From Eledone cirrhosa (lineage: Eukaryota): a DNA stretch of 64,000 nucleotides. Made by a program: the position numbers and the translations under genes. The notes beneath the pieces were generated by a model. That model was not told the origin of the DNA. It ran no database searches and saw nothing but the letters and a program-made list of their open reading frames with translations. This document shows positions 1 to 64,000 of the stretch, one piece after another. The stretch lies in assembly GCA_964016885.1 (NCBI GenBank), contig OZ024740.1, forward strand, positions 168,516,001 to 168,580,000, written 5' to 3'. Position 1 is the first letter of the stretch; every line of letters starts with the position of its first letter.

Positions 1-175
1 AAAAACAGCCTACGAATTAACGATAAACAAATCCGATATGTGTGGCAGAGGGCTCAATAATTTAGATAAATCAGAGCTATAACTATCGTTAAATTACCAA
101 CACATAGAGGTCATGCCTAAAATCACCCATACAAGCCGAAAAAGAACGACCAGGAAGATTTGGGTCACTCAAATA
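1..175 (+). repeat. Dispersed repeat fragment, homologous to the reverse complement of 32632-32831
   Basis: AACGATAAACAAATCCGATATGTGTGGCAGAGGGCTCAATAATTTAGATAAATCAGAGCTATAAC aligns by eye with rc(32715-32790) AACGAAAAACAACCTCCGAGATGTGCGGCAAGTGCTCAATGATTCAGATGAACCAGAGCTATAAC; family unknown. Confidence 0.5.
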
Positions 176-267
176 AAATATCAATAAATATCAATAAATT
201 AAATGAATGTAAAAAACTTACCCGGACCCGCTAGAAGGATGTTAAATCTAGCTTCTTATATATATAT

Positions 268-625
268 ATAATAAAAAAACAAAAAATCAGTGGTGCATCT
301 GGACTCAGTTTATTGCGTGTTACAATTGTTTCGCCGGCAGGTAGCTCAAGACATGAACACTGGATGGATCTGGCTGATTCTAAGGCTGCAGGTTCCTTCG
401 GACACATGCAATTCTTTTGGAGCAAATTTTCTCCGAAAGAATTGCATGTGTCCGAAGGAACCTGCAGCTACCTGCAGGCGAAACAATTGTAACACGCAAC
501 AAACTGAGTCCAGATGCACCACTGATTTTTCGTTTTTTTATAATATTCACACTCTGCTCTGTAAGAATATTGAGTGCTAACTTTGGCATACCGCCTATAG
601 AAGCACCATAGCTACCATTAAACAC

Positions 626-628
<3 letters not shown>
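268..628 (+). mobile_element. Fold-back non-coding element with hammerhead-like motif, flanked by (TA)n
   Basis: Inverted arms ~270-422 and ~431-544, with a ~40-nt insertion in the left arm; unique tail to 628; TA tracts on both sides. Confidence 0.65.
443..499 (+). ncRNA. Variant minimal type-I hammerhead ribozyme (CCGAAGG core)
   Basis: GTGT-CCGAAGG-AA-CCTGCAG(CTAC)CTGCAGG-C-GAAA-C-AATT-GTA-ACAC: stems I and II pair, stem III is the palindrome ACAATTGT, GUA triplet present; core deviates from CUGANGA. Confidence 0.5.
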
Positions 629-674
<46 letters not shown>

Positions 675-676
<2 letters not shown>

Positions 677-2095
677 CATCATTATCGTTTAATGTCTGAT
701 TTTCCATGCTTGCATTGATTGGATGAATTCATTCGAGCACAGTTTGCCTCCGACCAGGTTTTTCTTAGTGTTCCTCTACTGCAGCTTCCTTCCACTGCAT
801 CTCCTGGCACTTTTTCACTCAGTGACCATCATCCATATGCATGACATGTCCATACTAGCACAGTCTTCTCTTTCACATACTACATCTGTTTCCTCATATA
901 TACAGTTTTTCCTTCAGTTAATCCCTGCCGCTTCATTCATGCACACTATCATTATACACCTAATGGAGTATGCTTACTTCATTTCTCTCCAGCTTTTAAA
1001 TATCCTTTGCATTTACCTCCCATGTCTCACTGCTATACAGGCATTATACAATCTACTATTCGCTTGGAGAAAAAATCCCTTTACTGTCATTAGAGGTAGT
1101 AGCTCCCCAAATTGTTTCCAGCCTGTTCTCATTCTTGCTACTACACTTCCAGAGCAATCTCCTCCACTGCTACTTAAGTAGCAGAAACTATCAACTACTT
1201 CTAAAGCACCTTGCCATCACTGGAAAAAGTTTATTTTACTGCTGCTCTTACTACCAGCTATCTCTGTATCTGCCACATACAAAACCTATCTTTTCTGTTA
1301 GCCTGCCTACAATCTCATTACATCCCTTGTCTTCATTGTATAGAGTTCTTATCTACACCAATTGACTTCATATCTACTCCTATTTTATATATCAAGTACT
1401 TCCACTTTGTCCTCTTTCCTACTTTGGTTTTTGCTAGGTTGATCCCAAGCCCTTTTGATTCCTGTTTCCACAGCAGAAATTCCTCACTAAACTCCTCATC
1501 TACTCTCACTTTACTGACAGCACTTTTTTATGTCAACCTTTCCATGCTGGCATGGGTGGGACAGGACGTTTTGAGGCAATGTTTTACAGCTGCCATCAAC
1601 TTTTTTAGATGTATCTTATGACATGCAGGGATACAATGTGCTTACTCTAAACCAGATACATACAGCTAGATTGTGGTAATCTGTCATAAGCCTTTTTCAG
1701 ATCTTAGGAACTTTTCTTGTAGTTGTCTCACTAAGAAGAGAGCATCATAACTTGTTTCATCTGTTTTGTGCTTCTGTAGTTGTTCATTTCTAGTGCATCA
1801 TCTTTTCTCTTGTTGCTGTTAATGATTATAATTCTATGCAAGTCATTGGGTATGACACCATCATGCATTATTACCTGATTGGTTATGTGAGTGACTAGTT
1901 CAACTTCTACTTTACTAGATGATTTCAGCATCTCAGCAACTATCTCTAATGGCCCAACAGCTTTTCCATTTTCCATTTCTCTTATTGCTTCTTTAATTCT
2001 ATAACTGTTAATTTCAATAGCTGGTCCATCTGTTGAGCCTACTGTGAGTAGTTCCTCTTTCTTCTATTCATTTTCCACATTCTTCAACCTTTCAG
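675..2095 (-). mobile_element. Degenerate RTE-clade LINE (RT region to (GAT)n tail)
   Basis: ORF 1731-1976 MENGKAVGPLEIVAEMLKS matches RT N-terminal K(A/S)xGPxxIxAEML; downstream antisense similarity to other RTE copies; tail at 675-715. Confidence 0.75.
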
Positions 2096-2544
2096 TTTGT
2101 TAAAGAAAATAACAATTATGAGTAGTTTGGTGAATGAAGGAAGAAATAGCAAATCAATTAAAGATAGAAACAAATGATAATTTTTTTATTGCTTAATCAG
2201 GAGGAAGTGCAATGTCCATAGCCTTTTTCAGGAATCTTGAAGATTGGTAAGAAGTAGGGAGGAAAATATCTTCAAACCAGAGACCAGGCCTGACTGCTTA
2301 TAATTGAGTGTACATTGTTAAAGGCACCCAAAAGCAAATGGTGGTATTAAATCTACCATCTATGTAGGTAATGACAGAATTTGAACTCAGAATGCAAAAA
2401 GACTGGACATAAGCCACAAGACATTTCATCTGACACTAAAGATTCTGTCAATGCCTAAAAGATTGGGACTAGTCAGCTACACAAACTTTTTCCATTTCAG
2501 ATGCAGAAAACTGTTACCATTCTATCCCATTTAAAACCCCTTTC

Positions 2545-3410
2545 TTCTTGTCAGGTCCAAAATTTAAGAGCTGTGCCCACCAACTTTGGCATGATAAAAG
2601 ATAGGCTTGTAGAAATTGTAAAGGTTCTGTGGAATAAGTGAATAGATGTGTACTATGTACAAGAGACAAGGTGGAGAGAGCCTTAGCCCGACTACTCACA
2701 GGCAAAGAATAATGCTACAAATTATTTTGGGTGGGTAACAGCAATGGGATGGGTTGAGTATTGTTAACAGAGAAATGGGTAGATAAAGTAATTGATGTTG
2801 TCAGAGTGTGCAATAGAATAATAAAGCTTGAAATATTTATGGCTTTAGTCTCTGCATACACACCACAATCAGGGCTGGAAGATGAACACTTCTTTGAAAC
2901 TCTCCTACAGACAACCTTGATGATGGATTAGTGTGACCTTATTAGACTAAAAATTTTAATGGACTTGTTGACCACTGCACACTACCTGGATGTTATGGTT
3001 GTAATACAAGGAATGAGGAGGGATCAAGGCTCCTGGATTTTTGTAATGCAAATGATCTAACCATTTGCAACACTAACTTCAGGAAACCAACCAGGCAAAC
3101 ACACTAGCCAGATAAACTTCATACTCACCCGATAGCAGGATAACTTGACGATTCCATGGTGAAGAATGTATCACATAATATAGACGAGTGAATATTGACA
3201 TCAGAGTAAGAACCAGACAAACCACAAAACACAAGAAAACCTGTAGAACGAAGATAAAGAAGTTGAGAGAGCTCTTAACTGAAGTTCCAGTTGGCACATA
3301 TGAATGGAGGGTGTTTTTATGGAATAACATGTTGAGGTTTAAGGATCAGATCTATGGCTGGTGCAAAGTTTCAGTTAGATGGAAGGTGGTGGAACAGTGC
3401 TCTGCAATGT
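2545..3410 (+). mobile_element. Degenerate RTE-like LINE, AP-endonuclease region
   Basis: Frameshifted remnants resembling VQETRW, SAYxPQ, DFNG, RNEEGSRLLDFC..NTNFRK endonuclease motifs. Confidence 0.6.
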
Positions 3411-6400
3411 GAGGTGTTGTCCTCTTTGTTATTCTTTCAGCTATCACTTGCCTTCTCTGCTATTAACTATACTGTGTTGCCTCTGCACAAAGGATAGACC
3501 TGCATTTTTCTACACTCAGTTCTCCCCTTATCACTCAAACTTTCTATCAGAGTAACATGTGCCTCTGTAATGAAGAATGGCTAACCATCATTCTCTCTCC
3601 CCCATTGACACTCACCACTCTCTCATACTACCACCCATTCTCTATTGCTATCTACTTGCTTGCTGTTATTATCATACATCTTTATTGCTTTCTTTCAATC
3701 TTTCACTTCCCCACTTCACTTCACAATCATTACTCATTTACCTATCACTCATCCTTGACATAGATCATTCTATTCATTTTTTACTTACATAACTCTCCCT
3801 TACTTCCATTACACTTCCTTTCACCACTCTATCTTCATACTGCATGTAGCTGCCTAAAACTAGGGCCTTTCTTTTGCTATCTTTCCTACTACCGTTCCAT
3901 GCAGGTATGGGTTAGTTGGTTGTAATGGTACCAAGTCAATTTTTATTTGGAGTTCCTATCATCCTAGATAAGTTGGAAGAAACATACCGTTTCAGAAGAC
4001 AATGTTTTACACCTATGTTTTATTTTTAGCATGATTTTTTTTATGCCTGGGTGTCCTTGATAACAACAACCACATTACAGATTGTACCGGGTATATTTTA
4101 TTGTGGCACCAGTTTTACGAAGACACATATCTTTGACTAAACAAAGACTCTAGTCTATCCTACATTGTCTCCATTTGATTGTTAACCACTTTCCAGAGTG
4201 TACTGGGTGCACTTGCCATAGCACCAACACTAGAAAGGTTACTTTGTCTCTTGCAAGACTATTAGTCTACACATTGCTTACTTTGTTAGGGCTAACCAAG
4301 TGTTCAAAAACAATAACTATCTCTCATTTTAGTTAGCTTAACCCATTTGATACTAAAGCCCCTTAACTACCCCTGAGTCTGTGATAGGAAACTGTTTATT
4401 TTAGAATGTTTATAGTTATTTAAAATCATTCCACCATAATTTTATATAGGAACCTTTGTTAAGCTATATACCAAACATCAGCTTAATAATAAGAAAGTTA
4501 GTTACATTACTACATCCCTCCAGATTCTTGATTATTTGAAAACACTAAATGAAAGGTTTACATGAATGGATGGATTATAGTAATTGCCAATGTTTATTAT
4601 TAGTGACTTTTTAAATATGACCAACTTTTTTATTTTTGTCTTTAAACACTTAGCATATATACTCATAAATAACTAACAGTTTTATAATCTAAAGAAGGGT
4701 ATGAAAAACCTACATACTATATCTATGAAGACTTGTTCTGAACTCAAAATTTCATAACATGTACTACACAAATACACACACATACAATGGCAAATGATTG
4801 AGTATGTAGAGTGAGTTGATCATTTCCATATGCAGTCTATATGAATATCAACAAATATATGTTGATGTCACACACAAAAGTAAATTCAACTGCTTAAGCA
4901 AAATTTGATTATGCTGCAAAGCAAATGCACCTGTGTTCATAAATGCAATCTCATAAATTGATATATACATGACTTCTGCATGTATATAAAACATATTTGC
5001 AGGTACCTATTGGCCAGCTGTAATCCTAATGTGCATAGATTTTCAGTCAGTCAAGAGTGATTTAAAAGCACTGGTTGGTCTGTTCTTCCCTCTAAACATT
5101 CCTATATCTATGGTTTCAGATATTTTTGAGACTGTATTAGCAATAATAAAAATATGTAACAGTAATCATCATCATCATCATCATACATCCATTTTTCCAT
5201 GCTGGCATGGACTAGACGAGTTGTCCAGTTGTGGGCAATGTTAGGCCAGGTGACCATGTCTTTCTCATACAGAACAGATTTTGGCTTGGTTTCTACAGTA
5301 ATGTACTAAGATATTTGAACCAATTGTACTCCATGTAGTAAAACTATGTCTAATGAAATACACCATTTCAATTATATTCTGAAGATAATCAAGAATCTGG
5401 TGGTAATGAGTAAAATAACTTTTCGATTAAGATGGTGTTTGTAACTTAACAAAAACGTTCTTAAATAAATTGAATGATGGAAGTTTTTAATTTAAATATG
5501 AACACTTTAAAATGAGAAGTTTTGCATTATAGAACATGATTTGCAATTCTATAGTTGGTTAGATCTATTGTGACTCTTGTTTTACTATTGTGTCACTATG
5601 ACACATAAAATGTGTTTTGGGAGGACATGATGTATGTTCTATGTAGTTCCTTTATAACAAGAACTTAAAAACAAGCAGTTTTGTACCAGGGGCAGTTTCT
5701 GGTAGGTTGGTATCAAAGGGGTTTAATTGGTATTGATAATTTGAATGATATTTTTTATTTGATAGTATTGAAAATATCCTGTTTTCTACAATTTACCAAA
5801 AGGGATGGAATGATTGAATGTGTGTCATTGTAGTGCTCTTTTTATATTGTATATATATTATTTGTGATTTTGTATTGGTAGTATCTATAAGTAGTTCTTA
5901 TTACAAATTTTGATCTTTGAACTTGGTTTTGTTTGTTTAACTAATATCATTTTGTTTGCTTCTGCTGGTGTTACTTTGTTTAGCCTGAGGGAAGTCCTAT
6001 GATTAAAGGCATGACCCTCCCATCTTTTTTTCTCAGACATAGTGTACCTAGGTCTACATTATCCAATGTGATTTTTTCCCTTTTAACCCTTTTGTCATCA
6101 TATTTCTGCATATACTTTTAAGAACATTTTGAAAATAATAAATTTTGTAGGGATTTAGTAATACAATTAACTTTCTAATTATTAAGCTAATGTTCAGAAC
6201 ATAAGTTAAAGTTTCTTACATAAAATTATGAAGGAATTTTTTTAGATAGATATATACACTTCCAATTAAATAGAACCAGGAGTAGTTTTATGCAGTTTGG
6301 TATCAAGAGGGGAGGCAGATTTAGCTGGTGTTTCTAGCAGGTTAAACAACTACAAAAAAGGTCCCTCAATTTTTTTTCTTTTTTTTTTTTTTCTAAAATA

Positions 6401-6580
6401 TATCTGAATATTTTGTTTATTTAATAAGCAACTATGTTTAGAAATTGGCTGTTAAGAGTTTCTTATGTTTGTGTATTTATTCTATTGATGGTATAGGTTT
6501 TATTTAGTTGTAATTGTTTTGTTTTATCTGCTGGTTATTTTTGGCAAAGTAGATTTGTATTATGTTGATGGAATTGGATA

Positions 6581-6776
6581 GTGGATTGGCAGTATTACTT
6601 TGCAGTTTGTAGTTATGACCCTTTACATTCTGAGTTTAAATCCCGCCGAGGTTAGCTTTGCCTTTCATCCTTACAGGGTCGATAAAATGTAATACCAGTA
6701 ATGCACTGGGGTCTATTTAATTGACTGTTCTTCCTTCAAAAATTGTTGGCCTTGTGCCTAAATCAGAAACCATTAT
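6581..6776 (+). mobile_element. tRNA-derived SINE
   Basis: TGGATTGGCAGTA head, B-box-like GAGTTTAAATCC, body GCCTTTCATCCTTACAGGGTCGATAAAAT shared with many copies in the window. Confidence 0.75.
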
Positions 6777-7559
6777 GTTGATGGAAATTACGTTCTCCTA
6801 TGGTATAGTTTGTATATAGATAAGAATTTATTTGTTTTAAATATATACATAAATAACATTACAATTCTTTTAAAATTACAATTCATATAACAAATACAAT
6901 CAACTATTGCTAGGAGCCTCACAAATACAACACAGCAAAATATAGAGAGAAAGAAAAATAAAGAATGGAAAATAAAACAAAAATGACCGTCAATTCACCA
7001 CTAGGTGCAACATTCAGCTGCACATCTTGACTTTGTTTTGGTATAGCTAGGTTTATATGAGTATTCAACTTTCAGATTTTAAAGAACAATAAATGTTGTT
7101 GTTTAGACCTAAGTCAACTCTAGTGAAGCTGACCTATTATCAAAAGCAGTTTAACTATTATCATCCTATTTTTATCTTCCTTTCTTTTCTTTTTGACTTT
7201 TTGACTTTATTAACTAGTAACATCCTGTAGTGTTTTATCAAAAAATATTTTAAAACATGTTTGTTAATTCAAATGTTTATGATGTCTATACTAGTAGGCA
7301 GATCTTTGTGAAAATTTGCAATATTAGACTAAAATAAAGACTAATGTTTAATGTGATGCAGTCATAGTGCTGTTTGTACTTTTCAAGAATGTATGCTAAT
7401 AAGGTTTCATATGATACAGGATATTAAGAGTTAATGTTCCTTTTGCAAATTGTAAACATCATATAATTTAATTGGAATTGTTATTGTCTATTTACTTTTG
7501 TAAATAATAACCTTAATAAGATTTTGTCTAATATATATGGTAAATAGGACCACCTTATC

Positions 7560-8489
7560 CAGAGGTTCTTAAACTTTTTAGGCTACCGCTCCCATCATGG
7601 CCATGTAATATCCTCAGTGCCCCCTCACCCTATTTCCAGATTGTAAATGATATATAATAAATAAAATCGTTAATTTATATATAATAAATATAATATATAC
7701 TATGAATAAATAAATATTGTATATTTTTATTTTACTATATTTATATATATCATCATCATCACCTGTTTTATGCCAATTCTTCCACGCTAGCATCGTGAGG
7801 CGGGTTGTCTTGTTGTGGGTAATGCCAGGTCAGGTGACCATGTCTTGCTCATACAGAACTGATTTTGGCTTGATTTCTACAGCTGGATGTCCTTCATAAC
7901 ACCAACCTCAATTACAGTGAGTACTGGGTGCTTTTTTACTGTGGCACTACATGGCCACTTTACAGTGTGGACTGGGTACTTTTTTATCGTGACACCTACA
8001 CATCCACTTTGCACTGGGAGGGGGTGGGGACATACTGTCTATATGCTTCAGCTTTGGTTTGTACCCATTGGAAGTCGGGTCTTCTGTATTACTGCGTAAC
8101 GCCAGAGGTCTCGCTCCTGTGTCATCGTCTTTGAGAGGTGCAATTGAGCAAGGTCAGCTTTTATCACCTCATCCCAGGTCTTCTTGGGTCTGCTCACTCC
8201 AAGGCTTCCATCGACTTTTAGTGCTCTGCACTTTTTCATGCAGCTGTCATCCTTCATACGCATCACATGTCCATACCAACGTAATCTCCTCTCTTGCACA
8301 CAGCATTTGATTACTCTAATGCTAAGTCTCTCTCTCAATTCGTTTATGCTTTGCCGTTCATGTATATTACTATTACACTTAGTATACTATTATATCATCT
8401 CTACTGCCCCTGCCCCCTTAGGCTCCAGTGCCCCCTGGACCTTCTCACGCCCCCAGGGTGGGTGCCAGCACCCACTTTGAGAACCTCTA
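7560..8489. mobile_element. hAT-like MITE interrupted by an RTE insertion
   Basis: Terminal inverted repeats CAGAGGTTCTTAAA ... TTTGAGAACCTCTA; imperfect 8-bp flanks ACCTTATC/ACTTAATC. Confidence 0.6.
7750..8380 (-). mobile_element. 5'-truncated RTE LINE 3' end (family C)
   Basis: ORF 8048-8338 [12 protein letters not shown]...RPKKTW, plus 3' UTR and (GAT)n tail. Confidence 0.9.
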
Positions 8490-11168
8490 ACTTAATCTGT
8501 GTCAATTCCTTATTTAAAACTGTAAAATGTGATTTAAGGTGGATTTGTTTGCTATTTCTAGCAAAGTAAGCAACCATGTAGAAGTTTTCTCATTGGCCTG
8601 GTTGTGGCTGTTCAGCCATATATTTCAGCCATGATTAAGTAGACTTGTGGTTAATGGCATCCCATTCATGACCACCCTGTCTTCTTTTCAAGTATAGTGT
8701 ACATAGGACTTCATGTACCTTTCTGTTTCTGTTTTTTTCTTTTTCAAGCTAATAGGAAATTTGATTGCTACTTCTAACAGATTGATCAATTTCATATATG
8801 CCTCTTTCATATTTTTGTATAATTTTCATTTTGGTGTGAATCTTCTATTCAGAATGAAGTTTCTGCTTTCTTCAAGAATCGAGGATCTTTCTGTAGAGAC
8901 ATTTGATTCTTATGTTGATAGGCTTAGTATCTGTTTGTTGTATTTTTCTACATGTAAAGTGAAATTTGTGTGAATTAGTGTTTATTTTTATTGAGTAAGA
9001 TTGTATGTACTATAATGTTTTAGTATTTCTATTGAGTTAGTTAGAATGATGATATCTCTACAACTTGCTGTATGTATTATTTTGTTTGGATTATCATCAT
9101 CATCATTTCTTATGTCCATTTTTCTATGCTGACTTGAGTTAGATGAAACCTTTTGAGGAAAAACTCTACAGCTAGATGGCCTTCCAGATGCCAACACTCA
9201 CTTGATTTTTAAAATATATGAAGTACATGTCTTAGCACATCCAATCACTGAGCAGTAGGATTATTGTTTATGTGGGACACGAAGAAATATCATCACTGAT
9301 GTTGTCAAATGTGAAATGAAGAGACACACACAATTGGCTATTTATTGTTTTTATCTACCAATTTCACTTACAAAGCATTGATCAGCCTGTGTCTTTAGTA
9401 GAAGATACCCAGGGTTTCACACTGAACCCAAAGCAAATTTAAATACAAAGCCATGTCTACTCTCCTGTGTGGATGTCTGAGGATATTATTTATTGTGTGA
9501 GATATTTTGTAAAGCTATTTTTTGTGTTGTTAATGTTCACTCTGTCATTATGTCTTTAACAAAATAATGTGTGTAAACAAAGCATATATTTAATTACTAT
9601 TCTATAGTAATAATTCCGCTCACATAATTCTGCATTCAAATTTTAATGAGTTAGAAACTACCATAACAAGCTTTACAATAATTGACTTTGGCTTTTTCAC
9701 TCTTTCTAAAGTTTCCTTGTTTCCATGAAGACAATTATGAAGGAAAATCTTTCATTGTATTTATTTTATTCATTATTAGTTATTTTGTTCAAGCATTGTT
9801 GTGTGGTTAAGTTTTCTTTAGAACCATGTGGTTTTGGGATCAGCCCCATTGTGTGTCACCTTGGGAAAGGTATCTTCGATTAATGCCCTGGGCTAACCAT
9901 TCCCTTGTAACTAAATTTGGTAGGCAAAATCTGTAGGAAGCCTATTATATATGTATATATGGGTGTGAAAGTATATGCTAGTTGCTATAAAACATATGTC
10001 CCCCATAAACAATAGGTCCTGCTACATAGCAGCTTAATGCTCATTAGCTGTGTGTATATCATAATTAGAATAAAATATTGGTTGGCACCAAGAAAGAGCA
10101 CTAACCATAGAGAATATGCCTCGAAATGTCTTATTCCAACCCATACAAAAAGCAGTTATCAGTGTGACAAATCTGTGCAACTTTTGTTTTGAAAATTTTT
10201 GCTCTTTTTTTAAACTATTTTTAAAAACCCTTTTCTAACCATCTTTCTTCTGGAATACTTCAGTTACTTTAGAAAATAAACAAGAATTTAGAGAGATTTG
10301 GTAAAATAACTAATGTCTGCATTATTAAGCTGTTTTAAACTGCCAGGAGTTGTGACTGGCAGATTATATTAGCAATGGAAACATCAATAGAAATATGGTT
10401 TCATTGGTTTGATCTCTTCATCTGCTTCTTTCTTTCTTTGAAACATAATATAAAATTTTAAATAAATTGAGAACTTCTCTCAGTAATATCTGGTTGAAGA
10501 AGAAAACAAATAATAAGAAGAATAGGAAGAAGACCTTCATGAGGCAATGGATCTGCACATGGGAAGTTCCTGTCTAAGGTGCACATCTTGGCAAATCACC
10601 CATGCATGCAAGTCTCCTCTCTCTCTCTACCACCAACGTTGTCCAAAGGAAAAGCAAGATCTAATACAGCTTGGCATTAGTGATATCACTGACAAAATCA
10701 GAATACAAATGGTCAAAAGATATATTGTTAGGCATCCAATCCAACACTATAACAATTTTGCCAACCTGCTACCCTGGGCTGGTACTTAATTGATTGCTAT
10801 CCAAAAGAGATAAAGGCCAAGTTGATCTTGGCAGGATTTGAACTCAAAGGCGAGAGAGCCAGCACAAATATTGTAATGCATTTATCTAATGCTATAATGA
10901 ATGCATTTTGTCTTATATTTAAATGTAAACACACTAAAGCAGACAGATTTGTATCATAGAACCAGGGGTGGGCAGAGATGGGTTGTTATCAAAAGCCTTA
11001 AATTGAAGTTTTCTTTAATTTGATCTTATTGCTCAACCATATCATCCCAGATTCCTTGCAGCGTTTTATCATTCCCATCTCTTAGGTCAGCCTTAATTAG
11101 ATAATTTATTATTTGACCTATTTCATCATCAGTTATCAGTTGGCATCATTCATTCTGATCTATCAATC

Positions 11169-11170
<2 letters not shown>

Positions 11171-11209
<39 letters not shown>

Positions 11210-11234
11210 ATACATACATATATATATAGAGATG

Positions 11235-11316
<82 letters not shown>

Positions 11317-11357
11317 TATGTATAAAGAGATATATACATATAGAATGTGTGTGTGTA
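11171..11357. repeat. Compound (TG)n/(TA)n/(CA)n microsatellite
   Basis: Directly visible. Confidence 0.95.
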
Positions 11358-12129
11358 TATGTTTGTAAATAAGCAAATAGAACCATAAAATAAGTAAATC
11401 TGAATGTATATAGATAAACCTAGAACAAATGCAAAATAATTACTGAATGTCCCTATATGTAAATAATACACTCCGAAGACAAAGCCAATAATATCTAAAA
11501 CACCCAGTGGATAAGACTATCAAATGCCAAATTCATAACTAATACACTTATTTATGCCAAGCTAATTACAAACTAAATGTCTATATTAGATCCAAGGCAT
11601 CATCCATATTTTCTGACTCAAATTCTGTAAACCCAACCACCAACCAGCTCTCAATATAAGTATGGGGGAGACAGAGTTTTTCAAGCTGCAGCCATCATAT
11701 TATGCAGTTTCTGTATAAGAATAGACAATAAACAATATCTGTTGTTATCTGCATCAACTACAAGCCCATTGCATAATAATCTACACCAACGAGACCCCTT
11801 CCCATGACTAAGAGATAAACTTATTTAAATGCTAGAGCGCTATCCCGCCTAAGAAACCGACATCTCTGCAATCACCGTTAATTCCTAATAAACCCATCCT
11901 GAACCATTTGAAATTGCAAATACTTATTACTAGATAAAACATAACCTACTTTAAAAAACTTAATACAAAAGACAAATCCAGAAAAGAAAAGTGCGCAAAT
12001 ATTGAAGTTAGGTAAAGTATTAAACAATACATGTCTAAATATAACATTACTAACTATAAACTATCCTGAAATAATTCAAGTAATATACATTTTTATATAC
12101 ACACATGCATGCAAGCATGCGGTGCGCAC

Positions 12130-13810
12130 ACACACATATGATAAGGCCAAAAATATTGCCTGAAATTTTTAATTAGACAATAAAATAGAATACTTAGCTG
12201 AATGTGATGCCTTTATTAGCCTGAAGGATCACAAACCTGATTTCACTAACAGGCCTAGCTGTAGAGTAATAAATCCTGTAAGGACAGAGTTAGAAGTAGC
12301 TAATACAAAAAAATTAAGAGACATCAACACTTGTATTATTAAAAATACCAATCTCTCACTGTGGAATAATACATCTGTCATATCCTGATTCAGAGAAAAC
12401 CCTTCTAAGAATAAGACCAAATTCACGCAGTTTGATATTATAGATTTTTATCCCTCTACTTCTTGGGTGCTTCTTAACTCTTTAGACTTTGCTCATGTTT
12501 TTGTATACATCAGCAATATGGAATATGACCTAATATTCCACGCCCCCAGAACACTTCTAGGTTATAAACCATACTATAAACCTAACGAAAAATTGAAATA
12601 TATTACTAAAACCTCATGCTACCCAACCCCCTGAAGTTTTTAATATTAGTTGTTGGATCTCAAATCTATCAGCAACTAGGGAGATTTTCAATAAGGATGC
12701 GCCATGCTACAACCCCCCCCCCCCTCCATCCCTAGATAGTGGTTTTAAGGATAAAATTAAGTACACACCCAATCTCTTCCAACCAAACCATATGCTAACA
12801 GATAAAGAAGAATTATCTGGTTTGCACCCCGCTTTTCCCTTATAATAAAAACTAATGTAGGTAAGAAGTTTTTAGATTTAATAGATAGATATTTCCCACC
12901 ACAACATGCATACAGTAAAATATTCAATTCCATCAAGACATCCCATTTATGTGGTCCATCTATGAGATCAAAAATTACTGCAAAGAATATACTCAATGTA
13001 AATCCAAGTTGCTCTTGTGGGATTGAAGAGAACTGCCCACTCCGACAGAAATGTAATATCAAATCCATTGTGTATGAGGCAGAGATTACACACAACACCA
13101 CACAGAATTCTGAAGTTAGTGAAAGATATGTCAGTATGGTGTAAGATCGTTTTAAACGTTTTTACCTGCATCCCAACTCCTTCAAGAATCCTGATATGAG
13201 AACCAGCATGGCCCTAGCAAAAAAAGTCCGGCAATTAAAGGAGACAGGAGTCCCACTTAAGATTACTTGGAAGGTACTTGAAAGGTCCAGACCTTATACC
13301 AATGGTACCAAAAGACGTTGTCTCGACCTTAATGAGAAATTTAGAATATTACAAGGTTTGTCATCTCTAAACAATAATTATTTGAACTCAAAGAAGGACA
13401 TTTTTAGAGGATGCCTTCATCTCAAAAGCCAGTAGAAGTAGAAATACTTAACAAATTCAACTGATTTTCAACCACCTTAATTTGATTTATATACTTTCTT
13501 AATATCTTTTCTTTTTCCATACTTACATAATACAGTACACCTATACTACTCAACTCCATGCCTTAATAAATATTACCATCTTTAAATTACATACCACCAC
13601 GTAATACCATACATCTGCTATAGTGCATGAATACTAACACCTGAACAAATGCTTTGCTCTTTCAGATTTACATCTTTGAGTTATTTCCTTTGTTATAATA
13701 TGTTTTTATAAACCAGTGTTTTAATGCGCTATACTTTTAATTAGAGGTATTGTCTGTTAGATAGACTTAACAGTATCTTCAAACTATTCTAAGCACCTGA
13801 AGATTAGGTC
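12130..13810 (+). mobile_element. Degenerate Penelope-like element (RT + GIY-YIG endonuclease)
   Basis: KDHKPDFTNRPSCRVINP and QFDIIDFYPS RT motifs; Cys-rich linker CSC..CPLRQKC..SIVYEAEI; C-terminal ITWKVLE..PYTNGTKRRCL.LNEK; stops and frameshifts. Confidence 0.85.
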
Positions 13811-14868
13811 ACAACTTTGTTCCCTCTTAAAAAAGGAAGAACTCATAGGACAATGTAATTCTAGACATTGTCTGACATCAAGAAAAAATAGTTACTCAGG
13901 AATATTTTTGATCATAGGGCTTTTCACTCTTTGGGCTAACCTGGGGCTGAAAAAGATACATTTGACAATGTAGCCATTGATATACAAAATGTCAGGATAG
14001 ATATGACTGGAATGCTTTCGATCATAGGTGTCCTTAATTGTGACTGAACAGGGTTAAAAAACAACAAATATTACCACTTAATATCAAATTAAAAAAAAAA
14101 ATCACCTGTTTATTTGTACTTTGCAGTACACTAATGAATAGCTTGAAGTCTTGGATTCTATCCATTTTCATTAATCTAATTGTCATTCATATTCCACATC
14201 TTTCATTAGTAAATTAATTGATACTCTATCTAGTTGCCTGATTAATTAAACATATTACTGAAATAAATTCGTTATTGATATTATTCTCAACACTGAACTT
14301 ATTTTTGTTTCTGTACAGATGTCCTCTTGCTGTTATCCTCTGTCAGTATTATATTGTAACAAATTAGCAAGTCCAACAGATGATAGTAATATGCAATTAG
14401 TCAGTTGTATTAAAAAAGAAAAATAAATATTACAAAAATGACAGCATGTTAAGGTGATAAAATCGTTATTCATAAAGTAGTATTTATTCTTGGTTGATTA
14501 ACTGTCTTAAATAGGGGTCAAAAATGATTTGCTGATCTGAAATGGTGACCTGCTGAATAACTTTGTTCACACAGTTACAATATAAAAAGACAAATATAGA
14601 AATTTTCAAAACTCTTTTCATCTCGGACATTAGAAACAAAGACTCCTTTTCATTTGATAAATAAATGCATACCAGTGGAAATTATATTTTGTTTTAAAAT
14701 GCAATTCCAAGGTAATATTGATTCATTTCTTAATAAAAATTTTACCTATATGTTTCTTTCCTCAAACATCTGTTTTAAGGAAAGTTTTTTTCCTTCTTGT
14801 TTCACCTATGGCTATAATCTTAATTCCCTTAAATTAAGTAGTTTTCTGATTTCAAGAGCAGTGTATCA

Positions 14869-14981
14869 TTAAATTTTCTGTTTTTCTCCTTCTTTTTCTT
14901 TTGTAACTCCCAATAAATTAAGTGGTTGCTGGGCGGCCTGCTGTATTGTTAGCTGCTTGTCACCTTGTTGGGACTGACTTC
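14869..14981 (-). CDS. Candidate terminal coding exon of an unknown gene
   Basis: Strong polypyrimidine acceptor TTTTCTTTTTTTATAG|GA; phase-1 frame SQSQQGDKQLTIQQAAQQPLNLLGVTKEKEGEKQKI*; AATAAA ~385 nt downstream. Confidence 0.3.
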
Positions 14982-16215
14982 CTATAAAAAAAGAAAATCA
15001 AAATCAAAAAAATATTGTTATAAAAAATACATAGGTGGCATTTTAGGCAAGTTAGTAGTTGTTTTTGACCTTACTAGAAATGAATTTGATTCTTTCTTTG
15101 TGGTTACTGTACAAAATGTAGGATATTGTACAAAATGTAGTCCAAAGATTAAAAAATAGTCTGAATTTGTAGAAAAATCAAACCAACCCAAACAGGAAAA
15201 GAAAATACAATGATATAATTTTAGGTAATATTAAATTTTGCTGATCTACAGTGTTTTTGTTTCTTTGTCTTCTTTTGTATTTATTTCTTAGTACTATTCT
15301 GAAACATGTTATAAGAACAATATTAAGTTTTCTTGAAAAATATCTTATGCCAGTTGACACTTTCAGACAAAAGAAAATTTGTATTTTTCTTTTAAGAATA
15401 TTAGATTTTCAGATATTTCATGCTGGAATCAGTTTTTGTGGAAGTTCAAATTTTAAACTTTTCAGAGTATTGACCCCCCCCCCCCCCCCCCCCAAATAAA
15501 AAGCACAAATGCACAGAGAAAAATTGGTAAAATTCAATGATAAAATGTGAAGTAATAAGGTTATATAGCTAAAATGTAAAATTTCAATTTTCTAAGTGTC
15601 AAGTGTTGAGATGATGACTGATAAATTTATGCAATACCGAAAATTAAAGTACTTCAAAGTTAGGATTATAACTACAAGATGCTTAAGGCTACAGCTCTAA
15701 CTGAATTGGGCCAATTAGAGAGATTCATCAGAGGTTTCCAAACTGAATATTGCTGACAAATTCTAGATGTGTTACAAAATTTAATAAAACTAGATCAATT
15801 TTTGTGAATATTCGGCTATATATTAATCTTATTTGTTAATTTTATGTTATTAAAAAAACTTAAATAAGATGTCACAAAAACTATATTTTTAAGAAGTGTA
15901 TCACCATTGTGAAAAGTTTTGAAAGCTCTGTTCTATATGGTTATTCTGAGGCAGGAAAAATGATATTGTTTTCACATCTAGAATGGTGCTGTTACTGGAT
16001 ATACAGACATCCAAGATTACATTGAAAGACAAATCACTTCACTGTTAGAGAAGAAGTTTCTGTCTCCCATCTGCCTTTTATACTAATACTACTTCAGTAG
16101 CCTCTTCTCCACAGAGCTGGCTGGTCTGGTGTCACCCACTCTTGTGCACCTGATTTACTTGTCTCTTCTCTTTACCATCAACATTGTTTCTGCCCCCCCC
16201 CCCCCTCATACTAAC

Positions 16216-16344
16216 CATTACATTGGAACATTCTTCCCTTGGACATCACTCCTCTGGAATTCCCCTGCATGTTTTCTTTTTGTTTTGCAACCATCAAACC
16301 TATAATTATTGCAAGGAGCATTAATGATATCAGCCATGGAAGTA
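16216..16344 (-). CDS. Candidate transmembrane-segment exon (possibly pseudogenic)
   Basis: Frame LPWLISLMLLAIIIGLMVAKQKENMQGNSRGVMSKGRMFQCN, CAG acceptor (weak) and G|GTTAGT donor, phase-compatible with 14869-14981. Confidence 0.3.
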
Positions 16345-17376
16345 CTGTCAATATTCATGTACAAGTTGCATCTTTTTCCACAAAAATACATGAAAAATCA
16401 ACATCTCACTTATCAACTGAACTTATAAATTCAAAATATATAGTAAATTGTAAATGTTTTATGTAAAATGAAGGGGCAACTTTATACAAATATGTGTGAT
16501 ACTATAAGTACATTTGGTAGGCAACAACAAGTGTTTTTAGGCTATATTCCCTGCCAAATGAAAAGTTAGCCTTGCAGACTTCATGTCAAGCTTAATCATA
16601 CTCATCCTGTAACCTTTTTGAAGCAATGTTTCATAGCCAGATGCCCTTTCTGATAAAACCTTTTTAGTCACCTTTAATGACATACAAGCATACAGTGTCC
16701 AATTTAGTATCCTTTAACGACACACAAGGATACCTTGTACCTATTCTAAACCAGATACACACAGCATATGGTACATTTTACATCCATTTTCCATACATTT
16801 ACAGCATGGTACATTGTAAATGATGTATATAAAATGCAGATGTGACTTAAAAATGAGTATATATTGAACTCCATTCACATTTGGTAAGATATCTTAAAAA
16901 GGATACTCTATTAAATCTTTATGTACAAGACCACAGAAGGCATACTATCATAGAAAATGTTGAAGATATGAAAAATTTTGTAATTTTGAAAAATCAATTT
17001 TATTTATCCAATATAGAATGTTTACATTATAAAGTGTGTTAAATACTGTATTATTTTTCCAGTAAGTCTTTGGAACAATTTATGTACAACTTAATCAATA
17101 TTCACTGTTATAGATGCAGGCATGACTGTGTGATTAAGAAGTTTACTTTGCAGCCACATAATTTCATGTTCCATCTCTTTGTGCAGCATCTTGGGCTAGC
17201 CAGTACTGCAAATTTGGTAAACAGAAACTATAGAAAACTCTGTTATAGCCCCCCCCCCCCCCCTAGATATATACATATTCATTTTATTCACTTTATCACA
17301 GGGTCATCAGACAAGTGTTCTTGTCTGTTATAGTCTTAGACCACACGCACACACACACACATATATTATATTTATA

Positions 17377-17652
17377 TCATCATCATCATCATCACCGTTT
17401 TACGTCCGTTCCTCCACGCTAGCATGGGTTAGACGGGTTGTCCTGTTGTGGGCAGTGCCTGGTCGGCTGACCTTGTCTTGCTCATACGGGAACTGATTCT
17501 GGCTTGATTTCTACAGCTGGATACCCTTCCTAACATCAACCTCATTTACAGTGAGTGCTGGGTGCTTTTTTTCCGTGGCGCCTGCACGTCCACTTTACAG
17601 TGCGGGCTGGGTCCTTTTTTGCCATGGCACCTCCACGACCACTTTGCAGTGG
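17377..17652 (-). mobile_element. RTE family C 3' UTR/tail fragment
   Basis: Close match to 45698-45975, including the (GAT)n tail. Confidence 0.85.
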
Positions 17653-17659
17653 AATGATA

Positions 17660-17820
17660 GGGACCCTAGTCCTATCATCTCATTTCTACAGCTGAGTAAA
17701 CTGGAGCAATGTGAAATAAAGTGTCTTGCTCAAGGAAACAACACAACAGCCGGTCCGAGTATTGAACTCACAACCTTTCGATTGCAAGCCCAATGCCCAA
17801 ACCACTAAGCCATGCGCCTT
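17660..17820 (-). mobile_element. tRNA-derived SINE head joined to the RTE tail
   Basis: rc reads GGCGCATGGCTTAGTGG (A box) ... GAGTTCAATACTC (B box), then TTGAGCAAGACACTTTATTTCAC. Confidence 0.65.
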
Positions 17821-18334
17821 ATATATAGTACAGATTAGGTCCTCACCAAGATTAAACTCATGACCATGACCTGAACCATTTCTAATGATTTACCACTAGA
17901 CCAACAAGCATTGTAGTTTGTTTATGCCTCACATAAACAGTATGTCTTGCAGTGTAGTGATTTGATAAAAATGAGCAGTATATACCATAGTTATAAATAA
18001 TGTCTGGATTGGCATCAGAAAGAATATCTCAGCATAGAAATACTACATCAAAATGTCTCATTCAGTTCATGCCACTATGGAAAAGCAGATGTAGAAATGA
18101 TGATTATGATAATGATTTTGTTGTATCGTTATGCTTGTTAGATACTCTCTGTGTTATATTTTTGTGTTAATGCAGCTACAAAACAGTGAATTATAAATTT
18201 TGCCTGTAAGCAAGTTTCTGAATGAAAGTGAGTCATTATTTACTCTCTTTTTAATTAGTTTCATTGTTTTTCTTTGAAACATGTAAATGAATTTGTTTTG
18301 CAAGGTTTTCGATATGAAATCGTGTGTTGAAACA

Positions 18335-20330
18335 GATATTGTTATATTTGGGGGGGATCATGTCTTAATATTGTCAAAAACACACTCACTGTTTGGTTGT
18401 TTTTTTGCTTCAGTTCAGTATCATCATCATCATCATCATCGACCATTTTTCCATGCTTGCATGGGTTAGTATATCTTTGTAGTTTTATAAATAATTTAGC
18501 TGACAATCAATGTTTATCATTGATTGACCAACAGTTAAAATTATAAATATAAATATAATTTCTCAAAGTTTCTCAAAGTTCTTTTGTCACACATATTTTT
18601 TTCTGTGATATCTTCAGTAATTTCCTCCTGTTGTGTTTCTATAATGTTTTTTGGTTGTCTCTGTGCACGCGTTTGTGTGTGTGTATTCTGTTTGGTGTGT
18701 GCTCATGTCTGAGTCTGCATGTGTTTATATGTTTATATTCTATCTTTGGTCACTAGTGTGTGTTTGTGTGTGGGTGTTGTTATTGTATCTGTGTATATTT
18801 ATATTCTTTTTTTGATCACTAGCCTGTGTTTGTGGATGGTTGTTGCTATTCCATTCATGTTTTCTGTTATCTTTTGCCTAGTCCTATCTTTACTATTCCA
18901 TGATTTTCTCCTGTACAATGGGAAAATCTTTTTCATCTCCATCTCTATGAGGGTTTTGTATTTCGCCATGGCGCTTTTGTACACCATGATCTTATCTCTT
19001 TAGCTGTAGCAAGAAAACTGCATGCGATGGATGAAGTGTTGTACGCGTCTTTCTAGTTCTGTTGGATCACACATTTGGGACACATTTTTCATCACTCTTA
19101 CTAAGTCCGCAATCAGGATATTAAACTTAGCACTATTGGACATCGCTTAGTTTTAGCAGAATGTGAGTGGAAGATTTGGGGCTTCTCATTTATAGTATGT
19201 AACCAGAGTTCAGTGTCTAATACTGGTAGTCTATTGTTAGAGTGTTTGGTAGGGTAGTTTATAGTTACTTTGATATGTTTGTGTATGGAGTTAGCTATTT
19301 ACTGGATGCTCTCCATGGTGTTAGCTTATAATTCAGGTTCATAGGTACTCTCTTGTAGGGGTCTTTTTCCTACTATATTAATGTCATCTATATAACAAGA
19401 GTACAAGATGAGGGCTATGGAGTTCTCTGCTAGGAGTTCTCTGAGTCTCCTTTCCCACCATACCATAAATAAGTTGGCAACATCGCCAGCTATGCTGGCG
19501 CTGATAGCCACTCATTCATCTTGGGTGTATGTTTTCTTATTAAATTTGAACATGTGGCCCTTTAGAGTAGTGTTAGTACTAGCCCCTACTGCATGTACGA
19601 TCATCTTTCTCACCATTATTCTTGGGTGTCCATATGGCTTTGGTCCATCTGTTCCATCTTCCTATGGGAGTCTTTTTTGCTATCTAAGTTATGGTAGGGG
19701 GTCTACCTCTTATTGGTCTACTGAAGCAGAAACTGATACGGTCATGATTGTCTAAATATTCTCTGTCACATGTAAGTTTAAGTAGGGGGCCCAATTCATC
19801 TGCGTCAACGTTACAGAACTCTATCTTGCTTTCACTGATTATCTCCACACATTCTCGCACAGAAAAATCAATGTCAGTGGATGGGTACAGGGACACTACA
19901 TCCATGTTGCCTATTATGCAGTTTGTCAAGTCTTCAGTGTGGTTGCAATTGCTGCTTCTGCTGAGGAGGTCCTCTGAGGACATCTTAATTATGGGGTGCA
20001 TAATCATAGAGAGGAAGTAGGAGATCCTTTAGTTGCTAGCTATATTAGCTCCACAGACAAGTCTTGTTGGTCGTCCTGTTATAGTTGTTTTATGGTCTTT
20101 GCCAAGCCCATACAGGGGTGGTGTGTCATTGTTAGAGGTTTGGAAGGGATGTTAGTCCACATCATCATGTGAGCATTGAGGATCCTTTCTCTTTCCTCAT
20201 GTATTTGTGGTGTTGTTTCACTCGTGTTGTTGAGTTGGAGTTGCATAGCTTTGATGTAATTCGGCATGCTGTCTTTTGACATTCTGCTGTCTATTGAAAA
20301 ATCCTTCACTAAAATCCGTTGTAATACGAA
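18335..20330 (-). mobile_element. Degenerate Penelope-like element (RT and 3' UTR)
   Basis: IIGNMDVVSLYPS, AISASIAGDVANLFM, YIDDI and RLPVLD RT motifs; 3' UTR shared with 35488-35730 and 49982-50292. Confidence 0.8.
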
Positions 20331-20360
20331 CATAAATAACAACAATAGAAATGGCAATGA

Positions 20361-20581
20361 TAATTATTTCTACTTTAGGCACTAGGCCAGCAATTTGAAG
20401 GGGAGGGGAAAGTCAATTAAATCAACCCCAGTGCATTACTCGTGTGTTATTTTATCGACCCTGTAAGGATGAAAGGCACAGTAAGTAACCATGGCAGGAT
20501 TTGAACTCAGAACGTAAAGGGCCATAACTCTATGCCGAAAATCATAGTGTCTGATGTTCTACCGATACTGCCAAAATGGCA
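20361..20581 (-). mobile_element. tRNA-derived SINE
   Basis: Same family as 6581-6776. Confidence 0.8.
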
Positions 20582-21417
20582 ATAATCATAACAATGAAGG
20601 TGGTAACATCGTCAACAACAATAACATTAAATATAGCAATAACAACAGCAATGACTATAGAAATAACTTCTTCTCCTCCTCCCCTCCTCCTCCTGTAAGG
20701 GTCATAGGGGCAGAGTTCTCAGACACCTTCCAGATGATGTAAACAAAGCTAACCCTGTTTATGAATGTTATTCTACCATCTTGCTTGTCTACTGCTTCAT
20801 GTCATGACAGTTGGCTTTGCTCAATGAATTACATCATTAAAAATTATATTAATGAAAAAATAAGAAAAAACATTTTGAGACATTTTGGCACAATTAAACG
20901 AAGAGCTAATTTATATGTATTCAATATCAACTATACAATTAAGGAAACTCTAATTATACAGTATCCCCCATACCTCTTTTTTATACGGATTTACATTTTG
21001 TTGAACTGGAGGATTAAAAGCAAGTGTCTTTCCTTAGAAGATAGCATTGTTATTGAATTGTCAGACTTTTTAGTTAGTAAGGTAGCCCATTATCGATTTA
21101 GCTTGCTATCATTCTTATAGTTAAGACGTTTTTCAAATATTTACTCAGTTATAAACGGAAAAATTGAAACGAAATTTCATTTCCCACTCTTAGTACGGCT
21201 GTTACTTAAATATAAGTATGTATACGTACATACATATATGTATACAGACGTACAGTAGTATGTATATATATATACATACATGCACACATATATATATGTA
21301 CGTATGGATTCACCGAACATTTATTATAATTCTCGGTGTGTTTGTAAACAAACATCCCGTATTAAGTCGTAGTGTTCTGCAACCATCGTTGCTCGTTTGT
21401 TCAACACTGACAAAGGA

Positions 21418-21460
21418 ACGCTGTACTAGTTTCAAGCTTATTAGCTATCGTCAGCAATGT
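21418..21460 (-). ncRNA. Minimal type-I hammerhead ribozyme (inverted unit)
   Basis: ACATTG-CTGACGA-TAGCTAATAAGCTT-GAAA-CTAG-TA-CAGCGT on the minus strand. Confidence 0.7.
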
Positions 21461-21693
21461 ATACCTTCCTACCAGATGATTGAACGTCTGAAAGTATGTA
21501 CGTATACATACTTATATTTAAGTAACAGCCGTACTAAGAGTGGGAAATGAAATTTTGTTTCATTTTTCCGTTTATCGTTTTCGGTGCATCCGGCCGATTA
21601 ACCCACTCGATATGCAAATTGGGCTACTCAGCCGTTAATATGCATAAGGAAAGTATATACTTTCAGACGTTCAATCATCTGGCAGGAAGGTAT

Positions 21694-21736
21694 ATGTTGC
21701 TGACGATAGCTAATAAGCTTGAAACTAGTACATCGT
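21694..21736 (+). ncRNA. Minimal type-I hammerhead ribozyme (unit 1)
   Basis: ATGTTG-CTGACGA-TAGCTAATAAGCTT-GAAA-CTAG-TA-CATCGT. Confidence 0.7.
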
Positions 21737-21875
21737 TCCTTTGTCAGTTTTGAACAAACGAGCAACGATGGTTGCTAGACACTACGGCTTAATACGGGAT
21801 GTTTGTTTACAAACACACCGAGCATTATAATAAATGTTCGGTGAATCCATACGTACATATATATATGTGTGCATG

Positions 21876-21947
<72 letters not shown>

Positions 21948-22173
21948 CTACTGTACGTCTGTATACATATATGTATGTACGTATACATACTTATATTTAA
22001 GTAACAGCCGTACTAAGAGTGGGAAATGAAATTCCGTTTCATTTTTTCTGTTTATCGTTTTCGGTGCACCCGGCCGATTAACCCACTCGATATGCAAATT
22101 GGGCTACTCAGCCGTTAATATGCATAAGGAAAGTATATACTTTCAGACGTTCAATCATCTGGCAGGAAGGTAT

Positions 22174-22216
22174 ACGTTGCTGACGATAGCTAATAAGCTT
22201 GAAACTAGTACAGCGT
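22174..22216 (+). ncRNA. Minimal type-I hammerhead ribozyme (unit 2)
   Basis: ACGTTG-CTGACGA-T AGC TAATAA GCT T-GAAA-CTAG-TA-CAGCGT; 6-bp stem I, palindromic ACTAGT stem III, GUA cleavage triplet. Confidence 0.8.
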
Positions 22217-23776
22217 TCCTTTGTTAGTGTTGAACAAACGAGCAACGATGGTTGCTAGACACTACGGCTTAATACGGGATGTTTGTTTACAAACACACCG
22301 AGCATTATAATAAATGTTCGGGGAATCCATACTTACATATATATATATGTGTGCATGTATATATATATACATACTACTGTACGTCTGTATACATATATGT
22401 ATGTACGTATACATACTTATACTCAGTTATATATAAGCTTGTTTGTTGCTGTCTTTTCTGTTAAGATGGGTTTTTGTACTTTTAGTGTCAATGAATTAAA
22501 TTACATAAACCTGTTCAATGTATTGTAATTATATTGAATAATTTGACTAGGCATTTTAGTTTTTAAAGAGACATCAAAGCATGAAAGAAATCTTATATAT
22601 AAGAAAACATACAATGATTTAAAACAGTGAAAAGAGAATTGTTGTTGTTTAGCCCAGATCAGCCATGATTGAGCACACCTATAATAAAAGACATTTTGTC
22701 TGTGACCATTATTCAGCAAGCCCTTTCTTCTCTGAGATGGCTAGGTGGGATCTAAGGGATATTTTGCTGTTGTTTTTAGCAGGTCAAACAAACAAGTAGA
22801 GGCGCTCGGAGAAAATTCATATTGCCTGATAAGCTTAAATAAAGTATGTAGATTGTCAGTTTTAGAAAGTATTATAATATATTGTGAGTGTTAAAGTTCA
22901 ATGAATGTTATCAGAGTCAACCAGGATAAGAATTATATGAAAAAAAAAATTGCTCTTGATATCTACAGAAACTTTTGTGTTCAGGGTTAAAAGCACTACT
23001 ATTAACGAGTCTTTGTTTATTAATACGATGTACTTGTTTAATAGTTACTGAAGTAAGTTAATCCAAGGAGTTTAATGGTATCAACTTGTGTTGTGGGAAC
23101 TTGTGAGTAGGAATATGCACTTATTTTTATATTGTCAATGAACTGTGAACTAAATTTTCCTGTCTTAAATATTCAATTCAATGATCGTAAATTAAGTGTA
23201 GGTTTTAATCAACTGTTATTTTTCACAAATTTGTCTTTTGGGGTCATTTGTTTCTTGTTCTGTCATCATAGATTAATAAAGTTTTATCAATGTATCATTT
23301 CACCTTCATTTTTTGTTTACTTCCATTTGTATAATGTTTTATAGTTTATTGTATCTGTTCTTGTACTTAACCTGATCTCTCATAGCACTTATAGTTTCTT
23401 TTGTCTTACAGGATAGTGTCCTTAATTATCATACTGTCTTTTTTCATTTATGAAGCAACATCTATTTACTTGAAGCAAATTAACATAGAGTTTTTCTCAC
23501 TACACCGTTATATTTAATGTTTTCCCATTATATTCAATGTATATATGTGTAGTGATATTTCTATGATGGTGATAATAATCTACTTACAGGAAAATGTTTA
23601 GTGCTACATTACTTGCAACACTGGAAATTTACTTTACAGCTAAAACATAACATTGTCAGCTGAAATAGAAAACAAATAGATTCAAATCTTAAATAAAAGC
23701 TTATTGTAATTTCTTAATCTTCATTCAGTGAAAAAGATTCACAGTATTAGCTAATATATATATGCTTTTGACTTTA

Positions 23777-23955
23777 TAATTGTTTCTACTTTTGGCCAGC
23801 AATTATCCCAGTTCATTACTGGTGCTTTATTTTATCGACCCCGTAAGGATGAAAGGCAAAGTTAACCTCGGCGGGATTTGAACTCAGACCATAAAGGGGC
23901 GTAACTCTATGCTGCAAAGCATGGCGTCCGACCTTCTACTGATACTGCCAATCCC
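23777..23955 (-). mobile_element. tRNA-derived SINE
   Basis: Same family as 31537-31723. Confidence 0.85.
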
Positions 23956-26331
23956 CCGTGATTTATAATGTTATATTTTGATAGTTTCTAGAATTATCTG
24001 ACCATTAGAAAAATTCTTCTGCACACTTATTTTTTTTCAGTATTCCTTAAGCAGAAACTACATGGGGTATATTTTAACTTGACACATCTGCCTCTAATTA
24101 GTATCTTATTCTGGGTCAACTTGTGAATTAAGTGATAATAATAATTTTTCTACACTGTCACAAGGTCACACATTATGAAAGTGGGCACAGCTGATTAAAT
24201 TGATCCCAGTATTTGAGTGGCACTTATATTTTAGTGACTCACATCCTCCTTAGAAAGATATGAACTCAGAATGCAAAGGGGTTTAACTAAATACTACTAA
24301 GCATTTTGTTTATCCCTCTACTGGTAAAACCAGTAATTATTTTGAGGAGGAGAACAAACAACTATATTGATCCAAGTAACTTGACTGATACTTTTCATTG
24401 CCCTCAAAAGAATGGATTTGAACTCAGAACACCATGAGACAGAAAAATACTGCAAGTGCAAATAATTTTACCCAATACTTTAGTGATTCTGCCAATCCAC
24501 AAGTAATAATTTACTTATAGCTCTAATATTTATAGAGCAGGGAATGTGAAAAGTTACAAAGTTCCTACCTTTCCCAAGAGACAAAATTACAAACTCTGGC
24601 AGCTGAGAACTAACTTGCTCGAGTAATGTAAATAATTTATAATACTAATGTGAATAATGATTTTAACACAAAGCCAGATTTGGGGAATTGTGATTTTGAA
24701 ACCTTTCTGGAGGATATTCTCCTGCTCCTCATCATCATCAACACTGCCTCCACCACTGCCACCACCACCGCTGTCGACACCACTCCTATTTTTCCATGAT
24801 TGCATGAATTAGATGTGATCCTTTTGGGGGCTAGTTTTTTATAGCTGGAAGCCCTTCCCTATGCCAGCTCATAGCTTATTCTAAATATAGAACTGGTGCT
24901 TCTTGAACTGCTTTGCAGCAGTGCATTTTATTTATACGTGACAAACAACTGTCACTGCAGGCTCTATATGCAGTATTGATAAGATGTTTGTGGCAACAAG
25001 CTTTCAAACATACACACACACACTATACATGGTAGGTGTCATAGTTTCCATCAACTAAATTAACTGAAGACACTTGCCATATGGTAGGATAGATCCCACA
25101 ATTATGAGGTTGTGAAATGAACTTCTTAACCACACAAACATGCCTGCAAATGAGGTGACATGGTTGTAACCAAGAATTAAAACCAGGTTACAGAATTGAA
25201 TAGCTGGGATTTTATTTCTGTACAATGAATACAGATTTTTTTTTTTCAGCACATGGCCACTTTTGTAAAAGGACAGGCTTTACTGAAATAAAATCTGTTT
25301 CTGTATTTTATTGCTATTTTTTTATTGACCCCAGAAGGAATTTTTTTTCAATACAATAGTGTAAAATTTCTTATCGTGATGGGCTACTTTTTGCATCAGC
25401 ACATCCACTATTTTATAAACAATAAGAGCAATACTTATAATAAAATGTACAAATTAACACTACACCAAGCTAAAGTACATGATATTGTAGTTGTTTATAT
25501 AGTAAAAGCATACACAGGGTATACAGAGTCACATGCTTTCGTACTCGTTTTATCAACTCTGGATGGATGAAAGGGAGTTGACAGTGTTGGGATTTGAACT
25601 TAAAATAGATGCAACTAATATTTCAAGGCATTTTTTCTCTGCCATTTTATTGATTTTGTCATTTACTCTCTTAGATAACAATATAACAATCCACCACAAA
25701 TAAAATTATAACTGAACTCAATGTTAAAAATAAAATTGATTGGAATACACCTCCTTTGGTTTCAGTAATTACTGTTCCAGTTGTTCTATCAATGGAACAT
25801 TCTACTTGAAAAATTAATGTGCAATTAGCTGAGCATGCCACAGGCACATGTAGCCTTATTGTAATTCTCAGGGAGATTTAGCATGAAACCATGTATTACA
25901 AGGCTGTCCCTTTGAATTACTGGGACTGTCCAACTAATGGTCTTCCAGACCAATTTCACTTACAGCCTGAGACTATGGTAAATGTTGCTTGCCCAAGATA
26001 GTGACATAAAAATTGGGACTTTGCAACTTGCTGCATCCACAGAAATATTATTATTACTGAACTCAGAACCATAAATATGATTATTACTGCACTCAATGCT
26101 AGAAATAAGGTTATTACTGAATTTATTGCCCCCCCCCCCATCCTAAAAGAATTAAAAGAAAAAACTGTAATCACTGCCACAAATAAGTGTAATAGAAAAC
26201 TTCTCTAAGTTCATTGTTTTTAATATTACTTAAAAAATATCTACATAGGGTGTATTTTGGACTTGAGACATTTGCTTCTAATTAGTATCCTATTCTGGGT
26301 CAACATATGAATTTTCCATGAGTTTCTTCTG

Positions 26332-26550
26332 ATAATAATGGTTTCTTATATAGGCACAAGGCCAGTAATTTGGGGGGAAGGGAAAGTCGATTAAATCGCC
26401 CCCAGTGTGTGACTGGTACTTTATTTTATCGACCCCCATAAGGATGAAAGGCAAATTAACCTCGGCAGGATTTGAGCTCATATCATAAAGAGCCGTAACT
26501 CTATGCTGCAAAGCATGGTGTCCGACCCTCTACCGATACTGCCAATCCAC
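26332..26550 (-). mobile_element. tRNA-derived SINE
   Basis: Same family; B box degenerate (GAGCTCAAATCC). Confidence 0.85.
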
Positions 26551-26699
26551 CGCTCTCAGTTTCTTCTGATAATAATGATTTCTGAGATCATCCCAAGGCT
26601 ACATATCATAGAGGGGGCATAGCCAATTAAATTCACTCCTGTAAAAGGATATAACAAAATACAAGACATTTTGTCTGCCCATAAAATCTGTCCATCGAT

Positions 26700-27345
26700 T
26701 CTTTCCTAAGACATTCTGACTACATGTCCTTAGCATCAGAACTGTGATCTCTCAATTTGGAGAAATAGCAACTATAACTGAGTGAGTCCCTGCTCTACAA
26801 GCTATGCACTCTATCAAGTAATGTTACTCCAAAGTCCCTTCAAAGACATCCTATTTCAGTTGCTTGTATGCTTTCAGTCGTTACCCAAGATTCATGAGCA
26901 GCAGTAAGGGTTGGCATGAATACCAAATTGAACATAGCAAATTTGGCCTTTATACCTACTTCCTTCTGATGACCAAATGCTGAAGCTGGAACATTACTGC
27001 ACCAGCTCCTGCAATTCTTGCACTTAATTCAGCCTCCTGTCTTCCATCACTTGTGAAAATAGTCCATAGATACTTGAAATTTTTCACTTGCTTCAATGAA
27101 ACTCCACTCACTCACATGTATAATTATAATGCGCAGGCTTCTTTGAAAGGATGAGTCTCTCTGTCTTCGCAGCACTGATTTTCATTCTTGCCATGCAGCA
27201 CTTGGCAACAAACTTATCAAGTGCATGATGGAGTTCACCTTCTAGTTCCATATCGTCTGCAAATTCCAACTGACTGATCCTACACCTGCCAGTCTTGATA
27301 CCACTTTCAGCCCAGCTGCACATGTCAATCCTGTTCATGGTATAC
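26700..27345 (-). mobile_element. RTE-like LINE, 3' part of RT
   Basis: ISQLEFADD..., QVKNFKYLWTIF motifs. Confidence 0.75.
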
Positions 27346-27364
27346 AGGAAATCGAGGACAGAGA

Positions 27365-28845
27365 TCAATAATTGATTTTGTTATTGCCTCTGATCTCTTT
27401 GATTTTGTGCTGGATGTTTGTGTTAAGAGAGGAGCTGAGCTGCCAATTGATCACCATTTAGTTATCTGCAACCTGAGACTAAACCAAGAAAAGCCACAAA
27501 ACTGACTGGTCCAGTTTGATTTACAGGATAAAGTGAGAACCACTGGCTGATAAGGAAACCAGGACTAGGTATGGATTCTATTGCATTCAAATTCAACTAA
27601 TCCATAAGCAAACAGTTGATATTGAAATGGAGTGGAGAGTGTTCAGCTTGGCAGTTTCTGCTTCAGCTGTTAAATGCTGGGTGAAGGCTGCTTTGTGTGG
27701 TGCCATGTGGCAGAGAGACCCCTTGGTTCAATTAGGTGGTCAAAGATGCCATCTGAGCAAAGAAGGAGGCTTAGAAAACTTTGCTTGGAAAGAAGTCCTC
27801 TTCTTACATTTGCAGTACGAGCAGGCATGAAAAGTCACAGCCAAGACAGTAAAGATGTCCAAAATTAAGACATGGGAAGACTTTCAGATTAGGCTGGAAT
27901 CTGCCTTTAGATCAGCAAATAAATTATTTTGGCAGACCATCTGGCAACCTCACAATAAGAAGTCCCCACCATACCAGCTATTAGAAAAGTTCCTGGGGTT
28001 CTCTCTTCAGAGAAGTGCATTCTCGCGAGGTGGAGAGAATACTTTACTGATCACTTAAACCCGGACATAACAACATTGATGTAGATGAGGTGCATCTAGG
28101 AGTAATGACTAACCTTTTGGAGTCTGATGTCACCAAAGCAATTAACTCTTTAGCATTCACATTACTCTATATATACTATTATATTTTCATGGTAAAGGCT
28201 TTACCTCGCATAATTATCTCACATAATATCGAATCTATGAGATTTTGAAAGTATTTATTTTGAGAACAATACCTTAACATCAGTATGAGTGGCCAATTAC
28301 AGCCAGTTTCAACAGAAAGAGGTGGAGAATTCTGGCCAGTTTTGGCCAGTTTGAACATTAAAGGGTTAAAAAGCTCAAATGTGGCAAGGCTGTTAGAGAG
28401 GATGAAATTTATTCTGAAATGTTAAAACCCTTAAATAGAGAAGCTATTCCCCAGCTGACTTGTATGTGCTGGAATTTCTGGACAGGCATCTAGGTAATGG
28501 CAATTGGGAGCAATAATCCCAATTTTTAAAAAGGTAGATGAGAGATTGCTCTGATTATAGAGGGATCTCCTTGTTAAGCCTCCCCTGGTAAAGTCTATGC
28601 TAAGTGCCTGGCAAAGAGATGTAGGGATATTGTTGAGTCCAAGCTAGCTGATGAACAGTGTGGCTTTTGCTCTGGATACAGCACAGCTGACCAAATGTTT
28701 ACATTGCGACAGGTCTTTGAGAAATCATGGGAGTATTGCCAAGAGGTGTATGCTTGTTTATAGGACCTGTTGTGGAAAGTTTTGCAGGAGTATGTGATCG
28801 ATGGACAGTTTCTTCTTGCCTCGAAGTCTCTATACGAATGCTTGA
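27365..28845 (+). mobile_element. RTE-like LINE, endonuclease C-terminus to RT N-terminus (inverted relative to 26700-27345)
   Basis: LIDFVI..VKRGAELPIDHHLV; YRGISLLS; EQCGF..STADQMFTLRQVFEKSWEY. Confidence 0.75.
28146..28365. mobile_element. piggyBac-like MITE inside the LINE
   Basis: TTAA on both sides; imperfect TIRs CTCTTTAGCATTCA / TGAACATTAAAGGG. Confidence 0.6.
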
Positions 28846-30129
28846 CTATTAGTTCATTTTATTCACCTGAGAATGATGGAAGGAAAGGTTGACATTAGTC
28901 ATCTTTCAATTCAGTATGTAGAGAGCCAGAACAAATACAGAGGATATTTGTAATGCAAATGAAGTGACATGATTCCAACCAAAAATTGAAACTAGGTTCC
29001 AAATTGAGTTACTAATATTTTATTTCTACATAATAAGGGTTTCTTTTATTTAGTACAGGATCATTTTTGTAAGAGGGGCAAGCTATAGTCAATACCAGGA
29101 ATAATTTTATAAACTCAATGCCATAAATGAATCCAGTGACAGAAATAAGGTTCATAATAGAACCTAAAGCCAGAAATAAGATTAGTAGAGGATTCATCAT
29201 CATCATCGATTAACGTCTATCTTCCACTCTAGCATGGGTTAGACGGGTTTGTCCCATTTAGATGCAAGTTGGGTCGGATGACCGTGTCTCGCTCATAGGA
29301 GTGTTTCTGGCCAGTTTTCTATGGCTGGATGCCCTTCCTAATGCCAACCAATTCATTGGCAGAAATATGGCTATAACTGAACTCAATGCTAGAAATATTG
29401 TCATAACTAAATTCATTGCTAGAAATAGAATTATAACTGAATTTAATGTCAGAAAAAGTTTATATCCAAATTGAGTGCCAGAAATAGGTTTCTAGATATA
29501 AATATGCTAGCTATCTCTGTCATAAATATTAAATAGGAAGTTAAGTGATATGAAGAGCTTAAATAAAAAACAAACAAAATAACACTTTTTGCATTTTGAA
29601 CTCACCATCCTTCCTCATCTGTTTCCATAAATGTTAGTCCAAAATATAAGAGATTCTGTACACTCAACACTAACCAGTCTTCTTTCACAATTGGTCCTTT
29701 ATCTATTACAAATTAGCAGCTATATTGCATCTGGTTAGATCATCATTCACTTGTGAAGTATATAAGTCTTTCACAAAGCTATAACATGATTATAGTGATT
29801 CGAAAGAGATGCCATTTATGGAATATTTAGTTTTCTCATGGCAACTTCAATCAAAATCAATATTTCCTAATGTAAAATGCTACCATATTCATATAGAGTA
29901 TGTGACATGATACAAATAGACAATTATTAGAAAGAAACCACAGGGTGTAAATAAAGATACTGATAAGAAAGACTCTCATAATAGGGAGGGAGTATGAAGA
30001 AAACAAAATCTTATTCTGTGTATTTATAGAAAAAATGAAGGACAAACTAAAAACTGTATAGATTGTGGATAAGAATAAAGTTCAGATAAGATTAAAACAG
30101 AATCCCCCTCACCTTCCTGAAAACAAAAC

Positions 30130-30790
30130 CAAATAAAATAAAGATAATATTGTAGTGGAATTCCAAAGGATACTTTAAAAATAGAGAGAAAAACATTTCT
30201 ATGGTCAAGTATTTTGCAAAAGTGAACAGAGAAGTTAGTCAGAAACTCTTCAGTAAAGGCAGAAACAGATGATCTGATTTTAGTAGTACATGATCAATGC
30301 CTAGCCTCAAAGGCTAACATCAGCTACAGGTTATGCAAGATCCCCTCACCACCACCACCACCACCACAACCACAAAAAAAAAAAAAATCTAACAAACAAT
30401 CAGCCACCTACTTTCCAACTGCAAAATATATCTGTAAACACGAGCATATTGGGCACTACACTCCCTGACTTGTATGTATGCTGGCACTTCAACATCACAA
30501 CTGAAAATTAATTTTATGAACACACATCAAATCCATTTTAAAATAATAACATGGTTATGATAATTCTGGAACATGCCTCTCCAGCCTGACAAAGATATCA
30601 AAGCAAGCTCTTTAGATATCATAAATCCAAGATGAAGAAAAACTTATGAATTATGTTAAAAATGAATCTCAATTATTTTCTACCTAAGGAGCTTGAAATG
30701 GAAATGAAGAACAAGAGTATTAGAGTAAAAATGTTACCAATAATAATGTTTTTCATTAGGTATAATAAAAAAAAAAGGAACATAAACAAA
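30130..30790 (+). mobile_element. Highly degenerate non-LTR element C-terminus (CCHC knuckle + restriction-like endonuclease, R4/Dong-like)
   Basis: Remnants resembling HDQCL..RLC..TISHLLSNC and IIWNMPLQPDKDIKA..DII. Confidence 0.45.
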
Positions 30791-31350
30791 AACACTCTAG
30801 AAGGGCTTACTTTATAAAATAATTTTTACCTCAAAATTTTATTGAACATATGTTTATAATATCAATGACAAAAAGAAAAATAGAAAAAAGAAGGGGAAAT
30901 AGGATGGAAATAGCTGAGCCACACAGGGAAGATGGTGAACACATCACTAAGAACAGCCAGTGATACTTGCTACATTGGCCATCAACCCAATTTTTATAAC
31001 ATAGTTCTGTCACAATTTTACTCAGCACATCTCTCATTCTATCTATACAAACCACTTTCAATTCAATAACACAACTCATACAGCAAATATTCTACATATC
31101 CTAAAACTATAAAAGCAGACTATTGCTATGATCACATCCTAATAGAAAACTTTCACAACAAACAAGTGCAACAATGATATAATAATAAATATCATATAAA
31201 GCCCACAATGTGGCAAAGTAGATGTAACTCAAATATCCTGCTCAAACAAAAGACACCCTTAAGAACACAGAGGTATGAAGCAATGAAAAACTCACAGGAA
31301 ATCACTGAAAACAAATTATAGTATTTAAAAAACGATAATAAATGATAATA

Positions 31351-31934
31351 CAGTGTACCCCCCAGCATTCACAGTCCTTAGAACCTAACTAATAATTGTT
31401 TGTGGAAACCACTGCATATCCGCGGAATTGTAAATATCTTCCATTATTTTTTTATTGTAGCACAATAAAGCAATGCAATATATATATATATATTGTATTT
31501 GTGTTGTTTTTTATCTCTCTCTCTCTCTCTCTCTCTTGGATTGGCAGTATTGGTAGAGGGTCGGATGCCATGCTTTGCAGCAAAGAGTTACGGCCCTTTA
31601 TGATCTGAGTTCAAATCCCGCCGAGGTTAACTTTGCCTTTCATCCTTACGGGGTCGATAAAATAAAGTACCAGAAATACACTGGGATATTTGCTGGCCTT
31701 GTGCCAAAAGTAGAAACAATTATTTTTTTATGACTTTTTTCATGGCAATATATATTTTTTCACGCTTTTTAACACTAATTCATTAATAACAATATACCGT
31801 ATTTGCCGGCCTATATCTTATATTATGTTTTGATGTTTATAGGCATTTTTATGGACCATGTCCAATATTCGCCACATTTCACTCTTTGCGGGTGCTCAAG
31901 GAACATAACCCCCACGAATACCGGGTGACAACTG
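31351..31934. mobile_element. Tc1/mariner-type MITE with internal SINE
   Basis: TA|CAGTGTACCCC ... GGGTGACAACTG|TA imperfect TIRs. Confidence 0.45.
31537..31723 (+). mobile_element. tRNA-derived SINE (young copy)
   Basis: B box GAGTTCAAATCC; body GCCTTTCATCCTTACGGGGTCGATAAAAT; (ATT) tail. Confidence 0.85.
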
Positions 31935-32443
31935 TATTTCCCCAAACTCATTCATGAATTGCAAAGAATAACAATAATGATGATGATAATAATGATAATA
32001 TCTATCTATTGCACAGAGCCACCATTTTGTGGCAAACAACATAAGTAACTGTCTGGTACTTATTTTATTGAGTCTAAATGGATGAAGTTCAAATACAAAG
32101 GTACCCTAATTACTGTGTATAATGAGTGCCATAACAGTATTCAAATATATAAATACATGTAAAATCACTAACTGTTCTTTAGATTTTGAAAATTACTAAA
32201 TTTTAATTTTCTAGAATGCATTCTTTTACTTTTACTTGTTTCAGTCGTTATTAGGGGCAATCGGGGGTATCACCTTGATTTAATCAATCATATCTACCCT
32301 GGATACTTAGTTTTCAACTTTACTACTTATTTTATTGATCTAGATTATGGGACATAAACACAGACACAAATGTAAAAATAGACACCTACTCACATACTCA
32401 CACACACGCGTGCACACACATATATACATATACATACATACAT

Positions 32444-32828
32444 ATGTTTCCTTCTCATATATATTAAGGCAGTGTTGTTAAGGAGTTTGCTACATGTCCA
32501 TGTGTTTCTGGGTTCAAATACACTGGGCAAGTGTCTTCTAACCAATATCTTACAAGTGGAATTTGGTAGACAAAAACTTGCAGAAGACTATTGTATGTGT
32601 GTGTTTGTGTATATATATATATATATATATAAATTTTCAATACCCGAATTACTTGATCGTTTTTTTTTGGCTATGCGAATGATTATTTAACCATCGTTTC
32701 AGTGTGTTTGGCCTTTAACGTTTGTTATAGCTCTGGTTCATCTGAATCATTGAGCACTTGCCGCACATCTCGGAGGTTGTTTTTCGTTATTTTGTGGGCC
32801 GAAATGCGAATCTCGATAATTTATGTTT

Positions 32829-32889
<61 letters not shown>

Positions 32890-33039
32890 TAATAGTCTTC
32901 TGCAAGTTTTTGTCTACCAAATTCCACTTGTAAGATATTGGTTAGAAGACACTTGCCCAGTGTATTTGAACCCAGACACACATGGACATGTAGCAAACTC
33001 CTTAACAACACTGCCTTAATATATATGAGAAGGAAACAT
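32444..33039. repeat. ~150-bp near-perfect inverted duplication flanking (TA)n and a 200-bp repeat fragment
   Basis: 32444-32591 is nearly identical to rc(32890-33039). Confidence 0.9.
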
Positions 33040-35487
33040 GAATTGGACTAAGTTTTATGTTTTACAAGTCTTTTGCAAAAACCAAAATTTATATATATTG
33101 ACTTTTAAAATATTGTAAAACTAATGTTTGCTTTCATTTCTTTTCCTTCTCAACCATATAGCAACTGAGTGCATCTTTAACTTGTACTCTGACTTGTGTG
33201 ATCATTTTTACATTCAGATTTACATCTTCGTCCATTAACCAAAGAGCTACAAAGAAAAGGAGCACTTTCAATGCCACATTTCTAAAAAACACTGCATATG
33301 ATTTTCAAATAATTTTAAAGAGGATTAAGAATTTAGATAATATTGGTTATATAATTATCTTTCTCATTATATAAATTGGAGATCATTTTTATTTTGTTAT
33401 CTGTTATACATAAACATATTATGTCAACTATATTTTACAGACAGAAGTTATACAATGATGGAAATATTAAAAAAAAGATAAAAATAAAATTAAGTAATGA
33501 AAAAAAGCTGGGAAGGGGTAAAGAAGGGCAGATCTAGCTGTATAGGAAAGTAAAGGAAAGGACTATAAATGCCATAAATGAGAAGAAAAAACGGGAGGAG
33601 TAGGGACTATAAGGCAGCAGAAGAAAGAGAGAGTGAAGCAGAGAGGGTGACAGACTCTATGCCTAGGTGGGGGCAGTGTTTCATTATTATGCTGGTGTTT
33701 AGGCAATGTCATCATGCACAGATTTGAACTTAGAATGTAGAAAGATGCATCTAAATATTGCAAAGCATTTTGTTTGACATTCTATTGTTTCTGCCACCTC
33801 ACTGATCTTAACACACTGCTATTAATAAATAAATATATAAGAATTGCAACATTGGTAGAATGCCAGACTAAATATGTTATAGTATCCAGTTTAATCATTT
33901 TGTTTTCATCCATTCAAAAATGATAAAATATGTATGAATAATATACAACACAAGTGTATTTAAGATTGTTTTCCTTGTGTGCCTATGACATACTTCATGC
34001 AAAGCAATGTTTTATAATTAGATGACCTTTCTGGCACCAACCCTTTTAGTCACCTCTTACGACACCCAGGGATGTGGTGTACCTATTCTAGACTGCATAC
34101 TTACATAATATATTTCTGTGTATTGAGAGTATATTCTCTGGATTTGTAGTTCTTGTTGCATTCAAAGTTTGAAATTCATACTGAAATTTTCTGATGTGCA
34201 ATAAAATAAAGGAAGCCATTACTCATTTCAAATAGCTATCTGAAATATTTCTTTGTATAATTTCCTTGTTTTCTGAATTTAAAACATACTATGTCGAATA
34301 TTAATAACAAAATTACATTTATACTAAACCAGGTAATAAATATGAATATGTGCCTGTACATGTGAGCACACACATAAACTTTGAAATGGACTGGTTTGGA
34401 GGTGTGTCATATGCAATTAATATTGTTTCTTAAATGGGCTTTGAACTAAAATATTTAAGAAGAAAATGATGTGATTACAATCAAGAGTCAATATTGGTTT
34501 GTAAGACTCTTTTATTGAGAGGTGTGTGTGTGAGTGTGTGCGTGTGTGTACACATGTAAATGTATATATGTGTGTTTGTGTGAATAGCTGATTTGTGTAA
34601 CATTTAGTAATGGAAGTAATAAATATTATTGCATAATGGTAGTGTGCTGGACTTAATGCCTTTCTGTATTTAACCTCATCTCTAATAACATAGTGTGTTC
34701 AAATCCTGCCATAATAGATTTTATTTTTCCATTTCTCTACGTCCATCCTTACCATATATATATGTGTGTGTGTATTGGTGATTTACATGGTAAATGCACC
34801 CAGTACATGCTGTAAAGTGGTTGGTGATAGGAAAAGCATCCAACCATAGAAATCTTACCAGACAAAGGATCTGGAGGATCCTCCAGTCATGTCATGGGCA
34901 TGACAATCTCTCCTTTGCACTCAATGGAATGTGAGACTGTACATAAGTGCACAGATCCCTCGCCTGTCTGGGAGATCAGTGGCTCCACTTCAGTACTGAC
35001 TTGGTCTATACAGACCCGTCTAACCCTTGCTAGCACGAAAAGCATACATTAAAACGAAAATGATGGTAATGTTGATATATAAACTGATTTTATGTATGCT
35101 TCTAAGAAACAAATCCTTAGTATTTTATTTTTTGTATAAATGTGTATTATTTATTTTCCTGGATTTTCTTTTCTTTTTTCTTATATACATTTCATATTAG
35201 GAGAAAAAAAAAATCACTCAGAAACATTTGTAAACAACCATACAAGTGCTGTAAAAATGTGGCTGGCAGTTCATTCTCCTAAAAGACTTTAGTCTGCTTC
35301 TATGTTTAGTATAACTGAAAGTGATTGCCCAAGATGCTAGGATTGTATGTAGTTGTATATTTAGAATTTTATCCCATTTGACTGAACTACATGAGACTGC
35401 TTCCGGTTCTATAATGCAAAACTATCTATTTTAAAGTTTTTATTATATCTAGAAACGAACCTTTTATCATAATTTTATGTCAGAACG

Positions 35488-35730
35488 TTGTTATATTTGG
35501 AGAGGGTCATGTTATAATATTGCAAGAAATATATAGTAAAACACACTCACTGTCTGGGTTGGTTTTCGCTTCAGTATATTTTATATTTCTATAATTAATT
35601 CAGCTGATAATCAATGTTTATCATTGATTAACCAACAGTTAAAAATGTAGACATAAATGTAGTTTCTCAGAGTTCTTTCGTCACACACCTGTGACATCAT
35701 CAGTAATGTTATTATGTTTCCTGCTATTGT
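35488..35730 (-). mobile_element. Solo Penelope-type 3' UTR/pLTR fragment
   Basis: Shares GAAGCGAAAACCAAC..CAGTGAGTGTGTT..CATGACCCTCTCCAAATATAACA with 18335-18640 and 49982-50292. Confidence 0.7.
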
Positions 35731-38700
35731 ATTGCTGTAATGTATTCTTATTCTATTTAAACTTTATTAAGTTATGCTTTAAACACAAGCTTAATCATGA
35801 GAAAGTTAGTTATATTACTAAACCCCTCCAAATTCTTGATTATTTTCAAAATTATTTGAAAATTCTAGACAATGTCTTTCATTAGAAATATGGTAATGAA
35901 AGGATGAATGTTCAAAGACATCATTCAGTAGTTTATTTCATAATCTTTCACATTTCCTTTTTATAAATACACCATCTGTATTAAACCCATGTCTGTTACT
36001 TGGTACTGGCACTGTTTCCTTAAATATTTATGTTAAGTCATACTAATACTATAGAGTCATACAAATAGTGTTTTCCACACCTTGTCATTGCAGATTGACT
36101 CGTTTATGCATCAAGTTAATGATATATAACATTAATCAATTGTATAGATGTTTTTGAACCTGAAAGTAAGAAGAAATGGCTAGCTACTCAGTGTGTTAAG
36201 TGTTACTAAGAATGGCCAACATTACTTTAATCGTAGACTACACACAGGCTTCCAAACACGGAAAGCTAGCTGAAGTGTGTAATTGGTATCATTGAGCTGT
36301 GATGGTAGAATACCATGCAGTTTACTTCTCAGGATCTTGACTACAATGTTTTAAGAAGTCTATTGTGTAGTGAGTTTCCTGGCTATGTAACAATAATTAT
36401 GTTTGTGTAAGAGATAAGTGAATGTTAAGTTTTGCTTGCTTTTTATTCACATAAATAGAAATCTGAATAACAATATATTAAATTGGAAAGTAGGAATAAT
36501 GAGAAATGGGGAAGATATATTGTATGGCTTTATTTTTATGGAAGCAAGAGAAGAATTAGAATGAAGTTATAAACACTCACATGTAAGCTTTCTCATACTT
36601 CTATTTCAACAGAAGAGGCTCTCTGCTGCATACTTCTTTTTACAGGCTATGACTTATAGCAGTGAACTCTTAAAGGACTAGAAAGAACAGAAAATGTCTA
36701 AATTCTTCTAATATTTTTTTAGTTTGGAAATCAGCTATGTTCAACAGTTCTAATAATATTATTACTGTCATTGAATAATCCTAGTTATTTCTTATTGACT
36801 ATATATGTGCTATGATGATTACTGATCAAATGATTGTTGGTGTGATCAAAAACTCAGTGAGTCAAACATGATAAAATTTGATCCACTTAATTGTAGATGA
36901 AATGCTAAGTCACCTGTTAGAAATACTCATTCTCACTAATTTAAATCAAATTTATTTTCCATCTAGTTTCGTGTCTTTGTCTTTGGGTTATAATTCTACT
37001 TGTTTTGGCTCATCTCTTAGACACTTATACAATGCTTAAAACTATTATTAACAAATCTACGAAGAGTTAAGGGATTAAATAGTAAGATATTGTAGTTGTT
37101 AAACTGAATGTATATATGTAATATATCATAGAAATAGAGTATTTTGAGCAACTGCTGTTTTTTTTTATTTACCTTATTTTGTATTTGTTGCAAATCTAAT
37201 CCATTTTGTCTAACAAAGTCTGCTAGGGTCTCAATTCAAATGAAAATAAAATACAATTCACATTTTTATCTGACAAATATGTTCATATATTTTCAAAATA
37301 GATATTTGAAAAAAAGCAAATAGTTTGAGTTGTAATTGACCTGAAAAACTTGTATTGTGATATGATTTTTTCTTAGGCTGTTGTAACATTACTATTCTTG
37401 TTTTGCATGTTGCTGCCTACCACCATTAGATCTTAATCTAAGAAAGTCTTCTCTTTATTTCCTAGCTCCCCCATTATATCATCTATCTTTTATTGAATGG
37501 TTGCCACTATAATGTATTGTACAGTGATGTAATATATTTTATATTTTATTTTCTAAATATTTTCTTGAAATTTTAAAAAATCAGTTTCTAATAGCACTTT
37601 TCTTCTACTTTTTAAGTAGGTGCTAACATTTTGTGTTATATTCAGATATTTTTTCATGTTTTCTCTTATTACACTATGAAAACACTAACAGCAACTACAT
37701 TTGTACTAAGTCACACATAAAAGTGGTGGAATATATTTTTTATAAATCAACCCTAATACTTGTCTAGTACTTATTTTACTGATTCAAGAAGGAGAAAAGC
37801 AATGTTGATGTAGACATGAGTTGAACTCAGAATGTAAGGGGATATAACAAAATACAGCAAAGCCTTCTATCTGCTGTAGAATTTTATAATTTCTTCTGAA
37901 ATTGCAATAAATTGAACACAAATAATATATTGCAAAATACGAAATGGACAAGCAAACAAAATTAGGGTGTGGTATAGAATGTAGGTATAATACAGGTGCT
38001 GAATAAACATCATCAGTTTACTACCTGGATATTTGCACTGTCATGACTATATTGTTTATCTTGAACTACCAATGCCTCCTGTTGTACTGCCAAGTTAATG
38101 AATTTTGGAAATGGTCCATAATCTTCAACTGAAAGTCCTCTGAGAAAGGCTATACATTTCTTTGTTGTTAATTATGATATTCCTGTAAGCTACACTCATG
38201 TTTTCAACTACACTTTTATAGAATTTGAAGATGGTAGTTACAAAAAAAAAAACTGCAATGCTCAGTGAGCGAATGACTAAATTCCAGGTACCTCATACCT
38301 ATCTTTGGCCTCTACTTGGCATATGATATAATTGGAGTGTTTAGATTTTTTTTTGTAATTGTCTTTGGTTAAGAAATCCAACCCTTGCCATGTGAATTTA
38401 TTTGATAGTGAGCTGCTGTAATACTATTTGAGTACATCTTATTTCGGCTGATACCTTAAAAAAAACTGCTATGCTTAAATCTGGTTAGGAACTACAGTGT
38501 TATTGAAGCTATCTGGATATGTTCTTTACAGATTACTGCTTAGGTAGTTTGTTAGAGGTTCCAGTGAAGGCAGACAAAAAGTACATCCTCATTTATTTTC
38601 ACTTAAGTTTGTTTATGTAATTCTAAAATATATAAGATGACTCTATACATTGATTGTTTTATTACAACACTAAAGAACAACACAACCATGCTCCATTCTT

Positions 38701-39768
<1,068 letters not shown>

Positions 39769-40094
39769 AAGGGCCTACATAAGTGTGTGTGTATATATAT
39801 ACACACACACACACACACATTATGTAGGCCCTTTACTATCTTTAATTAATTTTGATTTTTATAATTTCAAAGCTATTAAATCAATCTACACAGATTTTTA
39901 TTACTGGATTTAAAAACAATATTTTCAGAGCTCCCAAAATTCTTGTTTAACTTCTACTTATAGGTCAAGGTTTCACTGCATTATGTATTGACATTATGTT
40001 ATGGAACTTATCTGTTAAAACTATGAAATATGTTTGTTAGATGTTACAAAATATTTTTAATATAATAACAATGATAACAACAACAACAACAATA

Positions 40095-40550
40095 ATAATA
40101 ATGATTCTTTATTATTAGCCACAAGGGCCGAACATGGAGGACAATACAAAGATGGGGACAGTGGGGATTTATATGCAATCAAATAAAACGATTAACAAAT
40201 AAACAAAAACATATCAACAATAAAGTATTGCTACAGCTAAAGAGGTTGTGTGGTGGACACGACTGAAGGGTCTGAAGACACTTTCCTCTTTGGTCAAGCC
40301 TTCTTCAACATTTTCAAGTTCCACTTGGAGAGGAAGATAAGGGTGGAGAAAGAAATGCTGCCCTCAGAACATTTTTAAAAAATGCGTGATTGTTGTGAGA
40401 ATGGCCCATGTGAATCTGATCATGCACCTGTTGGATAGAAAGATCGAGGGAGAGAAGAGAGCCCTCCTAGGGTGCTCTTGGAGATGAGGGTGGGTTAGGA
40501 ATTGTGGGGTTCCTAACGTCACCCCTGGGCCGTATCTCCCCCCCCCCCCT
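40095..40550 (-). mobile_element. Probable LINE (L1/Tx1-like) 3' end
   Basis: Pyrimidine-rich 3' UTR ending AATAAAAGAATC(ATT)n; a related tail at 40567-40675. Confidence 0.4.
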
Positions 40551-40729
40551 ATCCTATTGAGGAATTCTGTTGGTCACTAGGGCTGAAGCACTAAGGATAA
40601 TACAAATAAACAGGGATGGGGATTTGCATAAATCTAGTAAACAACACCCCCACCTCCCAAACAACAACAACAGTATAAGTTGGAGATCACCTTCTGTGGA
40701 GTTAAGTTACACCATCTTGCCTGCAAATT

Positions 40730-41010
40730 CCAGCCGACTGATTCTACACCTTCCAGTCGACTGATTCTACACCTTCCAGTCATGATACCACTTCCAACCC
40801 GGCTGCACATATCAATCCTGTTCATGAAAATAATGAACAGGATAGATGACAGCATGCACCCTTGGAAGAATCTGACACCCCTATTGAATGGCTTTGATTT
40901 AGCTCCATTTATCTGAACACAAACACTTGGGCATTCATATAGAGACATTAGGGCAACATGAAGCTGACCATCAATCCTATACTCCTGCAGAACCTTCCAC
41001 AGCTGTTCCT
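40730..41010 (-). mobile_element. RTE-like RT fragment, same family as 26700-28845
   Basis: LWKVLQEY..SLYECP..QGCMLSSILFIIFMNRIDMCS. Confidence 0.8.
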
Positions 41011-41267
41011 AATTTTACCTTCCCCCAAAATTATTGGCCTTGTGCCTAAATCAGAAATCATTATTATTGTTATTATCTAAAGAGAAAAGAATATTAGAAT
41101 TACTAGAGTGTTGGACAAAATGCCCAGCTGTATTTATTTATGTCCTTTTATGCTTTGAGTTCAAATTTTGTTGAGGGTCAAATTTGCCTTTCATTTTTTT
41201 TATCTAGGGTTGATAAAATAAATATCAGTCAAGTACTGAGGGCAATATAAGCAAGTATACCATGTAG

Positions 41268-41430
41268 AGGCTCGGACATGCTTTCCAGCATAGTTTCGTC
41301 CCTTTATGATCTGAGTTCAAATCCCGCCGGGGTTAACTTTGCCTTTCATCCATACAGGGTCGATAAAATAAAGTACCAGTACTGTACTGGGTAATTGCTG
41401 GCCTTGTGCCAAAAGTAGAAACAATTATTA
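41268..41430 (+). mobile_element. tRNA-derived SINE (5'-truncated)
   Basis: Same family. Confidence 0.8.
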
Positions 41431-43548
41431 TCTGTAGGGAGATGGTGTGGTGGATATAATAGTTTTAGACAAAAATCATCATCAGCCTTGTTATTACTTT
41501 CACTTTATCCATGCTGGCATAAGTTGGATGGCAGTGGTGGTGGTAAGAAACTCTCAGGAGAGCTGAACAGCAGGTCTTCAGAGAAGAATCCCCACTCAAA
41601 CAAGCGTTTCGACCCTTAACTTTTTAGTTGAATAATAACCTTTTTGGTTGCTGCTTATGTCATGCAGGGATTAGACAGCTCACATAAAATGTAGGTTTAG
41701 CTGGCTTGCTATCAAGTGCCCACTCATAGGACGTTTTTTGGGTGTTTTAATGTTAGGGCCCAGTTCTATCATGAAAAGCAACATGGAATGAAGCATCAAG
41801 AACACAGCATGCCATCTGGTCCAGGATTAAAACTTTTACCTATTCTAAAAAACAAAATATATACAGTATTACTTTTCGATATTTAGTTTGTCACTCTCAA
41901 TTCAAATTTCAATGTGATATACTTTACCTTGTTCCTTCTACAATCAATAAAATAAGTACCAATAATACATTGAGGTTGATTGAATTGAAAATACACTTTC
42001 CTTATGAATTTGTAGTCTTGTGCTGAAGTTAGAAATCATTGTTGTTCAGTCTTTATTTGTTTAAAACATTTTAATGACCCTGATGTCAATGTAAAACTTG
42101 AAAATTTATTTATTGTATGTATGACTGCGAATGATGAGGGTAGGCAATGTAATGATTGAATAGTTAAAGTCTTGGACTTATAGTTAGTATCTCATAAATT
42201 CTACTTGTGGTTTTGTTGTTGCTTGTAGTTTGGTTGTGTTGTTATAAAAGCACATAAGTCCAATTACCTCATTCTACACAGCTGAAATATGGAAAGTTAT
42301 GTTCTCTTTATGAGAAACTGGTTGATTTTAGAATGACTGTCTGACTTTGAAACACCTGTTACAAATTGTTTATTTACACTTTCGTTACTATATTTCTAAT
42401 GAAATACCTGCCTATGATTTTCAAATTACTTTGAAAAGAATTTGGAAGGGTTTGTAATATAATTAACCTTCACATTATTAAATGAGTGCAGGGAACATAA
42501 CTTGTCAAAAGTTCTTGCATAAAATTATGATGGAGGGTTTTTTAGGTAAATACAAACATTTTAAAATAAACAATTTACATCAAGAGCAGTTTCAAGCAGT
42601 TTGCTATCAAATGCGCTAAATAACCGATTTTGCAGTCATTAATGAAAATATGTCTTAATATACTTCTGTAAGCTAACAATAAAATTAATTTACCTATTCA
42701 TTCAGCCCACTTGAGAATCTATTAATTCATATTCTCCAAAATTATTTGCCCATCATAGATATTTATTGCCCATCATATTATTTGCCCATCATAGATATTT
42801 CTTTGGTTACTTTTTTCATTTAACATTTACTTGCAAAATATGATTCTTATATACAAGGCCTCAGATTTACAAAAGAGACCCAAGCACAACTTCAGTTGTG
42901 TTAGATTAATAATATTTAAATAATATTTGCATTGATAGCAGCGAAATGATAGAATTGCCAAGGCCAGAAGACAAAATGCTTAACAGTATTTATTTTCACT
43001 TTTCTATAATCTAAGTTCAAATCCCATATGAGTTAACATCGACTTTCACTCCTTCGGCAGTGATAAAAATAAGTAACATATTCATAACAAGTCCAAGCCA
43101 AGCTTGGATTTGTTATGAATATGTTATTTAGAGTCCTCAAACACTTTGCTGAAAGGAGTGTTTGAGGACTTTGCCCCCATGACCCACACTGGAGGAGGAG
43201 GAAGAGAAGTAAAAAAAATTCTAATTGTAGTAACTATGTCAATAAAGTAAAATGGCCCAAAACATGAGATTAGAATCAAACATGAGATTAGAATCTTCAT
43301 GAGATTAGTTCTGCTTCATGGTGCTTTATAAGCATTAGTTAAACCAGTTATTCATCTCCCATACCACTTTATTCATTTATTGTGTAAATAACACATCATT
43401 CTTGTGTATTCTTTTCATGATCTTTGCTAGGAATTAACATTTAAAGCATTCTAAAACTTAAACTGTACTTTAAATAAAGCACAGAAATAATAACATTATT
43501 ATACATTATGGTGCCAACCCTTTTATTTGCCTCTTATAACATAATAAT

Positions 43549-43747
43549 AATAATAATTGTTTCTACTTTAGGCACAAGGCCAGCAATTACACAGTACTTT
43601 ATTTTATCGACCCCGTAAGGATGAAAGGCAAAGTTAAATCCCGCCAAGGTAAACTTTGCCTTTCATCCTTACGGGGTCGATAAAATAAAGTACCAGTAAT
43701 GCACTGGATAATTGCTGGCCTTGTGCCAAACGTAGAAACAATTATTA
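43549..43747. mobile_element. Head-to-head SINE dimer forming a palindrome
   Basis: Minus-strand SINE 3' half (43549-43636) abuts a plus-strand 3' half (43637-43747). Confidence 0.85.
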
Positions 43748-45339
43748 TACAGAAATATTTATCATGCATTTAACTTCTGTTGTGAATGAGAAGAAATTCT
43801 TATTAAGACAGGCTGCCTTTTTCTTTTTCTTAATTCTCATAATTCAATGAAAAATGGGTAATCTAAAGTTGCCTTTATCACCCATTGCTGAATTTTATTA
43901 TCAAGGTTTAAAAACAAATCTTGAATATCCATGAATTTTCTCTTAGTTGACAAAGCATAGCTAAATGGCTAAGCAGTTCCTTTCTCAAATTATTAGGTCT
44001 TGGGTTTAATCTCCCTGTGTGACAGCTTTTTCAAGTGTCATTTACCATAGCCTTGGGTTGATCCATGCCTTATGAGTGAAATTGGTTAGACAAAAACTGT
44101 TTGGAAGCCTATCTGATGAACTGTAAATGTAATGCCTTGTAAATGACTAGCCTTATCATACACAGTGTCACACTGAATTTCCCTGAGAATTACGATAAGG
44201 GTACACATGTTTGTGGAATCCACAGCCACTTATATGTTAATTTCAGGAGCTGGCTGTTGCATTGATCAAATGACTGGAACACTCATTGTCGAAACCGTCA
44301 AATGTCTATTTCATTCGATTCATTTTCCCTTAATTTCTACTGCAAATAGAACTTTGGTAAATAGATTTTAGGTTTGAATAAATCATCACCATCAGTTTTT
44401 ATAAACATTGCTGTGGCCATCACTATTGTCATCATGATTGTTGTAAATTTTATTGTCAAGCAGAAAAATGTATTTCTAAATATGTTACACTTCTTATCAT
44501 TTGATAAGCAAGTTTCTCATCTGTAATTAGGGAAAATAGTAGGTAGAAACTCTTCCTTTCTTATTTTCTTTCTCTTTTATGACCATTTGTGTTATCATCA
44601 TCATCATTTAATGTCTGTTTTTCCAAATTGATATTAGTAATATATTTACTCTAAAGTTCCCTAAGGTATTTGTATGATAAAAATATATAAATATATACAT
44701 GCAGAAAAAAGCATTGCAGGGCCTGGTAGAAAAGAACCGAATCCTGATGAACTCCTACCGGCACTTCAAATTCCTCACTGAACTCATTTCCTACTCTCAC
44801 TTTACTGATAGCTCCTCAGTACATGAGGTGCATTGCTCTCCAAAGCCATTTTTCTACACCTAATTTTCTTAAGGATCACCATGAAGTACTCTTTCAAAGG
44901 CCTTTGCTAGAGCAACAAAAGCTAGATCTAGCATCATATAATAACTTTTTAATAAAATTTTGTTACATAATATTTAGGTTTGATTCATGAAATTTGAATT
45001 TCTTTCTCTCAATTATTCATGCTTACTTTTGATCAATTTTTATAATTTGTGCTTTCTATATTACAGACAATATGAATTATTTTTTTAATGGTGTGGGTGA
45101 GTGACGTTTCTGCCATGAGCGACACTGTACTCTGGCCCACACTGCATGTCCTATCAGCATTTTGCCATAAACACTTGGACCCCCTGCCCCCTTCACCCGA
45201 CATCAGGGACATCTTAGCCCTGGCCAGAAATCTTTCCTTGGCTGCATATTGTGAGGACATAGTAGCCGTCCTGTGATCCTTTCCAGGGAGCAGCAGTGGC
45301 GGAGTGGTTGGCCTGCAACCCAGCCACCTCAGAGATCTT

Positions 45340-45559
45340 ATCTAGCCTCACATTTTTATGTCCGCTTTCACGACCTCTGCCCAGGTCTTTTTTGGCTGTC
45401 TTCTATTGTGGCTTCCGTCACTGGGATATCCTGGCATTTCTTCACCCATCGGTCATTGTGCATGTATATCACATGTCCATACCAACACAGTCTTCTCTCT
45501 TGCACACCATCTTGGATTCCCCTTAAGCCCAGCTTCAAACTCAGCTCGTCCAAGCTCTG

Positions 45560-45560
<1 letters not shown>
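45340..45560 (-). mobile_element. RTE 3' fragment (family D-like)
   Basis: [20 protein letters not shown]. Confidence 0.75.
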
Positions 45561-45607
<47 letters not shown>

Positions 45608-45697
45608 GTATGTATGTATGTATGTATATGTATCTATGTATGTATATGTATCTATGTATGTATATGTATGTATGTATATGTATGTATATATATGTAT

Positions 45698-47478
45698 ATC
45701 ATCATCATCATCATCATCACCGTTTTACGTCCGTTCTTCCACGCTAGCATGGGTTAGACGGGTTGTCCTGTTGTGGGCAGTGTCTGGTCGGCTGACCATG
45801 CCTTGCTCATACAGGAACTGATTTTGGCTTGATTTCTACAGCTGGATGCCCTTCCTAACACCAACCTCATTTACAGTGAGTGCTGGGTACTTTTTCCGTG
45901 GCGCCTACACTCCCATTTTATAGTGTGGCCTGGGTGCTTTTTTGCCGTGGCACCTCCACGACCACCTTGCAGTGGGAGGGTCTGGCGGCATATTGTCTAT
46001 ATGCTTCAGCTTGTACCCATGGGAGGTCAGGTACTCTGTATTACTGCGTGACACCAGAGGTTACAGTCGTGTGTCATCGCCTTTGAGAGGTGTAATTGGG
46101 TAAGGTCGGCTTTTATCACCTCATCCCAGCTCTTCTTGGGTCTCCCTACTCCGCGGTTTCCATTGTCTTCTAGTGCTCTGCACCTTTTTATGAAGCTGTC
46201 ATCCTTCATACACATCACATGTCCATACCAACGCAACCACCTCTCCTGCACACAGCATTTGATTCCTCTTATGCTCAGTCTCTCTCTCAATTCATTTATG
46301 CTGTGTCGTTCGTGTATATTACTATTCTCCGTCCATCAGAGCATGCAGGCTTCATTTCTTTCTAATCTACGTAAGTTTTCCACCTTCAGCGCCCAGGCCT
46401 CACTACCATGTAACATTGCTGTTCGTATACACGCATCATACAGTCTGCCTTTCATTTTGAGGCAGAAGCCTTTTGCAGCTAGCAGTGGCAGTAGTTCCCT
46501 GAACTTCTTCCATCCCGTTCTTACCCTAGTTATTGTACTTTCTGAACACCCACCTCCGCTGCTAATTTGGTCACCTAGGTAGCAGAAGCTGTCTACTGTT
46601 CCTACAGAGCCCTCCCAGAGATTGGTGGTACTTGTTTCTTGTGGCTGTTTGCTGCTTGCTGTCCCAGCACAGCTGCTGCATGTGAAGCCTACTTTCTTAA
46701 TTAAGCCTTCTGGGATCCCGGTACATCTGTTGTGTACCCATTGTTTGCATTTGGGGCAGAGAATGGAGTTCCTACCTACACCTTTCTTACATACTGAGCA
46801 AGGCCATTTCCCTGAGGGGATCTGGGTTCTGTTTTCTCATCTACTTACAAGGACCTTAGTCTTTGTCACCCTTTCTTTCTAGTCCCTGCTTCCAAGTTTG
46901 GAATTTCTTCTCTAGTTCTACCATAGATTCAGCTATAAGTGCGAGGTCATCAGCATACAGGAATTCCCATGGGCATCCGGTCTTAAACTCCTCCGTTATT
47001 GCCTGCAGGACTATTGGTATGACACCTAGTATTACCTGGTTAACAATTCGTGTGGTTAAAGTGTAACCTACAGACCCAGATGCCTTCAGCATCTCGGCAG
47101 CTATACCCGATGGACCGCTTGCCTTCCCCATCTTCATATCTTTGATTGCCTTACTTACTGCTGACTTGTACTGCTGGCCCCTCTATAGGGTCTACTTGGG
47201 GTAGGGTCTCTTCTTCCCATGCATTCTCCTCATTTAGTAATCTATCATAATGGCTCTTCCATGCATCTTTCTTCTCAGCACTTGTGAGGGCAAGCTCACC
47301 TTTATCATTCCGGATACACTTCTCTCCAATGACATCACAATTCTCTCTGACACACTGCCTCGCAATCTTGAACACCTCCTGCTTCTGGTCCTCACGTTGC
47401 AAAACATGCTTGAGTTTTCTATCCTCTGCTTCCCTCTTAGCTAAGTATACTTGTCGCCTAGCTTCCCTCTCGGTCTTT
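45698..47478 (-). mobile_element. RTE LINE (family C), 5'-truncated, with internal deletion
   Basis: KASGPSGIAAEML..GVIP joined directly to [15 protein letters not shown]; PHD-like Cys cluster; RLRWYGH; (GAT)n tail. Confidence 0.92.
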
Positions 47479-47619
47479 ATGTAATATGTATATATGTATG
47501 AATATATATGTATATATATATATACATATATGTATATATACATATATATGTATATGTACATATACATATATATGTATATATACATATACATATATATACA
47601 TATACATATATATATATAT

Positions 47620-47780
47620 ACATCATCATCATCATTTAACGTCCATCTTCCACGCTTGCATGGGTTTGGATGAGAGTTTTCCCACTTGAGGCAAGAGTGG
47701 TTGTCTTGCTCGCATAGGACTGTCTGGCGGATTTTCTACGGCTGGATGCCATTCCTAACACCAACTACGTTTACAGTGTT
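47620..47780 (-). mobile_element. RTE family A tail only
   Basis: Matches the 3' 160 bp of 38830-39768. Confidence 0.85.
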
Positions 47781-47867
47781 ACACATATATATACATATAC
47801 ATACATACATATTATATACATATACATACATATACATATATATGTATATGTATATATATATGTATAT

Positions 47868-49410
47868 GGTGGTGTCATACCCAAAGACTGGTGCAGCAGT
47901 ATTCTTATAAATTGCTACAAAGGTAAAGGGGATGCTCTGGAGAGGAGCAATTATAGGGGTATAAAACTGATGGATCAGGTTATGAAAGTGGCAGAAAGGA
48001 TATTAGCACAAATAATTAGAGAAAGGGTCAAACTAGATGAGATGCAGTTTGGTTTTGTGCCTGGGAAGAGTACAACAGATGCCCTCTTCTTGGGGAGACA
48101 ATTGCAAGAGAGCTTCTTAGAGAAAAATAAGCCACTATACTTAGCCTTTGTTGACCTAGAGAAGGCCTTTGATAGGGTACCCCAATCTGTCATCTGGTGG
48201 TCCCTAAGGAAACTAGGTGTTGAGGAATGGCTTGTGAGAACAGTGCAAACTTTGTACAGAGGTACTCTCAGTAAAGTCAGGGTAGGAATGGAGTTTAGTG
48301 AGGAATTCCAGATACAAGTAGGAGTACATCAAGGTTCAGTCCTCAGCCCGCACTTGTTCATTATAGTCCTCTAAGCCATAACAGAGGAGTTTAAGACTGG
48401 CTGTCCATGGGAACTTCTCTATGCTGACGATCTGGTTCTTATAGCAGAATCAGTAGAGGAGCTAGAGAATAAATTCTGGCTATGGAAACAGCAGTTGGAA
48501 GCAAGAGGACTGAGAGTGAACCTAGCTAAGACAAAAGTGTTGATGAGTAGAAAAGAGGATAAAACTCTGATTCCATCAGGGAAATGGCCATGTTCGATAT
48601 GCAGAAAAGGAACTGGCATAAATTCTATAAAATGCACACAATGCAGATCCTGGGTTCACAAGAGATGGAGTGGGATAGCAGGAAAACTAACAGGTAGGGA
48701 GACATATGTATGCAGTAGATGTACAGGGAAATTAGACAGTAGAAGTCGCATTGATAGACACATTTTTCAAATGCAGGAGGGTGCTATAGAAGTGGTGGAT
48801 AGCTTCCGGTACCTAGGAGATCAGATTAGCATGTGAGCAGGGTGTTCCGAGGCCATAGTATCCAGAATAAGGATGGGTTGGAAGAAGTTTAGGGATCTGC
48901 TTCCTCTGCTGATGAAGAAGGGTTTCTCCCTGCGTACGAAAGGCCGGTTATATGATGCCTGTGTGAGGAGCGCGATGCTGCATGGTAGTGAGACATGGGC
49001 AGCAACTGCAGATGATATGCGACGGCTGGAGAGAAATGAGGCAAGCATGCTCCATTGGATGTGCAGTGTAAATGTGCGTGAACGACCCAGCATGAATGTG
49101 TTGAGAGAGAAACTTTGTCTGAGAGGGATAGAATGTAGTGTACGGGAGAGGAGACTGAGGTGGTATGGACATGTGATGCGCATGGAGGATGACCGATGGG
49201 TGAAGAAGTTCCAGGTAATGCCAGTTGAAGGAAGACGTGGTAGAGGTAGACCACGAAAAACATGGGCAGATGTGGTGAGAACAGACCTCAGATCATTAAA
49301 GCTCACGGTGGAGATGATGAACGACCGTGACGAGTGGAGAGATGCTGTGCTGAATAAGACGCGTCCCACCCTTACAAGCAGGGAAGAGCGGACATAAAAT
49401 GATGATGATG
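47868..49410 (+). mobile_element. RTE LINE (family D) RT region to tail, pseudogenised
   Basis: [53 protein letters not shown]; in-frame stops. Confidence 0.95.
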
Positions 49411-49446
49411 TATGTATGTATATATGATGATGATGATGACGACGAC

Positions 49447-49872
49447 GCCATCCAAAATCACCGGGAGAGATGACCCCTTAGCCTTTGTCAAGGCAGAATT
49501 CTAGGAGAAGGAAAACTCTGATATAACACCTGCAACCCTTATGGTATCCAATGATGTTGACTTGTTCTTCTTTTTGGTAAATATCATCTTGGTTAAGAGA
49601 GTGGGACTGGCTTTGTGCAGTGCCTTTGCTCACTATAAAAGCTTCAAGGCACAGGCATTGCTTTATATCTGGAGATCTCTCTGCACTTGTCATCACATGG
49701 TAGCATGGGTCCAGCACTATGTGTCAATAATTGTCACAAGTGTAGTGTTTGTACCAGAGTTTTCAAGTCGCTGGCTGGACTAAAAAGTCACACTCGTTCA
49801 GCGCATCGGTAGGGGTTCTCCTACATGGCTATAAAGTAGTGGCCGTACTCGAAAACGAGTTGGCAGCCACCA
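49447..49872 (-). mobile_element. Non-coding repeat resembling an RTE 5' UTR; related to 55913-56440
   Basis: Shared CCTTCTCCTAGAA..TGACAAAGGCTA and start TGGCTGCC directly after (TA)n. Confidence 0.55.
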
Positions 49873-49914
49873 TATATATATGTATATATATATGTATGTA
49901 TGTATATATATATG

Positions 49915-49981
<67 letters not shown>

Positions 49982-49982
<1 letters not shown>

Positions 49983-50292
49983 ACGGCGATGAAAAAATGG
50001 CGTAGACATACAACACAACAGGAGGAACAATGAATATAACACCACTGACGATGTTGCAGATGTGCAACGAAAGATTTATGTAAATTATGTAAACTATATA
50101 TATGTGTTTGTGTCTATATTGTATCTGTATTATTTTTGACCGCCGGTCAGTCAATGGCAACATTGAGGACCGAGTAAGTTAGATCGCAGATATAAAAGAC
50201 AGCGAGAAGCGAAAACCAACCAAACAGTGAGTGTGTTCTGTTATTAATTCTGGCAATATTACGCAAATATGACCCTCCCCAAATATAACAAT
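49982..50292 (+). mobile_element. Solo Penelope-type 3' UTR/pLTR fragment in a TA tract
   Basis: Homologous to the 3' UTR of the PLE at 18335-20330; contains CTGACGA-stem-GAAA. Confidence 0.7.
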
Positions 50293-50305
50293 ATGTATAT
50301 ATATG

Positions 50306-50378
<73 letters not shown>

Positions 50379-50397
50379 GTGTGTATATATATATGTG

Positions 50398-50460
<63 letters not shown>

Positions 50461-50461
50461 G

Positions 50462-50494
<33 letters not shown>

Positions 50495-50501
50495 GTATAT
50501 A

Positions 50502-50695
50502 TAACGAAGGAAATGTGGTAAGGAACTAGGTGGACCATAACGCACCAAAGTACTCAATACTTGAGGTAGTAGAGTGGGTAATAGGAACCAGTAAGACCCC
50601 GACAGCTGAGCTCAAGCCGTTTCGACGGCTAATTCAATGAATTAGCCGTCGAAACGGCTTGAGCTCAGCTGTCGGGGTCTTACTGGTTCCTATTA
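50502..50695 (-). mobile_element. Fold-back element with perfect 58-bp arms containing a half hammerhead
   Basis: 50579-50636 = rc(50638-50695); GAAA-CGGC-TTGAGCTCA-GCTG-TC. Confidence 0.7.
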
Positions 50696-50813
50696 TGTAT
50701 ATATATATATATATGTATATATATATTTATATATATATGTATATATATATGTATATATATATGTATATGTATATATATATGTATATATATATATATATGT
50801 ATATATATATGTG

Positions 50814-50846
<33 letters not shown>

Positions 50847-50881
50847 GTAAATATATATACACATATATATATGTATATATA

Positions 50882-51521
50882 TAAGAAAATTTTAAAAAAA
50901 ATTAAAAAAAATTAACTTACTAAAATTTTCACTCCAACTAATTAGTTTCTGCAATGGGATAAAGACAGTTACGTAATAAACTGTTGAGAATTCATTGCGT
51001 CATCAGGGAGGTCTATTCTCAGCTAAGTCTCCAGGCAATGCACGGACACTGGGGACTCATATAAAAATAATAATAATTCGGTAAATGGAACAGCTAGCGG
51101 GGACTGGATTCCATGCACTGAAAATCTCGCTGTCACTGGTCAAATGGTAGATTCTAAAGAATCAATCACGTGACACTGAGGGTAGGAGTGGGATGGTAAG
51201 ATGACAGAAGCCTCCTAACACACCAAAAAAATAGTAGTGGTTTTGGCAGGTTTGCTCGACAAATAAGTGATTTGGAGATAAATATAGAGAATTTAGTATA
51301 TCTACCAACATAGCGTACAGATTACGCTAATGCCAGCAAATACACAGGTTATGTCATAGTACCTAGGTGGTTCAATGCAGGAGGATGCAGAACAATAATA
51401 TAAAAGACGTAAAATAAGAAAATTAAAAAAAAAATTTTTTTAAATTAACTTACTTACTAAAATTTTCGCTCCAACTAATTAGTTTCTGCAATGGGATAAA
51501 GACAGTTACGTAATAAACTGT
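50882..51521 (-). mobile_element. Retrozyme-like element, ~1.2 units of a 537-bp monomer
   Basis: Direct repeats ~50882-50984 and ~51414-51521, each spanning the hammerhead cleavage region. Confidence 0.75.
50932..51010 (-). ncRNA. Type-I hammerhead ribozyme
   Basis: CTCC-CTGATGA-C GCAATG...CATTGC A-GAAA-CTAATTAG-TT-GGAG; palindromic stem III ACTAATTAGT, GUU triplet. Confidence 0.75.
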
Positions 51522-51571
51522 CTATGTGTATAAACTGTCTATATGTATATATATATATATATATATGTATG

Positions 51572-51606
<35 letters not shown>

Positions 51607-51619
51607 GTATACATATATG

Positions 51620-51650
<31 letters not shown>

Positions 51651-51679
51651 GTATATATATATATATGTATATATATATG

Positions 51680-51712
<33 letters not shown>

Positions 51713-51778
51713 GTATATATATATATATATGTATATACAATATTAAGCAAATGGAAACTATATTTATAAAACCATAAT

Positions 51779-51844
51779 TATTTCGTTATATATATTTCAG
51801 GGATATCATATTAAAAATATGGTATGCCTTCCTCAGACAAAATA
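51779..51844 (-). ncRNA. Minimal type-I hammerhead ribozyme (inverted arm)
   Basis: Reverse complement of 51941-52006. Confidence 0.7.
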
Positions 51845-51940
51845 CAATACATAAGCTGTTTTACAAATCAACTTTTTAAATGGAAGTTGCATTATTTAAA
51901 AGGTATGTCAAAAATGATTTATAAAACAGCTTATGTATTG

Positions 51941-52006
51941 TATTTTGTCTGAGGAAGGCATACCATATTTTTAATATGATATCCCTGAAATATATATAAC
52001 GAAATA
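51941..52006 (+). ncRNA. Minimal type-I hammerhead ribozyme
   Basis: TATTTTGT-CTGAGGA-AGG..CATATT TTT AATATG..CCT-GAAA-TATATA-TA-ACGAAATA; 8-bp stem I, AUA triplet. Confidence 0.75.
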
Positions 52007-52157
52007 AATATGGTTTTATAAATATAGTTTCCATTTGCTTAATATCGTAAACCTACTCCAGAAACTGTTGAGTGCTTTTATATCAGTTATAAAATATTTA
52101 CTCGTTGTAACCCAACAATCTTAAATAAAACTTTTGCATATATGTATATATATATAT

Positions 52158-52913
52158 ATCATCGTGATCATCATCATTCGTTTAACGTCCATATTCCACG
52201 CTTGCATGGGTTTGGACGGGAGTTTTCCCACTTGAGGCAAGAGTGGTTGTCTTGCTCGCAAAGGACTGTCTGGCGGGTTTTCTACAGCTGGATACCCTTC
52301 CTAACACCAACCACATTTACAGTGTGGAACTGAGAGGTTTTTACCGTGTTACCTACACGGCCACATTACAGCGTGGACTGTGTGTTTTTTTGTCGTGACA
52401 CCTACACGACCTCATTTGTTTCGGCCTGGATGTTGGTACCAACATAACTTTACATTGAAAGGGGTGGTGTGGATGGGGTGGGGGTAGTGGGACGGGGGTG
52501 TATTTTTTTAGAGGTGCCTACTGACTGTAGTAGGTTTTACTTTGTATTTAGGTAAGGCGGGTCTTCTCTATTACTGTGTAGCGCCAAAGATCTCAGTCCA
52601 GTGACATTGTCTTGGAGAGGTGTAAGTGTGTGAGGTCGGAATTTATCAAGTCGTCCCAGGTTTTTCTGGGTCTGCCTACTCTGTGGCTACCGTCTATTTT
52701 TATTGCCCTGCACTTTTTTATACAGCTGTCGTCTTTCATGCGCATCACATGACCATACCAACGTAGCCTTCTCTCGAGTAAACAACATCTGATCCCTCTT
52801 ATTTCTAATTTTTCACATAGTTCGTTTATGCTTTGCCGTTCACGTATATTACTATTACACATCCAGCGGAGCATGCAAGCTTCGTTCCTCTCTAGTTTGC
52901 GTATATCCTCTGC
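52158..52913 (-). mobile_element. RTE family A, 5'-truncated
   Basis: ORF 52593-52937; tail. Confidence 0.92.
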
Positions 52914-53164
52914 GTATATATGTATATATATATACATGTATATATATATATATGTATATATGTATATATATGTATATATATATATATGTATATGTGTATA
53001 TATATATGTATATATATGTATATATATGTATATATATGTTTATATATGTATATATATGTACATATATGTATACATAAATATGTATTTATGTATATATGTA
53101 TATATATATGTATATATGTATATATAAATATGTATATGTATATGTATATATATATGTACATATG

Positions 53165-53195
<31 letters not shown>

Positions 53196-53248
53196 GTGTG
53201 TATATATATATGTGTGTATATATATATGTGTATATATATATATATGTG

Positions 53249-53293
<45 letters not shown>

Positions 53294-53296
53294 GTG

Positions 53297-53345
<49 letters not shown>

Positions 53346-53558
53346 GTATATATATGTATATATATATATATGTATATATATGTATATATATATATATGTA
53401 TATATATGTATATGTATATATATGTATATATATATATATGTATATATATGTATATATATATATATGTATATATATGTATATGTATATATATATATGTATA
53501 TGTATATATATATATGTATATATATATATGTATATATATATATGTATATATATATATG

Positions 53559-53589
<31 letters not shown>

Positions 53590-53616
53590 GTATATAAATG
53601 TATATATATATATATG

Positions 53617-53647
<31 letters not shown>

Positions 53648-53781
53648 GTATATATATGTATATATATATATATGTATATATATGTATATATGTATATATA
53701 TGTATATATATATATATATGTATATATGTATATATGTATATATGTATATGTATATATGTATATATGTATATATGTATATAT
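52914..53781. repeat. ~870-bp degenerate (TA)n/(TATATG)n satellite
   Basis: Directly visible. Confidence 0.95.
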
Positions 53782-54613
53782 ATCATCATCATCATCATCA
53801 TCATCGTTTAACGTACATGTTCCACGCTTGCATGGGTTTGGATGGGAGTTTTCCCACTTGAGGCAAGAGTGGTTGTCTTGCTCGCATAGGACTGTCTGGC
53901 GGGTTTTCTACAGCTGGATGCCCTTCCTAACACCAACCACATTTACAGTGTGGGACTGGGAGGTTTTTACCGTGTTGCCTACACGGCCACATTACAGCGT
54001 GGACTGTGTGTTTTTTGTCGTGACACCTACGCGATCTCATTTGTTTTCGGCCTGGATGTTGTGGCACCAACATAACTTTACATTGAAAGGGGCGGTGTGG
54101 ATGGGGTGGGGGTGGTGGGACGGGGGTGTATTTTGTTAGAGATGCCTACTGACTGTAGTAGGTTTTACTTTGTATTTAGGTAAGGCGGGTCTTCTCTATT
54201 ACTGAGTACCGCCAAAGGTCTCGGTCCAGTGACATTGTCTTGGAGAGGTGTAAGTGTGTGAGGTCGGAATTTATCAGCTCGTCCCAGGTTTTTCTGGGTC
54301 TGCCTACTCCGTGGCTACCATCTATCTTTATTGCCCTGCACTTTGTTATACAGCTGTCGTCTTTCATGCGCATCACGTGACCATACCAACGTAGCCTTCT
54401 CTCGAGTAAACAATATCTGATCCCTCTTATTTCTAATTTTTTCCTTAGTTCGTTTATGCTTTGCCGTTCACGTATATTACTATTACACATCCAGCGGAGC
54501 ATGCAAGCTTCGTTCCTCTCTAGTCTGCGTATATTCTCTGTACACAATGCCCAGGTCTCACTGCCATGCAACATTGCTGTTCGTATGCAGGCATCATACA
54601 ACCTGCCTTTCAT
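53782..54613 (-). mobile_element. RTE family A, 5'-truncated
   Basis: ORF 54176-54613; tail. Confidence 0.93.
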
Positions 54614-54717
54614 TTTTTTTATATGTATATATATATATATATATGCATATTTGTATATATATGTATATATATATATATGTATATTTGTATATATATATGT
54701 ATATTTATTTGTATATA

Positions 54718-55205
54718 TTGTAATGCTTTGGGAGTGTCATGTTGCCAATAAGAAATACACGCACCTGTTGCTTTCACTCCAATTTTTTATAAATTAAATT
54801 CATAAATTTAAGAATTTATAAATTTCCGGTCGGTTGGTTGGTTCCATAACCGGACGGTTGTTCATATATTGTCAAAATTCTTTCGTCAGACATTCTGTGA
54901 CCTCTTCAGTGACTGGGGATTCTTTTCTTTGTTTTTGTGCCTCTCCTTTGTTCTGTCCTACGCCATCTTGTTTTTGTGTGTGTTGCGTGCTTAGTTTGCG
55001 CATGTGTTACATCCGGGTGTTGTGTGTGTTTATATTTGTTTATTTATTTGTTTATTTACATGTTACTGGTTGGTTGTTTTTTCTATGTGAGTGTGTGTTT
55101 TCATTTTGTCCTTAATTGTAAGTTGTGATGTTGCTATTCCATTCATGTTTTTTATTTAATTTTGGTTGGAGTTCATTTATGTTTATTGCTTCTGTGAGGT
55201 AGGCC
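54718..55205 (-). mobile_element. Penelope-like element 3' end (GIY-YIG C-terminus + 3' UTR)
   Basis: AYLTEAININELQPKLNKKHEW fits the PLE EA..I....P.LN terminus; hammerhead-like motif at 54871-54913. Confidence 0.7.
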
Positions 55206-55668
55206 GTATGTGTGGCAGGTAGGCCGTATGTGTGGCAGCAAGACTCAGCGCCCTGCCATACCAGCCGAAAGACCCAAGCCTGGCTGTCAGAGAACTTCGT
55301 CCACCACACTTCACCTGACATCTGGCCGCCCAACTCGCCTGACTGCAACTCCCTCGACTTCTTTGTGTGGGGCGCAGTGGAACGAGACACCAACAGATCT
55401 AGCTGCAATACGAAAGACGATCTGAAGGCCAGGATGACAAGTGCCTTTAGGGGCCTAAATCGGGGGACAGTGACGAAGGCCAGTAGCCGGTTCTGAGGCC
55501 GCCTTGAGGCTGTCATCAAAACCAATGGCGGGTTTATTGAGTGAGATCGAAAGAACAAGTCATGTAGACAAACTGACCCAAGTTTGATAAATAAATCTTA
55601 AAAAATAAAACTACTGTGTTATTTTTTCCTAGACAGTAATCTTGCGAACAAATATCGTCCGCACCCTG
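55199..55668 (+). mobile_element. maT (DD37D) Tc1/mariner-superfamily transposon 3' fragment
   Basis: WQQDSAPCH...WPPNSPDCNSLD with 37 residues between the last two Asp; right TIR ends CACCCTG|TA. Confidence 0.88.
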
Positions 55669-55700
55669 TATATATATATGTATATATGTATATATATATG

Positions 55701-55735
<35 letters not shown>

Positions 55736-55912
55736 GTATATATGTATATATATATGTATATATATATATGTATATATATATATGTATAAATATATGTATA
55801 TATGTATATATATATATATGTATATATATATGTATATATGTATATATATATATATGTATATATGTATATATATATATATATGTATATATGTATATATATA
55901 TGTATATATATG

Positions 55913-56440
55913 TCGAGTCACTCTTGAGTGCTACTGGTAACATGTAACCCAGTACAACTTGTCGCATGGACGGGTCGCCGGCGACTAAACCGGCAACCCC
56001 ACCAAGTTTACTTGGTGAGGAGAGTGATTTTGGACACCCTGCAGGAGAAAAAAAAAAACAAAACCTGACAAAGGGCGAAAGAACTCATAAGAGTCAACGG
56101 CCATCCAAAAGTGTGTAAATATGTATATACACATGTACCGCATGGTTAAACCACTGGGAGTGAACGACCCCTAGCCTTTGTCAGGGCATTCTTCTAGGAG
56201 AAGGCAACTCAGGAAACTGGGATGACTCCGATATAAAACCTGCGGCTCAGTAGTTACCGATGATGTTGATCTTTTCTTCTTTTCGGGTTATAGCTACTGT
56301 TGCTCAGAGAGTGGGATTGGTTCAGTGCACAGTCTTTCCTCACTTTAAAAAATATCTTCATGCACAGGCATTGCACGAAAGAATTAATTAATAATTATTA
56401 ATAATGGTTAATAATCGATAACGAGGGGGCAGCCATCATA
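55913..56440 (-). mobile_element. Non-coding repeat resembling an RTE 5' UTR
   Basis: GTTGCCTTCTCCTAG, GGTTTAGTCGCCGG and TACTGGGTTACATGTTACCAGTA blocks; TA tracts on both sides. Confidence 0.55.
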
Positions 56441-56461
56441 TATATATATATATATATATAT

Positions 56462-59168
56462 CTAGGGCGGGTAAAATTCCCGAGATCCATGGACGAGTTC
56501 TCTCCAGCGGTCTCTGTCCCTCATTATTGCTACCATGTCCTGCGTCTCCAACAGATCAGTGTCTGTCCTTAGGGCATCAACATACGTTAACCCTGGTCTT
56601 CCTCTTCCAGTGTGTCCATATAGGGGCTCCCATAGGAGCACTAAGTGCAATGTCAACTCTGGATGTCGGTGAGCATGTCCAGCCAACCTCAGTCTCCCCT
56701 GTGTCACTTTTGAGTTTCTCATCCTCAGTGTATACTGATTAATGTTCAGAGCCATCCTCAGCATTCTCATGTAGCACCCATCCACCAACCTAGTGAGTTT
56801 CTTTGTCAGTGTCCAAGTCTCAGAACCGTACAGCAGCACAGACTCCACTACAGCAATGAAGAAGCGGATTTTCAGGTCTTTACGAAGGTCCGACTTCCAC
56901 ACCGATCACAAGGTGTGGCACGCCGCCGAGGCGTTGCTCTTCCTCTCAGCCACAACATCTTCCATATTCCCAATCATTGCTCCCAAATACATGAAGTCCT
57001 CAACCAATTCTAGCGGCTTCCCGCCTACATTAGTGATCCCCTCTGGCTTCTCAACATTCTCTACCAGATATTTTGTTTTAGTCTCATTCATTCTCAGCCC
57101 CACACTCATCGACACAGTCTCAATCTCCTGCGTCAAATCCTCTGCCTCCTTCACTATATTTGTCACCAAAAAACTATGTCGTCGGCAAATTCAGCATCCG
57201 ATATCTTTTTTGCCTTAACTCTCCTGCTCTGAGCCGGTGCTACAGTAAAGCCAGAGTCCTGGTGTTTCTCCAGTGCAAGGCGCATACAATAGTCCACTAC
57301 GATGATAAAAAGGTAGGAAGCCAATGCATCTCCCTGGAGCACTTCAGCCAGTATCTCAAAGAACGTTGTCATCCCATCAGGTGTAATGACTTTGGTTTTG
57401 GTGTAGAGCAGATATATCAGGTCCATTATCTTCTTGGGGATTCCATAAGCCTGTAAGATCTTCATCAGGCAATGACGGTCCACAGAATCAAAAGCCTTCC
57501 TAGAGTCAATGAAAACCATGACCACAGGAAGGCACTTTGCTCTAGCTCCCTCTAATATCCTCCTCAGCATCAGGATGTGACTGGTGGTTGATCTTCCCTC
57601 TCTGAAGCTGTTCTGGTTGTCCCTGAGCTTCTTCTCCATCTCAGGCTGGATCCTGTTAAGAATCATCCTGTTGAGAGTCTTTGCCACAAGTGACGTCAGT
57701 GAGATCCCCTTGTAGTTGTTGGTGTTAGAGAGATCTCCCTTCTTTGGCACTGGGACGATGTTACTGATCCTCCACTGATTCGGGGCAATTCCTTTCCCCA
57801 GTGCCTGATTACAGAACCCCAGGATGATATCATCAAAATCATACCTCTTCATCACCTCTGATGCCATTCCATCTTCTCCATGAGCCTTGCCCTCCTTGAT
57901 CTTCTTCTTGGCTCTCTGAAGCTCCTCTCTGGTGAAGGGCTCTGTCTCAATATCCAGTTCTTCAAACAGCCGCCTGATCTCCCCAGTGCTCTTGGCTATG
58001 GAGGGCGGCTCTCCTAGTAGGGTCCTAAAATGGTCTAGCCATTTTCTCTTCCTATCCTCGGACCCTGTTCCCTGGATCTGACTCGAACACCTTCTCCTCC
58101 TCCCTGTGATCTCGTTGATGATCATCCAGCTCTCCTTACATCCAGACCTGTCAACTGTTCTCTCCACACTTCTGATCTTCTCTATCAGTGCCTCCTCTCT
58201 GGCCTCAGTGTAAGCGGTACAGAGTTCTTCCCTCATCACCTCCACAGTCTCCATCCTCTCCTCCATAGGATCGGCATAGAATTGGTCCTTGGCAGCTTTC
58301 AGGTGTTCTCTGGCTGCACACTCTTTTGGGTCTGCAGAGCTGACATGCTTCCTTTTGTTCTTTCTCCTTGTCACCAGGGTCTCACTTGCTTCCACCACTG
58401 CATTGGTGAAGTGCCTGTACCTCCTCGTCACACTCTCCCCAGTTCATCCAATCTCTCTCTCCTCTGTCTCTCCACACAGAGCACTGAACCTGTTCCTCAC
58501 TTCCACTGTGAACCTCTCCTGTAGCTTATCATCTTCCTTGAAAACTCCCCAGTCATAGATTGCTCTCCGGGGCTGAGCCTTACTCTTTCTTAAGCTCACC
58601 TGGACCTCACTCATAACAAGCCGGTGGTCACTACCCAGTGTACTGAAATAGTTGTATGGTTCTGTGTTCAGAACACTATTCCGCCACTTTTTCCTCACCA
58701 GAAGGAAATCAATCTGGGACTTGGACAGGTGCATATCTGAGATGTTGGTCCGCATCTTGCTCGGATTCTTCCTAAACCTAGGTTGGTCGCTATCAAGTTT
58801 GCCTCCAGCAGGGTGTCTCTCAATTGTCTTCCATTTTGGTTGGTGTTATGGAAGTACCAGCAAGCATCTTCACTGCCCTCCTTACATTCTTAATTAAGTG
58901 CATTGAAGTCCCCCAAAACAAGCAGGATGTTGTATGCTTGTGCGGTGTTGACAGCTCTACACAGCTCCTCATGGAACTCTTCTGCACTCACATCACTGTC
59001 TCCCTCGGTTGGACTATAGGCTGAGATGACTGTCAGTCTTGGGTTTCTATTGAAGGTCACCCTCAACACTTGTGCGGAGACAGGTATTATTTCCCTCACC
59101 AATAGACTGGTTTTTGTGCTCAAAACAAAACCCACTCCTCCAACTGCAGCATTGGTCATGTTCCTCAT
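56462..59168 (-). mobile_element. Near full-ORF RTE-clade LINE (family B; APE + RT), frameshifted, ending directly in (TA)n
   Basis: GGVGF, SAYSPT, GDFNA, QIDFLL, SDHRLV, YKGISLTS, FIDSRKAFD, LQGD, FADD, YGSETW, GRGRP. Confidence 0.95.
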
Positions 59169-59803
59169 GACGGGGGTGTATTTTGTTAGAGATGCCTACT
59201 GGCTGTAGTAGGTTTTACTATGTATTTAGGTAAGGCGGGTCTTCTCTGTTACTGAGTACCGCCAAAGGTCTCGGTCCAGTGACATTGTCTTGGAGAGGTG
59301 TAAGTGTGTGAGGTCGGAGTTTATCAGCTCGTCCCAGGTTTTTCTAGGTCTGCCTATTCCGTCGCTACCGTCTATCTTTATTGCCCTGCACTTTGTTATA
59401 CAGCTATCGACTTTCATGCGCATCACGTGTCCATACCAACGTAGCCTTCTCTCGAGTAAACAACATCTGATCCCTCTTATTTCTAATTTTTTCCTTAGTT
59501 CGTTTATGCTTTGCCGTTCACGTATATTACTGTTACACATCCAGCGGAGCATGCAAGCTTCGTTCCTCTCTAGTCTGCGTATATCCTCTGCACACAATGC
59601 CCAGGTCTCACTGCCGTGCAACATTGCTGTTCGTATGCAGGCATCGTACAACCTGCCTTTCATTTTTAGGGAGAACCCTTTAGCAGCTAATAGTGGTATA
59701 AGCTCTCTGAACTTTTTCCAACCAGTTCTGACTCTAGCTACTGTACTTTCAGAGCACCCTCCCCCACTGCTGATTTTATCGCCCAGGTAACGGAAGCTGT
59801 CCA
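59169..59803 (-). mobile_element. RTE family A, 3' UTR cut at the junction with family B
   Basis: ORF 59226-59804. Confidence 0.92.
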
Positions 59804-59806
59804 ATG

Positions 59807-59837
<31 letters not shown>

Positions 59838-59856
59838 GTATATATATATGTATATA

Positions 59857-60595
59857 TCATCATCATCATCATCATCAGCGTTTAACGTCCGTGTTCCACG
59901 CTTGCATGGGTTTGGACGGGGGTAGTCCCACTTGAGGCAAGAGTGATTGTCTTGCTCGCATAGGACTGTCTGGCAGGTTTTCTACAGTTGGATGCCCTTC
60001 CTAACACCAACCACATTTACAGTGTGGGTCTGGGAGGTTGTTACCGTGTTGCCTACACGGCCACATTACAGCGTGGACTGTGTGTTTTTTTGTCGTGACA
60101 CCTACACGATCTCATTTGTTTCGGCCTCGATGGCGCGGCACCAACATAACTTTACATAGAACGGGGTGGTGTGGATCGGGTGGGGGTGGTGGGACGGGGT
60201 GTATTTGTTAGAGATGCCTACTGGCTGGAGTAGGTTTTACTATATATTTAGGTAAGGCGGGTCTTCTCTGTTACTGAGTACCGCCAAAGGTCTCGGTCCA
60301 GTGACATTGTCTTGGAGAGGTGTAAGTGTGTGATGTCGGAGTTTATCAGCTCGTCCCAGGTTTTTCTAGGTCTGCCTATTCCGTGACTACCGTCTATCTT
60401 TATTGCCCTGCACTTTGTTATACAGCTATCGACTTTCATGCGCATCACGTGTCCATACCAACGTAGCCTTCTCTCGAGTAAACAACATCTGATCCCTCTT
60501 ATCTCTAATTTATTCCTTAGTTCGTTTATGCTTTGCCGTTCACGTATATTACTGTTACACATCCAGCGGAGCATGCAAGCTTCGTTCCTCTCTAG
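59857..60595 (-). mobile_element. RTE family A, 5'-truncated
   Basis: ORF 60248-60574; tail. Confidence 0.92.
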
Positions 60596-60605
60596 TATAT
60601 ATATG

Positions 60606-60636
<31 letters not shown>

Positions 60637-60659
60637 GTATATATGTATATATATATATA

Positions 60660-61491
60660 TCATCATCATCATCATCATCATCAACGTTTAACGTCCGTGT
60701 TCCACGCTTGCATGGGTTTGGACGGGGATAGTCCCAATTGAGGCAAGAGTGATTGTCTTGCTCGCATAGGACTGTCTGGCAGGTTTTCTACAGTTGGATG
60801 CCCTTCCTAACACCAACCACATTTACAGTGTGGGTCTGGGAGGTTTTTACCGTGTTGCCTACACGGCCACATTACAGCGTGGACTGTGCGTTTTTTTGTC
60901 GTGACACCTACACGATCTCATTTGTTTCGGCCTGGATGGCGCGGCACCAACATAACTTTACATAGAACGGGGTGGTGTAGATGGGGTGGGGGTGGTGGCG
61001 GGACGGGGTGTATTTTGTTAGAGATGCCTACTGGCAAGGCGGGTCTTCTCTGTTACTGAGTACCGCCAAAGGTCTCGGTCCAGTGACATTGTCTTGGAGA
61101 GGTGTAAGTGTGTGAGGTCGGAGTTTATCAGCTCGTCCCAGGTTTTTCTAGGTCTGCCTATTCCGTGGCTACCGTCTATCTTTATTGCCCTGCACTTTGT
61201 TATACAGCTATCGACTTTCATGCGCATCACGTGTCCATACCAACGTAGCCTTCTCTCGAGTAAACAACATCTGATCCCTCTTATCTCTAATTTTTTCCTT
61301 AGTTCGTTTATACTTTGCCGTTCACGTATATTACTGTTACACATCCAGCGGAGCATGCAAGCTTCGTTCCTCTCTAGTCTGCGTATATCCTCTGCACACA
61401 ATGCCCAGGTCTCACTGCCATGCAACATTGCTGTTCGTATGCAGGCATCGTACAACCTGCCTTTCATTTTTAGGGAGAACCCTTTAGCAGC
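60660..61491 (-). mobile_element. RTE family A, 5'-truncated
   Basis: [13 protein letters not shown]..; small 3' UTR deletion; tail. Confidence 0.92.
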
Positions 61492-61494
61492 ATG

Positions 61495-61555
<61 letters not shown>

Positions 61556-61564
61556 GTATATATG

Positions 61565-61595
<31 letters not shown>

Positions 61596-61616
61596 GTATA
61601 TATATATATTTATGTG

Positions 61617-61653
<37 letters not shown>

Positions 61654-61672
61654 GTATATATATATATATACG

Positions 61673-61707
<35 letters not shown>

Positions 61708-61790
61708 GTATATATATATATGTATATATATATATATACGTATATATATATATGTATATATATATGTATATATGTATATATATATATATA

Positions 61791-62387
61791 TATTAAAATA
61801 TAGAGAAAAATACTGCAGGTAGCACATGGATAACATGTAATAAAATAAGTCCCTCATCAGTGATTTGCCGAAGATCATAGATATTTCATTGCATTAAAAA
61901 TCATATATCTCACTTCGGTGCAATAATAACCAAAATAAGTTATTAGGACAATTAAAACGCGTAAAGCGAGTGAGACAGGAGAACAACCGAAAGTATAGCA
62001 TACCGTAGGGGATAGAAACAAGCTTCAAAAATTATTCTGTTTAGCATAAGCTAGGTGAATATATGAGCGCTTAGAGAATAGAACCTACACGAACGAGGGC
62101 TATGAGCAGAGAGAGAAAAATATAGCGTTCGTGAGTGCAGGATGAAATGAAGAGAAGAGGGAGAAAAACAGTGAGTGAGTGAAAGTGTGAGGAAGAGTTA
62201 ACGGACAAGACAGAGGGGGAGAAACAGAGAGAATGGGGGAACAGTAAGAGAGAGAGAAAAAAACACAGAATCGCAGTGGTAAATATATGTATTAAAATAT
62301 AGAGAGAAATACTGCAGGTAGCACATGGATAACATGTAATAAAATAAGTCCCTCATCAGTGATTTGCCGAAGATCATAGATATTTCA
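61791..62387. mobile_element. Non-coding element with 98-bp direct repeats, 499-bp period, in a TA tract
   Basis: 61791-61888 is nearly identical to 62290-62387. Confidence 0.7.
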
Positions 62388-62409
62388 ATATATATATTTA
62401 TATATATAT

Positions 62410-62586
62410 CCCACACTGTAAATGTGGTTGGTGTTAGGAAGGGCATCCAGCTGTAGAAAACCCGCCAGACAGTCCTATGCGAGCAAGACAACCACTCTTG
62501 CCTCAAGTGGGAAAACCCCCGTCCAAACCCATGCAAGCGTGGAACAGGGACGTTAAACGATGATGATGATGATGATGATGATGATG
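62410..62586 (+). mobile_element. RTE family A tail only
   Basis: CCATGCAAGCGTGGAA..ACGTTAAAC(GAT)n. Confidence 0.88.
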
Positions 62587-62736
62587 TGTATATATATATA
62601 TATATACAAGCAAATTATATACGTAAACATGTAAGTATGTTTTTGAAATGGTGCGCGAGTTTGAAATTAGATATTAGAAATTATAAGCTTTCACCGTATT
62701 TTAGACCAAAGAAATTTCTAGCCTGATAGTGGGGTT

Positions 62737-62771
<35 letters not shown>

Positions 62772-62966
62772 ATGTATATGTATATATATATGTATATATA
62801 TGTATATATATGTTTATATATATGTATATATATATATGTATATATATGTTTATATATATATGTATATATATATATGTATATATATGTTTATATATATATA
62901 TATGTTTATATATATATATGTATATATATGTATATATGTATATATATGTATATATGTATATATATG

Positions 62967-63039
<73 letters not shown>

Positions 63040-63060
63040 GTATATGTATATATATTATAT

Positions 63061-64000
63061 GTTTGGGTTGGGGTCCACCAGGGCTCTGTTCTTAGCCCTC
63101 TCCTGTTCATCATAGTCCTGCAGGCAATAACGGAGGAGTTTAAGACCGGATGCCCATGGGAACTCCTGTATGCTGATGACCTCGCACTCATAGCTGAATC
63201 TATGGTAGAACTAGAGAATAAATTCCAAACCTGGAAGCAGGGACTAGAGAGAAAGGGTCTCAAAGTCGACATGACCAAGACTAAGGTCCTTGTAAGTAGA
63301 CGAGAAAACAGAACCCAGATCCCCTTCTGCCCCAAATGCAAACAATGGGTACACAAGAGATGTAGCGGGATCTCAGGAAGCTTAATTAAGAATGTAGGAT
63401 TCACATGCAGCAGCTGTGCTGAAACAGCAAGCAGCAAACAGCCACAGGAAACAAGTACCACCAATCTCTGGGAGAGCCCTGTAGAAACAGTAGACAGCTT
63501 CTGCTACCTAGGTGACCGAATTAGCAACGGAGGTGGGTGTTCAGAAAGTACAATAACTAGGGTAAGAACGGGATGGAAGAAGTTTAGGGAACTACTACCA
63601 CTGCTAGCTGCAAAAGGCTTCTCCCTCAGAATGAAAGGCAGACTGTATGATGCGTGTATCTGAACAGCGATGTTGCATGGTAGTGAGACCTGGGCGCTGA
63701 AGGTGGAAGACTTACGTAGATTAGAGAGAAACGAAGCCTGCATGCTCCGATGGATGTGTAACAGTAATATACGTGAACGACAAAGCATAAATGAATTGAG
63801 AGAGAGACTGAGTATAAGAGGAATCAAATGCTGTGTGCAGGAGAGGCGGTTGCGCTGGTATGGACATGTGATGCGTATGAAGGATGACAGCTGCATAAAA
63901 AGGTGCAGAGCACTAGAAGTTGATGGAAACCGCGGAGTGGGGAGACCCAAGATGACCTGGGATGAGGTGATAAAAGCCGACCTTACCCAATTACACCTCT
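63061..64000 (+). mobile_element. RTE family C, 5'-truncated, running off the window
   Basis: [19 protein letters not shown]; in-frame TGA at 63661. Confidence 0.93.

What the first reader, a model, noticed from the sequence alone, without database searches (positions are those of the whole stretch)
50882..51521. 537-nt monomer bounded by two hammerhead cleavage sites on the minus strand
Seen: a full hammerhead at 50932-51010 (CTCC/GGAG stem I, CTGATGA, GCAATG/CATTGC stem II with a long loop, GAAACTAATTAGTT). A second copy at 51469-51521 is truncated in the stem II loop, 537 bp away. The interior is non-coding and both flanks are TA tracts. Inference: slightly more than one round of reverse transcription of a circular or tandem RNA, as in retrozymes.
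Basis: partly seen in the sequence, partly recalled or inferred. Interest (0 to 1): 0.75.

Follow-up and report, generated by a model that had tools for sequence, protein, structure and literature searches.

The report
Ribozyme parasite carrying Penelope insertion footprints
This is one of thousands of copies of a protein-free jumping RNA with a predicted self-cutting (hammerhead) fold; its copies end exactly as Penelope retrotransposons do, so a Penelope enzyme likely pastes it, probably from an RNA circle.

Summary
In detail: a complete type I hammerhead (50932-51010, minus strand), a 5'-truncated second copy 537 nt away, no coding frame, (TA)n on both sides. It is a dispersed family: 3,772 exact and 9,988 looser hammerhead matches genome-wide (controls 0), with compensatory changes in stem II. 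One correction: insertions are not bounded by the cut. Their 3' ends sit at two fixed sites about 75 and 195 nt past it (4,476 ends at the first site, 2 at the cut). All 27 resolved inverted insertions have one end of each kind. This is the Penelope-like element (PLE) 'tail' footprint; an autonomous Neptune-type PLE here shows it too (11 of 11). Two sister hammerhead families share the layout and a short RNA motif behind the first site; one insertion holds 8 near-identical units. Best reading: an animal non-LTR retrozyme copied by a PLE reverse transcriptase, likely from a circle, with both target strands primed. Not shown: cleavage, expression, circles, the partner PLE. The class and its PLE link are published; the insertion footprint and the shared motif were not found in the papers searched.

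The parts
50884..51521 (-). Whole insertion, about 1.2 units, direct (non-inverted) type, 5'-truncated at unit position 489; the 3' end blurs into TA at 50881-50886
50936..51472 (-). 537-nt cut-to-cut unit (predicted circular RNA); 37% GC, non-coding; circular fold -122 kcal/mol, z = -4.9 against 60 dinucleotide shuffles
50932..51010 (-). Complete type I hammerhead: stem I 51010-51007 with 50935-50932; core 51006-51000; stem IIa 50998-50993 with 50956-50951; stem IIb 50984-50979 with 50970-50965; palindromic stem III 50946-50937; predicted cut after 50936
51469..51521 (-). 3' half of a second hammerhead (no core); predicted cut after 51473, only by pairing with an intact core (dimer form)
50884..50935 (-). 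3' extension past the cut; ends about 18 nt short of the family's usual first end site (atypical copy)
51417..51450 (-). A/T tract that differs even between units of one insertion; accounts for most differences between the two repeats here
51398..51412 (-). End site 1 of the family (unit position 75); inferred first start site of reverse transcription
51367..51393 (-). GUUCUG-hairpin-GAACCAC motif, shared with two sister hammerhead families just behind their site 1; candidate enzyme-binding signal
51296..51343 (-). Long hairpin with compensatory changes, inside the 'tail' between the two end sites
51278..51295 (-). End site 2 of the family (unit position about 195); inferred second start site
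51522..51538 (-). 5' junction: short re-copied piece of the element's first bases with target-like bases between, as after slippage
50696..50883 (.). (TA)n-type microsatellite flank; no target-site duplication can be read
51539..51737 (.). (TA)n-type microsatellite flank

Best explanation
It is a copy of a non-coding, hammerhead-bearing repeat family whose insertions sit in (TA)n and end at two fixed internal sites, likely pasted by the reverse transcriptase-endonuclease of a Neptune-type Penelope-like element working on a likely circular 537-nt RNA. Steps: (1, inferred) transcripts spanning two cut sites are cleaved, probably as a double hammerhead through the palindromic stem III, and ligated to a circle. 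(2, inferred) The PLE protein binds the structured stretch 75-195 nt past the cut and nicks (TA)n DNA. (3, ends shown, priming inferred) Copying starts at site 1 or site 2. When both strands are primed, one uses site 1 and the other site 2, giving head-to-head inverted insertions with the 120-nt tail on one end. (4, shown) Copying runs across the cut site without a scar and stops at scattered points after 0.1 to more than 3 rounds. The window copy is a direct insertion of about 1.2 rounds.
For: Family size and controls. Covariation on 25 distinct hammerheads: 94.4% of cells paired, 58 double-sided changes, slid controls 37-49%. Ends in 44 insertions besides the window (39 consecutive on contig 1, 5 best hits): 27 inverted, all site 1 + site 2; 15 direct (11 site 1, 4 site 2); 2 unresolved. 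The chance of 27 of 27 mixed under independent choice is at most 7e-9. Genome-wide: 4,476 site-1 ends in TA against 0 and 2 ends at the cut. Positive control: a young autonomous family with RT, GIY-YIG and a linker zinc finger also ends in (TA)n at two sites, mixed in 11 of 11 inverted copies with both ends in view among 36 loci (one end at the locus edge). Literature: tails on one end, inverted 5'-truncated arms and microsatellite bias are PLE traits (10.1101/2021.04.23.441226, passages); a PLE RT starts at two internal sites that define the tail and extends both nicked strands (PMC11167929). Circle: units within one insertion share haplotypes (1.3-1.4% apart, against about 7% to the median other copy). 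A sister-family inverted insertion holds 8 full 483-nt units with one substitution among them.
Against: No autonomous PLE sharing this hammerhead, unit sequence or motif was found among 50 GIY-YIG loci, 36 loci of the young family, 20 diverged copies or 60 sister-family loci, so the partner is unnamed. No cleavage, expression or circle data. The monomer stem III is weakly predicted (pair probability 0.12) and the extra A before G12 is non-canonical. Only 1 of 9 predicted Xenopus retrozyme dimers cleaved in vitro (10.64898/2026.07.22.740005). In the one reconstituted PLE, cleavage was not needed for insertion. Within-insertion distance is no lower than distance to the nearest other insertion, so a young linear tandem source fits too. 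One array switches haplotype in mid-unit (L031). One sister-family insertion has site 2 at both ends (L185). The window copy ends about 18 nt short of site 1.
Confidence: 0.62

Rival explanations
1. Same PLE machinery, but the template is an uncut or partly cut linear read-through of a tandem locus. The hammerhead trims or regulates the RNA, and circles are not intermediates.
For: Hammerhead-dead RNA inserted normally in vitro for the anole PLE, and uncut RNA was the main substrate. No scar at the cut in the junctions listed, apart from a few single-base changes. A minority of arms begin at or within 2-3 nt of the cut (11 genome-wide TA-flanked starts; 3 of 71 arm calls), so some templates may be linear cut RNA.
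Against: 5' truncation would shrink arrays each generation, yet young subfamilies have arms of more than 3 units (L123) and a sister family has 8.8 near-identical units. The ribozyme fold is kept by compensatory change across subfamilies 70-100% alike. Published animal retrozymes do form circles (PMC7229834).
Confidence: 0.28
2. A satellite or SINE-like repeat spread by another route (LINE retrotransposition from the cut 3' end, DNA rolling circle, or unequal crossing-over), with the PLE-like ends a coincidence of AT-rich microhomology.
For: Both end sites are UA-rich and could pair with a (TA)n primer. LINE-type RT fragments lie in the window. No partner PLE was found.
Against: No poly(A) tail, and 2 ends at the cut against 4,476 at site 1. 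Strict one-of-each pairing in 27 of 27 inverted copies, the same rule as in an autonomous PLE here. Copies are dispersed, not in long satellite blocks.
Confidence: 0.05
3. A viroid-like RNA that replicates RNA-to-RNA and is only occasionally captured in DNA.
For: Stable circular fold (z = -4.9) and a conserved ribozyme.
Against: A hammerhead on one strand only within the unit. Thousands of insertions of many ages and subfamilies with one uniform DNA-insertion footprint.
Confidence: 0.03

Closest known systems
Animal non-LTR retrozymes (Cervera and de la Pena 2020, PMC7229834; Li, Clavereau and Pollet 2026, 10.64898/2026.07.22.740005)
   Same: Non-coding tandem units with one type I hammerhead each, GC under 45-50%, no LTR, PBS or PPT seen, stable self-paired fold, coexisting with PLEs. 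537 nt is inside the 51-972 bp range of the 2026 preprint.
   Different: Longer than the 150-450 bp of the 2020 paper. Short dispersed arrays in (TA)n with inverted arms and two fixed ends, features not described in the parts of those papers I read. The hammerhead has a long two-part stem II, an extra C and A at its base, and cuts after GUU. RNA circles are not shown here. No link to a PLE terminal repeat was found, as for 33 of 57 Xenopus families.
Endonuclease-bearing Penelope-like elements, Neptune type (Craig et al. 2021; Frangieh et al. 2024)
   Same: Partial tandems, 5' truncation, head-to-head inverted arm, tail on one end only, microsatellite targets, hammerhead shortly upstream of two internal start sites.
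   Different: No RT or GIY-YIG frame. The tail is about 120 nt, not 30-40. Ends pair with the (TA)n target by a few UA bases, whereas the anole PLE starts at sites without homology to the cut DNA.
PLE minimal and dimeric hammerheads (Cervera and de la Pena 2014, PMC4209133)
   Same: Short stem I, long stem II, unpaired base between A9 and G10.1, G10.1-C11.1 pair, palindromic stem III suited to dimers.
   Different: Has a 3-bp stem III within a 10-nt palindrome, a second helix in stem II, and an extra A before G12.
Plant LTR retrozymes
   Same: A non-coding unit between two hammerhead sites, thought to move through circles.
   Different: Those use type III hammerheads in true LTRs with PBS, PPT and 4-bp target duplications and borrow Gypsy machinery (as summarised). 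None of that is seen here.

Membership tests
Type I hammerhead ribozyme | CUGANGA / GAAA / UH core around three stems, stem I open | tested here: met
   two extra bases at the base of stem II
Type I hammerhead ribozyme | Stems supported by covariation | tested here: met
   stems I, IIa and IIb vary compensatorily; stem III is invariant and was fixed by the search pattern, so it is uninformative
Type I hammerhead ribozyme | Match to an Rfam hammerhead model | tested here: not met
   likely due to the long stem II insertion (inference)
Type I hammerhead ribozyme | Self-cleavage at the predicted site | not testable with these tools
   indirect hint only: a few arms start at the cut
Animal non-LTR retrozyme | Multi-copy tandem units, one type I hammerhead per unit, at least two consecutive complete units in some loci | tested here: met
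   the window copy itself has only one complete hammerhead
Animal non-LTR retrozyme | No protein coding, low GC, no LTR-type signals | tested here: met
   (49 codons at most, 37% GC); copies lack fixed 5' ends; PBS and PPT were not searched separately
Animal non-LTR retrozyme | Expressed as linear and circular monomer RNA | not testable with these tools
   no RNA holder listed; only assembled contigs were available
Non-autonomous Penelope-like element | Partial tandems with an inverted 5'-truncated arm | tested here: met
   27 of 44 insertions cleanly inverted
Non-autonomous Penelope-like element | Two fixed internal 3' ends, tail on one end only | tested here: met
   27 of 27 inverted; 8 of 12 inverted diverged copies clean, 4 eroded; control family 11 of 11
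Non-autonomous Penelope-like element | AT-rich or microsatellite target | tested here: met
Non-autonomous Penelope-like element | Sequence shared with the pseudo-LTR of an autonomous PLE | tested here: inconclusive
   none in the loci sampled, but only a small part of 10,595 GIY-YIG candidates was seen
Autonomous Penelope-like element | RT plus GIY-YIG open reading frame | tested here: not met

The most novel reading that the evidence does not exclude
At least three non-coding hammerhead circle families of this genome parasitise one Neptune-type enzyme through a shared RNA signal (GUUCUG-hairpin-GAACCAC plus a long hairpin between two start sites). A protein dimer on one circular RNA primes both nicked strands of (TA)n, one at each site, and rolls round the circle. 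This would name the enzyme class behind animal retrozymes, define a portable cis signal of about 120 nt for PLE insertion, and explain PLE inverted repeats and tails as coupled twin priming.
Probability: 0.35. Interest if true: 0.75.

Novelty: new member of a known kind. Interest (0 to 1): 0.5.

Why it matters
Which enzyme moves animal retrozymes, and whether it copies circles, is open: the 2020 paper names PLEs as a candidate, and the 2026 preprint adds co-occurrence and sequence kinship and says the mechanism is unresolved. Here the insertions carry the PLE footprint in countable form, with a positive control in the same genome. A short non-coding template with two mapped start sites and a shared motif, beside a young PLE family with many intact 777-residue frames, makes the question testable in vitro. 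The one-end-of-each rule also bears on how PLEs build inverted repeats. The family helps explain what fills (TA)n fields in this genome. As a class it is known, which caps the score.

Tried and rejected
Rfam: no hammerhead match; the low-score miRNA hits are TA-repeat and palindrome noise. Expression: no RNA holder listed; the three runs are contigs of one sample and show presence and sequence variants only. Earlier findings: none by sequence. Partner search: GIY-YIG family scan with 50 loci read, 20 diverged copies with 9-10 kb each, three motif patterns (60 loci) and the young family gave no PLE frame attached to this unit or motif. PLE frames near L087, L099 and L100 lie beyond TA tracts or kilobases away and were read as separate insertions. 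A profile search of the genome was not available. Circle against linear source: within- and between-insertion distances do not separate them. A haplotype switch at the cut site, expected if different monomers were joined there, was not seen; L031 switches in mid-unit. The pile-up of 5' ends at the cut is small and was noticed after the fact (3 of 71 arm calls, some rows being alignment artefacts; 11 genome-wide without a firm null), so it is only a hint. First-pass end calls for L123, L133 and L048 were corrected by eye: L123 is direct, the other two unresolved. The 80% identity between the post-cut parts of the two repeats was considered as evidence for two templates and rejected, because that tract varies within most insertions. 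A possible intron after the cut and a short frame through the ribozyme in some variants were noticed and not tested. Whether the insertion lies in a host gene was not tested.

Full report
Observation. The minus strand carries a complete type I hammerhead at 51010-50932 and the 3' half of a second at 51521-51469, with predicted cuts 537 nt apart. The shared repeat runs from the middle of stem II to about 52-57 nt past the cut. Its ribozyme part is identical in 49 of 49 bases. The part past the cut is about 80% alike, differing by one substitution, a 4-nt repeat slip and an A/T tract. The unit is 37% GC, has no ATG frame over 49 codons, and folds as a circle at z = -4.9 against 60 shuffles. Rfam does not call the ribozyme.

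Family. The window lies in a 3.0-Gb animal assembly. From recalled repeat motifs it looks octopus-like; no call tested this. An exact hammerhead pattern has 3,772 matches and a looser one 9,988, both with 0 control matches. These count hammerheads, not insertions. Subfamilies 70-85% like the window unit keep a 520-570 nt unit and the same layout in 20 loci. On 25 distinct hammerheads (thinned from 58), 94.4% of cells pair and 58 show double-sided change, against 37-49% paired when partners are slid. One stem II pair appears as A-U, C-G, G-C and U-A in near-equal numbers. Stem III is a perfect 10-nt palindrome. The monomer form is weakly predicted (pair probability 0.12), while an intact core paired with the truncated copy's half scores -24.7 against -13.5 kcal/mol for the monomer fold. 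Dimer action of such motifs is described in PMC4209133 (passages).

Where insertions end. I mapped 44 insertions besides the window: 39 consecutive on contig 1 and 5 best hits; all needed a complete ribozyme to be picked, which favours longer copies. Twenty-seven are head-to-head inverted, and each has one end at unit position 75 and the other at about 195. Fifteen are direct (11 at 75, 4 at 195). Two are unresolved. Under independent choice the chance of 27 of 27 mixed is at most 7e-9. Among 12 inverted diverged copies, 8 are clean 75 + 195 and 4 are eroded. Genome-wide, 4,476 copies run from site 1 into TA; 0 and 2 run from the cut into TA. 5' ends scatter over the unit. So the DNA unit is not bounded by the cut. 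The window copy is atypical in stopping about 18 nt short of site 1, by an alternative UA-rich start or a later deletion; I cannot tell which.

Why a Penelope-like element. Partial tandems, an inverted 5'-truncated arm, a tail on one end and microsatellite bias are PLE traits (10.1101/2021.04.23.441226, passages). A purified PLE protein nicks and extends both strands of AT-rich DNA and starts at two internal sites that define the tail; hammerhead cleavage was not needed (PMC11167929, parts 1-2 of 4). This genome has many RT plus GIY-YIG elements (10,595 first-look candidates, 150 scored). Six of seven aligned carry the linker zinc finger of the Neptune type. One family has many identical-scoring copies with open frames of 777 residues. 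Its insertions end in (TA)n at two sites about 40 nt apart, one of each in 11 of 11 inverted copies with both ends in view among 36 loci. Against: no PLE sharing our unit, ribozyme or motif was found.

Sister families and a shared signal. A search of held loci found a GUUCUG-hairpin-GAACCAC motif right behind site 1 in two other hammerhead families, of 483 nt and 457-469 nt (2,251 and 599 pattern matches, mostly these families). Outside this motif and the AT-rich stretch before it, the 483-nt unit shows no clear similarity to ours; the third unit was not aligned with ours. All three tails are predicted to fold the motif hairpin, then a long hairpin that ends near site 2 (in our family 5 of 33 predicted pairs show double-sided change). 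Read by eye, inverted copies are mixed in 10 of 10 for the 483-nt family. For the third family 8 are mixed, 1 has site 2 twice (L185) and 4 are unresolved. The role of the motif as a binding signal is inference.

Circle or line. Units of one insertion share haplotypes on both arms (pooled 1.3% and 1.4% apart, against about 7% to the median other copy), but are no closer than the nearest other insertion. Copying crosses the cut without a scar. One 483-nt inverted insertion holds 8 full units with a single substitution; later tandem expansion or assembly smoothing could also give that. Since 5' truncation would shrink linear arrays over generations, some step must rebuild multimers from one unit, and a circle is the simplest. 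A small excess of arms starting at the cut hints that cut linear RNA is sometimes used. L031 shows a mid-unit switch between subfamilies. No RNA data were available.

Comparison and novelty. Animal non-LTR retrozymes and their circles are published, with PLEs proposed as movers (PMC7229834, part 2 of 6 and passages). A 2026 preprint argues they derive from PLE terminal repeats, found cleavage in 1 of 9 tests, and leaves the mechanism open (10.64898/2026.07.22.740005, parts 1-3 of 5). A giant squid genome paper counts 235 hammerhead matches without further analysis in the two passages seen (PMC6962438). Six searches (listings and abstract starts) showed no description of this family, of the two-end rule in retrozymes, or of the shared motif. 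Repbase and subscription journals were not searchable, so the family may be filed there. Verdict: a real feature and a new member of a known kind, which works like a non-autonomous PLE and gives a concrete test system. Interest 0.5.

Noticed in passing
window 50505-50695: Near-perfect inverted repeat (50579-50695) of a hammerhead 3' half with a palindromic stem III, and a longer tail on one arm, in the same TA field: another PLE-type inverted insertion.
   Followed up: partly
window 51735-52140: Inverted element with a complete hammerhead-like motif on each arm (51836 minus, 51949 plus) and a tail on one arm, directly beyond the TA flank.
   Followed up: partly
window 49985-50295: Short element between TA tracts with a hammerhead-like core at 50045.
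   Followed up: no
window 21150-22400: A different small-hammerhead family: two plus-strand motifs 480 nt apart and one inverted arm; the same motif occurs in triple tandem in L089.
   Followed up: partly
L169 (G000:C1:82115000-82122500): 483-nt hammerhead family: an inverted insertion with 8 full units differing by one substitution; the best single locus for rolling copying.
   Followed up: yes
L080 6500-7150; L173-L202: 457-469 nt hammerhead family with the same two-end layout and shared motif.
   Followed up: partly
L203-L238: Young autonomous Neptune-type PLE with many intact 777-residue frames, a microsatellite-filled 3' region, and a hammerhead-like motif whose core departs from CUGANGA; two other autonomous families show similarly altered cores.
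   Followed up: partly
unit positions about 25-55 in all copies (window 51417-51450): T-run/A-run tract whose T and A blocks interchange between units of one insertion, as if by hairpin-templated change or sequencing error.
   Followed up: no
window 47718-48833 (+) and 57163-58440 (-): Reverse transcriptase fragments (Pfam RVT_1), the first followed by a PHD-like finger; likely LINE remnants.
   Followed up: no
window 52178-52733 and 53804-54361: Direct repeat of about 550 nt, 95% alike, 1,626-1,628 apart, around a long TA tract.
   Followed up: no
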